A stretch of DNA of 64,000 nt from Chloroflexota bacterium (GTDB taxonomy: Bacteria > Chloroflexota > Chloroflexia > Thermomicrobiales > UBA6265): positions 15,764-79,763 of the forward strand of contig JAEWEG010000058.1 in assembly GCA_023389575.1 (NCBI GenBank). The letters run 5' to 3'. The notes beneath the pieces were generated by a model that made no database searches, was not told the DNA's origin, and was given only the letters and a program-made list of their open reading frames with translations. A program made the position numbers and the translations under genes. Position 1 is the first letter of the stretch; the number at the start of each line of letters is the position of its first letter. Shown in pieces: positions 1 to 64,000 of the stretch.

Positions 1-54
1 CATGAAGCGGAGATATTCCCTTTGGTAAATTCCATGCGAGACGGGAGAGAAGCA

Positions 55-534
55 ATGACGGAATCAGTGTTGACAGCATCGGAATTAAGCCCGGATAACC
101 CCGAACTCCTTGCCGCGGCGAGGACCGCGCTGGAAACGCAGATTCCAGCGCGCGATGTTCAGGAGTATCTGGAGAAACTCGGCGGGGTGGCCGTCCCCTC
201 GCCGATTGGCGCGACGGTGACGATCAAGTTGGCCGTGTGGGGCAATATTCAGGTCAATCCCGACGGTCAGCCATGGACGTACGACAATACGGTCTGGGGA
301 GGACCAGGCTACTTCGGAACGTCCGCCGGCTTCCTGTACACCGCCTATGACTCCTGGGATGCCTTCTTCAGAAATGTGACGAGTTGCCACGTTCAGGGTA
401 TCGCGAGTGGTCCCGGCATTCTGCAGGTCAACTGGTTCATCAGCAATGGCACGCCGGTTGGGCAGTTCAACGGCGCGGCAGGTGGGATTGGACTTGTGGA
501 AGCCGGCGGCTCCGGCAAGTGGAAGCACAAGTAG
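55..534 (+). CDS. VapA-like protein (Rhodococcus equi virulence-associated protein family beta-barrel)
   Basis: ORF 22..534; the likely ATG at 55 is preceded by GGGAGAG. The C-terminal ~85 aa (GGPGYFGTSAGFLYTAYDSWDAFFRNVTSCHVQGIASGPGILQVNWFISNGTPVGQFNGAAGGIGLVEAGGSGKWKHK) aligns by eye with the VapA core and C-terminus (GPYLNINFFDSSGSFLGHIQSGG...GGGSGSWHNA, recalled from memory). No signal peptide. Confidence 0.55.
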   Translation: MTESVLTASELSPDNPELLAAARTALETQIPARDVQEYLEKLGGVAVPSPIGATVTIKLAVWGNIQVNPDGQPWTYDNTVWGGPGYFGTSAGFLYTAYDSWDAFFRNVTSCHVQGIASGPGILQVNWFISNGTPVGQFNGAAGGIGLVEAGGSGKWKHK

Positions 535-765
535 ACATCGAGGATGCGTTCCACTCCTGGTACTAGCGGATGTTGCCACCAGGTGGCGCGGGGCGGCTGT
601 CCGGGCCCAGGTCTGGACAACCGCCTTCCCGGGGCCGGACCGCGAGCGCTCCTCTGGGGGAAACATCGCCGCCCGTGCGCTGGACGCGCACAGCCTCATC
701 CCGGGAATCGTGCTACACTTTCGGCCGCAAGAGGCGGATGGCTCCCATGGGGCCGAGGAGTCTTT

Positions 766-841
766 GCCCTCGTAGCTCAACGGATAGAGCGCTTGTCTTC
801 GGAACAAGAGGCTAGGGGTTCGAGTCCCTTCGAGGGTACCA
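766..841 (+). tRNA. tRNA-Arg, anticodon TCG
   Basis: Cloverleaf read by hand: acceptor GCCCTCG/CGAGGGT, anticodon stem CTTGT/ACAAG with loop CTTCGGA, T-loop TTCGAGT, encoded CCA. Confidence 0.9.
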
Positions 842-842
842 A
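797..842 (+). repeat. attL core (46 bp, inside tRNA-Arg)
   Basis: cttcggaacaagaggctaggggttcgagtcccttcgagggtaccaa is identical to 6940..6985; flanking bases differ on both sides. Confidence 0.9.
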
Positions 843-866
843 AAAAGCCCGGAATCATGGGCTTTT
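843..866 (+). terminator. Hairpin plus T-run after tRNA-Arg
   Basis: aaaagccc-ggaatcat-gggctttt directly after the CCA. Confidence 0.55.
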
Positions 867-906
867 CCTCAGTCGTAAGGAAATTCTAGTCGTACGGGGC
901 GGGAAA

Positions 907-925
907 TGTGAGCGAAAAGTGAGCG
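907..925 (+). repeat. Tandem TGTGAGCG motifs (putative integrase arm-type site, left end)
   Basis: tgtgagcgaaaagtgagcg; near-identical tgtgagcgaaatgtgagcg at 6792..6810 in the same orientation. Confidence 0.5.
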
Positions 926-1099
926 CCGCGTTTCTCGTGACGAAGTCGCCGGCGGCTGATCCTCAGGAATCAGCCGCCAACCTCACAACCGAATGGGAAC
1001 GGGACAATGGATTCAGGGATAGCCATCTGATTCCAGCTTTGCTGTACTCGGGTAGGCATGGAATCGCGTTGAAGGGGCCTAGCCGCCACGGAGACGAAC

Positions 1100-1142
1100 G
1101 AAACCCCGGCACGAGTGTCCCTGACACCAATGCCGGGGTTTC
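1100..1142 (-). terminator. Hairpin downstream of the terminase operon
   Basis: gaaaccccggca...tgccggggtttc inverted repeat 40 bp after the stop at 1183. Confidence 0.5.
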
Positions 1143-1182
1143 CGTCGCTCTCAGGGCAAATACGGGCCGTGATTTCGATGGC

Positions 1183-1881
1183 CTACTCGAAATCCCTTCC
1201 CCATTCGGTGACCAGTTCGTCGATCCAGGCCCGCGATGCCGGTACCACCTGGGTCGCGAGTCCGAGCGCCGTCACCAGGTCGTCGTGCGTTCCCACCTTG
1301 AAGGCGCCGTACTTGTCGTTGGCGTTCTGGTCGACCCGGATTTCGTAGTCGAGCAGTTCAGCCGTCAGGGCCCGCGCCTCGGGATGGTCGGGCGGTAGGT
1401 GGATGCGATCGCTCTGGAATAGGGCCTTGAGCCGGCTCACCAGCCACGCCTTGCCGATCGTGACGCGGCTATCCGCCGCGGTCCGCCGGTCGCCATGGGT
1501 GAAATAGCACGGGGTCGCCTGGGCGCCGGCCTCGTCGAGCAGGTCCATCACGGGCTGCCCGACGCCGGTGGCATCAACGAACGTCCACAGGGTGACTGTC
1601 GGATCCGTCACCCTGTGGAGATCAGCCGCCTCCTGCCGGGCCGTCTTGACCGCGTTTCGCTGGATGTCGGCTATCCGGCGGGCGACGACCGGGTACGGCG
1701 TGCCGAGCGGGAGACGCTGGAGGAACCGGCTCTCGAAGTGCCAGTCAGGTATCTCATCGTCGGGGCGACGGTTCCGGGCTTCAAGCAGCGCGATCGCGGT
1801 CGGGTCCCGCTTTTGCCCGAGGTCGACGCCGAGCATGAGGTTGATCGCGAAGGGATAAGCGTCCTGATTCAGAGTTCCCAT
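1183..1881 (-). CDS. Terminase large subunit, C-terminal RNase H-like nuclease part
   Basis: ORF 1183..1983; the internal ATG at 1881 overlaps the upstream stop. Acidic motifs GVDLGQKRDPTAIA, FVDATGVG and HDDLVTALGLA are typical of the TerL nuclease domain. Confidence 0.7.
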   Translation of the reverse strand: MGTLNQDAYPFAINLMLGVDLGQKRDPTAIALLEARNRRPDDEIPDWHFESRFLQRLPLGTPYPVVARRIADIQRNAVKTARQEAADLHRVTDPTVTLWTFVDATGVGQPVMDLLDEAGAQATPCYFTHGDRRTAADSRVTIGKAWLVSRLKALFQSDRIHLPPDHPEARALTAELLDYEIRVDQNANDKYGAFKVGTHDDLVTALGLATQVVPASRAWIDELVTEWGRDFE

Positions 1882-2648
1882 GTGGTTACCTCGCGGGCGA
1901 AGGCCCGTGCTACTTCGTCGGATGAAAACGCTTGGGTCTCGGCATCCATGAACTGGCAGAGATATTCCTGGTTGAACCACCACTCGCCTAGCTGGTCGCG
2001 TTCCTCGGCCAGAAACTCCCGGCTAATTCGCGGGCATTGATCCGCGGGAACCTCCACGCGTTTCCAGAGGTGGCGCCCATGCCAGGCATCGCTCCACCAC
2101 CCACGCTTGCCGAACGGTGTCGACAGGGCGACCAGGCGACCATTGGAGACCGCGAGCATGGGCCGGACGCTCGCGTAGAGGTCGTCATGCACGCGGCTGG
2201 CCTCGTCAATCAAGAGCAGGCGCACCGCCGAGATTCCGCGAATCGTCTTTTCCGTGGCGGGAAGGCTCAGGACCCGGCTGCCGTTCGTCAGTTCGAGGCG
2301 TAGGAATGTTTCGGCGGTGGCTGGTACGGTCGCCCCAGATGCCGCGTAGAGACCGGCGAGGACGCGGAAGAACTCCGACGATTGCCTCAACGATGGGCTG
2401 AGGATCACTACCAGGCTGCCGGGCTCGTAGAGCGCGGTGTGAAGGCCCAGCAGGGCCGTGATGGTCGTCTTGCCGCTTTGCCGCGAGCAGTTGAGCAACA
2501 TTCGGGGGCTGGTGCTCCGGAGGACATCGGCCTGCCAGTCGTCAGGGTCGATGCCAACACGACTGGCGAACACCACCGGATCGAGCGCGGCCGCAAGGTC
2601 ACCGGCAAGGCCTGAGATAGGCCCAGGGGCGGCGCTAATCGGCGGCAT
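1869..2648 (-). CDS. Terminase large subunit, N-terminal ATPase part
   Basis: Walker A SRQSGKTT and Walker B LLLIDEA, with TerL-like context (DPDDWQADVL). Confidence 0.75.
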   Translation of the reverse strand: MPPISAAPGPISGLAGDLAAALDPVVFASRVGIDPDDWQADVLRSTSPRMLLNCSRQSGKTTITALLGLHTALYEPGSLVVILSPSLRQSSEFFRVLAGLYAASGATVPATAETFLRLELTNGSRVLSLPATEKTIRGISAVRLLLIDEASRVHDDLYASVRPMLAVSNGRLVALSTPFGKRGWWSDAWHGRHLWKRVEVPADQCPRISREFLAEERDQLGEWWFNQEYLCQFMDAETQAFSSDEVARAFAREVTTWEL

Positions 2649-3135
2649 GGTTGGTGTCCCTTTCGATCGCCTGGAGCCCCGCAGCGACCGCCTGGGCGGC
2701 GTCGGGATAGGGCCGCAGGGCGGTCATCAGGAGGGTCCGCACCTGGATCCATTGCGGGCTCATGATCACGTTGACGGTCGGGCGCCGATCGAGTTCACCC
2801 TCGACTTCGAGCAGGGTCTCGATACAGGCCCGGGCCTCACGAATCCCCATCAGCGCGGTCCGGTAGTCGCCGGCCTTCTCGGCCTTCCCCAGGAGTTCGA
2901 TCGCCTTGCGACGTAGCTCCTGTATCTGGCCGAGCAGATCATCAGCGGCGGCAACTTCGCTGGCCTCCCGCGCCTTGGCCAGTGTGGCCGGCAAGTGGTC
3001 AGCCTTGTGCCGTTTCAGCGCCGTCTCTGAAAGTCCGAAACGGTCCGCTATCGTCCGGTATGTGGTGCCGTCCACCAGCGCCCGGTCGATCGCCGGGCGC
3101 TGGGCATGGCTGCATATGGTGCAGGTGCGAGGCAT
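2635..3135 (-). CDS. Small terminase-like / HTH DNA-binding protein
   Basis: N-terminal Cys pair plus HTH (MPRTCTICSH...YRTIADRFGLSETALKRH), helical C-terminus, position directly upstream of terL with a 14-nt overlap. Confidence 0.5.
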   Translation of the reverse strand: MPRTCTICSHAQRPAIDRALVDGTTYRTIADRFGLSETALKRHKADHLPATLAKAREASEVAAADDLLGQIQELRRKAIELLGKAEKAGDYRTALMGIREARACIETLLEVEGELDRRPTVNVIMSPQWIQVRTLLMTALRPYPDAAQAVAAGLQAIERDTNHAAD

Positions 3136-3137
3136 GC

Positions 3138-3536
3138 CTAGATCCGATTCCGATAGCGAGCGACCGAGCGGGCCTCGGCGTCCCGGTCTTGCTGAGCGAG
3201 CCGGTGCCGGTGAAGCAGGTCGGGGAGCGCCGCTTTCGCTTCGGCATCGGTGGTTCCGGGAACCGACTTCACGTAGTCGGCCATGAGCTGGGTCTCCAGG
3301 TCGGCGCGGGCTTGGCGAGCACGGGCCGCGGAATCATCCTCTCGGCCCTGATCGCGTTCGTATTTGGCGGTCAGGGCGGCTTTGGACCGTCGCATCGCCA
3401 TTTGGAGGCGGTCTTGGTAGGCCGACGGCCTCGTGTCGTACTCCGGCAATCCGCTTGGCGGAGGGGTGACGCCTTGGCTCCGGAGATATTCGATCGCGTG
3501 CTGTTTGATGTCGTCGTCAGTGGGCTTGGTTGCCAT
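3138..3536 (-). CDS. Hypothetical protein (132 aa, charged, helical)
   Basis: Internal ATG (MATKPTDDD...) of track ORF 3138..4538. Upstream of it the ORF overlaps better genes in other frames. Confidence 0.5.
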   Translation of the reverse strand: MATKPTDDDIKQHAIEYLRSQGVTPPPSGLPEYDTRPSAYQDRLQMAMRRSKAALTAKYERDQGREDDSAARARQARADLETQLMADYVKSVPGTTDAEAKAALPDLLHRHRLAQQDRDAEARSVARYRNRI

Positions 3537-3610
3537 TGTGGAGTTCCTGTTCGTGAGTAACGAGGATCGATCGACGCAGGTGCCGATCGACGGGGAGAGC
3601 GTGCTACCGG

Positions 3611-3889
3611 TCAGGGCGGCCGCGGCTCGTGCGAAATGGCCCTCACAAGGGCCAGCAACGACCTGTGTGAACACAAAAGGCCGGCCGTGGCGGCTGGGCA
3701 GCAACACTTGCCACGAGCGTCCAGAACGTAACGGCCTCCACCAGGGCGCCAGGCGACCGCCGATCCATCTGGCCGGCATTCGATCCGCATCCCACGAGAA
3801 AGTGCTCTCGTGATGAGCCGGTCGACCGTGGCCTGAGTGGCGCCGGGGAGGGTGAGCTGATAACCGGCCCACCGAATCGGCTCGGTCAT
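3611..3889 (-). CDS. SWIM-type zinc-finger protein
   Basis: CxC-x10-CxH signature KCCCPAATAGLLCSH; ATGA start/stop overlap with the upstream gene at 3886..3889. Confidence 0.55.
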   Translation of the reverse strand: MTEPIRWAGYQLTLPGATQATVDRLITRALSRGMRIECRPDGSAVAWRPGGGRYVLDARGKCCCPAATAGLLCSHRSLLALVRAISHEPRPP

Positions 3890-4656
3890 ACGTCGCCCTC
3901 TTCCATGGCCTGCCTGAACGACGATTTGAATTCGGCCTGCCACGAGCGGCGGCGGCTGCCGATGTCGCGCCACTTCCGCGTGAATGTTTCGGTGAAGGCG
4001 TCGATGTCGTGGTCCGAATAGCCCCGACCCTGCTTACGTGCCCAGTCGCGCGTCCCGCGCGTGATGGCGAAGTCCGCAGGCATGTAGTCGCCAAGCGGAT
4101 GGTCTTCGTCGGCTTCGTTGATCGGTTCTTCGACATCGGGATTTTCGGCGGAATTTCGCTCCGGCTCGTCAGAGCCAATTGGCGCTTCGCGCCCAACGGA
4201 AGTTCCGTCAGGAACTTCATCGGTACGGGTACGGGTACGGGTACGGGTACGGGGTTCGGTTTTGCTTCGTTTTGCTTCAAGCAACGGTGAAGCATCCTGC
4301 TTCGGTTTTGCTTCGCGGCGAGATTCACCAGATCGAAGCCCGCCGATTCGGCCGGCCTCGGCTCGTTTTTCTCGTATTGACAGCGCGTCTTCCCGACTCG
4401 GCTGATAGTCGAGGTAGTCGTGGATCTGGTACCCGCCCTCGGCGTCTTCCCACAGCCCGGCGGCCACGAGCTTGCCGGCCTCGGTGATCGCGTCGAAGTC
4501 GGCCATGCGGCGGAGGTGTGCGACGGGCACGAGACCATCGGTCAGGTAGCGCGCCGCGTAGCACAGGCCGCGCACGAACAGGCATTCGGCGAGCGGCCCG
4601 ACTTCGAGCACCTTTGGGTGGTCGGTGAACTGGTCGTCAATCTTGACCCATGCCAT
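3886..4656 (-). CDS. Phage or plasmid replication-associated protein-like
   Basis: The N-terminus MAWVKIDDQFTDHPKV...GLCYAARYLTDGLVP resembles phage replisome-organizer/DnaD-like N-domains. Central acidic linker with a (TR)5 repeat. Function is an inference. Confidence 0.4.
   Translation of the reverse strand: MAWVKIDDQFTDHPKVLEVGPLAECLFVRGLCYAARYLTDGLVPVAHLRRMADFDAITEAGKLVAAGLWEDAEGGYQIHDYLDYQPSREDALSIREKRAEAGRIGGLRSGESRREAKPKQDASPLLEAKRSKTEPRTRTRTRTRTDEVPDGTSVGREAPIGSDEPERNSAENPDVEEPINEADEDHPLGDYMPADFAITRGTRDWARKQGRGYSDHDIDAFTETFTRKWRDIGSRRRSWQAEFKSSFRQAMEEGDV
4223..4252. repeat. Hexanucleotide microsatellite (GTACGG)x5
   Basis: Five perfect tandem copies inside the rep-like CDS, encoding RTRTRTRTRT on the minus strand. 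Confidence 0.95.
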
Positions 4657-4762
4657 CAGCCACCGCCTTTCCCGGTGCCGTCGGCCCGGCCTGATATGCT
4701 GCTCATGACTCTCTCGATTCTTGAAACCCCCACCGGCTTGCAGCCCCGGTGGGGGTTTCGCG

Positions 4763-4996
4763 TTATGCGGTTTCGGTTGGGTCGGTGGCCGGTGCTTCTC
4801 CGGCCAACCAGGCCTCTACCTGACGGCGGCTGAATCGGTATTCCTTGCCGAGCTTCAGCGTTGGGAACGGAAAGCCGTCGGTCCGGGCCATCGCGTGGGC
4901 TTTGGTGGAACCGATCCGGAGCCGAGCGCGCAGCTCTTCGAGGGTGTACAGGGTGTCGGATTCCGGTACTCGCGCCGGCGCGGTCTTGCTCACCAT
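4763..4996 (-). CDS. xis: Excisionase / AlpA-MerR-like HTH protein
   Basis: 77-aa protein LYTLEELRARLRIGSTKAHAMARTDGFPFPTLKLGKEYRFSRRQVEAWL, a typical excisionase-family HTH. Internal ATG of ORF 4763..5068. Confidence 0.7.
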   Translation of the reverse strand: MVSKTAPARVPESDTLYTLEELRARLRIGSTKAHAMARTDGFPFPTLKLGKEYRFSRRQVEAWLAGEAPATDPTETA

Positions 4997-5139
4997 GGAA
5001 GCCTCCTGGCATAAGTCGGGTCGCCGGTTCGCAACTAGGCACAGGCGACAATGGACGTTGGCAATCACTATAAGGCGAACATTAGTTCTGTGCCAGTACT
5101 TTATGAAACGTTTGTACGGTTTGTGCTCATGCTAGGGTG

Positions 5140-5181
5140 GCAAGCGATCGCTTACATTTACATTCGCAAGCGAACGCTTGC
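5140..5181. promoter_or_regulatory. Two 16-bp palindromic operators in the AT-richer control region of the element
   Basis: gcaagcgatcgcttac (5140..5155) and gcaagcgaacgcttgc (5166..5181), upstream of the xis-rep-terminase operon. Confidence 0.5.
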
Positions 5182-5211
5182 ATTCACCTTTGACGCTGCA
5201 GGTTCTCATGC

Positions 5212-5244
5212 AAAAGCCCCTCGCGACTTAATCGCGAGGGGCTT
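5212..5244 (-). terminator. Rho-independent terminator of the int operon
   Basis: gcccctcgcga-cttaa-tcgcgaggggc followed by a T-run on the minus strand. Confidence 0.7.
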
Positions 5245-5276
5245 AGGAGGGGGGCCATGAGGTCAGTGAGCAGCGT

Positions 5277-5522
5277 TCAGCGGTCCACCACCTTGTGGTC
5301 ACGGACGTAGGGCGCCGCGAAGGCCTCGCGTATCTCCTGATTGGCCTCGGCGCTCACCGGGTCGAATTGCAGGCCATGATCCCCGGGCCGGGGTTCGAGG
5401 TGGCTGGTTTCGTTCGTCAGGATTCCCAAGGGAATCCCGGAGGGGTAGGCGTCGCAGGTGGCGATGGGCTTGTCGTCGTTACGGTAGCGCCGGCATAGCT
5501 GGCACTGGGAGATGTACGTCAT
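5277..5522 (-). CDS. Hypothetical small Cys-containing protein
   Basis: 81 aa; its start overlaps the integrase stop (ATGA), suggesting translational coupling. Confidence 0.45.
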   Translation of the reverse strand: MTYISQCQLCRRYRNDDKPIATCDAYPSGIPLGILTNETSHLEPRPGDHGLQFDPVSAEANQEIREAFAAPYVRDHKVVDR

Positions 5523-6754
5523 TGTGGTGCGCCATCCGTTCCGGTACGGGTAGCCCTTGCCAGGAACGCCTCCACGGCCCGCGTCGCCGCGCCCTGATCT
5601 TCGGCCGTGAGGTGGCCATAGGTGCCGAAGGTAGTCGAGGTATCGGTGTGCCCGATCTTTTGGGCGACGATCGCCAGGGACGCGCCGCCTCGGAGCATGG
5701 TTGTCGCCGCCAGGTGTCGCAGGTCGTGAGTGCTGATCGCGGGCACCTTCGCCGCCTCCATGACCGCCCGCCGGTGTCGGGCAACCGAATCCGGCCGCAC
5801 GACGCCCCCGAGTTCGTTAGTGACGATCAGGTCATGGTCGGGCCAGATATCGGCCAGGTCACGGCGTCGGAACGCCTGCCGGTCCCGGTGCCGTCTGAGG
5901 GCGGCCACCGTGGCGCCGGTGAGGGTAACGCTGCGCTGGGAGCCCGCCGTTTTCGCCCGGGGTTGGATCAGCGGGGCCCCACCGTTGGCGAGGTCAGGAA
6001 CCACCGTCTGCACAACCGTCGCCGTGCAGGCGGTTTCGTCAGCATTCCAGTGCAGGTCTCCCCATCGCAGACCCAGTGCCTCGGCCCGGCGGAATCCCTC
6101 CAGCGCGGTCAGGTGCCAGAAAACGCCCAACTGGTCGCGCTCACCGGCATCGAGAAATTGACCCAGGTGATCGGGAGTCCAGACGGGGAGGTCACGCCGG
6201 GACTTCGGGCTCGGCAGCCTGATACCGGCCGCCGGGTTGGCGGCGAGGATGCCGTCTTCCACCGCCTCATCAAGGGCGCTCCGCAGGACAAGCAGCGACC
6301 GGTTCTGCAGTTGGGCGCCCATCCCGCCGGCCTGCCAGGTGCGAACCAGATCCTTCACGTCGGCCCGGGTCAGGGCGGTCACGTCCATGTCTCCGATCGA
6401 CGGCCGCACATGCAGGCGCCAGGCTCCCTCATACCCGGCGTAGGTGTTGCTGGTGACGTGTACCTTGCGGCCGGTGAGCCATCCCGTGACCACAGCGGCG
6501 ACGGTCCAGACGCGGGGGGCTACTGACGACTCGCTAAGCCGCTTGCGCTCGGCACGGGTCACATACGCCCCGTTCTCGACTTCCAGCGTTGCCTTCCGTT
6601 CGGCGCGCTCGGCATCGCCCTTGCGGGTGAATGTGCCGACGGTATCCCACGCCCGTTTGCCGGTGCTCGGGTCCGGAACATACACCCGCACCATGTACCG
6701 CGTGGCCGGTTTCCCGCCCTTGCCCTTCGCCTTCGATTCGCGCTCAACAATCAT
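5519..6754 (-). CDS. int: Tyrosine recombinase / phage integrase
   Basis: C-terminal catalytic region with R...HDLRHLAATTML...LGHTDTSTTFGTYGHL. ORF extends to 6817; the probable start is MIVERESK at 6754. Confidence 0.9.
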   Translation of the reverse strand: MIVERESKAKGKGGKPATRYMVRVYVPDPSTGKRAWDTVGTFTRKGDAERAERKATLEVENGAYVTRAERKRLSESSVAPRVWTVAAVVTGWLTGRKVHVTSNTYAGYEGAWRLHVRPSIGDMDVTALTRADVKDLVRTWQAGGMGAQLQNRSLLVLRSALDEAVEDGILAANPAAGIRLPSPKSRRDLPVWTPDHLGQFLDAGERDQLGVFWHLTALEGFRRAEALGLRWGDLHWNADETACTATVVQTVVPDLANGGAPLIQPRAKTAGSQRSVTLTGATVAALRRHRDRQAFRRRDLADIWPDHDLIVTNELGGVVRPDSVARHRRAVMEAAKVPAISTHDLRHLAATTMLRGGASLAIVAQKIGHTDTSTTFGTYGHLTAEDQGAATRAVEAFLARATRTGTDGAPQ

Positions 6755-6791
6755 TCCAGAACTCCATTCCCGCCACGCACGTCCCACAATT

Positions 6792-6810
6792 TGTGAGCGA
6801 AATGTGAGCG
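6792..6810 (+). repeat. Tandem TGTGAGCG motifs (putative integrase arm-type site, right end, in int promoter region)
   Basis: See 907..925; lies 38 bp upstream of the probable int start (6754). Confidence 0.5.
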
Positions 6811-6939
6811 TCACCAACCGGCGCTATCCGGTACTCGCCGATAGTATACGACGGGTGGGACGGGAAAACGCTTGGTTTCATGGGGAAATTGCGGCGAACG
6901 ATGATGTTAGGCAACGCTAGGCGGTGACAGAAAATAGAA

Positions 6940-6985
6940 CTTCGGAACAAGAGGCTAGGGGTTCGAGTCCCTTCGAGGGTACCAA
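6940..6985 (+). repeat. attR core (46 bp duplicated tRNA-Arg 3' part)
   Basis: Exact copy of 797..842, located 123 bp beyond the integrase ORF. Confidence 0.9.
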
Positions 6986-7010
6986 CATCAACTGAGTTCA
7001 TTGGACTCTT

Positions 7011-7038
7011 GCCCCGGCGCTCACGCTGGGGCTTTGTT
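7011..7038 (+). terminator. Hairpin plus T-rich tail after attR (candidate native tRNA-Arg terminator)
   Basis: gccccggcg-ctca-cgctggggc then tttgttgt. Confidence 0.55.
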
Positions 7039-7339
7039 GTGTCCGGCGAACTGTCCATATTACGTCCCTGTCTCGCCACATGTGACCGGGTTGTGTCCCA
7101 TTTATTCGTATTCGTACTTAACACACGATCGACTCCTGTAGGGATGAGGGGCGTCGCCGTAAGGACCCTCCAACCTGTTCCGTGCACTGAATCTCGTCGT
7201 CAATCCGCCGTGCTCACGACCTGTATTCATATCGTGAGCACAGCCGTCGGCGGAAGTGCGGGAAGGTGGCGGGGCATCGGCCGAACGTCATGGTTCACGG
7301 CGATGCCCCGAGGCTTCGCTGGGGATCCAGACTCCCCAG

Positions 7340-8809
7340 CTAGGCGTCATCCAGGGCATTGGTGTCGGGAAGGGCACACACCAGCCGACCCACCTGACGA
7401 CCCATGGCCAGCCCGGTGTCATTGTCGATCACGTAGTGCAGCCCAGCCCAAAGCCGGGAGGAAGCCGCTTCCCAGGCACGGTTGGCCATCTCGTCGGCGA
7501 CATCCGGAAAGTAGTGCCCCATCACGGTCGTAGCCGATCCCATTACCGCTGAGTAGCCCGACGGGTATGCAGGGTAGGGATTCGTCGAGACCAAGGGCAC
7601 CAGGTTTGGATCCACGGTCACCGGACGAGCCGTCCACCAGGTGAACTTTGCGTCCCACACGGCAACCAGGGCGTCGGCGATGGCGACATAAACGTCGGCC
7701 AGGATCTGGGCAGCCAGGGGAGAGTTCACACCCTCCTTGCGGATCAAATCCCGAGTCCAACCACCGATGAGTGCTCCCGAGTTGGCGGTGCCCCACCATA
7801 TGGCCGCCCGCTCCTGCTCGAAGGTGAGATTGGCCGCACACTCCTGAACCATCTTGAGCTCGGCCTCCCAGATCTGTGACCCGTACTCCGGGGGCGGAGC
7901 GGGTCGGACCTGATCACCGCTGGTCATCACCCACGTCTTCCAGGTTCCGGCCATGGGAAAGTACGGCGGGTCGATGAACGCTGGGGGCGTCGGTTGCCAG
8001 TACCCCGGGCCAGTGGGCCTTGTGGACGGGTCCCACTCCGCGTCGGTGCCATCGGTCTCGGCCCGTGCTATCGCCTTTGCGGCGACTGCCTGTCCGATCT
8101 CCAGCCCGGCGTCGATGTCACTACGGAAGGCGGCTCCCGCCGCGATGCGAGATTCAGTCGCCTCGGAGACGAGCGTGTCGAACCGGCTCGGGTCCACATC
8201 CGGCAATAAGTACGCCAGGATCGCGGCGGAGGCACTTGCGATGGCCGCGTGCTCCGAAGGAAACGACGGTCGTTGCGGGTCTACTCCGGGCGCCGGCGTA
8301 ATGGCACTACTGATCGCTCCGGGGCTGGGCCGCGCGATGGCCTCCTGTGCGTCCCAGCAGGCGATCGCGGCATCGTGCAGGGCGGTATGAATGGTTGCCA
8401 TGAAGCGTCGAAGGGTCATGCCACCGACCTCGAACTCGATGCTGAATTCCTCCGCCAATTGGGACCAGGCGAGGACCGCGGGACCATTGCCCCACCGTGA
8501 GATGGCGGCAATCATCTGGTCCGACGGAGCGGCCTGCGCCGCGACGACTTCATCGATCTCCGCCTGCGTTGGTGCTCCAGGGCCTGCGGGACGCAGTTCG
8601 TCGGGTGAGGACAAGAGCCAGGTACGCCAGCCGCTGGGCGCGGAGGTGGGCGTGGCATCCTGCCAGCCATTGAGGCGTTCGGCGTCGGGTTGCGCCTTGA
8701 CGCTGTGTTGGACGGTCATCGGAAGGAGCGTTGCTCCGGCCAGACTCGAGCCGACCAAAAGACGACGCGTAAACCGTGATGTTGCCGCGGATGGTCCAGA
8801 CATGGACAT
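7340..8809 (-). CDS. Tat-exported PAP2-superfamily / vanadium haloperoxidase-like protein
   Basis: Motifs K-x6-RP (KFTWWTARP), PSGY (in place of PSGH) and SR-x5-H-x3-D (SRLWAGLHYVID). Twin-arginine leader SRFTRRLLVGSSLAGA. ORF extends to 8857. Confidence 0.7.
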   Translation of the reverse strand: MSMSGPSAATSRFTRRLLVGSSLAGATLLPMTVQHSVKAQPDAERLNGWQDATPTSAPSGWRTWLLSSPDELRPAGPGAPTQAEIDEVVAAQAAPSDQMIAAISRWGNGPAVLAWSQLAEEFSIEFEVGGMTLRRFMATIHTALHDAAIACWDAQEAIARPSPGAISSAITPAPGVDPQRPSFPSEHAAIASASAAILAYLLPDVDPSRFDTLVSEATESRIAAGAAFRSDIDAGLEIGQAVAAKAIARAETDGTDAEWDPSTRPTGPGYWQPTPPAFIDPPYFPMAGTWKTWVMTSGDQVRPAPPPEYGSQIWEAELKMVQECAANLTFEQERAAIWWGTANSGALIGGWTRDLIRKEGVNSPLAAQILADVYVAIADALVAVWDAKFTWWTARPVTVDPNLVPLVSTNPYPAYPSGYSAVMGSATTVMGHYFPDVADEMANRAWEAASSRLWAGLHYVIDNDTGLAMGRQVGRLVCALPDTNALDDA

Positions 8810-8880
8810 ACTCCAGATTGGGGCTTGTGAGTCAGTTAGAGTCGAGGCGGGGCACATTCGTCAGCCGGAGGGGAACCCCT

Positions 8881-9414
8881 CTACATGTCGTGGGACGTCA
8901 TGCGTGGCGCGCCCTCGGTCAGAAGTTGCGCTGAGTTGACGACGACTGGTTCGGAGCCCAGGCCCAGGGCGGTATGGACGACATCCTCCTCATACGAGAT
9001 GGAGTCTCCAGTCTCCAGGATGATTTCTGTCCCCGGCTCGCTCACGGCTTCGGCAGGTTGAGGATTCGACGAAGCCGCGCCGCGCACGACGTGAGCCGTC
9101 CCTTCCAGAAGTGTCCAGCTCCACGTGCCCGAGACGACACCATCGAGGGTGGTGCCAGGGTGATGGTGCGCGTGGATCTCGGCACCCGGCTGAAAGGTGA
9201 ACCGGGCTACGTACAACGTCTGGCCAGGCGCACGTAACGAGGGAGAGGCCGCCAGAACCTCCGCGACGACCCCTGGAGCAATCTCAGTTCCAGCAATTGG
9301 CCCACTTGCCGGAGTCGCCTCCTGTGCGCCGGCCCGCGCGAGGTCACCGAGATAGAAGGTCGCCCCGACGATGCTGGCTCCACCGAGAACGGTTCGACGA
9401 CTGATGTTACGCAT
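8881..9414 (-). CDS. Tat-exported cupin-domain protein
   Basis: MRNISRRTVLGGASIVGA leader; cupin-like HAHHHPG...G...H core. Confidence 0.6.
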   Translation of the reverse strand: MRNISRRTVLGGASIVGATFYLGDLARAGAQEATPASGPIAGTEIAPGVVAEVLAASPSLRAPGQTLYVARFTFQPGAEIHAHHHPGTTLDGVVSGTWSWTLLEGTAHVVRGAASSNPQPAEAVSEPGTEIILETGDSISYEEDVVHTALGLGSEPVVVNSAQLLTEGAPRMTSHDM

Positions 9415-10350
9415 TACAGATTCTCCTTCTTCAAAACGTTGATACGCGCGCTGAACGAGAACCGTAGGCTCTCATGAGCGAAAGGACCCGAGACCCTTAC
9501 TATGAATGGGGAGTGAGTGCGGTGCGCCTATCGAAAGGCATATATCGCCGCGGCTTCATCTAAAGGTGTCTATGACCAGAGTCATATATGCCGGCGCATT
9601 CCATCTCGTTCGAGGATTACGACCTCCGATAGCCGCCCCGCGACCGCGTATGTCGACTACGTCTCCACCTTCGACGTGGCGGATCCCCGATCACCACCAG
9701 CAACCTCACTCTGGGTGACGACCAGGTCGCCGCTGACGCCGAGGGGATGGATCCTCGGCTGACATCGGAAACCCCGGTAGCCGAGCGGGGCTTCCGGTGC
9801 GGATATGCCAACGCGCGGATCGCCTGGAGTCGGAGCCACCAGCGAAGCCGCATGGGTTCCACAACCCCATGCGGCACGAGCACATCACGGCCGTCACCGA
9901 TATCGAAGGGTTGATCGCATCCGCCCGTGATCGGCTTGGGACCACCCAGGCGGCATTGGCTGGCATCCTGGTCTCCTGGTGGATGCATGCCGCCGACCTG
10001 CTGTCGCAAACGTCGAAGCAACGTTCAGGACAAGGCACGAACTCGGCGGTCGCTCCTGTGCTGACCGCTCGCGTCCGCGTCGCGGCATGACAACGTAGAG
10101 CTCCCCCGGGGGGTGAACGTGCGTCAGCGGATCAAGAGCCGGGACGGGAGTCAGCGAGGGAACCAGGCTTCACGGTGCGCCGTGTGACCGTGGGTGGAAT
10201 CGGTCTACCGCGTCGGGTGGGAGTCGTGACCGAGGAGTTGAAGGCCGTCGGCTTCTCCACCGTGGGCACGCCGATCACATGGAGCAGGCGTGCCCCTGTC
10301 GAGGCCATCCAGCGCACCTTGAGGGCGCGCCTCGTCCATCTCGCTGCTCG

Positions 10351-11856
10351 CTATGAAATGGCCTCGTTAACTCTTTGGACGATTGCGTCGGCTCCATCCT
10401 TGGTCGATGCGTAGCCACCGGTGGTCAGCTTGCCAAGCTCGACAGCTATCACGTCGGTCGCGATCGACGGCCATTGGGGTAAATGGGGTTGGCTTCCCAT
10501 CCGGTTCTCGATGGTTTCCAGCATTGCATCAAAGTGGCGGGTGGTGCCGACGCCGACCTGCTTCAATGCCGCGATCCGCGGGTCGTTATACGTGGAGCGC
10601 CGCAACGGGCCAGCGCCCCCGCCGAGGATCGAGGCACGGGTCTGCGTGTCTGAACTGGTGGCCCACTGCAGGAAGATCCAGGCGGCATCGGCTTCCTTCG
10701 AATAGCGTGACAGACAGTAGGAGCTGCCGCCCTGATGTCCGACTTCTGGCACTTCTTCAAAGCCGGCGTGATCCGGGGAGCGCAATGTCACCGCGGCCGG
10801 TGGCACGGCCGGCTGCATCAAGCCGGCGATCTGAGATGTGCTCGGGTCGTCCCAGGTTGGAAAATCTTCGCTCCAGGTCAGCACCTGACCGGCCTGTCCC
10901 TGCTGAACCGCCCTGGCCTGCCCAGCCCAGTCGTAAGTGGTGGCGGCATCGGGCATGTACATCTGCAACTCGCGCAGATAGTCGAGGCCGTCGATTGCCT
11001 CGGCGTCATTCAGCGCGCACTGGCCGTCGGCGGTGAAGATCGAGCCTCCATGTCCCCACAGGTACGTGGCCATGTCGCAGGTGAGCGAGTAATGCCCGCT
11101 CTTCATCTGACCAACCGTGCCGTAAACGCCCGTCGAGCTCAGCGCCTCGTTGATCACTTTGGCATTGGCGAGGAACTCGACCAGCGTCGCCGCCGGTTCG
11201 AGCCTCAATTCCTCATAAACATCGGCGCGGTACATGTAGAGAAAGATCGGCACGTCGCACGGCAAGCCAATCATCTTGCTGTCATATGAGACCACGTGGT
11301 GGATGATTGGCTGAAGGAAGTCGTTGATATCGTAGTCGGGGAAGGCCAGGTCTGGCTTCTGCTCCAGCATTTCGCGTGGATCCACCATGTCATTGATGAA
11401 GCGACCAACCCACGACTGGTCGACGTAATAGATGTCGTTCTGGCCCAGCTGCTGGGCTGCATCGGCGCTGAGCGTGGAGAGCACCTCCGCGAGCGGCACG
11501 ACCTCCCATTCAACGTTGATCCCTGTCAGCGGGATGAATTGCTCCTCCATCAGGGCGCGGATCGCGGCCCCGGGAGGCGTATCCTCCGTAATGACCTTGA
11601 TCGTCGTTCCCTTGAACTGCCCGCCGACATCGGTCAGGTAGCTGATCACGTCGGTCGGGACCGGTGAAGCCTGAACCAGGTTTCGCGCTGGCGAAGGTGG
11701 GTTCGCCAGCGTTGGGCGAGTGCTCGCCGCTCCAAGGGCGACTCCCGCCATGCCCAGGTATTTCAAGAGATACCGTCGACTGAGTTGACCCTGCCGGTGG
11801 GCGTTAATTGCCGCGTGGATGAGCATCTTGTCGTCGTAATCGGTTGTCGGTTTCAT
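10351..11856 (-). CDS. ABC transporter extracellular solute-binding protein (family 1, sugar-type), orphan
   Basis: 501 aa, Tat-like leader SRRYLLKYLGMAGVALGAAS, SBP-like composition. No permease or ATPase genes adjacent. Confidence 0.65.
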   Translation of the reverse strand: MKPTTDYDDKMLIHAAINAHRQGQLSRRYLLKYLGMAGVALGAASTRPTLANPPSPARNLVQASPVPTDVISYLTDVGGQFKGTTIKVITEDTPPGAAIRALMEEQFIPLTGINVEWEVVPLAEVLSTLSADAAQQLGQNDIYYVDQSWVGRFINDMVDPREMLEQKPDLAFPDYDINDFLQPIIHHVVSYDSKMIGLPCDVPIFLYMYRADVYEELRLEPAATLVEFLANAKVINEALSSTGVYGTVGQMKSGHYSLTCDMATYLWGHGGSIFTADGQCALNDAEAIDGLDYLRELQMYMPDAATTYDWAGQARAVQQGQAGQVLTWSEDFPTWDDPSTSQIAGLMQPAVPPAAVTLRSPDHAGFEEVPEVGHQGGSSYCLSRYSKEADAAWIFLQWATSSDTQTRASILGGGAGPLRRSTYNDPRIAALKQVGVGTTRHFDAMLETIENRMGSQPHLPQWPSIATDVIAVELGKLTTGGYASTKDGADAIVQRVNEAIS

Positions 11857-12135
11857 CTGGATGTCCTTCGCTCACCAAAGTGGATGCGTATGCTCGAGCA
11901 TTTCGCTGGCCAATCGTCCAGGAACCGAGAAAAACGTATCCGTTCAATGGGCTCCATCGGCGGGGTTACCGGGTGATTAGCATGGGTGGATCATTGCGGG
12001 GGGCGGGACCCTGTCCGCGAAGGGTGACCCCGTAGTCCGCGGGATCGCGACGCAAGGTCGGTAGGGGTACACGACGGACCGTCGTCATTTCCCAACGCGT
12101 GGGCTGCTCCTACCTACGATTTGGCCATGGCGCGC

Positions 12136-12669
12136 CTAAAGTGTCAGGCGTTCGCCGATGCCGGTGTACGGGGTGCTGTCAAGCACGGCTCCGTCTGCAT
12201 CCTGGGTTTCAGACGTGCCCGTCGCGGTGAACTGGTTGCCGGTGGCGTCGAACTCGAGCGCGAGTCGCCAAACCGTTATCGGCTTGGCCTCGTACACGTT
12301 ACACGGCACGATCGCGTCCGCTTCTCTGAATAGGCCGGCAAGCGAGATCAACTCATTGGTGACGATGACAAGGTCGGCCGATTGGTCCCCGGTGGCGCGC
12401 CATTCTCCGACGCTCACGAGACGACCATACCAGGCATCCGCGTAGGTTCCCGCCTCGGTCAAGATGCCGTATGAGATGTCGCTATTTGGTTCGCCTGGAT
12501 AATTCGTCCACCGCCACACTCCGACGGCCGGGTGGCTGGGTTGCGGCAGGGGCGTGCCTTCCTGGGCAGAGGCAGTCATGCCGCCGCTGGTCAGGGCTAC
12601 CGCAAGCGCACTGGCGCCGATACCCAACAGAGCTCCACGACGCGTGAGACCTTGATTGATGTTCGACAC
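12136..12669 (-). CDS. Tat-exported hypothetical protein
   Basis: LTRRGALLGIGASALAVA leader; no recognisable domain. Confidence 0.5.
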   Translation of the reverse strand: MSNINQGLTRRGALLGIGASALAVALTSGGMTASAQEGTPLPQPSHPAVGVWRWTNYPGEPNSDISYGILTEAGTYADAWYGRLVSVGEWRATGDQSADLVIVTNELISLAGLFREADAIVPCNVYEAKPITVWRLALEFDATGNQFTATGTSETQDADGAVLDSTPYTGIGERLTL

Positions 12670-12932
12670 CTTCGGTTTCTCCTTAATCCAGCCCAGTTCA
12701 GGAACACCAGTCCCGCACTACGAATGGCGGGCGAACGCAAACGGTGATCCCTCACCGAAGCTTTGCTGTCTGAGATGGGCTCACTATAGGGGTGGAGAGA
12801 TACCGGCGCCTCTGTCGAAAGTCGTATATCACGGACTGCTCCTCATGCGCCCGTGTAGGCCTTAAGGTATAGACTCCGATTGATGAGGAGCCATCACGCC
12901 AGGATCGTTTCGTGCGATCAGGTGCGGGTGGT

Positions 12933-15272
12933 TCAGGCGAGGCCGTGGCGGTGAGCATAGTCCGCGGCGGCGGCGCGCGACGTCACATCCAGCTTGGCGA
13001 GGATGTGGGTGACGTGGACCTTGACGGTGCCCACGCTGAGGAACAGGGCGTCGGCGATGTCCTGGTTCGACCTACCGGCGGCCACCAGCTTTAGGACGTC
13101 GCGCTCACGCGGCGTGAGCATGGGACCGGAACGAAGCGGCGCCTGGGACGACGGCCCACGAGTCGGCAGGGCGAGTGCCGCGGCGATTCCGGCGTCGAGA
13201 TCGGCGTTCCTGACCGCTGCCTGCATCACCCTGAAGCGATCCTCGCCCACGGCGTCAATGATCATGCGCAGGGCGAGCTCGTGATCGTCGCGAATGTGAG
13301 GCGTCAGGGGGGCACCGGTGAGCTCCCTGCACTGAGCAGCCAGCGACATCAGGTGGGCAGCCTGGTCCGCCTGCGCCTGGGCGGCGACGTTGACCGCCAA
13401 ACCGGCGAGGCTCCAGGAGACGTTCTCGAAATCTCGATGCTCCCAGTTTAGCGCGAGGCACTCCTGATACAGGCGCGTCGCGCTGGTGAGGTTACCCTCG
13501 GCCCGGGCCACGTCCGCGAGGTGACCAGGAATGCACCGTGCCAGCCCCCAGGCAAAGCCGAGCGATTGCCTCATCGTCAGTGCGTCGCGCAAGAACGCCG
13601 TTGCCTGGGGGTAGTGGCCCTCCTTGAACGCAACCAGCCCAAGGTGATGCAGGCTGAGCGCCAGCCCGGGTTGGTCCTCGCACCGCTCGAATCGCTTCCT
13701 TGCGGCATCAAACCAGGCGCGGGCAGGATCCAGATCTCCGGCGTCCCAGGCCATGCGGCCAAGAGCCAACTCGACGTGGCCGATCATCTCCTGATCGCCG
13801 GCATCGCGATAGCGCCTCAAGGCGTCGGCAAAGTGGGCGGCGGCTTCGGCAATGTCGCCATGCATGTACGCAAGGGTGCCCGCGCAATAGACCGCCTTCC
13901 GGATCGCCGCGTCAGAGACATGGTGATCGAGAGCCAGCGCGCGCTTTACCCAGTTTCGTCCATCCTCGGAGTGAAATCGATACTGCCACAGCGGCAGTAG
14001 GGCACCGCAGAGGGCGACCGCTAGCTCGGCCTCTTCCTGCTCGAGAGTCCAGGCGAGCGCACTGTGGAAATTGCCTTGTTCCTCCTCAAGCAGGTCCAGC
14101 CAATCCTGCCGTTCGGGGGTGTTCAGACTTGCCTCGACCCGCTCCGCGAGGGAAAGGAACCAGATGGCGTGCCGGCGCGGGACCGCATGGGCTTCGTCGC
14201 TCTGCTCGAGGCATTCGACGCCGAACTCTCGCACCGTTTCGAGCATTGTGTAGCGCGACTCTCCGGCGGGGGAGTCGATGCGCCGGACCAGGCTGTTCGC
14301 GACGAGTGTTCGGAGTTCCCGCAGGACATCGACGGAGTCATCGCCGCAAACCTCTGCGATGGCATCAAGGGTGCACCCTCCACTGAAGGCCGCGATCCTC
14401 CGGAACAGCACTTTCGACGGCGCATCGAGCAGCCCGTGGCTCCACTCGATCGTCTCCCGCAGGCTGCGCTGCCGCGCCACGAGCGACGCGCCGCCTGGCA
14501 GTGCCAGCCTTCTATCGAGTTGGGTCAGGAGCGTGTCCAGCGAGAGCACGGAGACCCACGAAGCGGCCAACTCGATCGCCAGGGGCAAGCCGTCGAGCCG
14601 CTGGCAGATGGCGAGGATAGTGTCGGCATTCGAGCTGGTGAGGGTAAAGTCGGCATTGTGCGCACGAGCCCGATCGACGAACAGCCGGCAGGCCTCAAGA
14701 CCGACTGCTTCCGTTTCGGCTGTGGAAGAAAGCGTCGCCGGCAGCGAGAACGGGCGAATGTCCACCACGTGCTCGCCGGGGATCCCGAGCACTGCTCGGC
14801 TGGTGACCAGCAATGTCACGCGGGAGCATGCGTCCAGGAGATCGGCGACCGAGGAGGCAGCCGGCAGAACCTGTTCGAAGTTGTCGAGCGTTAGGAGGTA
14901 CGAGTCCTGCCGCAACACCGATGTGAACTGCTCGAGCGCGGTGCGGCCATCTGGCCGAATGCCGAGCGAGGCGGCGATGGTGGGCAGGACAAGCGCCGGC
15001 TGCTGAACGTCGGACAGGTCGACGAACCGAATGGCGGGAGACGCCTGGGCGACCGCGCGGATCGCGATCCGAGTCTTGCCGACGCCGCCGGGCCCGGTCA
15101 GGGTGACGATCCGAACATCGTCGCGGCGCAAGAGCGTCTGAACGAGTTCGACTTCTCGCTCGCGGCCGATAAACGACGTACGTGGCGCCGGCAGCAGGGT
15201 CGTTTCCGGCGGTCGGTCACTCAGGGAATGAAGGAGGCTGATCGGACTATCCCGCAGTGACTCAGATGACAA
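12933..15272 (-). CDS. STAND-type (P-loop NTPase + TPR) LuxR-family transcriptional regulator
   Basis: Walker [12 protein letters not shown]-like helical repeats, C-terminal LuxR HTH ([40 protein letters not shown]). Confidence 0.85.
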
Positions 15273-15959
15273 GGTGGCGCTTCTTTCTTCGAGGAAGCCA
15301 GGTTCCCCAACTCGTCATTTCCTGAATCGCGAAAGGCGAGTGGAGATTCGTACACAACTGCCTTTGCTGGTGTTCCGGTTCACATTGTAGCCGGTTCTTA
15401 TTGCAAGGAGAGGCATCCGCGGGCTGGAATTTTCCCTGCATAGCACTTCCAGCACGTGGAGTCCCGCACGACAACGCCGACCAACATCGCGCCAGGAACC
15501 GGATGTGGTATCCACGATCGCGGGCGATATCGCGGAATTTCCAAAACGTGCCGGGATGCCTCAATATGAGATGCTCAATGAGGGACCGAGACGCTCCGCA
15601 AGATGAGACATATGGATGGCGGGCTTTCATTGTCGAGGTGGTAGGGAAATGACTATTCCGAGAGTGGAATTCGTGCCCGGAGATTGCGTGGACGTTGTCC
15701 CGCAAGTAGGATTCGCTAGAAGGAATCGGATGACAATTTCAGGGACTCCGCCAACGCCTGTCTGGAGAGGCTGGGGCACATCGCTGGCCCTCCCGATGTG
15801 AAGCCCTGAGCGAGGTTCGCACCTCGTTTCCGCATCCGGTCCTCATTGTCAGGACATGGCGAGTGGGCTGTCTGGGGTCCGCGACAACCCGCACGGGTAC
15901 TTCCGCGTAGATGCACATATTCCCGCCGACGTTGGCGGGTTCTTGAAAGGACACCGCTC

Positions 15960-17414
15960 GTGCTGCGTACATGCGTGGATCTCGGCCGTTTCCTCGGACT
16001 GGCACTGTTGCTCGTTGGCGCACAGACGGTTATTGCTCAGGAAACCCCGACGGCATCGTCTGACGGGATCACCGTGGCGGCAAGCGCGCTGGACGCTCCA
16101 CGCGGCGTCGCGTGGGGACCGGACGGCACGATGTTCGTGGCTCAGGCGGGCCATTCCGGCCAGAGCCAGGCGACGCCCTCGGCGACCTCGCAACCAGTTG
16201 GTGGCCTCGCTGGAAGCGTCGTTCGGGTGCGGGAGTCCTGCCCAGTGGTGTATCAGGACGCGCTTCCCTCCAGCGGAGGGGAGGGAGGCTACGATCTCGG
16301 GCCGTCAGGTCTCGTGTACCTTTCGGGCCAGCTCTACCTGCTGGACGAGGGAGGTGGCGCCTCTCACGGGAATCCGCTTACGCCGGACGGTGTGTACCGA
16401 ATCGATGGAAGCGGGAGCGCCGTGGTGGTGGCCGACATCGGAAAATGGGTACAGGCCAACCCCGTGGAGGTGCTCCCTGAGGACTTCGACCCCGATGGAG
16501 ATGTGACGGACATGGTCGTCTCCGGGAACGACCTCCTCGTGACGGAAAGCAACAGCCGTCAACTTCTCACCGTGTCGCTCGATGGAGAGATTTCCCGCCT
16601 CGCCGATTTCTCCGGCTCCGAATGGCGACCAACTTCCGTGACCACCGCGAGCGACGGGCGGATATTCGTCGGCATGACCTCGACCAGCGAGTCAGACGGT
16701 ACGTCCAGGGTCGTCCAGATTGGGGCGGAGGGCTCGGTTACCGATGTATGGACTGGGCTCTCGAAGTTGGTCGATGTCGCGGTCGGTCCAGACGGGACGC
16801 TGTTCGCCCTCCAGGCGGGAGACCATGACCCCGAGCAAGTCCTCTCAACCACTCCTGGCACTGGGAGGGTTCTGCGCCAGACTGGGACGGACACCGCCCA
16901 GGAAGTGGCGGTTGGAATCAACCTGCCGACGAGCATGTCGTTCGGGCCGGATCAGGGACTCTACGTGACCACACCGGCGATCGCCCACGAGGCTTCGGCT
17001 GGCGCGGTGATAAGACTCAACCTTCAGCAAGGCCATGTCATGTCGATGAGCGACGACCTTCTGAGGGACAGTCCCTGCATCGACCCGACCCCGGTACCCA
17101 CCGACCAACCAGACGCCAGCTCGACCGCGGCGGCCGAGGCCACACCCGAAGGCGGCGACGCGGCCGGAGGAACGTCGGTTTCCATCGTCTCGTTCGCGTT
17201 CGACCCAGCGTCCGTCACTATTGACGCGGGCACCACCGTGACGTGGACGAACAACGACACGGTGCCGCATACCGTTACCGCCACCGACGGGTCCTTCAAC
17301 TCCGGCAACCTGAACCCTGGGGAGTCGTTCAGCTTCACCTTCGACGAGGCGGGAACGTTTGACTATATCTGCAATTACCACCCGAACATGACGGGAACGG
17401 TCATCGTCGACTAG
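15960..17414 (+). CDS. Secreted beta-propeller protein fused to a C-terminal type-1 copper (cupredoxin/plastocyanin-like) domain
   Basis: Repeated GPDG(T)L(F/Y)V blades. C-terminus TVTWTNNDTVPHTVTA...FDYICNYHPNMTGTVIV carries the H, C, H, M copper ligands. Likely GTG start at 15960 after GAAAGGA, giving a signal peptide (ORF from 15846). Confidence 0.75.
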   Translation: MLRTCVDLGRFLGLALLLVGAQTVIAQETPTASSDGITVAASALDAPRGVAWGPDGTMFVAQAGHSGQSQATPSATSQPVGGLAGSVVRVRESCPVVYQDALPSSGGEGGYDLGPSGLVYLSGQLYLLDEGGGASHGNPLTPDGVYRIDGSGSAVVVADIGKWVQANPVEVLPEDFDPDGDVTDMVVSGNDLLVTESNSRQLLTVSLDGEISRLADFSGSEWRPTSVTTASDGRIFVGMTSTSESDGTSRVVQIGAEGSVTDVWTGLSKLVDVAVGPDGTLFALQAGDHDPEQVLSTTPGTGRVLRQTGTDTAQEVAVGINLPTSMSFGPDQGLYVTTPAIAHEASAGAVIRLNLQQGHVMSMSDDLLRDSPCIDPTPVPTDQPDASSTAAAEATPEGGDAAGGTSVSIVSFAFDPASVTIDAGTTVTWTNNDTVPHTVTATDGSFNSGNLNPGESFSFTFDEAGTFDYICNYHPNMTGTVIVD

Positions 17415-17422
17415 CCCGCGAT

Positions 17423-18565
17423 ATGGGCGACAGGAGCGTGGGAATGACGGATCACAGTCACTCGAATCAACCAGAATCGGCATCGCCGCAAACGGGGCAA
17501 TCCGCAGCCACGCCTTCGGCGGAGGCGTTCGCGTTGGGAGCCGACGAAGAGATCGTGTCGGTCGTCGCGCGGAACCTGGCGAACCCACGCGGATTCACCT
17601 GGGGACCAGACGGCACCCTCTACGTGGCACTGGCGGGAGACGGTCTGACCGCGCCCGCCGGGGACGCGCTCCAGGCCACGAATCGACCCGAGGCTCCGCC
17701 CAGCGTCGTTCGCATCGAGGATGGTGAGGCCATACCAGTCGTCGTAGGGCTGCCATCGACCCAGGATCCCTATGGTGATGTGATGGGCCCGGTGGACGTC
17801 GGCTTTCTGGGTGACCAACTTTACGTCCTTCAGGACGCAGCTGGAGACGTTCCGGACGTCGGACTCCTGTACCCGAACGGTCTGTACACGGTCGACCGAG
17901 GAGAAACACCTCGCCTCGTCAGTAGCTCGACCGCGTACGTTGGGCTCAATCCCGCCGAGAACATCTACCATGTCGTCCCCCTCGGTGAACCATTCGCGAT
18001 GGTGGCCGACCAGGATGGGACCGGCTTCTGGGTGGTCGACGCCAACCAGGGCCTGGTGCTCCACATCTCGCCATCCGGGACCGTGCGCGAGGTCGCCGAC
18101 GTGTCGCTCAACCACCCGGTTCCAACCGCGATCACCCTGGCCCCCGACGGAGGTGTCTATGTCGGGTTCCTCGGTTCTGGCGCGCACCTGGATGGCACCT
18201 CCAAGGTCATCAAGGTCACTCCCGATGGCGAGGTGTCCGACTTCTGGACCGGCCTCACCATGGTGACGGGGTTGTTCGTCGGCCCAGACGGAACCCTTCA
18301 CGCGTTGGAGATGTCCACCGGGAACACGGAGGATCCACCGAATATCTACCCGAACACGGGCCGGATCGTCCGCCAGACCGGGAGCGCGAACCTCGACGTG
18401 TTGGTAACGGGTTTGAACTATCCCATCTCCATGGCCCTGGGCGCCGACGGTGGGATCTATATCTCCGGGCCCGCCATAGCAACCGATGGGAAAGCTGGCG
18501 GAATCATTCGGATCAATCCGGTGGCGGGCGAGCCGATCGCCGTGCCGGCTGATTTCCTCGATTGA
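17423..18565 (+). CDS. Beta-propeller protein (NHL/ScyD-ScyE-like), paralogous to the N-terminal part of the upstream gene
   Basis: WGPDGTLYVALAG, APDGGVYVGF, GPDGTLHALE and GADGGIYISG repeats. No obvious signal peptide. Stop overlaps the next start. Confidence 0.65.
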   Translation: MGDRSVGMTDHSHSNQPESASPQTGQSAATPSAEAFALGADEEIVSVVARNLANPRGFTWGPDGTLYVALAGDGLTAPAGDALQATNRPEAPPSVVRIEDGEAIPVVVGLPSTQDPYGDVMGPVDVGFLGDQLYVLQDAAGDVPDVGLLYPNGLYTVDRGETPRLVSSSTAYVGLNPAENIYHVVPLGEPFAMVADQDGTGFWVVDANQGLVLHISPSGTVREVADVSLNHPVPTAITLAPDGGVYVGFLGSGAHLDGTSKVIKVTPDGEVSDFWTGLTMVTGLFVGPDGTLHALEMSTGNTEDPPNIYPNTGRIVRQTGSANLDVLVTGLNYPISMALGADGGIYISGPAIATDGKAGGIIRINPVAGEPIAVPADFLD

Positions 18566-19986
18566 GGGAACGACCAATGACGACCTTGCGTGACCGGATC
18601 ACTCTCACCCGACGACACGTCATCGGCGGAACCGCGACGGTAGGCGCCGCCGTGGTGGCGGGAACCTCGTCGTGGACCGGCGGCGGTTCCGGCTCGCCGA
18701 TCGCGCTGGCTCAGGACGCCACGCCCGCGGCGATCGAAGACGGCTTCGTCGAACCTGCGGAGTACGCCAGCGAGGACGGACACCTTTCCGTAACCCTGCA
18801 GGCCGGGACAGACGAAACCACGACGGTCGTGAGGATGGGCTACAACGGCTCGACCCCCGGCCCCACGCTTCGCATCCGACCAGGGGACACGGTCCGGCTG
18901 GCGCTGGTCAACGCGCTTCCCGAAATGACGAACATCCACGTCCACGGGTTGCATGTGTCACCCAGCGGGAACAGCGACAACATCTTCCTGCACATCGAGC
19001 CCGGGCAAACCTTCATCTATGAATACACCATCCCCGAGGACCATCCCCCGGGCCTCTACTGGTATCACCCCCATCCACACGGTCACAGCGCGATGCAGGT
19101 GCTGAACGGTCTCGCCGGCGCGATCGTCATCGAGGGTGGTCTGGACGATCTGCCCGAACTTGCCGGTGTCCGCGAGCGATTGATGTTCCTTCAAGGGCCG
19201 CTCGCGGGCTCGGACCGATCGAGCCTGCACCTCGTGAATGGGCAGGAACGACCGACCGTCACCATCCGGCCAGGCGAAACCCAGCGGTGGCGCATCGCCA
19301 ACATGAGCGCCAACCAGTTCTACAATCTGCAGCTCGTTGGACATCAGTTCCACTGGATCGCCTCGGACGGCAATCCGCTTTCCGAAGTGGAAACAATGGA
19401 CCTCATGTTGCTTGGTCCCGGCGAGCGGGCCGAGGTGCTCGTGCAGGGTGGACCCGCGGGGATTTACGAACTGCGCTCGCTGGCGTGGGCGCCGGACATT
19501 CCGAGCCAGACGCAGGAGCAGGTGACGCTCGTCACCGTTGTGAGCGGTGGCGATCCGGTAGAGCCGATGGAGCTCCCGACGACGCTCCTTCCCATCAGGG
19601 ATCTGAGTGACGCCGAACTCAATGGGCGGCGTGAGATCACGTTCAAGGAGTCATCGACCGGCCCGGCGTTCAATATCGATGGCAAGGCGTTTGTGATGGA
19701 TCGGGTTGACCAGGTCGTCAAGCTTGATACGATCGAGGAGTGGACGCTCCGAAACGAGAGTCCGGAATGGCACCCCTTCCACATCCATGTGAACGATTAC
19801 CAGGTGCTGTCGGTCAACGGCAGCCCGGTGCGCCCACGGTGGGAGGACACGACCCTGATCCCGCCGCATGGCGAGTTCGTGATGCGAACGCACTTCAAGG
19901 ACTTCCCGGGCAGGTTCGTCTACCACTGCCACATCCTCTCGCATGAGGACGCCGGCATGATGGCCACCATCGAGGTGGTGGAGTAG
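18562..19986 (+). CDS. Tat-exported multicopper oxidase
   Basis: Copper-binding motifs HVHGLH, WYHPHPHG, HPFHIHVN and HCHILSHEDAGMM; leader LTRRHVIGGTATVGAA. Confidence 0.9.
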   Translation: MRERPMTTLRDRITLTRRHVIGGTATVGAAVVAGTSSWTGGGSGSPIALAQDATPAAIEDGFVEPAEYASEDGHLSVTLQAGTDETTTVVRMGYNGSTPGPTLRIRPGDTVRLALVNALPEMTNIHVHGLHVSPSGNSDNIFLHIEPGQTFIYEYTIPEDHPPGLYWYHPHPHGHSAMQVLNGLAGAIVIEGGLDDLPELAGVRERLMFLQGPLAGSDRSSLHLVNGQERPTVTIRPGETQRWRIANMSANQFYNLQLVGHQFHWIASDGNPLSEVETMDLMLLGPGERAEVLVQGGPAGIYELRSLAWAPDIPSQTQEQVTLVTVVSGGDPVEPMELPTTLLPIRDLSDAELNGRREITFKESSTGPAFNIDGKAFVMDRVDQVVKLDTIEEWTLRNESPEWHPFHIHVNDYQVLSVNGSPVRPRWEDTTLIPPHGEFVMRTHFKDFPGRFVYHCHILSHEDAGMMATIEVVE

Positions 19987-20133
19987 CGGTCGGATCAATC
20001 TCCGCGTCGGCACCGAGTGTCCAGGAGAACAGGAGGCCGGGATCGCGTGGTGCGGTCCCAGCGTAAAGGCTGCTCGCGGCGTCCACTTTGCCGGGTGATC
20101 GGACTCGTTTACCGCTGAAAGCGCGGAAACCGG

Positions 20134-20787
20134 CTAGGATGGCCCGGTTTCGAGCTTGCGCGAACGTGATCGATTCACCATCTCGCCAATGAGCCATGTG
20201 CCGGCCGCCATCGCCAGCACCAACCCGAAGGCGATGAGGCCGCTTTCCATGCTGGTGGCCAGAGCTCCGGTGAACGCGTACAGGAGGGCGGCTGGCAGGG
20301 AACCGATGATCGCACCAATCAGGACCACCCACCAGCGCATCGCCGATATGCCCGCCATGATCGCGGTGGTCTCGGCGAGGAGCGGCACTGGACGGGTAAC
20401 GATGATCGCCAGCAATCCCCAGCGGTGCACGAGGGTGTTCGCTTCGCGGCGATCGTCTTCGGAGACGTCCCGGACCAGGAACTGGCCGCCGCGCCGCCCG
20501 AGCATGTAGCCGACCATCGTCGCGCCGGTGCTTCCCAGCAGGGACAAGCCCGTACCAACCGTCAGCCCAAACAGGGCGCCATGGGCGATCATCACGAGGC
20601 TCGACGGCACGGGCAGGACAACGTCGACCAGAAGCAGTCCAACCCCAACGAGGGCGGCGGCGACTCCACCCCGATCCAGCCACGGCGTTGGGTCGGTCAA
20701 CGGCCCCAGGTCCAGTGACTCCGCGATCAGGAAGAGCGCGAGCAGGACGCCGAGAATGACCACGAAGACAATGGCGAACCGTCTCAT
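20134..20787 (-). CDS. DedA / TVP38-TMEM64 family membrane protein
   Basis: Polytopic membrane protein; start MRRFAIVFVV inside ORF 20134..20958. Confidence 0.6.
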   Translation of the reverse strand: MRRFAIVFVVILGVLLALFLIAESLDLGPLTDPTPWLDRGGVAAALVGVGLLLVDVVLPVPSSLVMIAHGALFGLTVGTGLSLLGSTGATMVGYMLGRRGGQFLVRDVSEDDRREANTLVHRWGLLAIIVTRPVPLLAETTAIMAGISAMRWWVVLIGAIIGSLPAALLYAFTGALATSMESGLIAFGLVLAMAAGTWLIGEMVNRSRSRKLETGPS

Positions 20788-20992
20788 GTTGGATACATTC
20801 CTGGTGACGGCGATCCAGATACCATGGTGTTCAAGGGCATTCTCTCCGAGGTGAAATGAACGTCGCCGGTCGCGCGCTCCGTCACCGGGTTGGACATGTG
20901 AGGCTCGGCCGCCGAGTGAACCGTTTCGGCTAGGGCCTCCGGTGTAGCTTAGGGCCAAACCCGTTGATGGGGAGCACGGACACGAGCGCTTT

Positions 20993-21655
20993 TTGATCCA
21001 ATCCGGGGCAGAAGGGGAACGAGCGCGAGCTGTGCACCTAGACTATGGGGACGATCGAAGGGGTGAAGAGAGCCCTCGCATGAGGTTACGCGGATTGGAC
21101 TTGACGGAATCTCTCCATGACCTGGCAATCCAGAATGTTTACGGTATTTCGTTCCTGGTGGCCTATGGCCTGACCTGGATCGCGACCGGTCTCCTGTGGA
21201 CGCGGCTGGGGTCGAGGAGCGCCGCGTTCTGCACGCTGTTCCAGGGGATGATTGCGTTGCCGATCGCGCTGGGGATGTCGTTCGCGATAGGGGCGTTCGG
21301 TCAGGAGCGGCCGGTGGATGCCTCCATCACGGAGTTATCGGTCTACATCGCCATGTCGCAGCTGCTTGGGTTGCCCGCGCTGATCTTCCTGATCGTTCGC
21401 GAAATGTACTCTTTGACGCCCTATGTGTTCGCCGTCATATGCTCGATGCATTTCATGCTGTACACATGGCTGTATCAGACGCCCGTGTATGTCGTGATGG
21501 CGGTCGCGATCTCGGTTGGGACAACGGTCGTCATGCTGGCTGGTCGAGAGGCGAGCAAGGAACAACTCGCCTCACGTGTGAGCGTTTTCACTGGGGCGAC
21601 CATGCTTGTGACTTCGCTGATCCTCCTTGCCGTGTATTTCGCCGAGCGCGGGTGA
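20993..21655 (+). CDS. Hypothetical integral membrane protein
   Basis: Several hydrophobic helices; start uncertain. Confidence 0.45.
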   Translation: MIQSGAEGERARAVHLDYGDDRRGEESPRMRLRGLDLTESLHDLAIQNVYGISFLVAYGLTWIATGLLWTRLGSRSAAFCTLFQGMIALPIALGMSFAIGAFGQERPVDASITELSVYIAMSQLLGLPALIFLIVREMYSLTPYVFAVICSMHFMLYTWLYQTPVYVVMAVAISVGTTVVMLAGREASKEQLASRVSVFTGATMLVTSLILLAVYFAERG

Positions 21656-21745
21656 TGCATGTGCCACTCAGCCGAATGCGATCAGGCGGTGTCCTGCATG
21701 GGTTCCGTTCCGGAAGCGTGAAATCTGGAACAATACTGGCGGACT

Positions 21746-22321
21746 ATGGTTCGCGAGTTGTGTGAACGGTTTGAGGACCCAATGACATCGATGGATTCAA
21801 GACGACTCGAACGAACCGGGACGGTGGTGCTGCTGGCGGCCACGATTCTGGTGGCGATCTCCATTCTGCTGGACGGCACGCCGGCGAGGCTCTTCAACGG
21901 GCTGGCTGGCGTCACCTGGTTCTCGGCGACGGCTCTGCTTGCGATAGCCGGCTGGAGGGCCTCGCGACGGCAATCGCTCTGGCTGGCACTGATCGCTCTC
22001 ACCGCGGTTGTCGCGTTCGTGGTGAAGCCGACGGACATGCTGCTGGCGGTCGTCGGATTTGCGCCGGCCGGGTTCGTGATCGGCATGCTCGCCAGGGATG
22101 GGCGGGTTCTATGGGGAACGCTGGTGGCGGGACTGTACCTGCCATTCCACATCGGAACGGCCGTGCTCAAGGCGGTGGGGCGGAGCCTGACCGGTGGCGA
22201 GGCATCCATTCGTTCCGAGCCGCCGCCCACCGCGGCCGTCGTGCCACTGGTGATGTTGCTGGCGGCAATGGCCGGAGCGGCGCTGGCGAGCTACATCATC
22301 TCGCGGAACAACGCCGGCTAG
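21746..22321 (+). CDS. Hypothetical integral membrane protein
   Basis: Five to six hydrophobic helices. Confidence 0.45.
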   Translation: MVRELCERFEDPMTSMDSRRLERTGTVVLLAATILVAISILLDGTPARLFNGLAGVTWFSATALLAIAGWRASRRQSLWLALIALTAVVAFVVKPTDMLLAVVGFAPAGFVIGMLARDGRVLWGTLVAGLYLPFHIGTAVLKAVGRSLTGGEASIRSEPPPTAAVVPLVMLLAAMAGAALASYIISRNNAG

Positions 22322-22373
22322 CCGACCTCGACGGGTGACCTGGCCGAATCTCGAAGATAGGGAAGATGGCACG

Positions 22374-22404
22374 AAAAAACGGCGGATCGTTCGATCCGCC
22401 GTTT
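22374..22404. terminator. Bidirectional hairpin terminator
   Basis: aaaaaacggcggatcg-tt-cgatccgccgttt between the convergent membrane-protein gene and tRNA-His. Confidence 0.7.
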
Positions 22405-22416
22405 CTCATTTCGTCG

Positions 22417-22493
22417 TGGGGTGCCTTACGGGGCTCGAACCCGTCACCTCCGGTTCCACAGACCAGCGCTCTGCCGAATGAGCTAAAGGCACC
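22417..22493 (-). tRNA. tRNA-His, anticodon GTG (with encoded G-1 and CCA)
   Basis: Reverse complement GGTGCCTTTAGCTCA...CTGGTCTGTGGAACCGG...GGTTCGAGCCCCGTAAGGCACCCCA. Confidence 0.9.
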
Positions 22494-22504
22494 ATATGCG
22501 ATCA

Positions 22505-22848
22505 CATGCAGGAAAAGGAGTAAGCCGAGTTCTGTTCGTGATGGCCATCTCTCTCAACCGATGCGGTTGGCCACGTCGTCGCCTTCGTGGCGGCTCTCGA
22601 CTTCCGGCCTTGGCGAGCAACCTGCTAGCGGCCGAATCGGAGATTGCTGCGGGGAGGATTGCCCTTTTCAGCCCACGTGGCCTGAGCCAGCGGGAATGGT
22701 TTCTGTTGCTCTCACGCCTTGCGGCGTGCCTGTGCGGACTGTCAACGCGCGAACGCGTTTCCCCGGCTTTCACCGGGCACCCTTGCTCTTCGCAGCTCGG
22801 ACTTTCCTCTAATCCACTAGGGATCAGCGGCCATCCTCTTCTCGCCGC
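22505..22848 (-). ncRNA. rnpB: RNase P RNA, bacterial type A
   Basis: The reverse complement contains AGAGGAAAGTCCGAGC, AGAGCAACAGAAACC and ACGAACAGAACTCGGCTTA. P1 pairing is GCGAGAAGAGGA / TCCTTTTCCTGC. Ends are approximate (+/-5 nt). Confidence 0.9.
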
Positions 22849-22908
22849 ATGTGAGTATTCGCATTTGAAACGTGCGAGGACCAGTATCCATTCTCAGGAA
22901 TCCAGCCC

Positions 22909-22994
22909 GGTGCCGAGGGGGAGATTCGAACTCCCACGGGGTTACCCCCACTACGCCCTGAACGTAGCGCGTCTGCCTGTTCCGCCACATCGGC
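22909..22994 (-). tRNA. tRNA-Leu, anticodon CAG (long variable arm)
   Basis: GCCGATGTGGCGGAAC...CTACGTTCAGGGCGTAG...TGGGGGTAACCCCGT...GGGAGTTCGAATCTCCC. One U-C mismatch in the acceptor stem; CCA not fully encoded. Confidence 0.85.
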
Positions 22995-23018
22995 CTATTC
23001 TTGTGTGCCTGCCCGCGC

Positions 23019-23093
23019 GGAGCCGACCTGCGGACTCGAACCGCAGACCTGCTGTTTACGAAACAGCTGCTCTACCAACTGAGCTAGGCCGGC
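23019..23093 (-). tRNA. tRNA-Thr, anticodon CGT
   Basis: GCCGGCCTAGCTCAGTTGGTAGAGCAGCTGTTTCGTAAACAGCAGGTCTGCGGTTCGAGTCCGCAGGTCGGCT. Confidence 0.9.
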
Positions 23094-23116
23094 ACACGCT
23101 CTCGCAGAGCGAACGA

Positions 23117-23146
23117 AGTATATCAGGTGCCCACGCCGAGGCGCAA
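23117..23146 (-). promoter_or_regulatory. Putative sigma-70-type promoter of the tRNA/rnpB cluster
   Basis: Minus strand TTGCGC-18 nt-TATACT about 25 nt upstream of tRNA-Thr. Same architecture as the tRNA-Gly promoter at 55911. Confidence 0.45.
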
Positions 23147-23254
23147 CGCGTTTGGGGCCGGGAAAATCTGGTATCGTTTCGGCGCTAGAGCGCTCGGCGA
23201 CCGCCCCCGGTCGCTCCATGCCAGGGATGAGACATTCATGAACTCGGGGACTCC

Positions 23255-23932
23255 ATGAGCACGTCGCGGCGATCATCCAAACGGCGCCCGCCTCGCGATC
23301 AGGGGCCGCTGTCGCACCTCTCCCGCGGCCAGGCGATTTTCGGCATCGTCACGATGCTGGTGATCTGTTCCATGATCGGTGGCGTGTTCGTTGGCCTGAC
23401 CTTCACCGATATCTTCGGAGACCTCTTCTCGGACAATGGAAACGAGGAGAACTTTCCGGACCCCAACAGCGACATCGTCGCCGCCCAGGAAACCGTGGTC
23501 GCCAACAACCCAGACGATCTGGAAGACGTGCTGCTGCTGGCGTCGCTGCTGGCCAACACCGGTCGGCTGGGGGATGCGATTCCTCACTATGAGCACGCGC
23601 TGGAACTGGCGCCAGACGACGTGGACGCCCGGTTGAGCTTCGCCCGCGCGCTTGCCGATGGTGACATGCGGGCCGATGCCGAGCTTCAGTTCAACAAGGT
23701 CCTGGAAATCGACCCAGACAACCAGCAGGCGCACTATTACCTCGCGGAGTTGTACATGGCCTGGGAACCGGTGCGAACCGAGGAGGCCATTCCGCACTAC
23801 CAGCGAACGGTCGAAATCGACCCGACGACGCTGATCGGCGAGCGGTCCCAAACCCAGCTGGACACGCTGGGAGCCACCATGCCCAGCACCAGCCCGGCCG
23901 CGAGCCCCATCGCGTCGACTCCCGCCACGTGA
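23255..23932 (+). CDS. Membrane-anchored TPR-repeat protein
   Basis: N-terminal TM helix, then TPR-like repeats (AIPHYEHALELAPDDVDARLSFARALA...). Confidence 0.6.
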   Translation: MSTSRRSSKRRPPRDQGPLSHLSRGQAIFGIVTMLVICSMIGGVFVGLTFTDIFGDLFSDNGNEENFPDPNSDIVAAQETVVANNPDDLEDVLLLASLLANTGRLGDAIPHYEHALELAPDDVDARLSFARALADGDMRADAELQFNKVLEIDPDNQQAHYYLAELYMAWEPVRTEEAIPHYQRTVEIDPTTLIGERSQTQLDTLGATMPSTSPAASPIASTPAT

Positions 23933-24006
23933 GATAGACCAAGATTACCGGTCGACCGGGCCAAATGGACTGCGAACAAACGTTCTGACTGCGATATACT
24001 GGGACC

Positions 24007-25098
24007 ATGTACGACGGACAACGGCCGCCCGGCCAAGCGGGCACCCGCCCGGACAATCCGGAAACCAGCAGACTGATGACGCCGGCGCAGCGTGAGGAGG
24101 ATGTCGCCGAGAAATCGTTGCGTCCCCGGAGGCTGGACGAATACATCGGCCAGGATCGGGTGAAGACGAATCTCAGCATCTTCATCCAGGCGGCGCTTGC
24201 GCGGGAAGAGGCGCTGGACCACATCCTCCTGTATGGCCCACCGGGGCTCGGAAAGACGACGCTGGCGAGCATCATCGCGGCGGAGCTTGGGGTGAACCTG
24301 CGGGTCACCTCGGGACCGGCGATCGAACGCCAGGGCGACCTGGTCTCGATCCTCACGAACCTCAAACCCGGTGATGTGCTGTTCATCGACGAGATTCACC
24401 GCCTGAACCGGGTGGTCGAGGAAGTGCTCTACTCGGCGATGGAGGATTACGCGGTCGACATCATTATCGGCAAGGGGCCGGCTGCCCGGACCATGCGCAT
24501 CAACCTGCCGCGGTTCACGCTGGTGGGCGCGACCACCCGCCTGGCGCTGCTGACAGGTCCACTGCGCGATCGATTCGGAGCGGTGCTGCGGCTCGATTTC
24601 TACGACCACGAGGCGATGGACCAGATCGTGAGGCGATCGGCGTCCATCCTGGGCGTGGAACTCGAGGATTCCGGTGCGTGGATGCTGGCCGGACGGGCAA
24701 GAGGGACACCGCGTATCGCGAACCGGCTGCTGAGGCGCGTGCGCGACGTCGCCCAGGTGGCTGGTGCTTCTGTCGTGACGGACGAAATCGCCGACGAGGC
24801 GCTGGGGCTCCTGGAAGTCGACACGCTCGGACTGGATGAGACCGACCGTCGGATCCTGGTCGCGCTCATCGAGAAGTTCGATGGCGGACCGGTCGGGATT
24901 GATACCCTCGCCGCGGCCACCAGCGAGGAGACCGACACCATCATGGATGTGTACGAGCCCTACCTGATCCAGCTTGGGTTCCTGCAACGCACACCGCGAG
25001 GCCGATTGGCGACCCGGAGGGCGTATGAGCACCTTGGCCTGCGGTATCCAGCGGAGCGGGCCGGAGCCCAGGCATCGCTGTTCGAGGAAGAGGCGTGA
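24007..25098 (+). CDS. ruvB: Holliday junction branch migration helicase RuvB
   Basis: [16 protein letters not shown]...[14 protein letters not shown]...FIDEIHRL. Confidence 0.95.
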
Positions 25099-26156
25099 CG
25101 GAATCCAATCGCGACAGGCTGGCGATGTCGGACTTCGATTACGAGCTTCCCGAGGAATTGATCGCACAGGTTCCGCTCGCCGATCGAACCGCGAGCCGCC
25201 TGCTTGTCCTGAATCGCTCGAACAAGTCCATTTCCCACGAGTCGTTTCGCTCGCTACACTCGCATCTCAACCCCGGCGACCTCCTGGTGGTCAATGACAG
25301 CCGCGTGCTTCCAGCCAGGGTGATTGGGCGGCGCTCGACCGGCGGCGAGGTGGAGTTCCTGCTGCTGAGCGAGGTTTCTCCCCGTCAATGGCGCTGTCTC
25401 ATGCGGCCGGCCCGGAAGTTGAAAATTGGGGAACGAATCGAGGTCGAACGGCGCGAGGGTTCGACCGAGGCCTCGCTCATCACAGTGATTGAAAAGGAAG
25501 ACGAGGGACAAGGCATCGTCGAATTGGCCCCAGATCTTGCGGAGAATCTGGGCTCGTTCGGGCGCGTGCCACTCCCACCATATATCCACGCCCACCTCGA
25601 GGACGATGAGCGATACCAAACGGTCTACTCACGTGTACGGGGCTCCGCCGCGGCTCCGACGGCCGGCCTGCATTTCACACAGGAGGCTCTGGCCCAACTT
25701 CAGGCGGCGGGCGTGGGACTGGCGGCCGTCACGCTCCATGTGGGGCTCGACACGTTCCGCCCGGTCACCGTGGACTACGCGGAAGACCACCGGATTCACA
25801 GCGAATGGTGCTCGGTGGACGAGGACGCCGCGCGGGCGATCGCGGACACCAGGGCCGCCGGCGGGAGAGTGATCGCGGTGGGGACCACGGCCGCTCGAAC
25901 GCTGGAATCCTACGCTCGACAGCCAGAGGCGGAGGCAGGTGAACCATTCTCCGGGATGACCGATATCTACATCACGCCCGGCTACAAATGGCGTCTGGTG
26001 GACGCCATGGTCACCAACTTCCACTTGCCGAAATCGACGTTACTGTTGATGCTGAGTTCGTTCGCCGGGAAGGACCTGCTGTTCGAAGCGTACCGCCAGG
26101 CAATCGAGCAACGCTACCGGTTCTTTTCGTTTGGTGACGCGATGTTCGTGTATTGA
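25095..26156 (+). CDS. queA: S-adenosylmethionine:tRNA ribosyltransferase-isomerase
   Basis: [17 protein letters not shown]...PLPPYI...TAGLHFT...VGTT; overlaps the ruvB stop. Confidence 0.95.
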
Positions 26157-26791
26157 CGTTGATGAAGCGAAGAGAAGAAAAGAGGCAAGCGTTGGTCGCT
26201 TATCCAGACTTGAACGGCAAAACTCGCGAGGATGCCTGGGCGCTCCTGAATGAGTGGGTCACGAGCCCTAGCCTGATCCGTCACTGCCTGGCCGTGGAGA
26301 CGGCGATGCGTGCTTACGCGGAGAAGCACGGCGAGGACGTCGAGGCGTGGGGACTGGTCGGCCTGATCCACGATTTCGACTTCGAGCGGCACCCAACTCT
26401 GGAGGAGCACCCGTTCGTTGGAGCGAAGGTGCTTGACGGGCTCGGCTATCCTCAATGGGTGGTCGACGCGGTGCTTAGCCATTCCGACGATCCCGCCTAT
26501 CCGCGGGAAACGGACCTGGAAAAGACACTGTTCGCGGTCGACGAACTGACCGGATTCATTTCGGCGGTGGCGCTGGTGCGGCCCTCGAAGGCCGTGGCGG
26601 ACGTCAAGCCGTCGTCGGTCAGGAAGAAGATGAAGGACCGCCGATTCGCGGAGGCCGTGCGACGCGAAGACCTAGTCGAAGGCGCGGAGGCCCTTGGTAT
26701 CCCGCTCGACGATCACATAGCATTCGTTGTGGATGCGATGGCCGCCAATGCGGATGCGTTGGGGCTGGCCGGGGTTGAAGCCCCGGTGTAG
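26153..26791 (+). CDS. HD-domain phosphohydrolase
   Basis: H...HD motif (GLIHDFDFERH); overlaps the queA stop. Confidence 0.7.
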   Translation: MTLMKRREEKRQALVAYPDLNGKTREDAWALLNEWVTSPSLIRHCLAVETAMRAYAEKHGEDVEAWGLVGLIHDFDFERHPTLEEHPFVGAKVLDGLGYPQWVVDAVLSHSDDPAYPRETDLEKTLFAVDELTGFISAVALVRPSKAVADVKPSSVRKKMKDRRFAEAVRREDLVEGAEALGIPLDDHIAFVVDAMAANADALGLAGVEAPV

Positions 26792-26838
26792 CGCGATCCC
26801 GCGCTCAAATGGCGACATAGCCAGAAAGGTCAATTGAT

Positions 26839-27366
26839 TTGGCTCAGAACTACGGTAAACCATTCGACATGCAGCTCGAAGAGGGCAAGACCTATACCGC
26901 GACCCTCGAAACCAACCACGGTTCGATGGACGTGGAGTTCTACCCGGAAGACGCCCCGAACACGGTGAACAACTTCGTGAGCCTCGCCAAGGATGGCTAC
27001 TACGATGGAACGCCGTTCCACCGGGTCATCAAAGGCTTCATGATCCAGGGCGGGGATCCGACCGGAAGCGGCATGGGCGGGCCTGGCTACAAGTTCGCCG
27101 ATGAAACCGTGAAGAAGGACTACGAGCCGGGCACGCTGGCCATGGCCAACGCCGGACCGAACACCAACGGCAGCCAGTTCTTCATCTGCCACGCCGACCT
27201 CAAGGGACGGCTGCCGAAGAACTACACGATCTTCGGCAAGGTGACGAAGGGCCAGGAGACGGTCGACGCCATCGCCAACGTGCAGGTGAAGATGAGCCCC
27301 AGCGGCGAGCCGTCCTCGCCGGTCGAGCCGGTCGTGCTGCAGAAGGTCACCATCAACGAGGCCTAA
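26839..27366 (+). CDS. ppiB: Peptidyl-prolyl cis-trans isomerase, cyclophilin type
   Basis: FHRVIKGFMIQGGDP...GTLAMANAGPNTNGSQFFI. Confidence 0.9.
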   Translation: MAQNYGKPFDMQLEEGKTYTATLETNHGSMDVEFYPEDAPNTVNNFVSLAKDGYYDGTPFHRVIKGFMIQGGDPTGSGMGGPGYKFADETVKKDYEPGTLAMANAGPNTNGSQFFICHADLKGRLPKNYTIFGKVTKGQETVDAIANVQVKMSPSGEPSSPVEPVVLQKVTINEA

Positions 27367-27387
27367 TACAGGGCGACACAAAGCAAG

Positions 27388-27426
27388 AAACCCCGCTGGC
27401 GCTTCATTGGGCCAGCGGGGTTTTTC
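27388..27426 (+). terminator. Rho-independent terminator
   Basis: aaaccccgctggc...gccagcggggttttt. Confidence 0.8.
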
Positions 27427-27450
27427 GCGTTCGCATTGACGTGATCGGGA

Positions 27451-27678
27451 TCATGCGGCTTCGAGCAGCGGATCGGACGCTTCCTCATACTGGTGGAGGA
27501 GGTCGATCCAGAACGCTTCCCAGGCGGTCACGTCCTCGCCGCGGGCGAGAGCCTGTTCGATGCGTTCATAACCATCGTTGAGGCGCTGCTCCAGGCTCCC
27601 GAGCCGGGTCGTCTCCCGTTCGCGCCGGGTGGAGCGAGCGCGAACGACCCTGAAATCAGCGTTCGGGTTTCCGTCCAT
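27451..27678 (-). CDS. Hypothetical small protein
   Basis: 75-aa charged helical ORF immediately downstream of the Rad52-like gene. Confidence 0.4.
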   Translation of the reverse strand: MDGNPNADFRVVRARSTRRERETTRLGSLEQRLNDGYERIEQALARGEDVTAWEAFWIDLLHQYEEASDPLLEAA

Positions 27679-27710
27679 CAGTTATTCCCTCCAAACGCCT
27701 GGCCGCTGGC

Positions 27711-28325
27711 CTAGGCTGGCTGCTTGGACCGCATCAGCTGGCGTTCCTTGAGCAGTTCGATCACCGTGGATGCATTCTTTCGCGAGATGGCGTCAATCGA
27801 GCCGCCGGTCTGTTCGCGGGCGAGATCGTCGAGCGCCTTGCTGTTGAGCTTGAGGTCCCGTGCGAGCGCCTGGATCAGGCCACGCTGGCGATCGGTGGCG
27901 GCGAGATCCGCGCCGGCCTGCGAGCGATCGAACTGACCCTCGGTCACATTCGTGGCCTTGAACTTCACGGGCGAGTCGACTACACGGCCATTAGCCGCAC
28001 CGAAGTCGAAGTCAGTACAGAACTGGGTGCCAAAGCCAAGCGCGGCGAGCGCGCGGCCAATGGCCTTCGTCTCGGCCTTTTCAAGGTAATCACCGAAGCC
28101 GCGAGCATCCTCGCTGCCCCAGCCAGTGGCGGAACCGCCGTCGGGAATGGAGACCATCGCCCGGAACACCGCTTCGTTGTCGTGGTGCGACACGAGTTCG
28201 GTTTCAATCACGGCATTCGGATGCTCGTTGCGAAGCCAGACCAGGCGCCATTTGACTTCGAGGTATTCCTTGCCGCTTACCAGCGTAAGGTGTCGTGCGG
28301 GATCGAACTGGGTTGAAGCTGACAT
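27711..28325 (-). CDS. Rad52/Sak/DdrA-like single-strand annealing protein (putative)
   Basis: 204 aa from the internal ATG (MSASTQF...). YLEVKWRLVWLRNEHP...ATGWGSE...EKAETKAIGRALAALGFG matches the Rad52-family pattern (K-A-x-S/T-D/K-A-x-K/G-R-A...FGIG) recalled from Sak and DdrA. Confidence 0.5.
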   Translation of the reverse strand: MSASTQFDPARHLTLVSGKEYLEVKWRLVWLRNEHPNAVIETELVSHHDNEAVFRAMVSIPDGGSATGWGSEDARGFGDYLEKAETKAIGRALAALGFGTQFCTDFDFGAANGRVVDSPVKFKATNVTEGQFDRSQAGADLAATDRQRGLIQALARDLKLNSKALDDLAREQTGGSIDAISRKNASTVIELLKERQLMRSKQPA

Positions 28326-28341
28326 CGAAGAGCCTTTCTTG

Positions 28342-28379
28342 CGAACGTTTGTTCTGAATTGATTATAGAACACATGATC
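28342..28379. promoter_or_regulatory. Candidate LexA (SOS, Cheo-type) boxes
   Basis: CGAACGTTTGTTCT (28342..28355; GAAC-N4-GTTC) and GAACACATGATC (28368..28379, one mismatch). They overlap the -10/+1 region of the promoter below. Confidence 0.55.
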
Positions 28380-28390
28380 TACTCGCGCAA
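28362..28390 (-). promoter_or_regulatory. Putative promoter of the Rad52-like gene
   Basis: Minus strand TTGCGC-17 nt-TATAAT. Confidence 0.5.
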
Positions 28391-28544
28391 TACCCAATGT
28401 GACTCCTGGGAACAGGCTGGCTGACCTTCTCGGGAATGAATCAGCGCCCGACGTTGGGAAGGACATGCCAGTTCTGTACGATCGGTGTGGCGTGATAGAC
28501 TTCAGGTCGTTGTATGTATGGAATTGCGTGAATGGGGTTGCCGG

Positions 28545-29687
28545 GTGAGGGTGTCGTGCCTTCAGGAAAATCTGCAGCGAGCACTGGGCCGGGTGGGACG
28601 AGCAGTGGCTTCCCGCACCTCGTTACCAGTGCTCAGCAATGTACTCATTTCCACCGACGAGGGGAGGTTGCGCATCGCCGCGACCAACCTCGAGATCGGT
28701 GTGACAACGTGGATCGACGCCGACATCCAGGAAGAGGGCCGAATCACGATTGACGCTCGCCTTCTGGGTGAGTTCGTCAACACGTTGCCCGCGGGCGGCG
28801 TGGAACTGACGGTGGACCCCAACCGGTTGTCGCTGACCGTGAAGGCGGGCCGGGACGAGGCTTCCATTAATGGAATAGACGCCGAGGACTTCCCGGTGAT
28901 CCCTTCCATTAGTGATGAGGGCTTCGGGGTCGAGATTGGGGCGCAGACCCTGCGCGACCTGATCACGCTGGTGGAGTTCGCGGCGGCGAGTGATGACTCG
29001 CGTCCGGTGCTTGCCGGCGTCCTGACCCGCTTCGAGGGTGATGTTGTCACCCTGGCTGCGGCTGATGGCTTCCGCATGGCGGTGAACGAGGGACAGCTAT
29101 CCGGCTCGGTCGACGAGCGGACCGACCTTATCGTTCCCGCCCGCTCGTACCGCGAGCTGGCGCGCATCATTGGAGACACCGACGAGACGATTCGCCTGGC
29201 GGTAACGCCAAACCGGAGCCAGGTGATGGCGAGGGTTGGTGATACCGAGTGGGTGTCGCGATTGATCGACGGGACCTTCCCGGATGTACGCCAGATCGTG
29301 CCGAAGGACTTCACGACACGGGTGGATCTCAGTCGCGAGGTGCTGCTCAACGCCGTGCGGCGGGCGAGCTACTTTGCCCGGGACAACAACGACGTCATTC
29401 GCGTCGTGGTGAGCCCCGGCGAGGACGATCTGACGCCCGGCAACGTCGAGGTCTCGGCCAACGCGGCCGAGCGTGGCAACAGCCACAGCTTTGTCGACGC
29501 GAGCGTGACCGGTGGCGATGTGCAGATCGCGTTCAATAGCCGGTATCTGGCGGACGTGCTCGCCGTGCTCAAGCACGGTCAGGTGATGATGGGGCTCAAC
29601 GGTCCAACCCAGGCTGGCATCATTCGGCCGAGCGGCGGCGAGTCCTACACCCACGTGATCATGCCAATGGTCATCGGCGGCAACTAG
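28545..29687 (+). CDS. dnaN: DNA polymerase III beta sliding clamp
   Basis: (V)RVSCLQENLQRALGRVGRAVASRTSLPVLSNVLI..., typical DnaN. GTG start at 28545 inferred (ORF from 28485). Confidence 0.9.
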   Translation: MRVSCLQENLQRALGRVGRAVASRTSLPVLSNVLISTDEGRLRIAATNLEIGVTTWIDADIQEEGRITIDARLLGEFVNTLPAGGVELTVDPNRLSLTVKAGRDEASINGIDAEDFPVIPSISDEGFGVEIGAQTLRDLITLVEFAAASDDSRPVLAGVLTRFEGDVVTLAAADGFRMAVNEGQLSGSVDERTDLIVPARSYRELARIIGDTDETIRLAVTPNRSQVMARVGDTEWVSRLIDGTFPDVRQIVPKDFTTRVDLSREVLLNAVRRASYFARDNNDVIRVVVSPGEDDLTPGNVEVSANAAERGNSHSFVDASVTGGDVQIAFNSRYLADVLAVLKHGQVMMGLNGPTQAGIIRPSGGESYTHVIMPMVIGGN

Positions 29688-29709
29688 CGGCGGTGGGCGC
29701 AATCGTTTC

Positions 29710-30903
29710 ATGTACCTGAATCGACTGGTGCTGGACGAGTTTCGGACGTACCGGCACCTCGACCTCGAAATACCTCCGTCCGGCATGCGAATAATCGGCA
29801 GGAATGCCAGTGGCAAGACCAGCGTCCTTGAGGCGCTGGTCATGTTGTCGACCACGCGTTCATCCCGAGCCTCTACCGACCGGGACGTCGTGCGGTGGGA
29901 GAGTGGCGCCGAGTATGCCGTGAACCCTTACGCGCGGATGGAAGGGACGGTCGTCTCGCGGGAACGAACCCAGGAGGTAGGCATCAGCCTCGAACTCGAT
30001 GCCGAAGGCGCCTCCGTGGTTCGCAAGCAGTTTCTCCTCTCCGGCGATTCCGTGCGGGCCCACGACCTGATTGGGGTGCTCAAGACGGTGCTCTTCTCGC
30101 CGGAGGATGTGCTGCTGGTTTCGGGGACGCCATCGGAGCGGCGGCGGCAGGTGGACATCCTGATCTCGCAGATCGACAGAAGCTATCTGGCGGCGCTCTC
30201 CCAGTACATGCGGGTGCTCCCGCAGCGGAACCAACTCCTCAAGCGATTCTCCAAGGAGCGACGGAGCGCGCGTGACATCTCGGCGATCACCGAGATCTCG
30301 TTCTGGGACGACGAATTGATCGCGAGTGGGTCACTGGTGATGGCGGCTCGCTGGCTGGCGGCGGCGCGTATCGCCGACATGGTCGCCGAGCGGTCGAAGG
30401 TGCTGGTGAGCGACGCCGCGATCGGATTCGCCTACAACCCGCGGCTCGATCTCTCTGGAATCACGTCAGGCGACATATCGCAGGATCAATTGCGGCAGAC
30501 GGTGGCCGGACTGTTTCACGACGCGATCGAGGATGCCCGGTTCGACGAGTTCCGACGGGGCATGACGCTGGTTGGTCCGCATCGCGACGATTTCACCTTC
30601 CTGATCGAGGGGAGGTCACTGGCGTCGTTTGGCTCCAGGGGGCAGCAGCGACTTGGGGTGGTGGCATACCGGCTGGCGGAGATCGACATGCTCGAGCAGC
30701 GGTCAGGTGAACGGCCGGTTCTGCTGCTCGACGACGTATTGTCGGAACTCGATGAGGTGCACCGCGACAAGCTGATCGAGGAGATCGTGCGTTGCGAATG
30801 CCAATTGATGCTCACGTCGACCGAGGAGGGCATGCTTTCGCACCCCATGCTCGCCGGCCTGGAGTTGGCCGAAGCCTCGGGTGGCGGGATCGTCCGCCCG
30901 TAG
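29710..30903 (+). CDS. recF: DNA replication and repair protein RecF
   Basis: MYLNRLVLDEFRTYRHLDLE...GRNASGKTSVLEA...LLLDDVLSELD. Confidence 0.9.
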   Translation: MYLNRLVLDEFRTYRHLDLEIPPSGMRIIGRNASGKTSVLEALVMLSTTRSSRASTDRDVVRWESGAEYAVNPYARMEGTVVSRERTQEVGISLELDAEGASVVRKQFLLSGDSVRAHDLIGVLKTVLFSPEDVLLVSGTPSERRRQVDILISQIDRSYLAALSQYMRVLPQRNQLLKRFSKERRSARDISAITEISFWDDELIASGSLVMAARWLAAARIADMVAERSKVLVSDAAIGFAYNPRLDLSGITSGDISQDQLRQTVAGLFHDAIEDARFDEFRRGMTLVGPHRDDFTFLIEGRSLASFGSRGQQRLGVVAYRLAEIDMLEQRSGERPVLLLDDVLSELDEVHRDKLIEEIVRCECQLMLTSTEEGMLSHPMLAGLELAEASGGGIVRP

Positions 30904-30943
30904 CTGGCCGTCCAGGTACCGCGACACTCCACAACGAACGCGC

Positions 30944-30981
30944 AAAAGCCCCGGATCGATGGTTTTCGATCCGGGGCTTTT
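30944..30981. terminator. Bidirectional terminator (recF / tRNA-Gln)
   Basis: aaaagccccggatcga-tggttt-tcgatccggggctttt. Confidence 0.8.
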
Positions 30982-30988
30982 CCTTGTT

Positions 30989-31062
30989 TGGCTGGGGTGC
31001 AGGGATTCGAACCCCGACTACCTGTTCCAGAGACAGGCGTCCTACCGTTAGACGACACCCCA
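30989..31062 (-). tRNA. tRNA-Gln, anticodon CTG
   Basis: TGGGGTGTCGTCTAACGGTAGGACGCCTGTCTCTGGAACAGG...GGGGTTCGAATCCCTGCACCCCAGCCA (U1-A72, as is typical for tRNA-Gln). Confidence 0.9.
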
Positions 31063-31169
31063 ACGCGCGGACGCTAGTCTAGCATTCCAAGGCGCGCCAT
31101 TTCAATGAAAATGCGGCAGGATCCGTGCGAATCGCGATATCGGTATCTCAGTTAGCGAAATCGCGCGGC

Positions 31170-32117
31170 TCAGCTCGCTGCCTGAGCAGCCTCCGCGGCG
31201 CGCACCAGGGCCTCCGGCAATTCGAACAGTACGTCGTCGAGCGTGCCACGGCGAGCGGCGAATCCGGCGGCCAGGGTGTTGCGGGCGAGGACGAGCGCGG
31301 TGACGGGCCCCGTTCCGCCAGGGACAGGGGTAATCGCTCCGGCTCGGCCAATGAGTGCGTTGTAGTCGGTGTCGCCCACGATCTTCCCGTTGTCCGCGAC
31401 GTTGACACCGAAGTCGATCACGATCGCGCCTGGCGACACCATCTCCCTGGTCACGAGACCCGCGGAACCGGCCGCGACACAGATGACCTCGGCCCGCAAG
31501 GTTTCGGCGGCGAGATCCCTGGTGTGCCGGTGGCACAGGGTCACGGTCGCGTTCCTCTGGGTCAGCAAAGTGGCGAGCGGTCGCCCCACCACATTGCTGC
31601 GCCCGATCACCGTGATCCTGGCGCCATCCAGCTCGACGCCCGCATGGTCCAGGAGTTCGAGTCCACCGGCTGGGGTGGAGGGTCGGAGCGAGGGGAGTCC
31701 AAGGTGCAGACGTCCCGCGTTGGTCGGTGTGATGCCGTCGACGTCCTTGAGCGGCGAGAGGTGCTCAAGGATCAGTTGGGGATCGAGTTGGTCGGGCAGC
31801 GGCATCAGGACGAGGATGCCAGTGACGGACTGATCGGTGTTCAGACTCTCCACCGCTGACACGAAGTCGTCGGGTGTTGTTGTTGCGGGCAACTCAACAT
31901 GACGATGCTCGATCTCGACCTTCCTGAACGTTCGATCGATAGAGGCGCGGTAGGCGAGAGCGGCGCCGTTGTTCCCCACGAGCAGGGACGCCAGGACCGG
32001 CGGTCGGCAACCGAGGTCGTGCAGGTGGACCTTGGCCGCGGCGATTTCAGCGCGGAGCGAGCGCGCCAGGCCCGCGCCCTTGAGAATCCGTGTCTCGACG
32101 GCATCCTTTGAAGTCAA
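31170..32117 (-). CDS. folD: Bifunctional methylenetetrahydrofolate dehydrogenase/cyclohydrolase
   Basis: LASLLVGNN.AALAY, GILVLMPLP, DVDG, VIGRSNVVGRPLA, PVPGGTGP. Probable TTG start at 32117 after GAAAGAG (ORF extends to 32186). Confidence 0.85.
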   Translation of the reverse strand: MTSKDAVETRILKGAGLARSLRAEIAAAKVHLHDLGCRPPVLASLLVGNNGAALAYRASIDRTFRKVEIEHRHVELPATTTPDDFVSAVESLNTDQSVTGILVLMPLPDQLDPQLILEHLSPLKDVDGITPTNAGRLHLGLPSLRPSTPAGGLELLDHAGVELDGARITVIGRSNVVGRPLATLLTQRNATVTLCHRHTRDLAAETLRAEVICVAAGSAGLVTREMVSPGAIVIDFGVNVADNGKIVGDTDYNALIGRAGAITPVPGGTGPVTALVLARNTLAAGFAARRGTLDDVLFELPEALVRAAEAAQAAS

Positions 32118-32364
32118 TGGAAACTCTTTCTGCCAGTTGATGAGGAGTCGGGCGTGGGGGTGGAATGGCCCGAGAATGGCCTCCACGCGATGTGATTATA
32201 GCCTCTCGACCGACAGGGATACCCCGATATCCCCACTAATCAGCGAGTAATGACAGTAAAACGACGGGCACTGACATCTCGTTTTGGATAACGCCAGTTG
32301 CTGGCGAAAGTGTTGTTACGAGCCCTTGCATCGCCACGATGTGTGGATTGTTCGTACAATCTGT

Positions 32365-32393
32365 TGACACGCTGGCAATCGAGCATTAGTATG
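32365..32393 (+). promoter_or_regulatory. Strong consensus-like promoter
   Basis: TTGACA-17 nt-TAGTAT upstream of the XRE regulator. Confidence 0.55.
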
Positions 32394-32433
32394 GTGACAT
32401 CAAGTCGCGGTGGCGTGACTGAACGGCAAGTAG

Positions 32434-32453
32434 AGTTGTGCAGAAGTTGTGCA
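32434..32453 (+). repeat. Direct repeat AGTTGTGCA x2 (candidate operator)
   Basis: agttgtgca-ga-agttgtgca between the promoter and the XRE start codon. Confidence 0.4.
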
Positions 32454-32471
32454 AGGTCATTGGAGGCGGGG

Positions 32472-32891
32472 ATGTTTGTCAGGGCTGATTTCGGATTTGG
32501 TGTGACGCTGAAGCGATTCCGCGAGGCGCGGCGTGTTTCCCAGAGCAAGCTGGCCGAGCGCGCCGGTTTCGATCACTCGTATGTCAGCCGGTTGGAGAGT
32601 GGTGCCCGGACCCCGACTCGCGACGCCGTGGAGCAGCTGGCGAAGGCGATGGACCTCGACCAGATCAACCGTGATGAGTTGCTGGCGTCGGCCGGCTTCC
32701 TTCCCGGAGAGGTTTCCAGCCTCCTTTCCGGAGAGCCGGAGATCACCGAGGTGCTTGGATTGCTGCAGAACAACCAGGTGCCCGAAGCGTACCGGGATTC
32801 CATGCGGCAGGTGCTGCGCCTGCTGGCCGAGCAGGCCCGGCACGTCATGCGAGGCGAGACTCCGGACCAGGGAACGGTGGTCGCGGCCTAG
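32472..32891 (+). CDS. XRE-family helix-turn-helix transcriptional regulator
   Basis: LKRFREARRVSQSKLAERAGFDHSYVSRLESGARTPTRDAVEQLAKAM; internal ATG of ORF 32298..32891. Confidence 0.8.
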   Translation: MFVRADFGFGVTLKRFREARRVSQSKLAERAGFDHSYVSRLESGARTPTRDAVEQLAKAMDLDQINRDELLASAGFLPGEVSSLLSGEPEITEVLGLLQNNQVPEAYRDSMRQVLRLLAEQARHVMRGETPDQGTVVAA

Positions 32892-33141
32892 GATTTTGGC
32901 GGCTGTACGTTCATACTTGACTCGACACAAGGCCAGTCCCCGCCGGCCACGCGTCGACAGAGATGAACGACACCGCGCACGCACGCAAGCCCCGCTCCGA
33001 TTGGTGTGGGGCTTGGTTGCTTAAGGGACGCGCATCACGAGACCCGCCTCGGCGGAAGCTCGGACTCGGTGCGTTTGTCCCGCTCGCTGCTCTCCGATCC
33101 GTGACGAGTCCACGGTTAGCCAGGTTCCGGAGAAGGATCCC

Positions 33142-36100
33142 TTGAAGAACGAATTCGCCCACCTCCATCTACATACCGAGTTCTCGCTGCTGGATGGCAT
33201 GGGAACCATTGGGCAATACGTTGCCCGGGCCCAGGAAGTCGGTATCCAGCACATGGCGGTTACCGACCACGGGGTCATGTACGCCGCGATGGACTGGTAC
33301 CAGGCAGGGGTGAAGGCGGGAATCCATCCCATCATCGGGATGGAGGCGTATCTCGCCGAGGGATCGATCTCCAAACGCGAGCGAAAGTCGTACCACCTGC
33401 TCCTTCTGGCCGAGAACGACACTGGCTATCGGAACCTGCTCAAGCTGGCGAGCGTGGCCGCGCTCGAAGGGTTCTACTACCGGCCGCGGATCGACATGGA
33501 ACTGCTCCAGAAGTACGGCGAGGGGATCATCGCCACATCGGCCTGCCTGGGCGGCCCGGTGGCCAACAACTTCCTGCACGGGAATCCCGATCTCGCTCGG
33601 AAGTACGCTGGCGAACTCGCCGAGATCTTCGGGAAGGACCGGTTCTACATCGAGGTGCAGGACCACGGGCTCAAGGAGCAGATCCAGGTCAACAAGGACC
33701 TGATTCCCCTGGCCAAGTCCCTGGACCTTCCATTGGTGGCGACCAACGATGTGCATTACTGTGGCGAGCACGACGCGGCCGCCCAGGACATTCTGGTGTG
33801 CGTGCAAACCAACACAACGATTCACGATCCCAAGCGGATGAAGACGGAGTCCAACCAGCTCTACCTCAAGAGCCCCGATGAGATGGCGTTGCTGTTCGGA
33901 CACGTCCCGGGTGCGCTCTCCAACACCATGCGCATCGCCGAAATGTGCGATGTTGACCTGTCCTTCAAGGGCTACCAGCTCCCGGACTTCGACGTGCCAG
34001 AGGGACAGTCGCCCGAGTCGTACCTGCGGGAGCTGTGCGAAAAGGGTGCGATGGAGCGTTACGGCACGCTCGACGGCGCGGTGGGTGAGCGGCTCGACTA
34101 CGAGCTGGGCGTGATCCAGTCGATGGGATTCACGAGTTACTTCCTTATCACCTGGGACTTTGTGAACTACGCGAAGAACCAGGGAATCCTGGTTGGGCCG
34201 GGACGAGGGTCCGCGGCCGGCAGCATTGTGTGCTACTGCCTCAACATCACCGGGCTCGATCCGCTCGAGCACCGCCTCATCTTCGAGCGGTTCCTGAACC
34301 CGTCCCGTATCTCCATGCCCGATATCGACATCGACTTCGCCGATGACCGGCGGGCGGAAGTCATCGACTACGTCGTGCGGAAGTACGGCGACGATCGCGT
34401 GGCGCAGATCGTAACTTTTGGAACGCTGAAGGCGAAGGCCGCCGTTCGGGACGTTGGCCGCGCGATGGGGATGAGCTTCGCCGACACGGATCGCGTGGCG
34501 CGACTGATTCCGGCCGACCCGAAGATGACCATCAAGCTGGCGCTGGAAACCGTTCCGGAGCTCGTGAAGTTGCTGGACCAGGAGAAGGAACTCCGCGATC
34601 TGGTCGATACGGCCCAGAAGGTAGAGGGCCGAGCCCGGCATTCATCCACACACGCGGCGGGTGTGGTCATCTCTCGCGACCCGTTGATGCAGCACGTGCC
34701 GTTGCAGCGGGCGGGCGGCAAGAGCGAGGGGGAAGTCACGACGCAGTACCCGATGGCCCAACTCGAGGGCATCGGATTGCTGAAGATGGACTTCCTTGGC
34801 CTGAAGACGTTGACGGTGCTCAGGAAGGCGATCGACCTCGCGAACCAGAATGGACACGACATATCCCTTGAGGCTATTCCCATGGATGATCCGGTCGCCA
34901 TGGAGGGATTGCGAAAGGGGGAGACGGCGGGCGTCTTCCAGCTTGAAGGCGGGATGACGACGCGGATGACCGTGGACGTCGCTCCGACCGCGTTCGAGGA
35001 CATCGTGGCGCTCAGCGCGCTGATCCGCCCGGGACCGATGACCATGGCCCCGGACTACATCGAGAGGAGACACGGCCGGGCCGAGATCGAGTACATGCAT
35101 CCGCTGATGGAGCCGATCCTGAAGGAGACCCAGGGCGTCCCGCTGTATCAGGAACAGGTGATGCAGATCGCCAACGTACTGGCCGGGTTCTCGATGGCGG
35201 AATCGGACGGCCTGCGGAAGGCGATGGGCAAGAAGCTTCCGGCGGAGATGGCCAAGTACAAGGACCGCTTCGTCGAGGGCTGCGCCGCCAACGATATCGA
35301 CAAGAAGCTGGCGCGAGACATCTTCGACATGATCGAACGGTTCGCAGGCTATGGCTTCCCCAAGGCGCACAGCGCGGCCTATGGGGTGATCACCGCCCAG
35401 ACCGCGTACATGAAGGCGCGGCACCCGGTCGAGTTCATGGCGGCGTTGATGTCGACCGAAATGAACTCCACCGAGAAGACCGTGTTCAACGTCGCCGAAT
35501 GTCGCAGGGCGGGAATCCCACTTTTGCCGCCATCCGTGAACCACAGCGGACATGAGTTCTCCGTCGAGCAGGTCGACGGCAGGAGCGGCATCAGGTTCGG
35601 TCTCGGCGCGGTCAAGAACGCCGGGCAGGGCGCGATCGAGAGCATCCTCGCCTCCAGGGAGGAAGCGCCCGATAAGCAGTTCGCGTCCCTTGAGGCGTTC
35701 TGCGACGCGGTCGACTGGTCGTCGGTGAACAAGCGGGTGGCGGAGAGCCTGGCGAAATCTGGCGCGCTCGACTGCTTTGGAGAGCGGGCATCGGTTCTCG
35801 CGTCGCTGGAGTCATTGATTGGCGCGGCCCAGCGGCGGCAGAAGGCCTCCGCCCGCGGTCAGATGGACCTTTTTGGCGCGATGGAGGTGGAATCCGGTCC
35901 GATCTCGAGCGGGCGGCTCGCGGAAGTGCCCCCAGCCGATCGGAAGCAGCTCCTGGCCTGGGAGAAGGAACTGCTTGGGCTGTACCTGACATCCCATCCG
36001 CTGATGGACTGGACCGCGTCGGGCGCGCCAGACGGGTACTCGCAATTGGCCGAGATCGCCGATCGCGGACCGGGAGCCAAGGCGCGGTTCCTGGGCATGG

Positions 36101-36663
36101 TGACGAGTGTGCGGCGAATAACCACCAAGACCAACCGGACCATGGCCGTGCTTGAGGTCGAGGACCTCACGGGCAGCATGGAAGTCGTGGCGTTCCCGGA
36201 TTGCTACGAGCAGCACTCCTCCTTGATCCAGGAAGACGCCATCCTCTCATTCCAGGCGAAGGTCGATGAGCGGGGCGACAAGGCCCAGTTGATCCTCGAT
36301 GTCGCGACGAACGAGCTTCCCGAACTGGAGGTCGAGGAGCAGGCTCAACCATATGTGCGGATCCTGATGCGTGCTTCGGACGACCTGTGGGGCGACATAT
36401 CCCGAATGCAGGATGTAGACGCGGTACTTCGCCGGCACGAGGGACACAATCCGGTGGAGTTCGACCTCGCGACTGGAGACGAAGTCGTGCGGTTGCGAAG
36501 CAAGTCACGGCTGGTGGAGTGGAGTGACCAGTTGCGGCGTGAGATCGAACAGGTGCTTGGGGAAGACGGTTCCTGTCGTCTCGACGAACCGATTTCGGTG
36601 TCCGAGCCCACGGAAACCCGTTCCCGGGATGACCGGCGCGCTCACCTGCGGGCGGTCGCATAG
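33142..36663 (+). CDS. dnaE: DNA polymerase III alpha subunit
   Basis: PHP domain HLHLHTEFSLLDG, DFLGL, 1173 aa. TTG start after GGAGAAGGA. Confidence 0.95.
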   Translation: MKNEFAHLHLHTEFSLLDGMGTIGQYVARAQEVGIQHMAVTDHGVMYAAMDWYQAGVKAGIHPIIGMEAYLAEGSISKRERKSYHLLLLAENDTGYRNLLKLASVAALEGFYYRPRIDMELLQKYGEGIIATSACLGGPVANNFLHGNPDLARKYAGELAEIFGKDRFYIEVQDHGLKEQIQVNKDLIPLAKSLDLPLVATNDVHYCGEHDAAAQDILVCVQTNTTIHDPKRMKTESNQLYLKSPDEMALLFGHVPGALSNTMRIAEMCDVDLSFKGYQLPDFDVPEGQSPESYLRELCEKGAMERYGTLDGAVGERLDYELGVIQSMGFTSYFLITWDFVNYAKNQGILVGPGRGSAAGSIVCYCLNITGLDPLEHRLIFERFLNPSRISMPDIDIDFADDRRAEVIDYVVRKYGDDRVAQIVTFGTLKAKAAVRDVGRAMGMSFADTDRVARLIPADPKMTIKLALETVPELVKLLDQEKELRDLVDTAQKVEGRARHSSTHAAGVVISRDPLMQHVPLQRAGGKSEGEVTTQYPMAQLEGIGLLKMDFLGLKTLTVLRKAIDLANQNGHDISLEAIPMDDPVAMEGLRKGETAGVFQLEGGMTTRMTVDVAPTAFEDIVALSALIRPGPMTMAPDYIERRHGRAEIEYMHPLMEPILKETQGVPLYQEQVMQIANVLAGFSMAESDGLRKAMGKKLPAEMAKYKDRFVEGCAANDIDKKLARDIFDMIERFAGYGFPKAHSAAYGVITAQTAYMKARHPVEFMAALMSTEMNSTEKTVFNVAECRRAGIPLLPPSVNHSGHEFSVEQVDGRSGIRFGLGAVKNAGQGAIESILASREEAPDKQFASLEAFCDAVDWSSVNKRVAESLAKSGALDCFGERASVLASLESLIGAAQRRQKASARGQMDLFGAMEVESGPISSGRLAEVPPADRKQLLAWEKELLGLYLTSHPLMDWTASGAPDGYSQLAEIADRGPGAKARFLGMVTSVRRITTKTNRTMAVLEVEDLTGSMEVVAFPDCYEQHSSLIQEDAILSFQAKVDERGDKAQLILDVATNELPELEVEEQAQPYVRILMRASDDLWGDISRMQDVDAVLRRHEGHNPVEFDLATGDEVVRLRSKSRLVEWSDQLRREIEQVLGEDGSCRLDEPISVSEPTETRSRDDRRAHLRAVA

Positions 36664-37058
36664 CAGGTTCGGACACCCGTCGTCTCAGTGGGAAAGTGCT
36701 TGGGCGACATATCCCCACAGGTGCGTTCACTGGATGGCGGATGTCACCGAAATGGTCGTGCTCCTCTTGAGCACGGCCGCAGCATGGGATTGTGATTCGC
36801 GCACCCGCTGATCAAGAATGGCGGGATCGCTCAGACTTCAGGTCACGCTACATATCCCAGAAGCAGTGCTTCAGATTACCTGCAATTTCTCGGTGCAAGA
36901 CGAAGGGCGATTCGAAGATTCAGGCCCGGTGCTCGGGTGCCCGCATGGAATGAGGTCGTTCCGGGGTGACACTCGGAGTGCGGAAGGTAGTACCGCGCAG
37001 GGGAATGCGGGACGCCAAGAGCGAGCGTCGAGCCTGAGTTATTCGCCGAGGCGAGCGG

Positions 37059-38312
37059 CTAGTCAGTCTCGCCTGGATTCGCTTCCATTTGGCGCCGAAT
37101 GGCGCGCGTGGCGGGGCCGGGATCGTCGCCCGTCAGGAACAGGAGCACATCGTCTGGGCGCGCGGTCTTGATTGCCCGGTTGATGGCCCGGCGTTCGGTG
37201 GGCAGGTACACCGCCAGGGGCGGGTAATCGTTGATGGCGATGCCCTTGCGCAGGATGTCGATCAGGTCGGGATTCGTATTTGAGTGCAGGATGATCGCGC
37301 CGGGATACCGCCCGAGTACGCGTCCCGCTTCCTGGAGATCGTTCGCGGGGTGCTTCGCCAGGTCACCGAGCACCGTTATCTGCCGGCGACGTCCGCCGGG
37401 GTTGATGGCGCGGAGCAGGGACTTGAGGTGCCACGACGGTGACGCCATGTCGACCACGGCTCGATAGCCGTCGACCTCGAAGATGTTGAACGAGCCCGGC
37501 AACAAGTCATCGGAGGCGTGGAACTGCCTGAGGGCCGAGGCGATCGTCTCCTGGTCGATGCCGACCGAGGAGGCGACGGCCGAGGCGATCATGGCGCTGC
37601 TGATTTCGAACGACGCGGCGCCACCCAGCCCGCATGGGATCGCTTTCGTGGGCACGAGTTGCTGGTGGGTTTCGGCATCGCCTAGCACGATGGTCTTGTC
37701 CTCGAGCCAGGCGCCAGACCCGCCGCTCTCCAGATGCCGCCTGAGACCGGGGGCGTCGATGGAGAGCGCCGTCACGATGGACGTGCATGGCGCGTCGCGG
37801 GTCGCCTCCATAAGCGTGTAGTCATCCACGTGAATGACCAGCACGCCATTTCCGTGGACGGCCGACGACGCACGCATGGCGCCCCTCCAGATGGCGTCGC
37901 TTTCCGATAACGGCGGCGCATCGACGCTCCCAGCCATGTTGGTGATGGCGACGACCGGGTAGGATGATGGCGGCAGGCCGACCGCGTTAATCGTCGACCA
38001 GTGAAGCTCCTGGACCGCGACGTCGATGGTGCCCTCGGCGAGCCGGGAAAGCGCGAGCGACCAGCCGCTGATCTCGCCACGTTGTCGCTTGCCCCGGATG
38101 TCGATGCCCAGATCCGTCCACGTGGCGGTGCGAAGATGCGCCTCGGTGAAGATCGCGTCGAGCATCCGGACCACGGTGCTCTTGCCCCTGCCTCCGGCAA
38201 CGCCGATGACCGGCAGGAGCCCGCGTTCGAGCGTGTCCCGCTGCCAGGAACGGAAGTTGGGAGCGGACTTGAGGAAGGACGAGGGCGCCTCGCGACCAAC
38301 ATTGATCGTCAC
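37059..38312 (-). CDS. Mur-ligase-like domain protein (function unknown)
   Basis: Variant P-loop VIGVAGGRGKSTV and Mur-ligase-like central and C-terminal layout. Last gene of the glmS-tatD-rdgB string. Confidence 0.45.
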   Translation of the reverse strand: MTINVGREAPSSFLKSAPNFRSWQRDTLERGLLPVIGVAGGRGKSTVVRMLDAIFTEAHLRTATWTDLGIDIRGKRQRGEISGWSLALSRLAEGTIDVAVQELHWSTINAVGLPPSSYPVVAITNMAGSVDAPPLSESDAIWRGAMRASSAVHGNGVLVIHVDDYTLMEATRDAPCTSIVTALSIDAPGLRRHLESGGSGAWLEDKTIVLGDAETHQQLVPTKAIPCGLGGAASFEISSAMIASAVASSVGIDQETIASALRQFHASDDLLPGSFNIFEVDGYRAVVDMASPSWHLKSLLRAINPGGRRRQITVLGDLAKHPANDLQEAGRVLGRYPGAIILHSNTNPDLIDILRKGIAINDYPPLAVYLPTERRAINRAIKTARPDDVLLFLTGDDPGPATRAIRRQMEANPGETD

Positions 38313-38938
38313 GGCGCACCAACACTCTCGGCATGTTCCGTCAGCCAGAGCGAAGCGCGAAGCACCGGAAGGATTTCGCGCACCGCGTGGCCCCGGTGGC
38401 TGATGGATCCCTTCTCGCCGGGAGTGAGTTCGGCCATGGTCTTGCCGGACGGCAACTCGAAGATGGGGTCGTAGCCGAAACCGTTCGTGCCGCGCTCGTC
38501 CATGGTGATGCGGCCCTCGCAGGTTCCGCGGACGATGTGGGAGTTGCCTTCACGGTCGATGAGCACGATGGAAGCGACGAACCGGGCGCTTCGATCCAGC
38601 GATGGGTCGGCGGAAAGGGTGGAGAGAAGCAGCTTCCGGTTGTCACTGTCGTTGTGTTGATCGCCGGCGTACCTGGCGGATCGGACGCCCGGCGCGCCGC
38701 CGAGGCCGGTAACTTCCAGGCCGGAGTCGTCGGCGAGGATTACGTCACCGGAGTGCTCGTGGAGGAATCGCGCCTTGATCATGGCGTTCTCTTCGAAGGT
38801 GCTCCCGGTTTCCTCTGGCGAATCGAGACCAAGGTCATCGAGCGAGACGATGTCGACCTGATGCTCGAGCAGGTCGCGGAACTCGCGAATCTTGCCGGGA
38901 TTGTTCGAGGCCAGTACCAGCCTGGGGCGGTTAGTCAT
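38309..38938 (-). CDS. rdgB: Non-canonical purine NTP pyrophosphatase (RdgB/HAM1)
   Basis: LVLASNNPGKIREF...FGYDPIF...SHR. Confidence 0.9.
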   Translation of the reverse strand: MTNRPRLVLASNNPGKIREFRDLLEHQVDIVSLDDLGLDSPEETGSTFEENAMIKARFLHEHSGDVILADDSGLEVTGLGGAPGVRSARYAGDQHNDSDNRKLLLSTLSADPSLDRSARFVASIVLIDREGNSHIVRGTCEGRITMDERGTNGFGYDPIFELPSGKTMAELTPGEKGSISHRGHAVREILPVLRASLWLTEHAESVGAP

Positions 38939-39752
38939 GGTCGGGGAGCCTTTCGAAGAGACGTTCGGCGTTGGCGGTAGTTATTTGGGCGATATCGGCC
39001 ACGTCGCGCTGGAAAAGATCGGCAAGTGATTTGGCGATGACCGGGATCGACTCGGGCGTGTTTCGGCGGTGCTTGAACCCATTTGGGACCAGGTACGGTG
39101 AGTCGGTCTCGAGCACGATTCGGTCTAGGGGAATCCGGGCGATGTGACTGCGCAGATCGGCGGATTTCTTCCTAGTGGCGAGCCCACCCACGCCAATATA
39201 CGAGCCTGACGCGATGATCCATCTGGTGAGTTCCTCCGTGCCATCGAAACTATGGAAGAGGATGGTTGGCAGTGCGGAGGCCGAGCGGAGGACTTCGAGC
39301 ATGAGCTGTTCCGAGTCGCGCATGTGGATGGCGACCGGCAGGCCGAACTCCCGGGCGATTTCCAGTTGTTCCGTGAAGGCCTCTATCTGGATGCTCTTGT
39401 TGGTTTCGCCCCGATAAAAGTCCAGACCGATCTCACCGACGGCCACTGGGCGTGAGGAGTCGATCGCGGTCCGAAGGTCGTCGCGCACGCTGGGCGACCA
39501 GAGATCGGCGTTGCCGGGATGGAGTCCCAGCATGTGGGACATGCCGGGGTAGTGAGTCGCAAGCTCGATCGATGCCGGCCATCGTCCGGGGTTGAACCCA
39601 ACGTTGATCCAGCGTGTGACACCAACCGCCGCCGCCCGGTCCAGGACGTCGTCAAGTTCTCCATTGAACGACTCGTCATCGAGATGGCAATGCGTATCAA
39701 CGAGGCGGAGAACGTTCTCCGCCTCGTTGTGCTTCGCGGGTTTTGCGGTCAT
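38931..39752 (-). CDS. tatD: TatD-family metal-dependent hydrolase
   Basis: VDTHCHLDDESF...GEIGLDFY...HSF...ETDSPYL. Confidence 0.85.
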   Translation of the reverse strand: MTAKPAKHNEAENVLRLVDTHCHLDDESFNGELDDVLDRAAAVGVTRWINVGFNPGRWPASIELATHYPGMSHMLGLHPGNADLWSPSVRDDLRTAIDSSRPVAVGEIGLDFYRGETNKSIQIEAFTEQLEIAREFGLPVAIHMRDSEQLMLEVLRSASALPTILFHSFDGTEELTRWIIASGSYIGVGGLATRKKSADLRSHIARIPLDRIVLETDSPYLVPNGFKHRRNTPESIPVIAKSLADLFQRDVADIAQITTANAERLFERLPDHD

Positions 39753-39759
39753 GTTCTCG

Positions 39760-41520
39760 CTATTTTACCGTCACACTCTTCGCGAGGTTGCGGGGGTAAT
39801 CCGGATCGAGGTTCCGCTGGATGGCCACGCGATAGGCGAGCGACTGGGCTACGAAAATCTGCACGAGGGCGTTCGCCGGACCATGATCGAGGAAGGAAAA
39901 TTGCTGATCCACGCCACGATCCAGGTGCAGCCCGATACCAATAGTGTACCCCCCACGACTGTGGAGCTCCTGGGCGGTTGACGAGGTATCGGTGACGAAC
40001 CGGTCGTTCGTGGTGAAAACCAGGCAGGGGGTGCCGGGCTCGATGAGGGCGATGGCGCCATGTTTCAGTTCACCGGCGGCGAAGGCCTCGGCGTGTACGT
40101 AGCTCGCTTCCTTGATCTTCAGCGCGGCTTCCTGGGCCACCCCATGGCCATCGCCCTTGCCGACCACGTAGACGTGCTCGGAGTTGGCGATCACGTCGCT
40201 GACCGAGGCGATGAACGCCTCCAGGTCCGGGTTGGTCCAGAGATCGTCCAGTGTCGCGGCGACCTGGCGAAGCGCGTCTTCTAGCTCGTCGAGCCGGTCG
40301 TCCAGGATGTACGCGGCCGACAGCAGCCGGCTGAGCATGCCCAGAAGGGACTTGGTGGCGAGGACGGACCGCTCGCGGCCGGCGTCCAGGGAGATGACAT
40401 CGCTGGCCATGCGAGCGGCGCTGGAGTGGACCACGTTGGTGATGGTGACGAGCCTGGCACCGTGCGACTCCGCCGTTCGCATCGCTTCCAGCACATCGGC
40501 GGTCTCGCCACTCTGGGTGATGGAGACCACGAGCGTGCCGGCGTCCAGGAACGGAGCGACATCATCGAATTCCGAGGCGGGAACCGCCACCGCTCGCCGG
40601 CCCGCCATGTGGCCGAGCCAGGACGCTCCGATGCGCGCCGCGTAATAGGCGGAGCCGCAGCCGGTGAGGATGACCTGGTTTGCCGCGGCGATCTGGCTCG
40701 CGAGGCGTTGGGACGCCTCGATGTCCTGGAGGTGTCGTCGCAGCACGGTTGGCTGCTCCGACATCTCCTTGGTCATGAAATGGCTGTGGATGCCGAGTTC
40801 CTCGACGGAGGCATCGGGCACGTCGTGCGCGTCCGGGAGCGGCAGTTGCTGGCCGTCGTAGGAGATGGCGGTGATGCCATTCGCGTCCAGGCGGATGACG
40901 GCACCATTGGGCGCGATGACCATGCTGGACGCCTTGCCGGCCAGGGCGAACGGATCGGAGGCGATGCAGGCGCCGTCCTCGCCCATGCCGACCACGAGCG
41001 GCGAGACGTTCATGGCGGCGGCGATGACCTCGCTCTCCTGGTCGATCGCGATCACGGCGTTCTGGCCGGCGAGCCGGGGAAAGACCTCGCATAGGGCCTC
41101 AACGATGGTGGAACCAGCGTTGACGCGCTCGCCGAGCATGTGGGCGATGACCTCGGAATCGGTTTCGGATCGAAACGCGAGTCCGGGGGGCAGCTCAAGC
41201 TGAAGCTCGACGGCGTTTTCAACGATGCCGTTGTGGACGATGGCGACCCGGCCAGTGCTGTCCAGATGCGGATGGGCGTTGCTGTCGGTCACGCCACCGT
41301 GCGTGGCCCAGCGGGTGTGGCCGACAGCGATGCGCGACATGGCGTCGAATGTGAACGAGGTCGGGACCTTGCCGATCTTCTTCACGGTTTCGAGGCGCTG
41401 ATCGGCCTTCCAGACGATGCCCCAGGAGTCGTAGCCCCGGTATTCAAGGCTCTTGAGGGCCTTGCCGACGGTGGTGGTCACGGAGCGCTCGGTTCCGACG
41501 TAGCCAAAGATTCCACACAT
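39760..41520 (-). CDS. glmS: Glutamine--fructose-6-phosphate aminotransferase
   Basis: Starts MCGIFGYVG (catalytic Cys2) after GGAGG. Two SIS domains; ends ...NLAKSVTVK. The 70-codon ORF extension to 41730 is rejected. Confidence 0.95.
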   Translation of the reverse strand: MCGIFGYVGTERSVTTTVGKALKSLEYRGYDSWGIVWKADQRLETVKKIGKVPTSFTFDAMSRIAVGHTRWATHGGVTDSNAHPHLDSTGRVAIVHNGIVENAVELQLELPPGLAFRSETDSEVIAHMLGERVNAGSTIVEALCEVFPRLAGQNAVIAIDQESEVIAAAMNVSPLVVGMGEDGACIASDPFALAGKASSMVIAPNGAVIRLDANGITAISYDGQQLPLPDAHDVPDASVEELGIHSHFMTKEMSEQPTVLRRHLQDIEASQRLASQIAAANQVILTGCGSAYYAARIGASWLGHMAGRRAVAVPASEFDDVAPFLDAGTLVVSITQSGETADVLEAMRTAESHGARLVTITNVVHSSAARMASDVISLDAGRERSVLATKSLLGMLSRLLSAAYILDDRLDELEDALRQVAATLDDLWTNPDLEAFIASVSDVIANSEHVYVVGKGDGHGVAQEAALKIKEASYVHAEAFAAGELKHGAIALIEPGTPCLVFTTNDRFVTDTSSTAQELHSRGGYTIGIGLHLDRGVDQQFSFLDHGPANALVQIFVAQSLAYRVAIQRNLDPDYPRNLAKSVTVK

Positions 41521-41719
41521 AACGATTCCTCCCCGGAAAATGCCCGCGACGGCGCGTCGCGCGACATGGAGAGCCCGCCTGATTGGCATGCGGTATCGAT
41601 GCATTCGCTCCATGCCGCGAGGCATGGCGATAACGCAACAGGCAAGGGCCCGGAATTGGTTGTCCAAGCAATTGGGGAGAGGGGAGGGGAGCGGTCCAAG
41701 CCGCTGCGTGTGATGCCAC

Positions 41720-41857
41720 GTGTGAACCACTTTGTCGATTCGTCGCCGAACCGGTTTGTTGGTGCACTAACGACCGTGGTTGCCGGGGAATCATCCGCCG
41801 AATGTTTCGATGAATTCCCGCCTCGTCAACTCGATGTCCTGTCGAGTCCTGGCGCTA
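41720..41857 (-). ncRNA. glmS ribozyme (GlcN6P-dependent self-cleaving riboswitch)
   Basis: Minus strand: A/GCGCCAGGAC...GAGTTGACGAGGCGGGAATTCATCGAAACATTCGGCGGATGATTCCCCGGC...CCAACAAACCGG...GACAAAG. This matches remembered core blocks (AGCGCC, UUGACGAGG, AUCGAA-UUCGGCGGAUG, CCCGGC). The 3' boundary is approximate. Confidence 0.8.
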
Positions 41858-42012
41858 ATGGGGTAACGGATAAAGCCTCCCTGTCATCCCTGAGACGAAT
41901 GGTACGTCGCCGGTGGTGGATCGGCAACCACCTGCCCGTATACTGAAGGCGCGCAATCGGCCGCTGCGCATGTCCCCGCGGCCGGCACGACCACGTTAAC
42001 AGGAGCGATCTG

Positions 42013-43326
42013 GTGATCGACCGATATACCCGTCCGGAAATGGGCGCCATCTGGACCGATGAGGCGAAGATCCAGCAGTGGCTCGCCGTGGAGATTTCCG
42101 TCTGTGAGGCCTGGGCGCGAAGAGGACGGATTCCCGCCGACGCGATGGAGGCGATTCGAGGCGCCAGTTGCGACCTGGAGCGGATGCGCGAGATCGAACG
42201 CGAGACTGATCATGACGTGATTGCGTTCCTGCGGGCCGTGGGAGAGACGGTTGGCGACGCATCGCGTTTCATCCACCTCGGCCTGACGTCGTCCGACGTC
42301 GTCGACACCGGCCTGGCGATCCAGTCGCGCAACGCCGGGAATCTCTTGATGACCGATCTCGACCATCTGATCGAGGTTGTCGCCAGGCGGGCGGTGGAAC
42401 ACAAGCGCACCTTGACCATCGGCCGGTCACACGGCATGCACGCGGAGCCAACCACGTTCGGGCTGAAGCTCGCCGTGTGGTACGACGAGCTTCGGCGGCA
42501 CAAGGCACGCCTGGCGCTCGCGAATGATGACATCGCGGTCGGACAGATTTCGGGCGCGGTGGGGACGCACGCGCACATTCCACCCGACCTTGAGGAAGAG
42601 GTATGCAAGGATCTCGGTATCGGGGTCGAACTGGCGTCGAACCAGGTCGTGCAGCGAGACCGGCACGCGTTCTTCCTCTCCGTGCTGGCGGGTATCGCCG
42701 GGACGCTGGAGAAGATGACCGTGGAGATCAGGCACCTCCAGCGAACCGAAGTCGGCGAGGCCGAGGAGTACTTCGGCGAGGGCAACCAGGGATCGTCGGC
42801 GATGCCGCACAAGCGCAATCCGCACCAGTCGGAGCGCATCGCGGGATTGGCGCGGCTGGTGCGCGGGTACGCGCAGACCGGATACGAGAACGTGCCGCTG
42901 TGGCACGAACGGGACATCAGCCACAGCTCCGCCGAGCGGGTGATCTTCCCCGACGCGTGCGTCGTCACGGACTTCATGCTGGCCGAGACCGCTGAACTGA
43001 TCGACGAACTGGTGGTGTACCCGGACCGCATGCTCCGCAATCTGGAGTCAACCGGTGGCCTTATTTACTCGCAGCGGGTGTTGCTGGCGCTGGTGGACGC
43101 GGGACTCGACCGGCAGGAAGCCTACAAGCTGGTCCAGCGCCACGCCCACTCCGCCTGGAGTGAGGGCGACACGTTCAAGGACGTGATCGCGGCCGACCCA
43201 GTCGTCAGCGAGCGACTTGACGCCGCTCAGCTGGCGGAGCTGTTCGACCCGTGGCAACAACTCGTTTATCTCGATGCGTCGTTCGCGCGTCTGGGACTGG
43301 GGGAGCCGGCCCATGCGGCACGCTGA
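42013..43326 (+). CDS. purB: Adenylosuccinate lyase
   Basis: MIDRYTRPEM..IW...; SSAMPHKRNP signature; GTG start after AGGAG. Confidence 0.95.
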   Translation: MIDRYTRPEMGAIWTDEAKIQQWLAVEISVCEAWARRGRIPADAMEAIRGASCDLERMREIERETDHDVIAFLRAVGETVGDASRFIHLGLTSSDVVDTGLAIQSRNAGNLLMTDLDHLIEVVARRAVEHKRTLTIGRSHGMHAEPTTFGLKLAVWYDELRRHKARLALANDDIAVGQISGAVGTHAHIPPDLEEEVCKDLGIGVELASNQVVQRDRHAFFLSVLAGIAGTLEKMTVEIRHLQRTEVGEAEEYFGEGNQGSSAMPHKRNPHQSERIAGLARLVRGYAQTGYENVPLWHERDISHSSAERVIFPDACVVTDFMLAETAELIDELVVYPDRMLRNLESTGGLIYSQRVLLALVDAGLDRQEAYKLVQRHAHSAWSEGDTFKDVIAADPVVSERLDAAQLAELFDPWQQLVYLDASFARLGLGEPAHAAR

Positions 43327-44224
43327 TTCCGGGACCGGCGCGGTGGTGGAAATCGACGGACTGCCATATCCGCTCTTTCGCCGGGGGAAGGTCCGGGATG
43401 TCTTCGACCTCGGTGATCGCCTGCTGATCGTCGCCACCGACAGGCTTTCCGCGTTCGACGTCGTGCTGCCGACGCCGATCCCCGGCAAGGGCCGGATCCT
43501 GACCGCGATTTCCGAGTTCTGGTTCGATCAGACGGAAGGCCTCGTGCCGAACCACCGGAGCGGAGATCCCCTCGATTCGCTGGATTTGAGCGAAGAGGCA
43601 CTCTCCATCCTGAATGGTCGCGCCTCGATCGTGAGGAAGGCGGAGCGGATCGATATCGAATGCGTGGTCCGAGGGAACATCGCCGGGTCTGGCTGGAAGG
43701 AATACGCCGCCTCCGGAACGCTGGCGGGCGAGGCATTGCCAGTTGGATTGAGCCGGGGTGACGAACTCCCGGAGCCACGGTTTACGCCCGCGGCCAAGAA
43801 TGACACGGGGCACGACGAGAACATCAGCGTGGACCAGTTGCGGTCCATCGTGGGTCGCGAGATGGCCGATGCGCTGGAGCAGCGAAGCCTGGAACTTTTC
43901 GGCTTTGCGCGAGGTCTCGCGCGGCAGGCGGGATTCGTGCTGGCGGACACCAAGTTCGAGTTCGGCATGATCGACGGCCAACTCGCGCTGATCGATGAGG
44001 CGCTGACGCCAGACAGTTCGCGCTATTGGGACGTGGCGAGCTGGACGCCTGGGACGGAACCGCCGAGTTTCGACAAGCAGGTGATCCGCGACTGGCTGGA
44101 GGATTCGGGCTGGAACAAGGAAGCCCCGGGACCGGAGCTTCCGGCCGCCATTGTGGAATCCGCGCGACAGAAATATGCGGAAGTACTCGAAAGATTGATG
44201 GGCATCAAGGAGGTCGGATCGTGA
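43313..44224 (+). CDS. purC: Phosphoribosylaminoimidazole-succinocarboxamide synthase
   Basis: RGKVRDVFDLGDRLLIVATDRLSAFD...; internal ATG of ORF 43217..44224. Confidence 0.9.
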   Translation: MRHADSGTGAVVEIDGLPYPLFRRGKVRDVFDLGDRLLIVATDRLSAFDVVLPTPIPGKGRILTAISEFWFDQTEGLVPNHRSGDPLDSLDLSEEALSILNGRASIVRKAERIDIECVVRGNIAGSGWKEYAASGTLAGEALPVGLSRGDELPEPRFTPAAKNDTGHDENISVDQLRSIVGREMADALEQRSLELFGFARGLARQAGFVLADTKFEFGMIDGQLALIDEALTPDSSRYWDVASWTPGTEPPSFDKQVIRDWLEDSGWNKEAPGPELPAAIVESARQKYAEVLERLMGIKEVGS

Positions 44225-44496
44225 CAGAGGCATCAGGTGGGCGGCGCTGGATCATCGAGGCGGAGATCATGCCGAAGCAGGGCGTCAACGACCCTCAGGG
44301 CGAAGCGGTGATGTCCGGACTTCGCTCGCTCTCGTTCGAGGCGACCGAGCGGGTCCGGGTCGGGAAGCTGATCCGGGTCGAGGTTTCGGCCGACACCGAG
44401 CAGGACGCGCTTTCGCAGGGTACGGCGATGTGCGAGCAGTTGCTGGCCAACCCCGTGATCGAGGAGTTCGTCGTTTCGGCCGCGCGAATCGGCTAG
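44221..44496 (+). CDS. purS: Phosphoribosylformylglycinamidine synthase subunit PurS
   Basis: KQGVNDPQGEAV...L..LGF; GTG start overlapping the purC stop. Confidence 0.8.
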   Translation: MTEASGGRRWIIEAEIMPKQGVNDPQGEAVMSGLRSLSFEATERVRVGKLIRVEVSADTEQDALSQGTAMCEQLLANPVIEEFVVSAARIG

Positions 44497-44506
44497 GGGA
44501 GAGGAT

Positions 44507-45211
44507 GTGGTGACGGACATGCGTATTGGTGTGATCTCGTTTCCGGGCAGCAATGGCGATCATGACGCGCTGCATTCCTTCGAGCACGATCTTGGAGTGG
44601 CCGTCCGCAAGGTCGATTACCGGGAAACGGACCTGTCCGAGTTCGACGCGATCGTGCTGCCTGGCGGGTTCTCGTATGGCGATGCGTTGCGCTGTGGGGC
44701 GATCGCCCGGTTCTCGCCCGTAATGGAGCCGCTTCGCGCGTTCGCGGAGTCGGGCAAGCCGGTGCTGGGCATCTGCAATGGCTTCCAGGTTCTATGCGAG
44801 GCTCACCTGTTGCCAGGAGCCCTGCTGCGAAACCGGACCCTGAAGTTCCACTGCCATCGCACCAACATCAGGATCGAGAATACGAGCACGGCCTGGACTT
44901 CCGCGCTGGAAGAGGGCGATGTCCTCAACCTGCCGGTGGCGCACGGCGAGGGCGCGTACTACGCCGATCCCGAGGTCGTCGCCGCGCTGGAGCGCAATGG
45001 ACAGATCGTCGCGCGGTACAGCACGACGGAAGGCGAGATCACTGACGAGGCGAACGCCAACGGCTCGGTCGATGGCATCGCGGCGGTCTGCAACGAGCGC
45101 GGCAACGTGGTGGGGCTCATGCCGCACCCTGAGCGAGCGACCAATGACCTTATCGGTGGCGCGGACGGACTCCGGTTTCTGAAGGGCATCCTGGGTAAGG
45201 TCGCGGCCTGA
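44507..45211 (+). CDS. purQ: Phosphoribosylformylglycinamidine synthase I (glutaminase)
   Basis: MRIGVISFPGSNGDHD...GICNGFQ...MPHPER; the start is 44507 (GTG) or 44519 (ATG). Confidence 0.9.
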   Translation: MVTDMRIGVISFPGSNGDHDALHSFEHDLGVAVRKVDYRETDLSEFDAIVLPGGFSYGDALRCGAIARFSPVMEPLRAFAESGKPVLGICNGFQVLCEAHLLPGALLRNRTLKFHCHRTNIRIENTSTAWTSALEEGDVLNLPVAHGEGAYYADPEVVAALERNGQIVARYSTTEGEITDEANANGSVDGIAAVCNERGNVVGLMPHPERATNDLIGGADGLRFLKGILGKVAA

Positions 45212-45263
45212 AATTGACAAGGGCGAGATGGAATCCTCCGCCCTGGGAAGGGACACCTGTTTG

Positions 45264-46787
45264 ATGGCGAACGAGAAGTACGATCTGCTGCGTGAGCGAC
45301 TGGGCGAAATCGCCGATCTTGGCGGCACGCTGACACATCTGGGGTGGGACCAGCAGACGATCATGCCGAAGGCCAGCGCGGGCATTCGCGCCCGGAGGAT
45401 GGCGACGCTGACCCGGCTGCTCGACGAGCGGTTTTCCTCGGATGAACTTGGCGAGTTGCTGACGGAACTCGAATCGTACGAGCAGGATCTGCCGTTCGAT
45501 TCCGACGAGGCGAGCATCATCCGGGTCACGAGACGCGACTACATCCAGAACCGTCAGGTGCCGACGGACCTGAAGGTCGCGATGAGCGAGGCGCGCAGCG
45601 AGGGCTACGGCAAGTGGAGCGAGGCCAGGGCCGCGTCCGACTTCTCGATTCTCCAGCCGACGCTCGAAAAGATCGTGGACCTTAACAGGCAGGTGATCCA
45701 CCACGTTCGCGAGGCGGACGACTCATACGCCGAGGACTACGACGTGCTGGTGGACAGCTTCGAGCCCCGCCTCAAGTCCTCGGAAATCGCCAGGGTGTTC
45801 GACGAGTTGAAGGCCGCCACCATTCCACTGGTGCGGCACGTCAACGAGCGGACCGACCGGGTGGACGACGCGCTGGTGCATGGTGAGTTCCCGGTTTCGG
45901 TCCAGGAACAGTCCGTCATGCGCCTGGCGAAGCGACTCGGGTTCACGGACGACGCGTGGCGACTGGACGTAACGGAGCATCCGTTCGCCTCTCCGGTAAA
46001 TATCAACGACATCAGGATCACCACTCGGTACCATGACGACTTCTTCAATCCAGCCTGGTTCGGAACGATGCACGAGTTCGGGCACGGTCTTTATGAGCAT
46101 CAGGTGAGTGAGGCCCTCGACCGGACGCCGCTGGTTCGGGGTGCCTCGATGGCGTGGCACGAATCGCAGAGCAGGATGTGGGAGAACCTGATCGGCCGGG
46201 GACGCCCGTTCTGGACCTGGGCTCTGCCGGACCTAAAGGAGACCTATCCCGATCAGTTTGCCTCGGCGACCGAGGACGACATGTACCGGGCGGTGAACAA
46301 GTTCGGCCCGTCGTTTATCCGGGTCGAGGCGGACGAGCTGACCTACAACCTGCACATCATCCTCCGGTTCGAGATCGAGCGGGACCTGTTCTCCGGGAAC
46401 ATCCAGGTGGCCGACCTGCCGGAGGTCTGGAACGACCGGTTCCGGACGTACTTTGGGCTGGACGTGCCAGACGATGCTCAGGGTGTGCTGCAGGACGTTC
46501 ATTGGGGATCGGGGCTGTTTGGGTACTTCGCGACCTACGCCCTCGGCAACGTGGTGGCTTTGCAACTTTGGGACCGGATACGTCGGGAGTTGCCTGATCT
46601 CGACGAGCAGACGGCGCGCGGAGAGTTTGGAGATTTGCGCGAGTGGCTGGGGGAGAACATCCACCAGCACGGCCGCAAATACCTCCCCACCGAACTGCTC
46701 CAACGCGTGGTGGGCGTGGACCAGTTTGACGCGAAGCCGCTGATCGCCTATCTCACGAACAAGGTGACCGAACTCTACGGCGAGTAG
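45264..46787 (+). CDS. M32 (Taq-type) metallocarboxypeptidase
   Basis: HEFGHGLY zinc motif, DVHW, GYF.TYALGN; internal ATG of ORF 45228..46787. Confidence 0.85.
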   Translation: MANEKYDLLRERLGEIADLGGTLTHLGWDQQTIMPKASAGIRARRMATLTRLLDERFSSDELGELLTELESYEQDLPFDSDEASIIRVTRRDYIQNRQVPTDLKVAMSEARSEGYGKWSEARAASDFSILQPTLEKIVDLNRQVIHHVREADDSYAEDYDVLVDSFEPRLKSSEIARVFDELKAATIPLVRHVNERTDRVDDALVHGEFPVSVQEQSVMRLAKRLGFTDDAWRLDVTEHPFASPVNINDIRITTRYHDDFFNPAWFGTMHEFGHGLYEHQVSEALDRTPLVRGASMAWHESQSRMWENLIGRGRPFWTWALPDLKETYPDQFASATEDDMYRAVNKFGPSFIRVEADELTYNLHIILRFEIERDLFSGNIQVADLPEVWNDRFRTYFGLDVPDDAQGVLQDVHWGSGLFGYFATYALGNVVALQLWDRIRRELPDLDEQTARGEFGDLREWLGENIHQHGRKYLPTELLQRVVGVDQFDAKPLIAYLTNKVTELYGE

Positions 46788-46810
46788 GCAACCAGCCGCA
46801 TCGAAACATG

Positions 46811-46850
46811 ACGAAACCCGGTGTTCGAACGTTCGAACACCGGGTTTCGT
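46811..46850. terminator. Perfect 20+20 palindrome, bidirectional terminator
   Basis: acgaaacccggtgttcgaac/gttcgaacaccgggtttcgt between convergent genes. Confidence 0.8.
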
Positions 46851-46897
46851 CTACATAACAGGCGGGTGACCAGGTAGGGGAGGTGAGGCCCCGGGCC

Positions 46898-47797
46898 TTA
46901 TTTGCTGACCACCTGCGTGCCGGCCGCTTCCTCCATCGGGATGACGACGGCGGTCATATCCTCGGCTCCGTGGGACGAGTCGTGCGCGCGATCGAACACC
47001 GCGCGGGCTTCGCCACCGACGGCGAGTGGAACGCCGAGCTCGTTCGCCAGGTCGGCGATCAGGCCGAGGTCCTTGCGGATCAGGTCGACCGGGGTACCGC
47101 CCGCGAAGTTGCGATCGATGATGAGGGGCACACCCCGGTCGAGCATCTTGCTTCCACCGAAGCTGGTGGAGAGCACTTCCAGCATCTTGGCCGGATCGGC
47201 GCCAGCCTTGACGCCGAGCACCAGGGCTTCGGCCACGGCGGACATGTTGATGCCGACCAGCAGTTGATTGGCGAGCTTGACAATGGTGCCGGCGCCGCTG
47301 GGGCCGACGAGGTGGAGCTTCTGGCCGATGGCCGAGAGGACGGACTGGGCCTTCTCGAAGGCCGCCTCGTCGCCACCCACCATAATCGTGAGGGAGCCGG
47401 CTTCCGCGCCGGCGACGCCGCCACTGACCGGAGCGTCAAGGAACGCGCCCCCCTTGGCGGCGATCTTCTCCGCCAGTTCGCGGCTCAGGCCGGGATCGAT
47501 TGTGCTGGTATCGATGAAGAGCTGTCCCTCGCGGGTGGAGTCCACCAGCCCGTCGGCCTCAAGGTAAACCTTGCGGACCGCCGCCGGATCTGGAAGGCTG
47601 GTGACGATCACGTCAGCCGCCTCGGCGACGCCCTTCGGGCTACCGCCATCGACCGCGCCCTCGGCGACCATCTCCTGGATCGGACCTTCGGAGCGACTGT
47701 TGACGGTGACGGTAAATCCGGCCTTCAGCAAGTTGCGGGTGATTGGGCGGCCCATCTTGCCGAGGCCGATAACGCCAACCCTAATAGTCTCGGTCAT
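46898..47797 (-). CDS. NAD(P)-dependent 3-hydroxyisobutyrate/6-phosphogluconate dehydrogenase-family oxidoreductase
   Basis: IRVGVIGLGKMGRPITRNL Rossmann motif; start MTETI inside ORF 46898..47980. Confidence 0.8.
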   Translation of the reverse strand: MTETIRVGVIGLGKMGRPITRNLLKAGFTVTVNSRSEGPIQEMVAEGAVDGGSPKGVAEAADVIVTSLPDPAAVRKVYLEADGLVDSTREGQLFIDTSTIDPGLSRELAEKIAAKGGAFLDAPVSGGVAGAEAGSLTIMVGGDEAAFEKAQSVLSAIGQKLHLVGPSGAGTIVKLANQLLVGINMSAVAEALVLGVKAGADPAKMLEVLSTSFGGSKMLDRGVPLIIDRNFAGGTPVDLIRKDLGLIADLANELGVPLAVGGEARAVFDRAHDSSHGAEDMTAVVIPMEEAAGTQVVSK

Positions 47798-48342
47798 GAA
47801 ATGCTGTCCTCCTGGCTCGATTCGCGTCGCGCGCGTCGAGCCTGATACGTGCTGGGGTTCATGTGAACCGCGCGATGGCTTCGGGGATGATCGTAGCGTA
47901 GATTGGCGGGTGTGTCGCGACCGGTCCTCCGCGCCCAAGGGCAATAACGGCGAAATTCGCACAACGTAGATTATACGCAAAATATTGAAGTCGGCTGCTT
48001 CCCCATTCGACGTACACGCGAAGTGGTCAATGGATGAGGCATGGCCGGGTGGTGATCGTTATCCGTCGGCCCTCCGCTTACACGGTCGATGGGCGGACGT
48101 CGATGGCGGCTCCCGGCTCCGCCGTGGCGGTCGATGACGCGAGGTCATTCCGTGAGGCCAACCTCGCGCCGGCGAGCGGCCTGCCTCCTGGACGCCGTCA
48201 GCAGTGGATGACGACGGTTTCCGCTCCGAACCGGACCTCGTCACGGCGATGCGGTTGCGTAAGGCGTGGCTGGTTTATGACCAGATCTCGGGCGTGGTGG
48301 TTGACAAATGCGTCGTGTGGGTGTTCAATCACTCACAACGGC

Positions 48343-48960
48343 ATGGCACACGACCCAGTATGGAAAGGAGAACCGAGAACCTTGGCTGCCGAGCGCGAAG
48401 GAACCCCACTCGTCCAGGCCCGGAGGGCCGCGATAACAGACAGTGCTATCCGGGGGTTCGCCCGTACCGGCTATCACGCGACCCCGGTCGCCGAGATCGC
48501 CCGGGAGTCCGGCTTTTCCCAGGCCTATGTGTTTCGCCTGTTCACCGACAAACTCACGCTGTTCGTCGCGGCGATCGACCGCTGTTTCGAGCGCGTTCGA
48601 GAGACGATCGCCGACGGCGCTTACCGGGCGGCCGATTCATCGCCGGCGTCAATCCTCAATTCGATGGGTCAGGCCTACGCCTCGCTCATCGCCGACCGTG
48701 ACCTGCTCATGATCCAGGTTCATGCCCAGAGCGCATCCGATATCCCCGAGGTGCGAGACGCCATGCGCCGCGGCCTCGCCACCGTGGTCGAGATGGCGCA
48801 AGAACGGTCTCGCGCCGAACCGGAGGCGGTCCAATCGTTCATGGCCCGGGGCATGCTCTGTCACCTCGTGGTGACGGCGGGGTTGAACTCGGTCGACGCC
48901 GGGTGGGCCCGGACACTCAGCGCAGGCTTGACCCACCCAGACACGATCGAAGGGGCATAA
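48343..48960 (+). CDS. TetR-family transcriptional regulator
   Basis: ITDSAIRGFARTGYHATPVAEIARESGFSQAYVFRLF; internal ATG of ORF 48034..48960. Confidence 0.8.
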   Translation: MAHDPVWKGEPRTLAAEREGTPLVQARRAAITDSAIRGFARTGYHATPVAEIARESGFSQAYVFRLFTDKLTLFVAAIDRCFERVRETIADGAYRAADSSPASILNSMGQAYASLIADRDLLMIQVHAQSASDIPEVRDAMRRGLATVVEMAQERSRAEPEAVQSFMARGMLCHLVVTAGLNSVDAGWARTLSAGLTHPDTIEGA

Positions 48961-49094
48961 GCAGACACCTCCGGCTCACCTTGCTGGAAGCGGTCAGCAG
49001 ACCGCACACCAGGACACGCATGGTCGCCAATTGGCGGCCTTTACCTGACGCGGAAAAGAGAGTGACCAGTCACACTCTCAATGAAGGAGACTCC

Positions 49095-50642
49095 ATGAAC
49101 CTGATTTCACGCATGTTCCCCGGCGCGAATGGGGACGGTCCCCAGAGGCGGGATCCCACCCCTCCCCTTGCGGTGTCGCCACTGGCCCACAGATTCGTCT
49201 TCGCCCTGATCGCGGCCCTGGCGATGCTCGCGCCGCTCAATGCCTGGTCCGTGTCCGTCTCGGCCCAAGACTCAACTCTCCAACCGGCGCCGCCGTCCAT
49301 ACGCTGGAACGACTGTCAGCAGGAGGGCTTCGAGACGTCCCGCTGCGGCACGATCTCCGTCCCCGTTCACTGGTCCCAGCCCGATGGCGAGACGGTCGAC
49401 CTTGCAGTCGTCGTCCGTCCCGCGGACGATCCGTCCACCCGGATCGGCGCGCTGCTGCTTGGCAATGCCCGGGGCGGATCGGCCATCGAACAGCTTCGCC
49501 TCGGCCTCGTCTCCGGCGCGATCGTTGGAGCATCGATCACCAGCTACGATCTCGTCGCCGTCGACCCCCGCGGCGTCGGCCAGTCCAGTCCGCTCGATTG
49601 CGGCCGCCCGCAACGCACAGCGGGCGTGACATACACCCCTCAGGACATACAGGAATTCGAAGCTATGGTGGCCGACAACCAGGCCCTCGCCAGCGCATGC
49701 GCCGCCGGCGTCGGGAACCCGCTCGCCGGCCTCGACCTCGAGACAAGCGCCCGTGACCTGGACGCCGTGCGGGCCGCGCTCGGCGAAGAGCAGATCACCG
49801 TCTACGGCATCGAGCACACCACGCTCGTCAGCCGCACCTACGCCCGCATGTTCCCCGAGCGCGTCCGGGGCATCATCCTGGATACCGCCGTCGACGACAG
49901 CCTGACCGTATCCCAGCGGCTTGCCTCGGAGGCGGTCGCCGTCGAAACTGGCTTGATGCGATTCGCGGAATGGTGCGACTCGTCGACCGACTGCGCCCTC
50001 CATGGGCAGGATGTCCTGGCCACCTTTGACGCCATCGTGGAGCAGGCGGACGAAACCCCAATCCCGGCTGGCGATCATCCGCCGTTGACCGGGTACGATG
50101 TGCGCCGGTCCACCCAGGAACACCTGGTTTTCCGCGTGGCGTGGTCCGGTTTCGCCGCCGCCCTCGCCCAGGCCGCCAACGGCGACGGGACCGCGCTGAC
50201 CGTTTCGCCCGATGGCACCTTGGTCCCATTGCAGGAGCACGTTGTCGGTTGCATGACCACGCCGGCCGGGGTCTCCACGCTCGAGGAACTGCGGGCGCTG
50301 GAGCAGATGGCCTGGCGACTCGCGCCCCACACCGGAGGCGCCACCCGTGCCTGGGACGTGCTCGCTGGCTGCATCGGTTGGCCCGACCGGCCTGTGGAGC
50401 TGGACAGTGGCGACCCTGTCGATGGCATCCCGCCCGCCCTGTTCCTTGAGTCCACCCACAACACGCTGGCGGCTTACGAGAGCGGTTTCAGCCTCGCCGA
50501 GCAATTCCCGGACAGCCGGGTTCTTTCGCGAGAAGGCGACGAATACAGCCTCGTCGTCTGGTCGAGCTGCATCGCGACGGCGTTTGACGATTACCTGATG
50601 TCGGGGCAGCTTCCGCCACCTGGCGCCATCTGCCTGGACTGA
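49095..50642 (+). CDS. Secreted alpha/beta-hydrolase fold protein, tripeptidyl-aminopeptidase (TAP) family, nucleophile elbow not conserved
   Basis: Signal peptide FVFALIAALAMLAPLNAWSVSVSAQ. TAP-like DLDAVRAALGEEQITVYGIEHTTLVSRTYARMFPERV, where the family normally has G-x-S-Y-G-T. Confidence 0.65.
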   Translation: MNLISRMFPGANGDGPQRRDPTPPLAVSPLAHRFVFALIAALAMLAPLNAWSVSVSAQDSTLQPAPPSIRWNDCQQEGFETSRCGTISVPVHWSQPDGETVDLAVVVRPADDPSTRIGALLLGNARGGSAIEQLRLGLVSGAIVGASITSYDLVAVDPRGVGQSSPLDCGRPQRTAGVTYTPQDIQEFEAMVADNQALASACAAGVGNPLAGLDLETSARDLDAVRAALGEEQITVYGIEHTTLVSRTYARMFPERVRGIILDTAVDDSLTVSQRLASEAVAVETGLMRFAEWCDSSTDCALHGQDVLATFDAIVEQADETPIPAGDHPPLTGYDVRRSTQEHLVFRVAWSGFAAALAQAANGDGTALTVSPDGTLVPLQEHVVGCMTTPAGVSTLEELRALEQMAWRLAPHTGGATRAWDVLAGCIGWPDRPVELDSGDPVDGIPPALFLESTHNTLAAYESGFSLAEQFPDSRVLSREGDEYSLVVWSSCIATAFDDYLMSGQLPPPGAICLD

Positions 50643-50784
50643 GCCCGCCGATCGAATCGGTCGGTCCGCTCGAATCCACCTGGAACGAAGGGACGGTCGC
50701 TGCCAGGCGACCGTCCCTTCCGTCCCGTTCGATATGTAGACGCGAAGGCGTCCTGGGCAAGCAGGAGACCACGGCTGAACGCCG

Positions 50785-51774
50785 CTAGCCGACGTCCACG
50801 ATCATGGGGCCGGGAGTTGAAGGTGGGTTCCCAGCGCCCAGGACGACTGGCGACGCGAAGTCTTTCCGCGTGGCCAATTGCGCGCTGGTGAGCGGCTTGC
50901 CGCCTGGAAGCTGGCCTCGCTCGATGGCGAGGACTCCCGATCCGCACTGGACCTGGATGCCGTCTCTTGTGGCCTGTAGTGTGCCGGGTTCGCCAACCCG
51001 GAACGCCTCTCCAGGCCGGACCGACGCGGCGTGGATCTGGAGCGGCTCACCGGACGGTAGCGGTGTCCAGGCGCGTGGCCACGACCACATGGCGCGGACA
51101 TGTCGCTCGATGCGGTCAGCGGACCACGACCAGTCGATCCACCCGTCCGCCTTTACCAACGGCCTGGTCAAGGTGGCGCCATGCGGCTGAGGGGTGGCGT
51201 TCGATATGCCCGCCAGCAGGTTTCCGATCTCATCCCCCATCAATCGAGCAGCGGCCGCCGCCAGCCGGTTGGTCAGGGACTCGGTGGTGTCGTTGCTGTT
51301 TATGTCGATTTCGAGGGCCGCGTGGATCGGGCCGGTGTCGAGTCCCCGCTCCATGCCCATCAGGGTCACGCCGGTGACCGGATCGCCGCTGAGGATGGCC
51401 GCCGATATGGGCGCGGCTCCCCGGTACTTCGGCAGCAGCGACGCGTGGAGATTGACGCAGCCCAGCGGAGGAAGATCGAGGATCGACCTGCCAAGGATGA
51501 TGCCGAACGCCGCGACCACGATCAGGTCTGGTTGGACATCGACGATCGGCTGGCGAAGCTCGGGCGATTTAAGCGACGCGGTCTGGTAGACCGGCAGGCC
51601 AAGTCGCTCGGCGGTGACTTTCACCGGAGGCGCGACGAGCTTGCGTCCACGGCCCGCCGCGCGATCCGGTTGGGTCACGACGAGCGAGATTTCGACACCT
51701 GGCGCTCGCGCGAGCGTTTCAAGCGAGGGGCAGGCGTAATCCGGCGTGCCCATGAATACGATTCGCCTGGTCAT
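50785..51774 (-). CDS. fmt: Methionyl-tRNA formyltransferase
   Basis: MTRRIVFMGTPDYA...NLHASLLPKYRGAAPI; internal ATG of ORF 50785..52068. Confidence 0.9.
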   Translation of the reverse strand: MTRRIVFMGTPDYACPSLETLARAPGVEISLVVTQPDRAAGRGRKLVAPPVKVTAERLGLPVYQTASLKSPELRQPIVDVQPDLIVVAAFGIILGRSILDLPPLGCVNLHASLLPKYRGAAPISAAILSGDPVTGVTLMGMERGLDTGPIHAALEIDINSNDTTESLTNRLAAAAARLMGDEIGNLLAGISNATPQPHGATLTRPLVKADGWIDWSWSADRIERHVRAMWSWPRAWTPLPSGEPLQIHAASVRPGEAFRVGEPGTLQATRDGIQVQCGSGVLAIERGQLPGGKPLTSAQLATRKDFASPVVLGAGNPPSTPGPMIVDVG

Positions 51775-51809
51775 TGGGTGTTCCCTCCCTCGGTACCGCA
51801 CTGTGAATC

Positions 51810-54674
51810 GTGGCGGGTGTTCGGCGACAATGGCAGGCGTTGAAAACGATCGTGCAAGGATTCCACCGTATGCGGATTGCCGGTTTGCTGCTGTTTCAGG
51901 TTGGAGGCGACAACTACACGCCGGGTCCGGTGTCGCTCGACCAGCCGGTTGGCGATCTGCCCATCGTCGATGATGCCCGCTGGAGCGCGGCGCTGACAAG
52001 CCACTCGTGGGGAGCGCTGGCCGTTTGGATCCTTCTCCTGGTCGTGCTGCAGGCGGCGATGTGGCCACTGGTGCGACAGGTGTTCCAGAGGTTTCCGGAC
52101 CGTGGTTGGGCGTTCGGCCGGCTGGTGACGCTCCTGGTTGCCGGCTACGTCGTCTGGCTCGGCTCGAGCCTCGAGGTCATCGCGTTCCGCGCGATCTGGT
52201 GCGCGGTGGCGCTGCTGGCGGCGGCGGGTGGTGCCTTCCTGATTGGCAGGTGGCTGGAATCGGGCCGGAATGACGAAGGCCGGGAGCCCTGGTTTCGCGA
52301 CCCCTACATCATCGCGGCGGAATGCGTGTTCTGGGGCGTGTTCGCGCTGTTCCTGCTGTACCGGTTCATCAATCCCGACTCGTACCATATTGCCTCTGGC
52401 GGTGAGAAGCCCATGGAGTTCGCGCACATCAACGCCATCCTGAGAAGCGCGCACTTCCCACCGTACGATCCTTGGTATTCGGACGGTACGCTGAACTATT
52501 ACTACTACGGCATGTACCTGATGGCCTTCCTGATGAAGATCACGGGTATTCCGAGCGAGATCGCCTTCAACCTCGCCCAGCCAATGGTGATCGCGATGCT
52601 GGCGACCGGCGCGTTCGGGCTGTCGATGGCCCTGGCGAAGTCGGTGACGCGCTCCCGTGTGTACACCTTCGTCGGAGGATTGGCCGGGTTGGTCTTGGTC
52701 AGCTTCGCCGGGAACATGGTGGCCGCCGCCCGCTTCATCTCGGGGCTGACGGGCGACATGATCACGTTGCGGGACTATGGGTACTGGTTCTGGGGCCCGA
52801 CCCGGATCGTGCTGAACACCATCAACGAATTCCCCTACTTCACCGCCACCTACGCCGACTTGCACGCACACGTGGTGGCGCTGCCGATGACCGTCTTGGT
52901 GATCGCGCTCTGCTTCGCGTTGGTTGGCAGCCCGCGACAGGTCCTGCTCGCGGTATCGAGGTCACGGGCCGATCTCCGCTCGACCATGAGGTTGGTGGCG
53001 ACGCTCGGTATCGCGTCGCTCACCCTGGGATCGCTCTACTCGACGAATGCCTGGGACGTGCCAACCTATGCCGCGCTGACGGCGGTGAGCCTGCTGCTGG
53101 CGACGCGAGGAGTGCGGGGGCTGCCGATCCGCCTGGCGATCACGCTCGGCCTGACGCTGGTGGTCGGAGCGCTCGCCTACCTGGTGGCGCTACCGTTTGC
53201 CAGTAATTATGTCTCGTTTTATGGCGAGGTCGGCACCGGCGAAACCGTCAGCGCGCCGGTCGAGGTGATGGGTCACTTTGGCCTGTTCTTCGTCATCGTG
53301 CCGCTTGGCCTGCTGTACGTGAATTCACGCGAATGGAGAGGATCGCCATGGTTCGCGCAGCCGTGGCTCTACCTGGTCGCGATCTCGGCGGCGCTGCTCT
53401 ATCGCCTGTGGGCGGTGGATGAGGCGGAGTCGACCGTCACGTTCGCGGATGGGCTCCTCGTTCTGGTGCTGGTGGCGTGGCTGGCGATGTCGGTGATCGT
53501 CGGCGGGAGCCGGAGTATGGACTTCGGCCTGCCAGGCTGGACCGGCCCGGTGATCGCCATCGTCACCTGGATCGCGGTGGTGGGGGCGCTGGTGACGGAC
53601 AGGATCGCGCTCGGGCTGTTCCTGGCGATCGGCGGGATCGCCTCGGTCACGTTCCTCCAGCGAGCCGGGACCGGGACTCGGTTCGTGGCCGGGCTGCTGG
53701 CCGGGGCGATGTTCATCGGCACCGGCATGGAGGTGGTGTATTTGGTCGACGGGCTGGATGGCGGCCCTTGGTACCGCATGAACACGGTCTTCAAGTTCTA
53801 CAACCAGATCTGGATCCTGGCCGCGATCGGGTCGGGCGCGATGATCGCGATGATGACCAAATCCGCCTTCGCCGCGGAGCCGGTTCAGGAGACCGTCCCC
53901 GTTACGGAGTCCGACTTGGCCACCGACGGTCACCCGGCCATCTCCACCCTCCCTCACGGGATGACCGACGCGGACGAAGTACCGGCCCAAGAGCCGACAA
54001 TCAATGGGCCGGACATTCGCCCCGAACCGGCGTACCGGGGTTTGCTGACCCAGTCATGGGCGCAGTTCGGCGTCATCGTGGCGTGTCTGGCGGTGATGGC
54101 CTCGCTCGCCTACCCGCTCCTGGCCACGAAGGTTCGCCTGGACCAGCAATTCATCCAGGAAGGCGCCAGCCAGACACTGAACGCCCTCGACTGGATGAAT
54201 TACGGCCTGGTTCCCGAGCGCGGCGGTGGCGGGGTCATGTTCGCGTACGACGAGGACCGCCAGGTAATCGAGTGGTTCAACGAGGAGGTGGCTGGAACGC
54301 CGGTGATCGCCGAGGCGAGCCTTGACCAGTACTGGTGCGCCGGTTCGCGCATCGCGATACACACCGGATTGCCCGTGGTGGTTGGCTGGCCATGGCATGA
54401 GGTGCAACAGCGCGACTGGACGGATATCCACGCGCGTCAGGAAACGCTGCGGTCGCTCTATACCACCACGGACACCGCCGAGAAGCAGGCGATCCTCGAT
54501 GAATATCGCGTTGAATACGTGATCGTTGGGGACCTTGAACGGAACTACCCGACGAACGCGTGCGAATCCACCGACAACTCGGCCGGGATCGAGGCGTTCC
54601 AGTCGATGGTCGGTACGTCCCTCGAAGTCGCGTTCCAGGCTGGTGATACCGTGGTCTACCGGGTGATCCGGTAG
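51810..54674 (+). CDS. Large polytopic membrane protein, DUF2298 / Chlor_Arch_YYY-domain family
   Basis: About 20 TM helices, signature LNYYYYGMYL, C-terminal soluble domain. Start uncertain (51810 lies only 36 bp from the fmt start). Confidence 0.7.
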   Translation: MAGVRRQWQALKTIVQGFHRMRIAGLLLFQVGGDNYTPGPVSLDQPVGDLPIVDDARWSAALTSHSWGALAVWILLLVVLQAAMWPLVRQVFQRFPDRGWAFGRLVTLLVAGYVVWLGSSLEVIAFRAIWCAVALLAAAGGAFLIGRWLESGRNDEGREPWFRDPYIIAAECVFWGVFALFLLYRFINPDSYHIASGGEKPMEFAHINAILRSAHFPPYDPWYSDGTLNYYYYGMYLMAFLMKITGIPSEIAFNLAQPMVIAMLATGAFGLSMALAKSVTRSRVYTFVGGLAGLVLVSFAGNMVAAARFISGLTGDMITLRDYGYWFWGPTRIVLNTINEFPYFTATYADLHAHVVALPMTVLVIALCFALVGSPRQVLLAVSRSRADLRSTMRLVATLGIASLTLGSLYSTNAWDVPTYAALTAVSLLLATRGVRGLPIRLAITLGLTLVVGALAYLVALPFASNYVSFYGEVGTGETVSAPVEVMGHFGLFFVIVPLGLLYVNSREWRGSPWFAQPWLYLVAISAALLYRLWAVDEAESTVTFADGLLVLVLVAWLAMSVIVGGSRSMDFGLPGWTGPVIAIVTWIAVVGALVTDRIALGLFLAIGGIASVTFLQRAGTGTRFVAGLLAGAMFIGTGMEVVYLVDGLDGGPWYRMNTVFKFYNQIWILAAIGSGAMIAMMTKSAFAAEPVQETVPVTESDLATDGHPAISTLPHGMTDADEVPAQEPTINGPDIRPEPAYRGLLTQSWAQFGVIVACLAVMASLAYPLLATKVRLDQQFIQEGASQTLNALDWMNYGLVPERGGGGVMFAYDEDRQVIEWFNEEVAGTPVIAEASLDQYWCAGSRIAIHTGLPVVVGWPWHEVQQRDWTDIHARQETLRSLYTTTDTAEKQAILDEYRVEYVIVGDLERNYPTNACESTDNSAGIEAFQSMVGTSLEVAFQAGDTVVYRVIR

Positions 54675-54754
54675 GGACACCCCGGTTTGCGTTGCCGGGA
54701 GACCCTCCGGAAGGCTATACTCGCCGCCGGTGGATCGGCACGAGACGCTGAATC

Positions 54755-54830
54755 CGGGGTGTGGCGCAGTTGGTAGCGCGCGGCGTTTGGGACGCTGAGG
54801 TCGGAGGTTCGAGTCCTCTCACCCCGACCA
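54755..54830 (+). tRNA. tRNA-Pro, anticodon TGG
   Basis: CGGGGTGTGGCGCAGTTGGTAGCGCGCGGCGTTTGGGACGCTG...GGAGGTTCGAGTCCTCTCACCCCGACCA. Confidence 0.9.
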
Positions 54831-54850
54831 GTAAGACAATATGGCAAGAG

Positions 54851-54884
54851 AAATGCCCGGGAGATTTCTCTCCCGGGCATTTTC
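54851..54884. terminator. Bidirectional terminator (tRNA-Pro / rpsD)
   Basis: aaatgcccgggaga-tttc-tctcccgggcatttt. Confidence 0.85.
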
Positions 54885-54910
54885 CTGTGTCGTGAACTGG
54901 CAGCCAGCGA

Positions 54911-55510
54911 TTAGCGGCTGTAGAACTCGACCACGAGGTGCTCGGCGCAGATGATCGGCACCTCTTCCCGCGGGGGAAGGTACTCGAGGCGCGCGGAGAA
55001 GTTGGGGTCGTCGACCGCCATGTACGGCGCGACCGGTCCGCTACCCTTGAACTCGTTGAAGATCGGGCTCTTGCGGCTCTTCTCGCGAACGGAGATGACA
55101 TCGCCGACCTTGAGGCGCTGCGACGGGATGGTCGCCTTCTTGCCGTTGAGCAGGAAGTGGCCGTGGGTCACGTACTGGCGAGCGGCGTAGATCGTGGGGG
55201 CGAGGCCGGCGCGGAGCACGAGGCAGTCCATGCGGGTCTCGAGGATCTGCACGAGGTTGTCACCCGTAGAACCCGGCATCCGGGTCGCCTGGCCGTAGGC
55301 CTTGCGCAGCTGGGATTCGCTGATGTTGTACTGGAAGCGCATGCGCTGCTTTTCGAGCAGCTGCACGCCGTAGTCCGACGGGCGGCGACGGCGACGCTGG
55401 CCGTGCTGTCCCGGAGGGAACGGCCGGTTCTTCATGTACTTCTGTGCCTTTGGTGTCAGGGCGACGCCGAGGGCACGCGACTTCTTCACCTTTGCTCCGG
55501 TGAAATTCAC
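54911..55510 (-). CDS. rpsD: 30S ribosomal protein S4
   Basis: KKSRALGVALTPKAQKYM...YGVQLLEKQRMRFQYN...; S4 domain. Confidence 0.95.
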   Translation of the reverse strand: MNFTGAKVKKSRALGVALTPKAQKYMKNRPFPPGQHGQRRRRRPSDYGVQLLEKQRMRFQYNISESQLRKAYGQATRMPGSTGDNLVQILETRMDCLVLRAGLAPTIYAARQYVTHGHFLLNGKKATIPSQRLKVGDVISVREKSRKSPIFNEFKGSGPVAPYMAVDDPNFSARLEYLPPREEVPIICAEHLVVEFYSR

Positions 55511-55910
55511 GTGATGGTGCTCCTACGAGAGAACGAGGCTCGTTCGTTGCATTCCTTGCGATCCGGTGAGCTGAAAGGGTGCCTACGCCTTCCGGCCCGC
55601 GATCGCATCTCCTCCGGTGGTTCGCCAGAAGGCGAGTCCGGGATCAGGAACCACGGCCCTATCCTGGGATCTGGCCGTGGCCGACGGGCATTTCCGAGCC
55701 GTCGACCGGGAACCGTGTGCGCGGGTCCTGAGGACCATGTTCCTGCCACTGGCGCCAGCCGCACTGAAAGCGCTGGCGTGAGCCCAGCTCAGGGCACACA
55801 ATCAGACCGGCGAACGATTACCGGCCTGACCGGGCAATTCTACGGTATTGGCCCGGCTTCTCGCCAATTGCCTGCGCATCGGCACGATCAGGAATCGATG
55901 TGAAAAACGG

Positions 55911-55940
55911 TTGGCGTGTCCGTACGACACACGGTATACT
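55911..55940 (+). promoter_or_regulatory. Putative promoter of tRNA-Gly
   Basis: TTGGCG-18 nt-TATACT, 12 nt upstream of the tRNA. Confidence 0.45.
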
Positions 55941-55952
55941 GGCTGCGCTCTC

Positions 55953-56028
55953 GCGGGAGTAACTCAGTTGGTAGAGTGTCTGCCTTCCAAGCAGAATGTC
56001 GCCGGTTCGAGTCCGGTCTCCCGCTCCA
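55953..56028 (+). tRNA. tRNA-Gly, anticodon TCC
   Basis: GCGGGAGTAACTCAGTTGGTAGAGTGTCTGCCTTCCAAGCAGAATGTCGCCGGTTCGAGTCCGGTCTCCCGCTCCA. Confidence 0.9.
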
Positions 56029-56051
56029 AGCTGATCCGAATACATGCATAA

Positions 56052-56084
56052 AGCGCCAGAGGGCTAACTTGGTCCTCTGGCGCT
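56052..56084. terminator. Hairpin between tRNA-Gly and the convergent propeller gene
   Basis: agcgccagagg...cctctggcgct. Confidence 0.55.
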
Positions 56085-56171
56085 CTCTATTTGTCTCCCA
56101 ATGGGTGGTCGTGGGATATCGGACTCTACCCCATGTGCTCCTTCCGCGCCCGCCGCCGAACCTCAGGAGTG

Positions 56172-64000: not shown

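Follow-up and report, generated by a model that had tools for sequence, protein, structure and literature searches.

Established phage satellites carry either TerS alone (PMC10085698) or TerS and TerL together with capsid genes (10.1101/2022.09.08.507074), and the cfPICIs are the only described satellites with both terminase subunits (10.1101/2022.09.08.507074). The median size of PICIs is 9.5 kb (PMC10085698). For PICMI115, at 6,110 bp, headful packaging of concatemers into full-size capsids has been shown experimentally (PMC10803314), and VEIMEs/tycheposons have been found as concatemers in virions (PMC9618062). The locus described here, which lies in a 64-kb window (the whole stretch of DNA that was analyzed), is an integrative mobile element of 6.1 kb that is intact and has a complete terminase set. 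Judging from its sequence, we think it fairly probable that it is a phage satellite, equipped with a full packaging motor of its own, that loads its own DNA into helper capsids. If so, it represents a new satellite variant.

The unit spans 6,143 bp between perfect 46-nt direct repeats at 797-842 and 6940-6985 (repeat search, 100% identity). Both the att repeats, which the initial annotation had placed from the anticodon loop onward, and the other main features that it outlined for this element were recovered, and the features are as follows.

766-841, plus strand: intact tRNA-Arg(TCG) (ARAGORN; Rfam tRNA, 68.8 bits)
797-842, plus strand: attL core, 46 nt, perfect copy (repeat D1, 100% identity)
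843-866, plus strand: hairpin and T-run straight after the rebuilt tRNA (fold -11.6 kcal/mol, z -2.4)
903-925, plus strand: tandem GTGAGCG-N4-GTGAGCG, left arm (TRF period 11)
1095-1147, minus strand: strong hairpin 36 nt 3' of terL-C (inverted repeat I2; fold -54 kcal/mol, z -5.4)
1183-1881, minus strand: terL-C, 232 aa, RNase H-like nuclease of the large terminase as a stand-alone subunit (phrog_27743, 2e-18)
1869-2648, minus strand: terL-N, stand-alone large-terminase ATPase subunit, 259 aa (Terminase_6N, 2.6e-10; phrog_7579, 4.7e-65)
2635-3135, minus strand: TerS-like DNA-recognition protein, 166 aa (homology and synteny with cultured phages)
3138-3536, minus strand: orf132, lineage-specific helical-hairpin protein (AF2 pLDDT 89; dN/dS 0.21)
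3611-3889, minus strand: 92-aa protein with a CxCx8CxH motif (ORF and motif; dN/dS 0.23)
3886-4656, minus strand: replication initiator, 256 aa (phrog_2447, 2.6e-34; phrog_3926, 5e-29)
4723-4759, minus strand: 14-bp hairpin in the xis/rep gap (fold -32 kcal/mol, z -4.5)
4763-5068, minus strand: HTH_17 excisionase or AlpA-like regulator, 77 aa counted from the ATG at 4996, ORF to 5068 (Pfam HTH_17, 6.5e-08; phrog_66, 1.1e-07)
5067-5181, minus strand: control region with a promoter-like site (5067-5096) and two palindromes (sequence scan)
5214-5244, minus strand: hairpin and T-run closing the int-orf81 unit (fold -33 kcal/mol, z -5.0)
5277-5522, minus strand: orf81 (phrog_33375, 4.4e-10; dN/dS 0.12)
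5519-6817, minus strand: tyrosine integrase, 411 aa counted from the ATG at 6754, ORF to 6817 (Phage_integrase, 9e-15; phrog_1, 3e-59)
6792-6810, plus strand: second tandem GTGAGCG-N4-GTGAGCG, right arm (repeat and motif search)
6940-6985, plus strand: attR core, 46 nt, original 3' portion of the tRNA, now displaced (repeat search)

The 46-nt core runs from the anticodon loop of tRNA-Arg(TCG) to 1 nt beyond the tRNA, and the tRNA from the anticodon loop to its 3' end is contributed by the attL core of the element. The native tRNA terminator lies immediately past attR (7011-7032), and the element-borne hairpin at 843-866 may be its replacement. The two tandem GTGAGCG pairs, which overlap a 19-nt repeat (D16, 907-925 and 6792-6810, 95% identity), occur at just these two sites within the 64 kb and are probably arm-type integrase sites of the left and right arms. 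An attP junction was not found in IMG/VR, nor an empty attB junction in JGI metagenome contigs. A 6,157-nt contig consisting only of the element is no direct sign of excision or of a circular form, as a break in the assembly at the repeated core accounts for it.

All nine genes lie on the minus strand with intact reading frames, in the order int, orf81, HTH_17 xis/AlpA-like gene, rep initiator, 92-aa CxCxnCxH protein gene, orf132, TerS-like gene, terL-N, and terL-C. The integrase, which had been called intact and is borne out by its profile matches, also contains Phage_int_SAM_3 (5e-07) and a weak Arm-DNA-bind_4 match (0.0014). orf81 is co-transcribed with int, and a homolog with 73% identity adjoins int in the related locus L001. 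The HTH_17 gene is annotated as 77 aa in other assemblies. Inside the rep gene, a (GGTACG)x5.3 repeat (4222-4253) and a 10-nt repeat in two copies (4259-4278; TRF) possibly mark the origin region. The 92-aa protein, which has a homolog in L001 (67% identity) and is found in L100 as well, had been labeled SWIM; the label lacks profile support, as no Pfam match was obtained even at E<=10 and the motif alone is visible. orf132 has three homologs and no match in Pfam, PHROG, or PDB, and its AF2 model consists of two long helices with no fold match. Because the three unannotated proteins sum to 305 aa, there is no space for capsid or portal genes. Searches of the element against Pfam and PHROG yielded no capsid, portal, protease, tail, or lysis genes, which upholds the earlier view that virion genes are absent and that the terminase set is its sole morphogenetic content.

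Upstream of the promoter-like site are two palindromes, GCAAGCGTTCGCTTGC (5166-5181) and AAGCGATCGCTT (5142-5153), which could be the palindromic operators that had been proposed. The element had also been credited with its own terminators: the three strong hairpins at 1095, 4723, and 5214 were each matched by none of 200 shuffles, and a simple T-run terminator scan found 5 against 5.3 expected, no excess over chance. The hairpin at 1095-1147 is the predicted operon terminator, with a possible additional role as a packaging site, and that at 4723-4759 may be a terminator or attenuator.

Conservation within the element is highest in the packaging trio, with 77-87% amino acid identity to L001 versus 30% for int. 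What had been read as one terL gene is instead two overlapping genes, with the ATG of terL-C (nuclease, 1183-1881) sitting 13 nt inside the upstream terL-N (ATPase, 1869-2648). Both encode true terminase domains, as the initial annotation had supposed: the terL-N profile matches the solved TerL ATPase domain 4zni (E 1.3e-10), and the terL-C profile matches the TerL nuclease domains 5m1q/5m1f/5tge in the PDB (E~1e-17). Walker A (QSGKT) and Walker B (DEA) are invariant in terL-N, which is 49% identical to the TerL of Thermus phage Riverbug, and the catalytic motifs of terL-C are retained. The TerS-like protein (408 homologs of ~160-166 aa) has an N-terminal CxxC and HTH followed by a long helical hairpin (AF2 pLDDT 81). 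Its TerS-like designation is supported by homology to, and synteny with, the small gene directly 5' of TerL in Riverbug (41% identity, E 8e-33) and likewise in Meiothermus phage MMP17, but not by any TerS profile or fold match, the top PDB match being weak (2ao9, E 0.46). Between the bounded elements described below, dN/dS is 0.16-0.18 for terL-N, 0.21-0.32 for terL-C, and 0.24-0.28 for the TerS-like gene (trio overall, 0.16-0.32); the small ORFs have values of 0.12-0.23. As judged from these ratios, the trio is under purifying selection.

The element belongs to a large family, of which we found no published description. Twelve elements of 6.1-16.2 kb are flanked by perfect 27-65-nt repeats derived from nine tRNA species, and the present one is the smallest bounded member found. 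All 12 enclose an integrase and the TerS-like/TerL-ATPase/TerL-nuclease trio, and all end at the same point, after TerL-C. They also carry exchangeable replication modules (Prim-Pol, AAA_25, D5_N, PriCT, and Rep-O), regulators, and a cargo of DNA methylases, Mrr, and other restriction-endonuclease-type domains; no head or tail families (capsid, portal, tail) were detected in them. The hallmark of the family is the phage-derived packaging trio, to which an integrase, an HTH_17 gene of the AlpA/Xis type, and a replication module that can be exchanged are joined. In ~20 close relatives, the 62 ORFs found 3' of TerL-C are host genes or the int and primase of a neighboring element, and members often occur in several copies per genome and in tandem arrays. 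The terminase clade is present in reference genomes of many bacterial phyla and some methanogens, at no fewer than 569 loci, so that framing the element as specific to Chloroflexota does not hold; a Chloroflexota host for the element is itself presumed from the names that its homologs bear. Nuclease paralogs are multiplied in some clade members. In a Methanospirillum member of the wider clade, the nuclease gene is duplicated and then followed by a tape-measure-like gene. A sister element (L100/L101), apparently in the same tRNA-Arg(TCG), has DndB and a D12 methylase in place of the terminase, and the backbone can therefore persist without the trio.

The same terminase clade also occurs in real phages, in which portal and capsid genes come after TerL (Riverbug, MMP17, and the loci L012, L013, and L055) and whose genomes or contigs are 33-35 kb. 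Riverbug, MMP7/MMP17, and L012/L013 share the terminase lineage of the element (ATPase 45-50% identity) but are complete phages with portal, head-morphogenesis, protease, and major-capsid genes after TerL. The cultured Riverbug and Meiothermus phages encode TerL as one fused protein of ~416 aa; the IMG/VR phage contig L013, like the element, has a split TerL. In the tree, 11 of the 12 bounded elements cluster together, apart from the portal-bearing phages (Riverbug, MMP17, and IMG/VR contigs), which form separate deep branches. These phages are candidate helper types; no helper phage was found in the 64-kb window or linked to the host.

In the mechanism that we propose, the tyrosine integrase would recombine the 46-nt core, which has the same sequence as the 3' part of tRNA-Arg(TCG). 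Helper infection or induction would switch on the xis-to-terL operon via the palindrome-flanked promoter, an induction logic that is conjecture because a repressor gene is not evident in the element, after which the element would excise and replicate as concatemers from a Rep-dependent origin. The TerS-like protein would mark element DNA, and the two-chain TerL, which must fit the helper's portal (a compatibility that we assume), would dock there, cut the DNA, and pump it into helper procapsids. With a unit of just 6.1 kb, filling would most likely be headful with several tandem copies, perhaps ~5-6 per capsid of the 33-35 kb size found in the related phages, and the helper would supply tails and lysis. 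The trio and this mechanism together would make the element a satellite with its own full motor rather than TerS alone.

The trio could instead mainly sabotage infecting phages, by occupying procapsids or cutting DNA, and so protect the host. Interference with helpers is known for packaging genes of satellites (PMC10085698, PMC9618062), the family's methylase, Mrr, and restriction-endonuclease cargo is defense-like, and the sister element has DndB and D12 methylase at the terminase position. We nevertheless regard a defense or interference island as unlikely, since a selected ATPase, nuclease, and recognition subunit coupled to excision and replication exceeds what interference needs, and since interference and self-transfer are compatible and coincide in known satellites. 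It also seems improbable that the terminase serves concatemer processing, virion-independent transfer, or a chromosomal GTA-like or defective-prophage capsid partner. The window without a helper, the copies and tandem arrays, and the multiplied nuclease paralogs, which hint at roles beyond classical packaging, fit such uses, but the 49% identity shared with a plaque-forming phage's TerL and the retention of all motor motifs point to classical function, and a chromosomal capsid partner would still amount to a satellite mechanism. Moreover, tailed-phage packaging offers no known case of a terminase that works without a portal-bearing procapsid. A decayed prophage, left after a full temperate phage lost its head, tail, and lysis genes, is very improbable, for although the terminase genes are phage-derived and lie at the element edge where a phage head module would follow, the att cores are perfect, all nine frames are intact, 12 independently bounded elements in nine tRNA species share a common end, dN/dS between compact elements is 0.16-0.32, 11 of 12 element TerLs cluster away from those of portal-bearing phages, and the full-prophage context sought in ~20 close relatives and the 12 repeat-bounded elements was absent, in agreement with the earlier reading.

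As a candidate satellite with a private packaging motor, the element has several described counterparts. The Vibrionaceae PICMIs come close in size (PICMI115, 6,110 bp versus 6,143 bp) and share a minimal set of int, an AlpA-like gene, and replication without capsid remodeling, but they lie beside fis, have no terS or terL, and use helper packaging enzymes only, whereas the present element lies in a tRNA and has its own terminase. The marine VEIMEs/tycheposons are likewise small and integrate at tRNAs or gene ends, with an integrase, replication genes, and sometimes TerS; however, the small terminase subunit alone is reported for them, with the helper expected to supply the large one (PMC9618062). 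The cfPICIs, whose TerLs too form clades separate from phage TerLs (10.1101/2022.09.08.507074), always have genes for capsid, protease, portal, and head-tail connectors, in many cases with HNH as well, and steal nothing but tails, whereas none of these head genes was detected in the present element or family. The PICIs, SaPIs and Gram-negative PICIs included, are also small integrative islands with int, their own replication module, and cargo but without virion genes, in which an AlpA/MerR-type HTH regulator heads a co-oriented operon with the packaging-redirection gene at its far end, and the 6-12 kb members of the present family match their median size. They differ in that PICIs are described in Firmicutes and Gammaproteobacteria, both outside the host range of the present family, that the replication gene of the present element is a Rep initiator rather than a primase-replicase, that no capsid-remodeling gene was recognized in the present family, and that PICIs combine TerS only with the helper's TerL, whereas this family carries a TerS-like gene and a complete two-gene TerL.

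The element, a 6,143-bp unit inserted in a tRNA-Arg(TCG) gene, has the layout claimed for it in the initial annotation: ARAGORN and Rfam tRNA calls, perfect 46-nt repeats and the minus-strand gene set all confirm a compact tRNA-Arg-integrated element. Its features and those of its insertion site, in window coordinates, are as follows.

766-841, tRNA-Arg(TCG), called by ARAGORN with Rfam in agreement
797-842 and 6940-6985, perfect 46-nt direct repeat (att cores), start-to-start spacing 6,143 nt
843-866, element-borne hairpin and T-run, directly after the left repeat copy
1183-1881, minus strand, TerL nuclease (terL-C), 232 aa, its ATG 13 nt inside the ATPase gene and preceded by GAGG
1869-2648, minus strand, TerL ATPase (terL-N), 259 aa
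2635-3135, minus strand, TerS-like protein, 166 aa
3138-3536, minus strand, orf132, 132 aa
3611-3889, minus strand, 92-aa protein, CxCx8CxH motif only
3886-4656, minus strand, replication initiator (phrog_2447, 2.6e-34)
4763-4996, minus strand, HTH_17 excisionase/AlpA-like protein (HTH_17; phrog_66 'excisionase and transcriptional regulator')
5277-5522, minus strand, orf81, 81 aa, overlapping the integrase end
5519-6754/6817, minus strand, tyrosine integrase
7011-7032, probable native tRNA terminator, beyond the right repeat copy

The repeat starts in the anticodon loop and ends 1 base beyond the tRNA, and a putative terminator follows each copy, an arrangement that classically marks insertion of an element in the 3' part of a tRNA gene. 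The integrase is a lambda-type tyrosine recombinase with a catalytic domain (9e-15) and a weak arm-binding domain (0.0014). A tandem motif, GTGAGCG-N4-GTGAGCG, occurs at only two sites in the 64 kb, one just inside each att core, and these are putative arm-type integrase sites at the position expected of them. An exact 77-nt search of IMG/VR for the attP junction of an excised circle gave 0 matches, as did an exact 71-nt search of JGI metagenome contigs for the empty attB site (tRNA 5' half plus right flank); the latter is a weak negative, since it is the ENA, Logan and NCBI data, not those of JGI, in which the organism is present. No terminal overlaps were seen in small IMG/VR and Logan contigs. 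One 6,157-nt Logan contig that holds the element alone was considered as an excised circle and rejected, because the unique part and 2x30 nt of the core add up to its length, which matches a k=31 graph broken at the repeat and is no evidence for excision.

All credible genes between the repeats lie on the minus strand, and the nine ORFs are all accounted for. The element carries its own functions for integration and excision (the integrase and the HTH_17 xis-like protein, whose match to HTH_17/phrog_66 is not AlpA-specific) and for replication (the phrog_2447 Rep initiator), and it is without capsid, portal, tail or lysis genes. Pfam, PHROGs and tblastn with the structural proteins of related phages found no major capsid, protease, portal or head-tail adaptor/connector in the element, and the earlier statement that portal, capsid, protease and tail genes are missing was upheld. 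A capsid or portal gene cannot be hidden here, because the three unannotated proteins together amount to 305 aa. Among these, orf132 has no Pfam, PHROG or PDB match, and its confident helical-hairpin model has no fold match; a PDB sequence search with orf81 and the 92-aa protein gave no meaningful matches. The 92-aa protein had been labeled SWIM, a label that we do not retain: it has no Pfam match even at E<=10, and the CxCx8CxH motif alone is visible.

No repressor gene is evident in the element. Before xis there is a promoter-like site, with two palindromes, GCAAGCGTTCGCTTGC and AAGCGATCGCTT, upstream of it. Hairpins after terL-C, between xis and rep, and after orf81 are exceptional against shuffled controls (z = -5.4, -4.5 and -5.0, respectively), though a simple scan for intrinsic terminators by their T-runs was at chance level. 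Several smaller observations concern the same regions. Two repeats lie within the rep gene over 4222-4278, first (GGTACG)x5.3, which encodes a (Thr-Arg)n linker, and then a 10-nt x2 repeat, and the rep gene of L001 (the L handles denote comparison loci or contigs with relatives of the element or its terminase) contains perfect tandem 15-nt repeats in ~3.5 copies (L001:7722-7773); these are possible iterons or origins. A 69-aa antisense ORF at 5051-5260 (+), which spans the orf81-xis control region and was called in assembly L017 and not in L016, is probably spurious. Elsewhere in the window, a 656-aa ORF of the size of glmS (39760-41730) has a glmS ribozyme upstream of it (41712-41867, minus strand; Rfam RF00234, 89.7 bits).

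The terminase-like ORFs proved to be terminase, although the single terL gene of the initial annotation is in fact two reading frames, for ATPase and nuclease. A profile of the nuclease genes matched the TerL nuclease domains 5m1q, 5m1f and 5tge in the PDB with E~1e-17 over profile positions 4-186 of 202. The nuclease motifs GxDLG, VDATGVG and HDD are kept in alignment with the TerLs of Thermus phage Riverbug and Meiothermus phage MMP17, and across 17 sequences D20, D26, D103, H199 and D200 are invariant and D201 nearly so. The ATPase matched Terminase_6N (2.6e-10) and, as a profile against the PDB, the TerL ATPase 4zni (E 1.3e-10) and T4 gp17 (E 2e-08); Walker A residues Q57, G59, K60 and T62 and Walker B residues D148 and E149 do not vary among 14 homologs. 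Relatives of the ATPase number in the thousands; of the best 120, nearly all stand alone at ~260 aa. Both the ASCE ATPase domain and the RNase H-like nuclease of a TerL are present, but not on one polypeptide. The same 13-nt overlap in L001, L003 and L007, together with a permuted order in six loci where the nuclease gene precedes the ATPase gene, argues that the TerL halves are genuinely two predicted polypeptides and not a frameshift error. In Riverbug and MMP17 the TerL is fused (415-417 aa), and the split in the element aligns with the interdomain linker.

Further variation was seen in the layout of this module. The order TerS-like, nuclease, ATPase is found in L034, L043, L048, L053, L057 and L071, from Thermoanaerobaculia, Deltaproteobacteria and unclassified MAGs; L048 and L034 carry extra nuclease paralogs (phrog_27743) after the ATPase, so that a locus can have as many as three nuclease genes. 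In L051, L059, L073, L081 and L086 the coding regions for ATPase and nuclease do not overlap but are 0.7-3 kb apart, which suggests that genes have been inserted between the terminase halves.

The TerS-like protein is 41% identical (E 8e-33) to the product of the gene directly upstream of TerL in Riverbug, MMP17 is similar, and 408 homologs of ~160-166 aa were found. In its AlphaFold model (pLDDT 81) an HTH at the N terminus precedes a long helical hairpin. However, it matches no TerS family in Pfam, and its fold matches, though they fit this architecture, are non-significant (PDB 2ao9, E 0.46; BFVD 'terminase small subunit' entries, E~0.1-0.2). From synteny and homology, it is probably the DNA-recognition subunit.

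The alternative that the element is a decayed prophage can be weighed against its relatives. Twelve bounded elements, the window's included, lie between perfect 27-65-nt repeats derived from nine different tRNA species and measure 6.1 (window), 7.0, 8.5, 9.0, 9.3, 9.4, 9.5, 10.5, 10.6, 11.2, 12.0 and 16.2 kb. Each has an integrase and the trio of TerS-like, ATPase and nuclease genes, and their replication modules are exchangeable (Rep initiator; Prim-Pol plus AAA_25; D5_N/PriCT primase-helicases). Their other genes encode HTH regulators or are cargo, for example DNA methylases and endonucleases of the Mrr type, and no capsid, portal, protease or tail families were listed among the 64 ORFs of the 11 bounded relatives. 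In ~20 close metagenomic relatives, with ATPases of 57-71% identity, 62 sizeable ORFs lie downstream of the nuclease gene; they belong to the host or are the integrase or primase of a neighboring element. When portal, capsid, protease and adaptor proteins of Riverbug, MMP17 and the loci L011 and L013 were compared by tblastn with all loci and the window, none was found elsewhere except in L165, which is L011-like; Pfam and PHROG censuses were added because phage structural proteins diverge fast. Comparison of three bounded elements gave dN/dS values of 0.16-0.32 in the trio and 0.12-0.23 in the small uncharacterized ORFs, and the trio is the best-conserved part of the element, with 77-87% amino acid identity to L001 versus 30% for the integrase. 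The bounded relatives, downstream ORFs and dN/dS all speak against decay, and in no collection searched (12 bounded elements, ~20 close relatives) did the element turn up as part of a full prophage, the finding that would have undone the original proposal.

A sister element (L100:1-8907 plus L101; JGI Ga0494665_000018 and Logan SRR35509163) is adjacent to a tRNA-Arg(TCG) whose tRNA neighborhood is related, and shares the integrase (59% identity), the 92-aa gene (66%) and orf132 (52%). It is without terminase genes, has two small ORFs of 76 and 105 aa in their place, and carries a D12-type methyltransferase and a DndB-family protein as minus-strand cargo. With a shared backbone and no terminase in the sister, the trio appears to behave as an exchangeable module, much like terS among PICIs. 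Synteny around the site differs between these related genomes, since tRNA-His, Leu and Thr follow tRNA-Arg(TCG) within 1-2 kb in L100, while the corresponding cluster in the window (22417-23093) is 21 kb away. Two other loci, L125 and L129, lie in the same orientation on one contig (JAABUN010000034.1) and are a tandem array of related elements; an integrase lies in the 16.5 kb that separate their ATPase genes. Just past the tRNA-Lys fragment that bounds the 10.5-kb element, L003:1-5255 holds a further block resembling a mobile element, with a 787-aa NrS1-1-polymerase-like/DUF927 primase and two HTH_17 genes, which suggests serial insertions at one tRNA.

The terminase clade extends well beyond these elements. 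At least 569 loci with 48-63% identity turned up when one genome was scanned for each species, and metagenomic proteins of the clade number in the thousands. Hosts include Chloroflexota, Actinomycetota (notably Thermoleophilia), Acidobacteriota, Planctomycetota (including the isolate Zavarzinella formosa), Armatimonadota, Proteobacteria and others, frequently with several copies per genome, and most copies examined are not followed by head genes. For the window itself, a Chloroflexota-like host is predicted from the names given to the closest homologs. Some members are phages: the TerLs of Riverbug and MMP17 are followed by portal, head-morphogenesis, protease and major-head genes, the split TerL of the 34.5-kb IMG/VR contig L013 by a portal and a major head protein, and portals are present in L012 and in the Methanothrix locus L055. 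In a rough neighbor-joining tree of 166 ATPases without support values, 11 of the 12 bounded elements cluster together in a large and fairly tight group, and the portal-bearing phages form separate deep branches.

Methanogenic archaea have members of the clade too, one example being the complete Methanospirillum purgamenti genome (NZ_CP075546.1). Its locus, L090:9492-16031, contains a TerS-like gene, a TerL ATPase of 50% identity, two tandem nuclease genes (a 224-nt repeat, 80%) and then a 720-aa PhageMin_Tail (tape-measure-like) protein, with a DUF2637 protein upstream and no portal or capsid recognized in the locus. Given the duplicated nuclease and PhageMin_Tail in Methanospirillum, and one Methanothrix locus that is a provirus with a portal, counting the archaeal loci among the same compact elements is not justified. 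According to one 2025 preprint, the archaeal satellites previously described are pSSVx and pSSVi, of spindle-shaped viruses only; if the loci in methanogens turned out to be comparable, tailed archaeal viruses would have their first satellites.

At the level of sequence, the analysis establishes that the element holds an intact tRNA-core integration module, an intact replication gene and an intact, selected terminase set, with no virion genes. In the proposed life cycle, a helper phage would trigger the xis-to-terL operon, the element would then excise and replicate, the TerS-like protein would mark element DNA, and the two-chain TerL would dock on the helper portal and package that DNA. For a 6.1-kb unit, ~5-6 tandem copies would fill a 33-35-kb capsid by headful packaging, as has been demonstrated for tandem copies of the 6.1-kb PICMI115 (PMC10803314). 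The satellite reading first offered for this DNA stands in its architecture and non-prophage status, which are well supported, but the attP and empty attB junctions were not found, and tblastn with related phages' structural proteins across all loci and the window identified no helper phage. We consider the satellite mechanism reasonably likely for this element, and are much more confident that it is an intact member of a recurrent family of compact mobile elements. It is best filed under a terminase-only, satellite-like family with a two-gene TerL, the satellite lifestyle itself being a prediction. The boldest version, in which it is the type example of undescribed, multi-phylum terminase-only satellites that pirate helper procapsids with a private two-chain TerL and a cognate recognition protein, is a tentative proposal that we would not yet favor.

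If the satellite mechanism holds, satellite biology would reach Chloroflexota, Actinomycetota (Thermoleophilia), Acidobacteriota, Planctomycetota and other little-studied phyla, in which the elements also bear methylase- or restriction-type cargo, and many of the 'terminase' hits counted as phages by tools for prophage and virus prediction would need reassignment. TerL-portal docking would then also be exploitable in trans, and a natural two-subunit TerL offers a system in which to dissect cooperation between ATPase and nuclease.

Comparison with known satellites places the element outside the PICI, cfPICI and PICMI classes. PICIs carry int, an AlpA/Stl-type regulator, a primase-replicase and TerS, with no TerL (PMC10085698). 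The element has the integrase and a regulator matching HTH_17/phrog_66; unlike a PICI, which has TerS only and uses the TerL of its helper, it has TerL ATPase and nuclease genes, and in place of the primase-replicase module it has a Rep initiator only, although other family members do have Prim-Pol, AAA_25 or D5_N. cfPICIs encode TerS and TerL, always with capsid, protease, portal and connectors (10.1101/2022.09.08.507074); the element likewise encodes TerL and a TerS-like protein (a TerS by synteny and homology only), but no major capsid, protease, portal or adaptor/connector was detected in it. PICMIs lie next to fis with a core of int, alpA and primase and no terS, in contrast to the tRNA-Arg site and terminase trio seen here, and PICMIs and VEIMEs have TerS at most (PMC10803314, PMC9618062). 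Mycobacterial EPIPs carry TerS, adaptors and a tape-measure protein. In its mode of action the element would resemble a PICI or PICMI, yet it fails membership of all three named classes: it is not a PICI because of its TerL and lack of a primase, not a cfPICI because it has no capsid genes, and not a PICMI because of its tRNA site and terminase. No published satellite with a complete terminase as its only morphogenetic genes was found in the literature searched, which did not extend to most subscription journals. P4 and PLE, like PICIs, PICMIs and VEIMEs, borrow the large terminase of the helper, and cfPICIs build their own capsids. A full terminase as the only morphogenetic investment would be a third satellite strategy, in which the shell is taken and the motor is brought.

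Follow-up and report, generated by a model that had tools for sequence, protein, structure and literature searches.

A gene for a 204-aa protein in the chromosome of a Thermomicrobiales bacterium (Chloroflexota) diverges from dnaN and recF behind what look like LexA operators. This arrangement raises the question of whether a Rad52-type annealase, a kind of protein otherwise regarded as belonging to phages or eukaryotes, has become part of a bacterial SOS response. Strand annealing in bacterial DNA repair is usually credited to RecO, and in Deinococcus to DdrA and DdrB. The locus lies in a window of 64,000 nucleotides, which is the whole stretch of DNA that was analysed. We consider it rather likely that the 204-aa gene and its 75-aa neighbour form a bicistronic operon of the host chromosome that is repressed by LexA, and that the first product is a phage-derived annealase of the Rad52 superfamily. 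Such an operon would enlarge the conserved SOS regulon of a phylum that has been little studied. In the literature we found neither a published description of the operon nor a Thermomicrobiales SOS regulon, nor any SOS regulon with a Rad52-type annealase among its core members.

Operon layout, promoter and candidate operators

The first gene of the operon is the 204-aa open reading frame (27711-28325, minus strand), with its ATG at 28325 and a Shine-Dalgarno-like GAAAGG ahead of it (28338-28333, minus strand). A gap of 32 nt separates it from the 75-aa partner frame (27451-27678, minus strand), which has its own Shine-Dalgarno sequence, GGAGGG, at 27687-27692. The operon ends at a bidirectional hairpin terminator (27383-27425, both strands) that it has in common with a convergent cyclophilin gene; the minus-strand RNA of this hairpin has a predicted fold of -31.8 kcal/mol (z-score -5.4) and is followed by UUUCUUGCUUU. 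Pfam calls identify all neighbours of the operon in the window as housekeeping genes, RecF-pathway genes among them, and place dnaN (from 28545) and recF divergent from the operon, as the first-pass annotation had claimed. The position of dnaN as the divergent neighbour is kept in 26 of the 30 ortholog loci. We re-read all coordinates of that annotation from the sequence, and every feature was found in its place.

The predicted promoter pairs a perfect -10 element, TATAAT (28362-28367, minus strand), with a -35 element, TTGCGC (28385-28390, minus strand), across a spacer of 17 nt. The -35 element keeps only the TTG core and matches TTGACA at three of six positions, which is why a scan for consensus promoters did not call the predicted operon promoter. 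The promoter had been described as near-consensus, a wording that suits the -10 element and is generous for the -35. At the equivalent positions, orthologs carry TTGACA or TTGCCA as the -35 and TATAAT, TATACT or TACAAT as the -10.

Both LexA-type boxes overlap this predicted core promoter and are placed so that binding would repress transcription. Box 1, GAACAAACGTTC (28343-28354, both strands), has perfect GAAC-N4-GTTC half-sites; it begins 7 nt past the -10 element, lies over the predicted transcription start and ends 17 nt ahead of the ATG. Box 2, GATCATGTGTTC (28368-28379, both strands), has one mismatch, fills the spacer between the -35 and -10 elements and abuts the latter. The perfect box and its one-mismatch copy had both been reported at these positions in the first reading of the sequence. 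It is proposed that LexA, by occupying operators over the spacer and the start, shuts out RNA polymerase. LexA control of dnaN was considered as well and rejected, as a search for a box near any plausible dnaN promoter found none.

The operator in the genome and among relatives

The GAAC-N4-GTTC palindrome is an SOS motif of the Gram-positive type (PMC3323433), and the operator at this locus is identical in type to that of the B. subtilis DinR/LexA Cheo-box regulon. In this organism the promoters of recA and lexA, which had been named as the place to look for the same motif, both carry it: the recA box, TCGAACAGATGTTCGC (C72:32), lies 52 nt upstream of recA, and the lexA box, ACGAACAAGTGTTCGA (C87:17070), lies 80 nt upstream of lexA. 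The motif also stands ahead of uvrB, ruvB and the gene for an IMS/Y-family polymerase (polY) in this genome. When ~4.66 million genome positions were scored with a matrix derived from the recA, lexA, uvrB, ruvB and polY sites alone, box 1 reached 17.8 bits (rank 16 genome-wide) and box 2 reached 18.7 bits (rank 14). The background frequency is low: across the genome, a perfect box precedes just 0.64% of the crudely called genes. Other boxes of the genome sit in mobile elements, for example at a portal gene and in a satellite-like element.

Among relatives, the box is found upstream of all 30 orthologs that were compared, in perfect form in 25, and in a set of species-representative Thermomicrobiales orthologs it is present in 79/79 (75 perfect, 4 with one mismatch). 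The N4 spacer and the flanks drift among these orthologs while the half-sites of the box persist. Box 2 is present in all orthologs from the same genus as GATC/GAAC-N4-GTTC. Homologs from distant Chloroflexota bear GAAC-N4-GTTC or GAAC-N4-TTTC, and the lexA box is perfect in one such genome. None of the 59 viral-contig homologs carries the box, even those that are 67-71% identical. As read from sequence, LexA control of the operon is well supported. LexA binding and induction by damage are what we infer from the operators, their regulon context and their conservation, all of which were established in silico.

Domain architecture and the question of annealing

Searches at the level of sequence families gave little to go on. 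The 204-aa protein matched no family in a local copy of Pfam at E ≤1, neither it nor the 75-aa protein matched anything in NCBIfam or Pfam, and the other Pfam SSAP families in the local copy (Sak, ERF, RecT and similar) likewise gave no match to the 204-aa protein. For Rad52_Rad22 (PF04098), no match was found at E ≤1 for the protein or for the whole genome. Matches in PHROGs were to families of unknown function only, and searches of PDB sequences, both single-sequence and profile, returned chance matches only (enoyl-CoA hydratase, vasohibin-binding protein). Transitive homology gave the same answer, as none of 67 diverse family members matched Rad52_Rad22 or another described SSAP family. All homologs carry the precomputed label PF27148. 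An hhalign comparison with 24 Chloroflexota Rad52_Rad22 domains was marginal (P 0.015 for a local alignment at the signature helix; the global alignment, which was colinear, gave P 0.03), and against human RAD52 alone it found the right motif without significance (E-value 0.31).

The full-length model was of middling quality (pLDDT 68, pTM 0.42) and its TM-scores were low, so the N-terminal Rad52/Sak-like domain (~residues 1-105; 28011-28325, minus strand) was re-modelled alone from a broader alignment in which phage relatives were included. The resulting AF2 model (pLDDT 82, pTM 0.75) runs through a beta-hairpin, a helix, three strands and a helix, and the invariant residues in the family alignment are R27, G90, R91 and G97. 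With this model, Foldseek ranks 1-12 in the PDB are all Rad52-superfamily annealases (80alpha Sak, Mgm101 and human RAD52), with query-normalised TM-scores of 0.38-0.63, or 0.51-0.63 for the longer alignments of 120-136 columns, and modest E-values of ~1e-3. Named matches of the 204-aa protein in BFVD include ERF, Rad52, RecT, SAK3 and a PDDEXK exonuclease fusion. A Rad52-type fold is thus predicted with confidence for the N-terminal domain. The first-pass annotation had called the protein Rad52/Sak/DdrA-like, and the confident model, with Sak, Mgm101 and RAD52 on top over the whole domain, bears out the Rad52/Sak fold; DdrA orthology falls away, since the gene lies outside Pfam Rad52_Rad22. 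A conserved GTQF...DFDF stretch was also considered as a clamp-binding motif and dropped, because phage members have it as well, as part of their conserved fold.

The N-terminal domain leads into a variable, probably disordered linker (~residues 106-140; 27906-28010, minus strand), with pLDDT <50 in both models and a length and sequence that vary across alignments. The linker is followed by a C-terminal three-helix bundle (~residues 141-204 plus the stop codon; 27711-27905, minus strand; pLDDT 84-89). Six family members have weak matches to DUF3072. The bundle resembles the C-terminal domain of lambda Red-beta (8tg7, 8tfu, 6m9k), the part of Red-beta to which lambda exonuclease and the SSB tail bind, and superposes on it with target-normalised TM-scores of 0.73-0.80 and rmsd of 1.6-2.5 Å. 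The N-terminal domains of the two proteins come from different superfamily branches, however, and in contrast to the Red-beta locus, an exonuclease gene is not adjacent to the 204-aa gene here.

The closest architectural parallel is phage Sak (80alpha Sak, PDB 8pq8, 8qe9; lactococcal ul36 Sak), in which an annealing domain, a flexible linker and a C-terminal helical bundle follow one another. 80alpha Sak is the best structural match of the N-terminal domain (TM 0.59-0.63, rmsd 3.4-3.7 Å), and the full-length model aligned to it across 198 columns. Unlike Sak, the 204-aa protein has no detectable sequence-family membership, with ~17% identity in structural alignments, and while Sak is a phage early gene, the 204-aa gene is fixed in the chromosome, where it has a partner restricted to its clade and a predicted LexA-controlled promoter of its own. 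In eukaryotic Rad52 and mitochondrial Mgm101, a hairpin, a helix, three strands and a helix follow one another as in the 204-aa protein (query-normalised TM 0.51-0.55), and in the marginal hhalign alignments (P 0.015-0.03) the signature helix aligns to RAD52 with invariant R91 opposite RAD52 R153, but the C-terminal regions are entirely different.

From the fold and the context, we infer a strand-annealing function for the 204-aa protein. In the undamaged cell, LexA dimers would sit on the two Cheo-type operators, at the spacer and at the transcription start. Upon DNA damage, RecA on ssDNA would trigger LexA self-cleavage, and the promoter with its strong -10 element would fire. The N-terminal Sak/Rad52 domain, perhaps assembled into a ring, would most likely bind ssDNA through a basic groove that includes invariant R27 and R91, and the C-terminal bundle, of the kind used by Sak and Red-beta, would make contact with a partner nuclease or the acidic SSB tail. 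The C-terminal domain of Sak is described as cooperating with the SSB tail (PMC11846896), and the C-terminal end of the host SSB reads DNFDDVPF. At gaps or resected ends, the 204-aa protein may in this way gain hold of ssDNA coated with SSB, where it would either anneal complementary strands (in SSA, SDSA or gap repair) or shield them.

A reading in which the protein is SOS-regulated and Rad52-like in fold, but protects ssDNA or ends or acts as a mediator (in RecA loading, or in fork restart near the clamp) and does not anneal, seems to us unlikely but deserves to be weighed. The obvious functional analogue of the 204-aa protein is DdrA (DR0423) of Deinococcus radiodurans, a chromosomal bacterial Rad52 relative whose expression rises after DNA damage. 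As the sole well-known chromosomal, damage-induced Rad52 relative, DdrA mainly protects ends (3′ ends), which speaks for a role of this kind here. DdrA belongs to Pfam Rad52_Rad22, which the 204-aa protein does not, and it is controlled by the DdrO/IrrE radiation-desiccation response and not by LexA; to our knowledge it has neither a Red-beta-like C-terminal domain nor a 75-aa partner. A non-annealing role would also suit the homolog in Thermus phage P23-45, which adjoins a helicase and a Holliday-junction resolvase and is annotated merely as an ssDNA-binding protein, and it would suit the order-wide conservation of dnaN adjacency together with the presence of RecF-pathway genes in the host. 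Set against this, the proteins that match best in structure (Sak, Mgm101 and RAD52) have all been demonstrated to anneal strands, and some phage homologs lie in the SSAP-exonuclease-SSB modules typical of annealing recombination; in phage MW202512, the gene order is a homolog annotated as Mgm101-like, an exonuclease and SSB.

The helix-three strands-helix sub-core of the N-terminal domain also matches dsRNA-binding domains in Foldseek, with probabilities of 0.85-0.99, and an HMM-level link to SSAP families is absent; both speak for a reading in which the domain would be a dsRBD-like module unrelated to SSAPs and the protein some other damage-induced DNA- or RNA-binding factor. These matches, however, span just 72-77 of 125 residues, at query-normalised TM-scores of 0.33-0.43 and E ≥0.024, whereas the SSAP matches at ranks 1-12 take in the N-terminal hairpin over 120-136 columns (TM 0.51-0.63). 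A dsRBD would leave this extra hairpin, with its conserved FDP...YLE motif, unexplained, and the same motif and the A-x-T-x(4)-R-A-L-x(3)-G helix are colinear with Rad52_Rad22 in the marginal hhalign comparison. The entire two-domain architecture also matches Sak, and the phage context is one of DNA replication and recombination, as neighbour tallies find genes for replication initiators, DnaB, SSB and exonucleases around the phage homologs. We regard an unrelated dsRBD-like module as very improbable, and a Rad52-superfamily annealase as the preferred identity of the first product.

Chromosomal fixation and the 75-aa partner

Full-length orthologs of the 204-aa protein occur in 44 of the 61 genomes of the order Thermomicrobiales, and the family is also abundant in viral contigs and cultured phages. 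In a quick tree, the chromosomal genes cluster on short branches among long-branched viral sequences; as the tree is unrooted and poorly resolved, it was used for clustering and branch lengths only. The gene had been taken to be chromosomal, and its core status in the order and its housekeeping flanks agree. Such fixation, as traced in silico across the genomes, suggests that a viral recombinase has turned into a host DNA-repair gene. A core gene of the whole order with an SOS operator that its phage relatives lack would show clearly that a phage recombinase was domesticated and put to use in the host's damage response.

That the gene is instead a passenger of a decayed prophage with no host function, its palindromes bound by another regulator or by nothing, is the least credible reading, since the abundance of the family in viruses and the location of the genome's other boxes in mobile elements, which would fit it, stand against full-length orthologs in 44/61 genomes that share one position next to dnaN and have short branches and housekeeping neighbours, a box in 79/79 chromosomal orthologs but 0/59 viral copies, and an identical motif at lexA and recA.

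Beyond the preferred reading of a LexA-repressed operon with a phage-derived annealase, a fuller history can be sketched tentatively. A Thermomicrobiales ancestor may have acquired a phage annealase in a single event, with related copies entering several other Chloroflexota lineages. The acquired gene may then have come under the control of LexA and settled permanently next to dnaN. With a 75-aa partner of new origin, it could constitute a damage-inducible pathway of annealing or gap repair that runs alongside RecA and is perhaps coupled to the replisome. If this is true, the operon would be an SOS-controlled equivalent, in bacteria, of what Rad52 does in eukaryotes. The versions of the protein from thermophiles (Thermomicrobium, Sphaerobacter and Thermus phages) could serve as thermostable annealases for recombineering.

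The co-oriented 75-aa partner proposed in the first-pass annotation is a real and conserved gene, present downstream of the ortholog in 24/30 loci of the relatives and in 70/80 Thermomicrobiales loci. No copy turned up when viral loci and the loci of other Chloroflexota lineages were searched with a profile, and the protein belongs to no Pfam family and has just 28 relatives in the database. The second product would be a Thermomicrobiales-specific two-helix protein and is probably an accessory or modulator of the 204-aa protein. Its conserved core reads LExRLxDGYxRIExAxxRGEDVTAWExFWIDLLHQYE.

Fold and likely activity of the 204-aa protein

The protein encoded at 27711-28325 on the minus strand matched no named family in the sequence libraries, and it belongs neither to Pfam Rad52_Rad22 nor to any other single-strand annealing protein family of the Pfam copy searched; homolog tables give it the precomputed label PF27148, which lies outside that Pfam set. 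No publications describing the family or a Thermomicrobiales SOS regulon were found in the literature searched. The family comprises ∼4,000 clusters at 50% identity. In alignments, the N-terminal ∼105 residues form a highly conserved domain that a variable linker joins to a helical domain at the C-terminus, and residues R27, G90, R91 and G97 are invariant among 67 diverse family sequences.

A full-length AF2 model is of mediocre overall quality (pLDDT 68); its domains are confident and the linker between them is disordered. In the PDB it best matches full-length 80alpha phage Sak (E 7.8e-5, 198 columns), and named matches in BFVD include ERF, Rad52, RecT, SAK3 and a fusion to a PDDEXK exonuclease. 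The C-terminal bundle superimposes on the C-terminal domain of Red-beta with a target-normalised TM of 0.73-0.80 (rmsd 1.6-2.5 Å). Because dsRNA-binding domains were also among the matches of the full-length model, the N-terminal 125 residues were re-modelled from an alignment that included phage relatives. This model (pLDDT 82, core 90-98; pTM 0.75) contains a hairpin (residues 13-22), a helix (24-34), three strands (39-73) and a second helix (80-95). Its PDB matches at ranks 1-12 are exclusively Rad52-superfamily annealases of the Sak, Mgm101 and RAD52 type, including Sak lacking the C-terminal domain (TM 0.59/0.58, rmsd 3.4 Å, 120 columns), a Sak complex (TM 0.63), Mgm101 (TM 0.54) and human RAD52 (TM 0.51-0.53). 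A dsRNA-binding domain was rejected as the N-terminal fold, as those matches span only 72-77 columns with a TM of 0.33-0.43.

At the sequence level, hhalign comparison of the family with 24 Rad52_Rad22 domains from other Chloroflexota genomes gave a marginal P of 0.015 over the signature helix and a likewise marginal P of 0.03 for a colinear global alignment, which in addition pairs the N-terminal FDP...YLE motif with PLDP...YLEG of Rad52. In the RAD52 alignment the invariant R91 lies opposite R153, a residue of the ssDNA groove. The protein is therefore assigned to the Rad52 superfamily on the basis of its predicted fold, which we consider very likely and that agrees with the Rad52-like fold first proposed for it.

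The biochemical activity may well be annealing, with end protection or a mediator role instead of annealing as the main alternative. Sak forms rings, anneals DNA and has a C-terminal domain that cooperates with the SSB tail (PMC11846896). The SSB encoded in this genome has a canonical acidic tail and terminates with DNFDDVPF.

Promoter, LexA operator and operon

On the minus strand, the predicted promoter region reads, in order, TTGCGC, GAGTA-GATCATGTGTTC, TATAAT, CAATTCA, GAACAAACGTTC, GCAAGAAAGGCTCTTCG and ATG. The first-pass annotation had called this promoter near-consensus, which holds for the perfect -10 element but not for the -35 element, where only the TTG core is retained; for this reason a consensus promoter scan made no call here. 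Orthologs carry TTGACA or TTGCCA at the -35 position.

The GAAC-N4-GTTC motif, reportedly a LexA box in Dehalococcoides, was sought across the whole genome (4.66 Mb, GC 64%). Intergenic sites with A/T-rich spacers precede recA (TCGAACAGATGTTCGC, 52 nt upstream), lexA (ACGAACAAGTGTTCGA, 80 nt upstream), uvrB (26 nt upstream), ruvB (a perfect GAACAAACGTTC at 23974-23985; the ATG, at 24007, follows 21 nt further on) and an impB/mucB-family polymerase gene, which supports the proposal that this Gram-positive-type LexA box (PMC3323433) is the host's own operator. When a weight matrix was built from these five sites, leaving out those of the target, the two target sites scored 17.8 and 18.7 bits, which gives them genome-wide ranks of 16 and 14. 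LexA control of the target operon is strongly supported in silico.

The 75-aa ORF (27451-27678, minus strand) begins 32 nt past the 204-aa ORF and has a GGAGGG ribosome-binding site. A hairpin 26 nt past its stop codon (-31.8 kcal/mol, z-score -5.4) is followed by a U-rich tract, so the unit looks like a self-contained bicistron. The N-terminus of the small protein is basic and variable, and a core of ∼40 residues (LExRLxDGYxRIExAxxRGEDVTAWExFWIDLLHQYE) is conserved. The protein matches no Pfam family and has just 28 relatives in the database. It follows the ortholog in 24 of 30 fetched loci and in 70 of 80 Thermomicrobiales loci, and is missing from a Thermomicrobium-like genus, all viral loci and the other Chloroflexota lineages compared; the co-oriented partner is a real, clade-restricted gene.

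Boxes at other genes were also noted. Within 23974-23998, the ruvB box is closely followed by a -10-like hexamer, TATACT, that is only 8 nt before the ATG, and thus ruvB may be SOS-regulated and nearly leaderless. Another box, GAACATTAGTTC (5077-5088), stands 8 nt upstream of a 101-aa ORF (4763-5068, minus strand) that, judged by eye, looks like an excisionase or HTH protein; since it lies inside a satellite-like element, that element may be SOS-inducible. Outside the window, two of the strongest LexA-type boxes of the genome (C25:54705 and C25:59607; C-numbers denote its contigs, of which C6 contains the window at 15764-79763) precede an SPP1-like portal gene and the small ORF next to it in what is probably a prophage, and boxes at C7:2085 and C7:3020 lie beside an ECF-sigma-like gene. 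Additional candidates for the SOS regulon (C49:27934, C72:58628, C28:11035, C44:64481 and C67:38968) comprise one gene each of the YjbR family, DUF6157 and DUF2851, and two 119-aa ORFs that have no Pfam match. The recA promoter region and its box are duplicated at two contig ends (C72:1-60 and C59:62270-end), where C59 and C72 probably overlap and join in the assembly.

Conservation of the operator

A full-length ortholog (E ≤3e-50) is present in 44 of 61 genomes of the order, and a relative at E ≤1e-26 in 54. All 30 fetched ortholog loci have a box ∼30-60 nt from the start, which is perfect in 25 and reads GCAC-N4-GTTC in five, all from one genus; the second box in the promoter spacer is also kept in same-genus loci. 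Across 79 species-representative Thermomicrobiales contigs, which as related genomes are non-independent samples, the box is perfect in 75, has one mismatch in four and is absent from none. At least 15 different N4 spacers occur, and 29 of these loci have two or more sites. By comparison, only 0.64% of the crudely called genes of the genome studied here have a perfect box upstream. Constant half-sites with drifting spacer and flanks are the footprint expected for a bound operator.

None of 59 viral-contig homologs has a box, even with one mismatch, within 150 nt upstream, and therefore the operator is tied to the chromosomal locus rather than to the gene family. More distant homologs, 40-48% identical and from other Chloroflexota families, have GAAC-N4-GTTC or GAAC-N4-TTTC upstream, beside -10-like elements; the lexA gene of one such genome has a perfect box, and lexA in another family has GAAT-N4-GTTC. 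LexA-type operators at these distant homologs are suggestive only. For the target locus, the sequence observation behind the first-pass annotation is confirmed, and its interpretation as an SOS-controlled Rad52-like annealase gene is supported.

Phage relatives and the chromosomal locus

On viral contigs, the family neighbours replication initiators, DnaB-type helicases, helicase loaders, SSB and exonucleases. Among GenBank phages it occurs in Thermus P23-45, P74-26, G20c and TSP4, Lactobacillus delbrueckii phages and a Bacillus phage. The cultured Thermus phage homologs (43-45% identity) are labelled hypothetical or ssDNA-binding protein. In Thermus phage P23-45_stolb3 (PQ158666.1, 4004-4642), the ssDNA-binding label is borne by a gene adjoining a helicase and a Holliday-junction resolvase; no experimental basis for this label in the P23-45 relatives was found in the literature. 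An uncultured spring-water podovirus (MW202512.1, 2902-3564) has a homolog labelled Mgm101-like, followed by exonuclease and SSB genes, an order that matches the classical annealase module.

The target locus is chromosomal and, as first described, sits in a replication/repair neighbourhood, flanked by ruvB, queA, an HD-domain gene and cyclophilin on one side and by dnaN, recF and folD on the other, with no phage genes nearby. The nearest relatives of the window are MAGs labelled Sphaerobacteraceae or Thermomicrobiales. The divergent dnaN adjoins the ortholog in 26 of 30 loci from at least three families of the order, and in a quick unrooted tree the Thermomicrobiales genes form one short-branched cluster amid long-branched viral sequences. 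Phage capture followed by vertical descent would fit this tree, although the direction is not proven. Two IMG/VR contigs (L031 and L032) carry copies 67-71% identical to the target, without the LexA box, the dnaN neighbour or the 75-aa partner, which suggests that the host locus and phages of Thermomicrobiales are still exchanging DNA.

In a phylum sample of 300 genomes, the family is patchy and stable within lineages, occurring in 22 of 23 genomes of one family, 5 of 5 of another and 0 of 28 from three sister families that belong to the same class. Of 301 Chloroflexota genomes sampled, 28 have canonical Rad52_Rad22 (PF04098) genes, and the five from Thermomicrobiales have none; at least one Chloroflexota genome (G248) carries both types. 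Outside the window, the genome studied here encodes a divergent paralog in which the N-terminal domain occurs a second time (C79:24286-25089, 267 aa; 40% identity across residues 23-100). Its linker is rich in Pro and Glu, and its C-terminal domain is of another kind. The paralog has no LexA box in the 200 nt upstream of the ORF and is kept across the genus.
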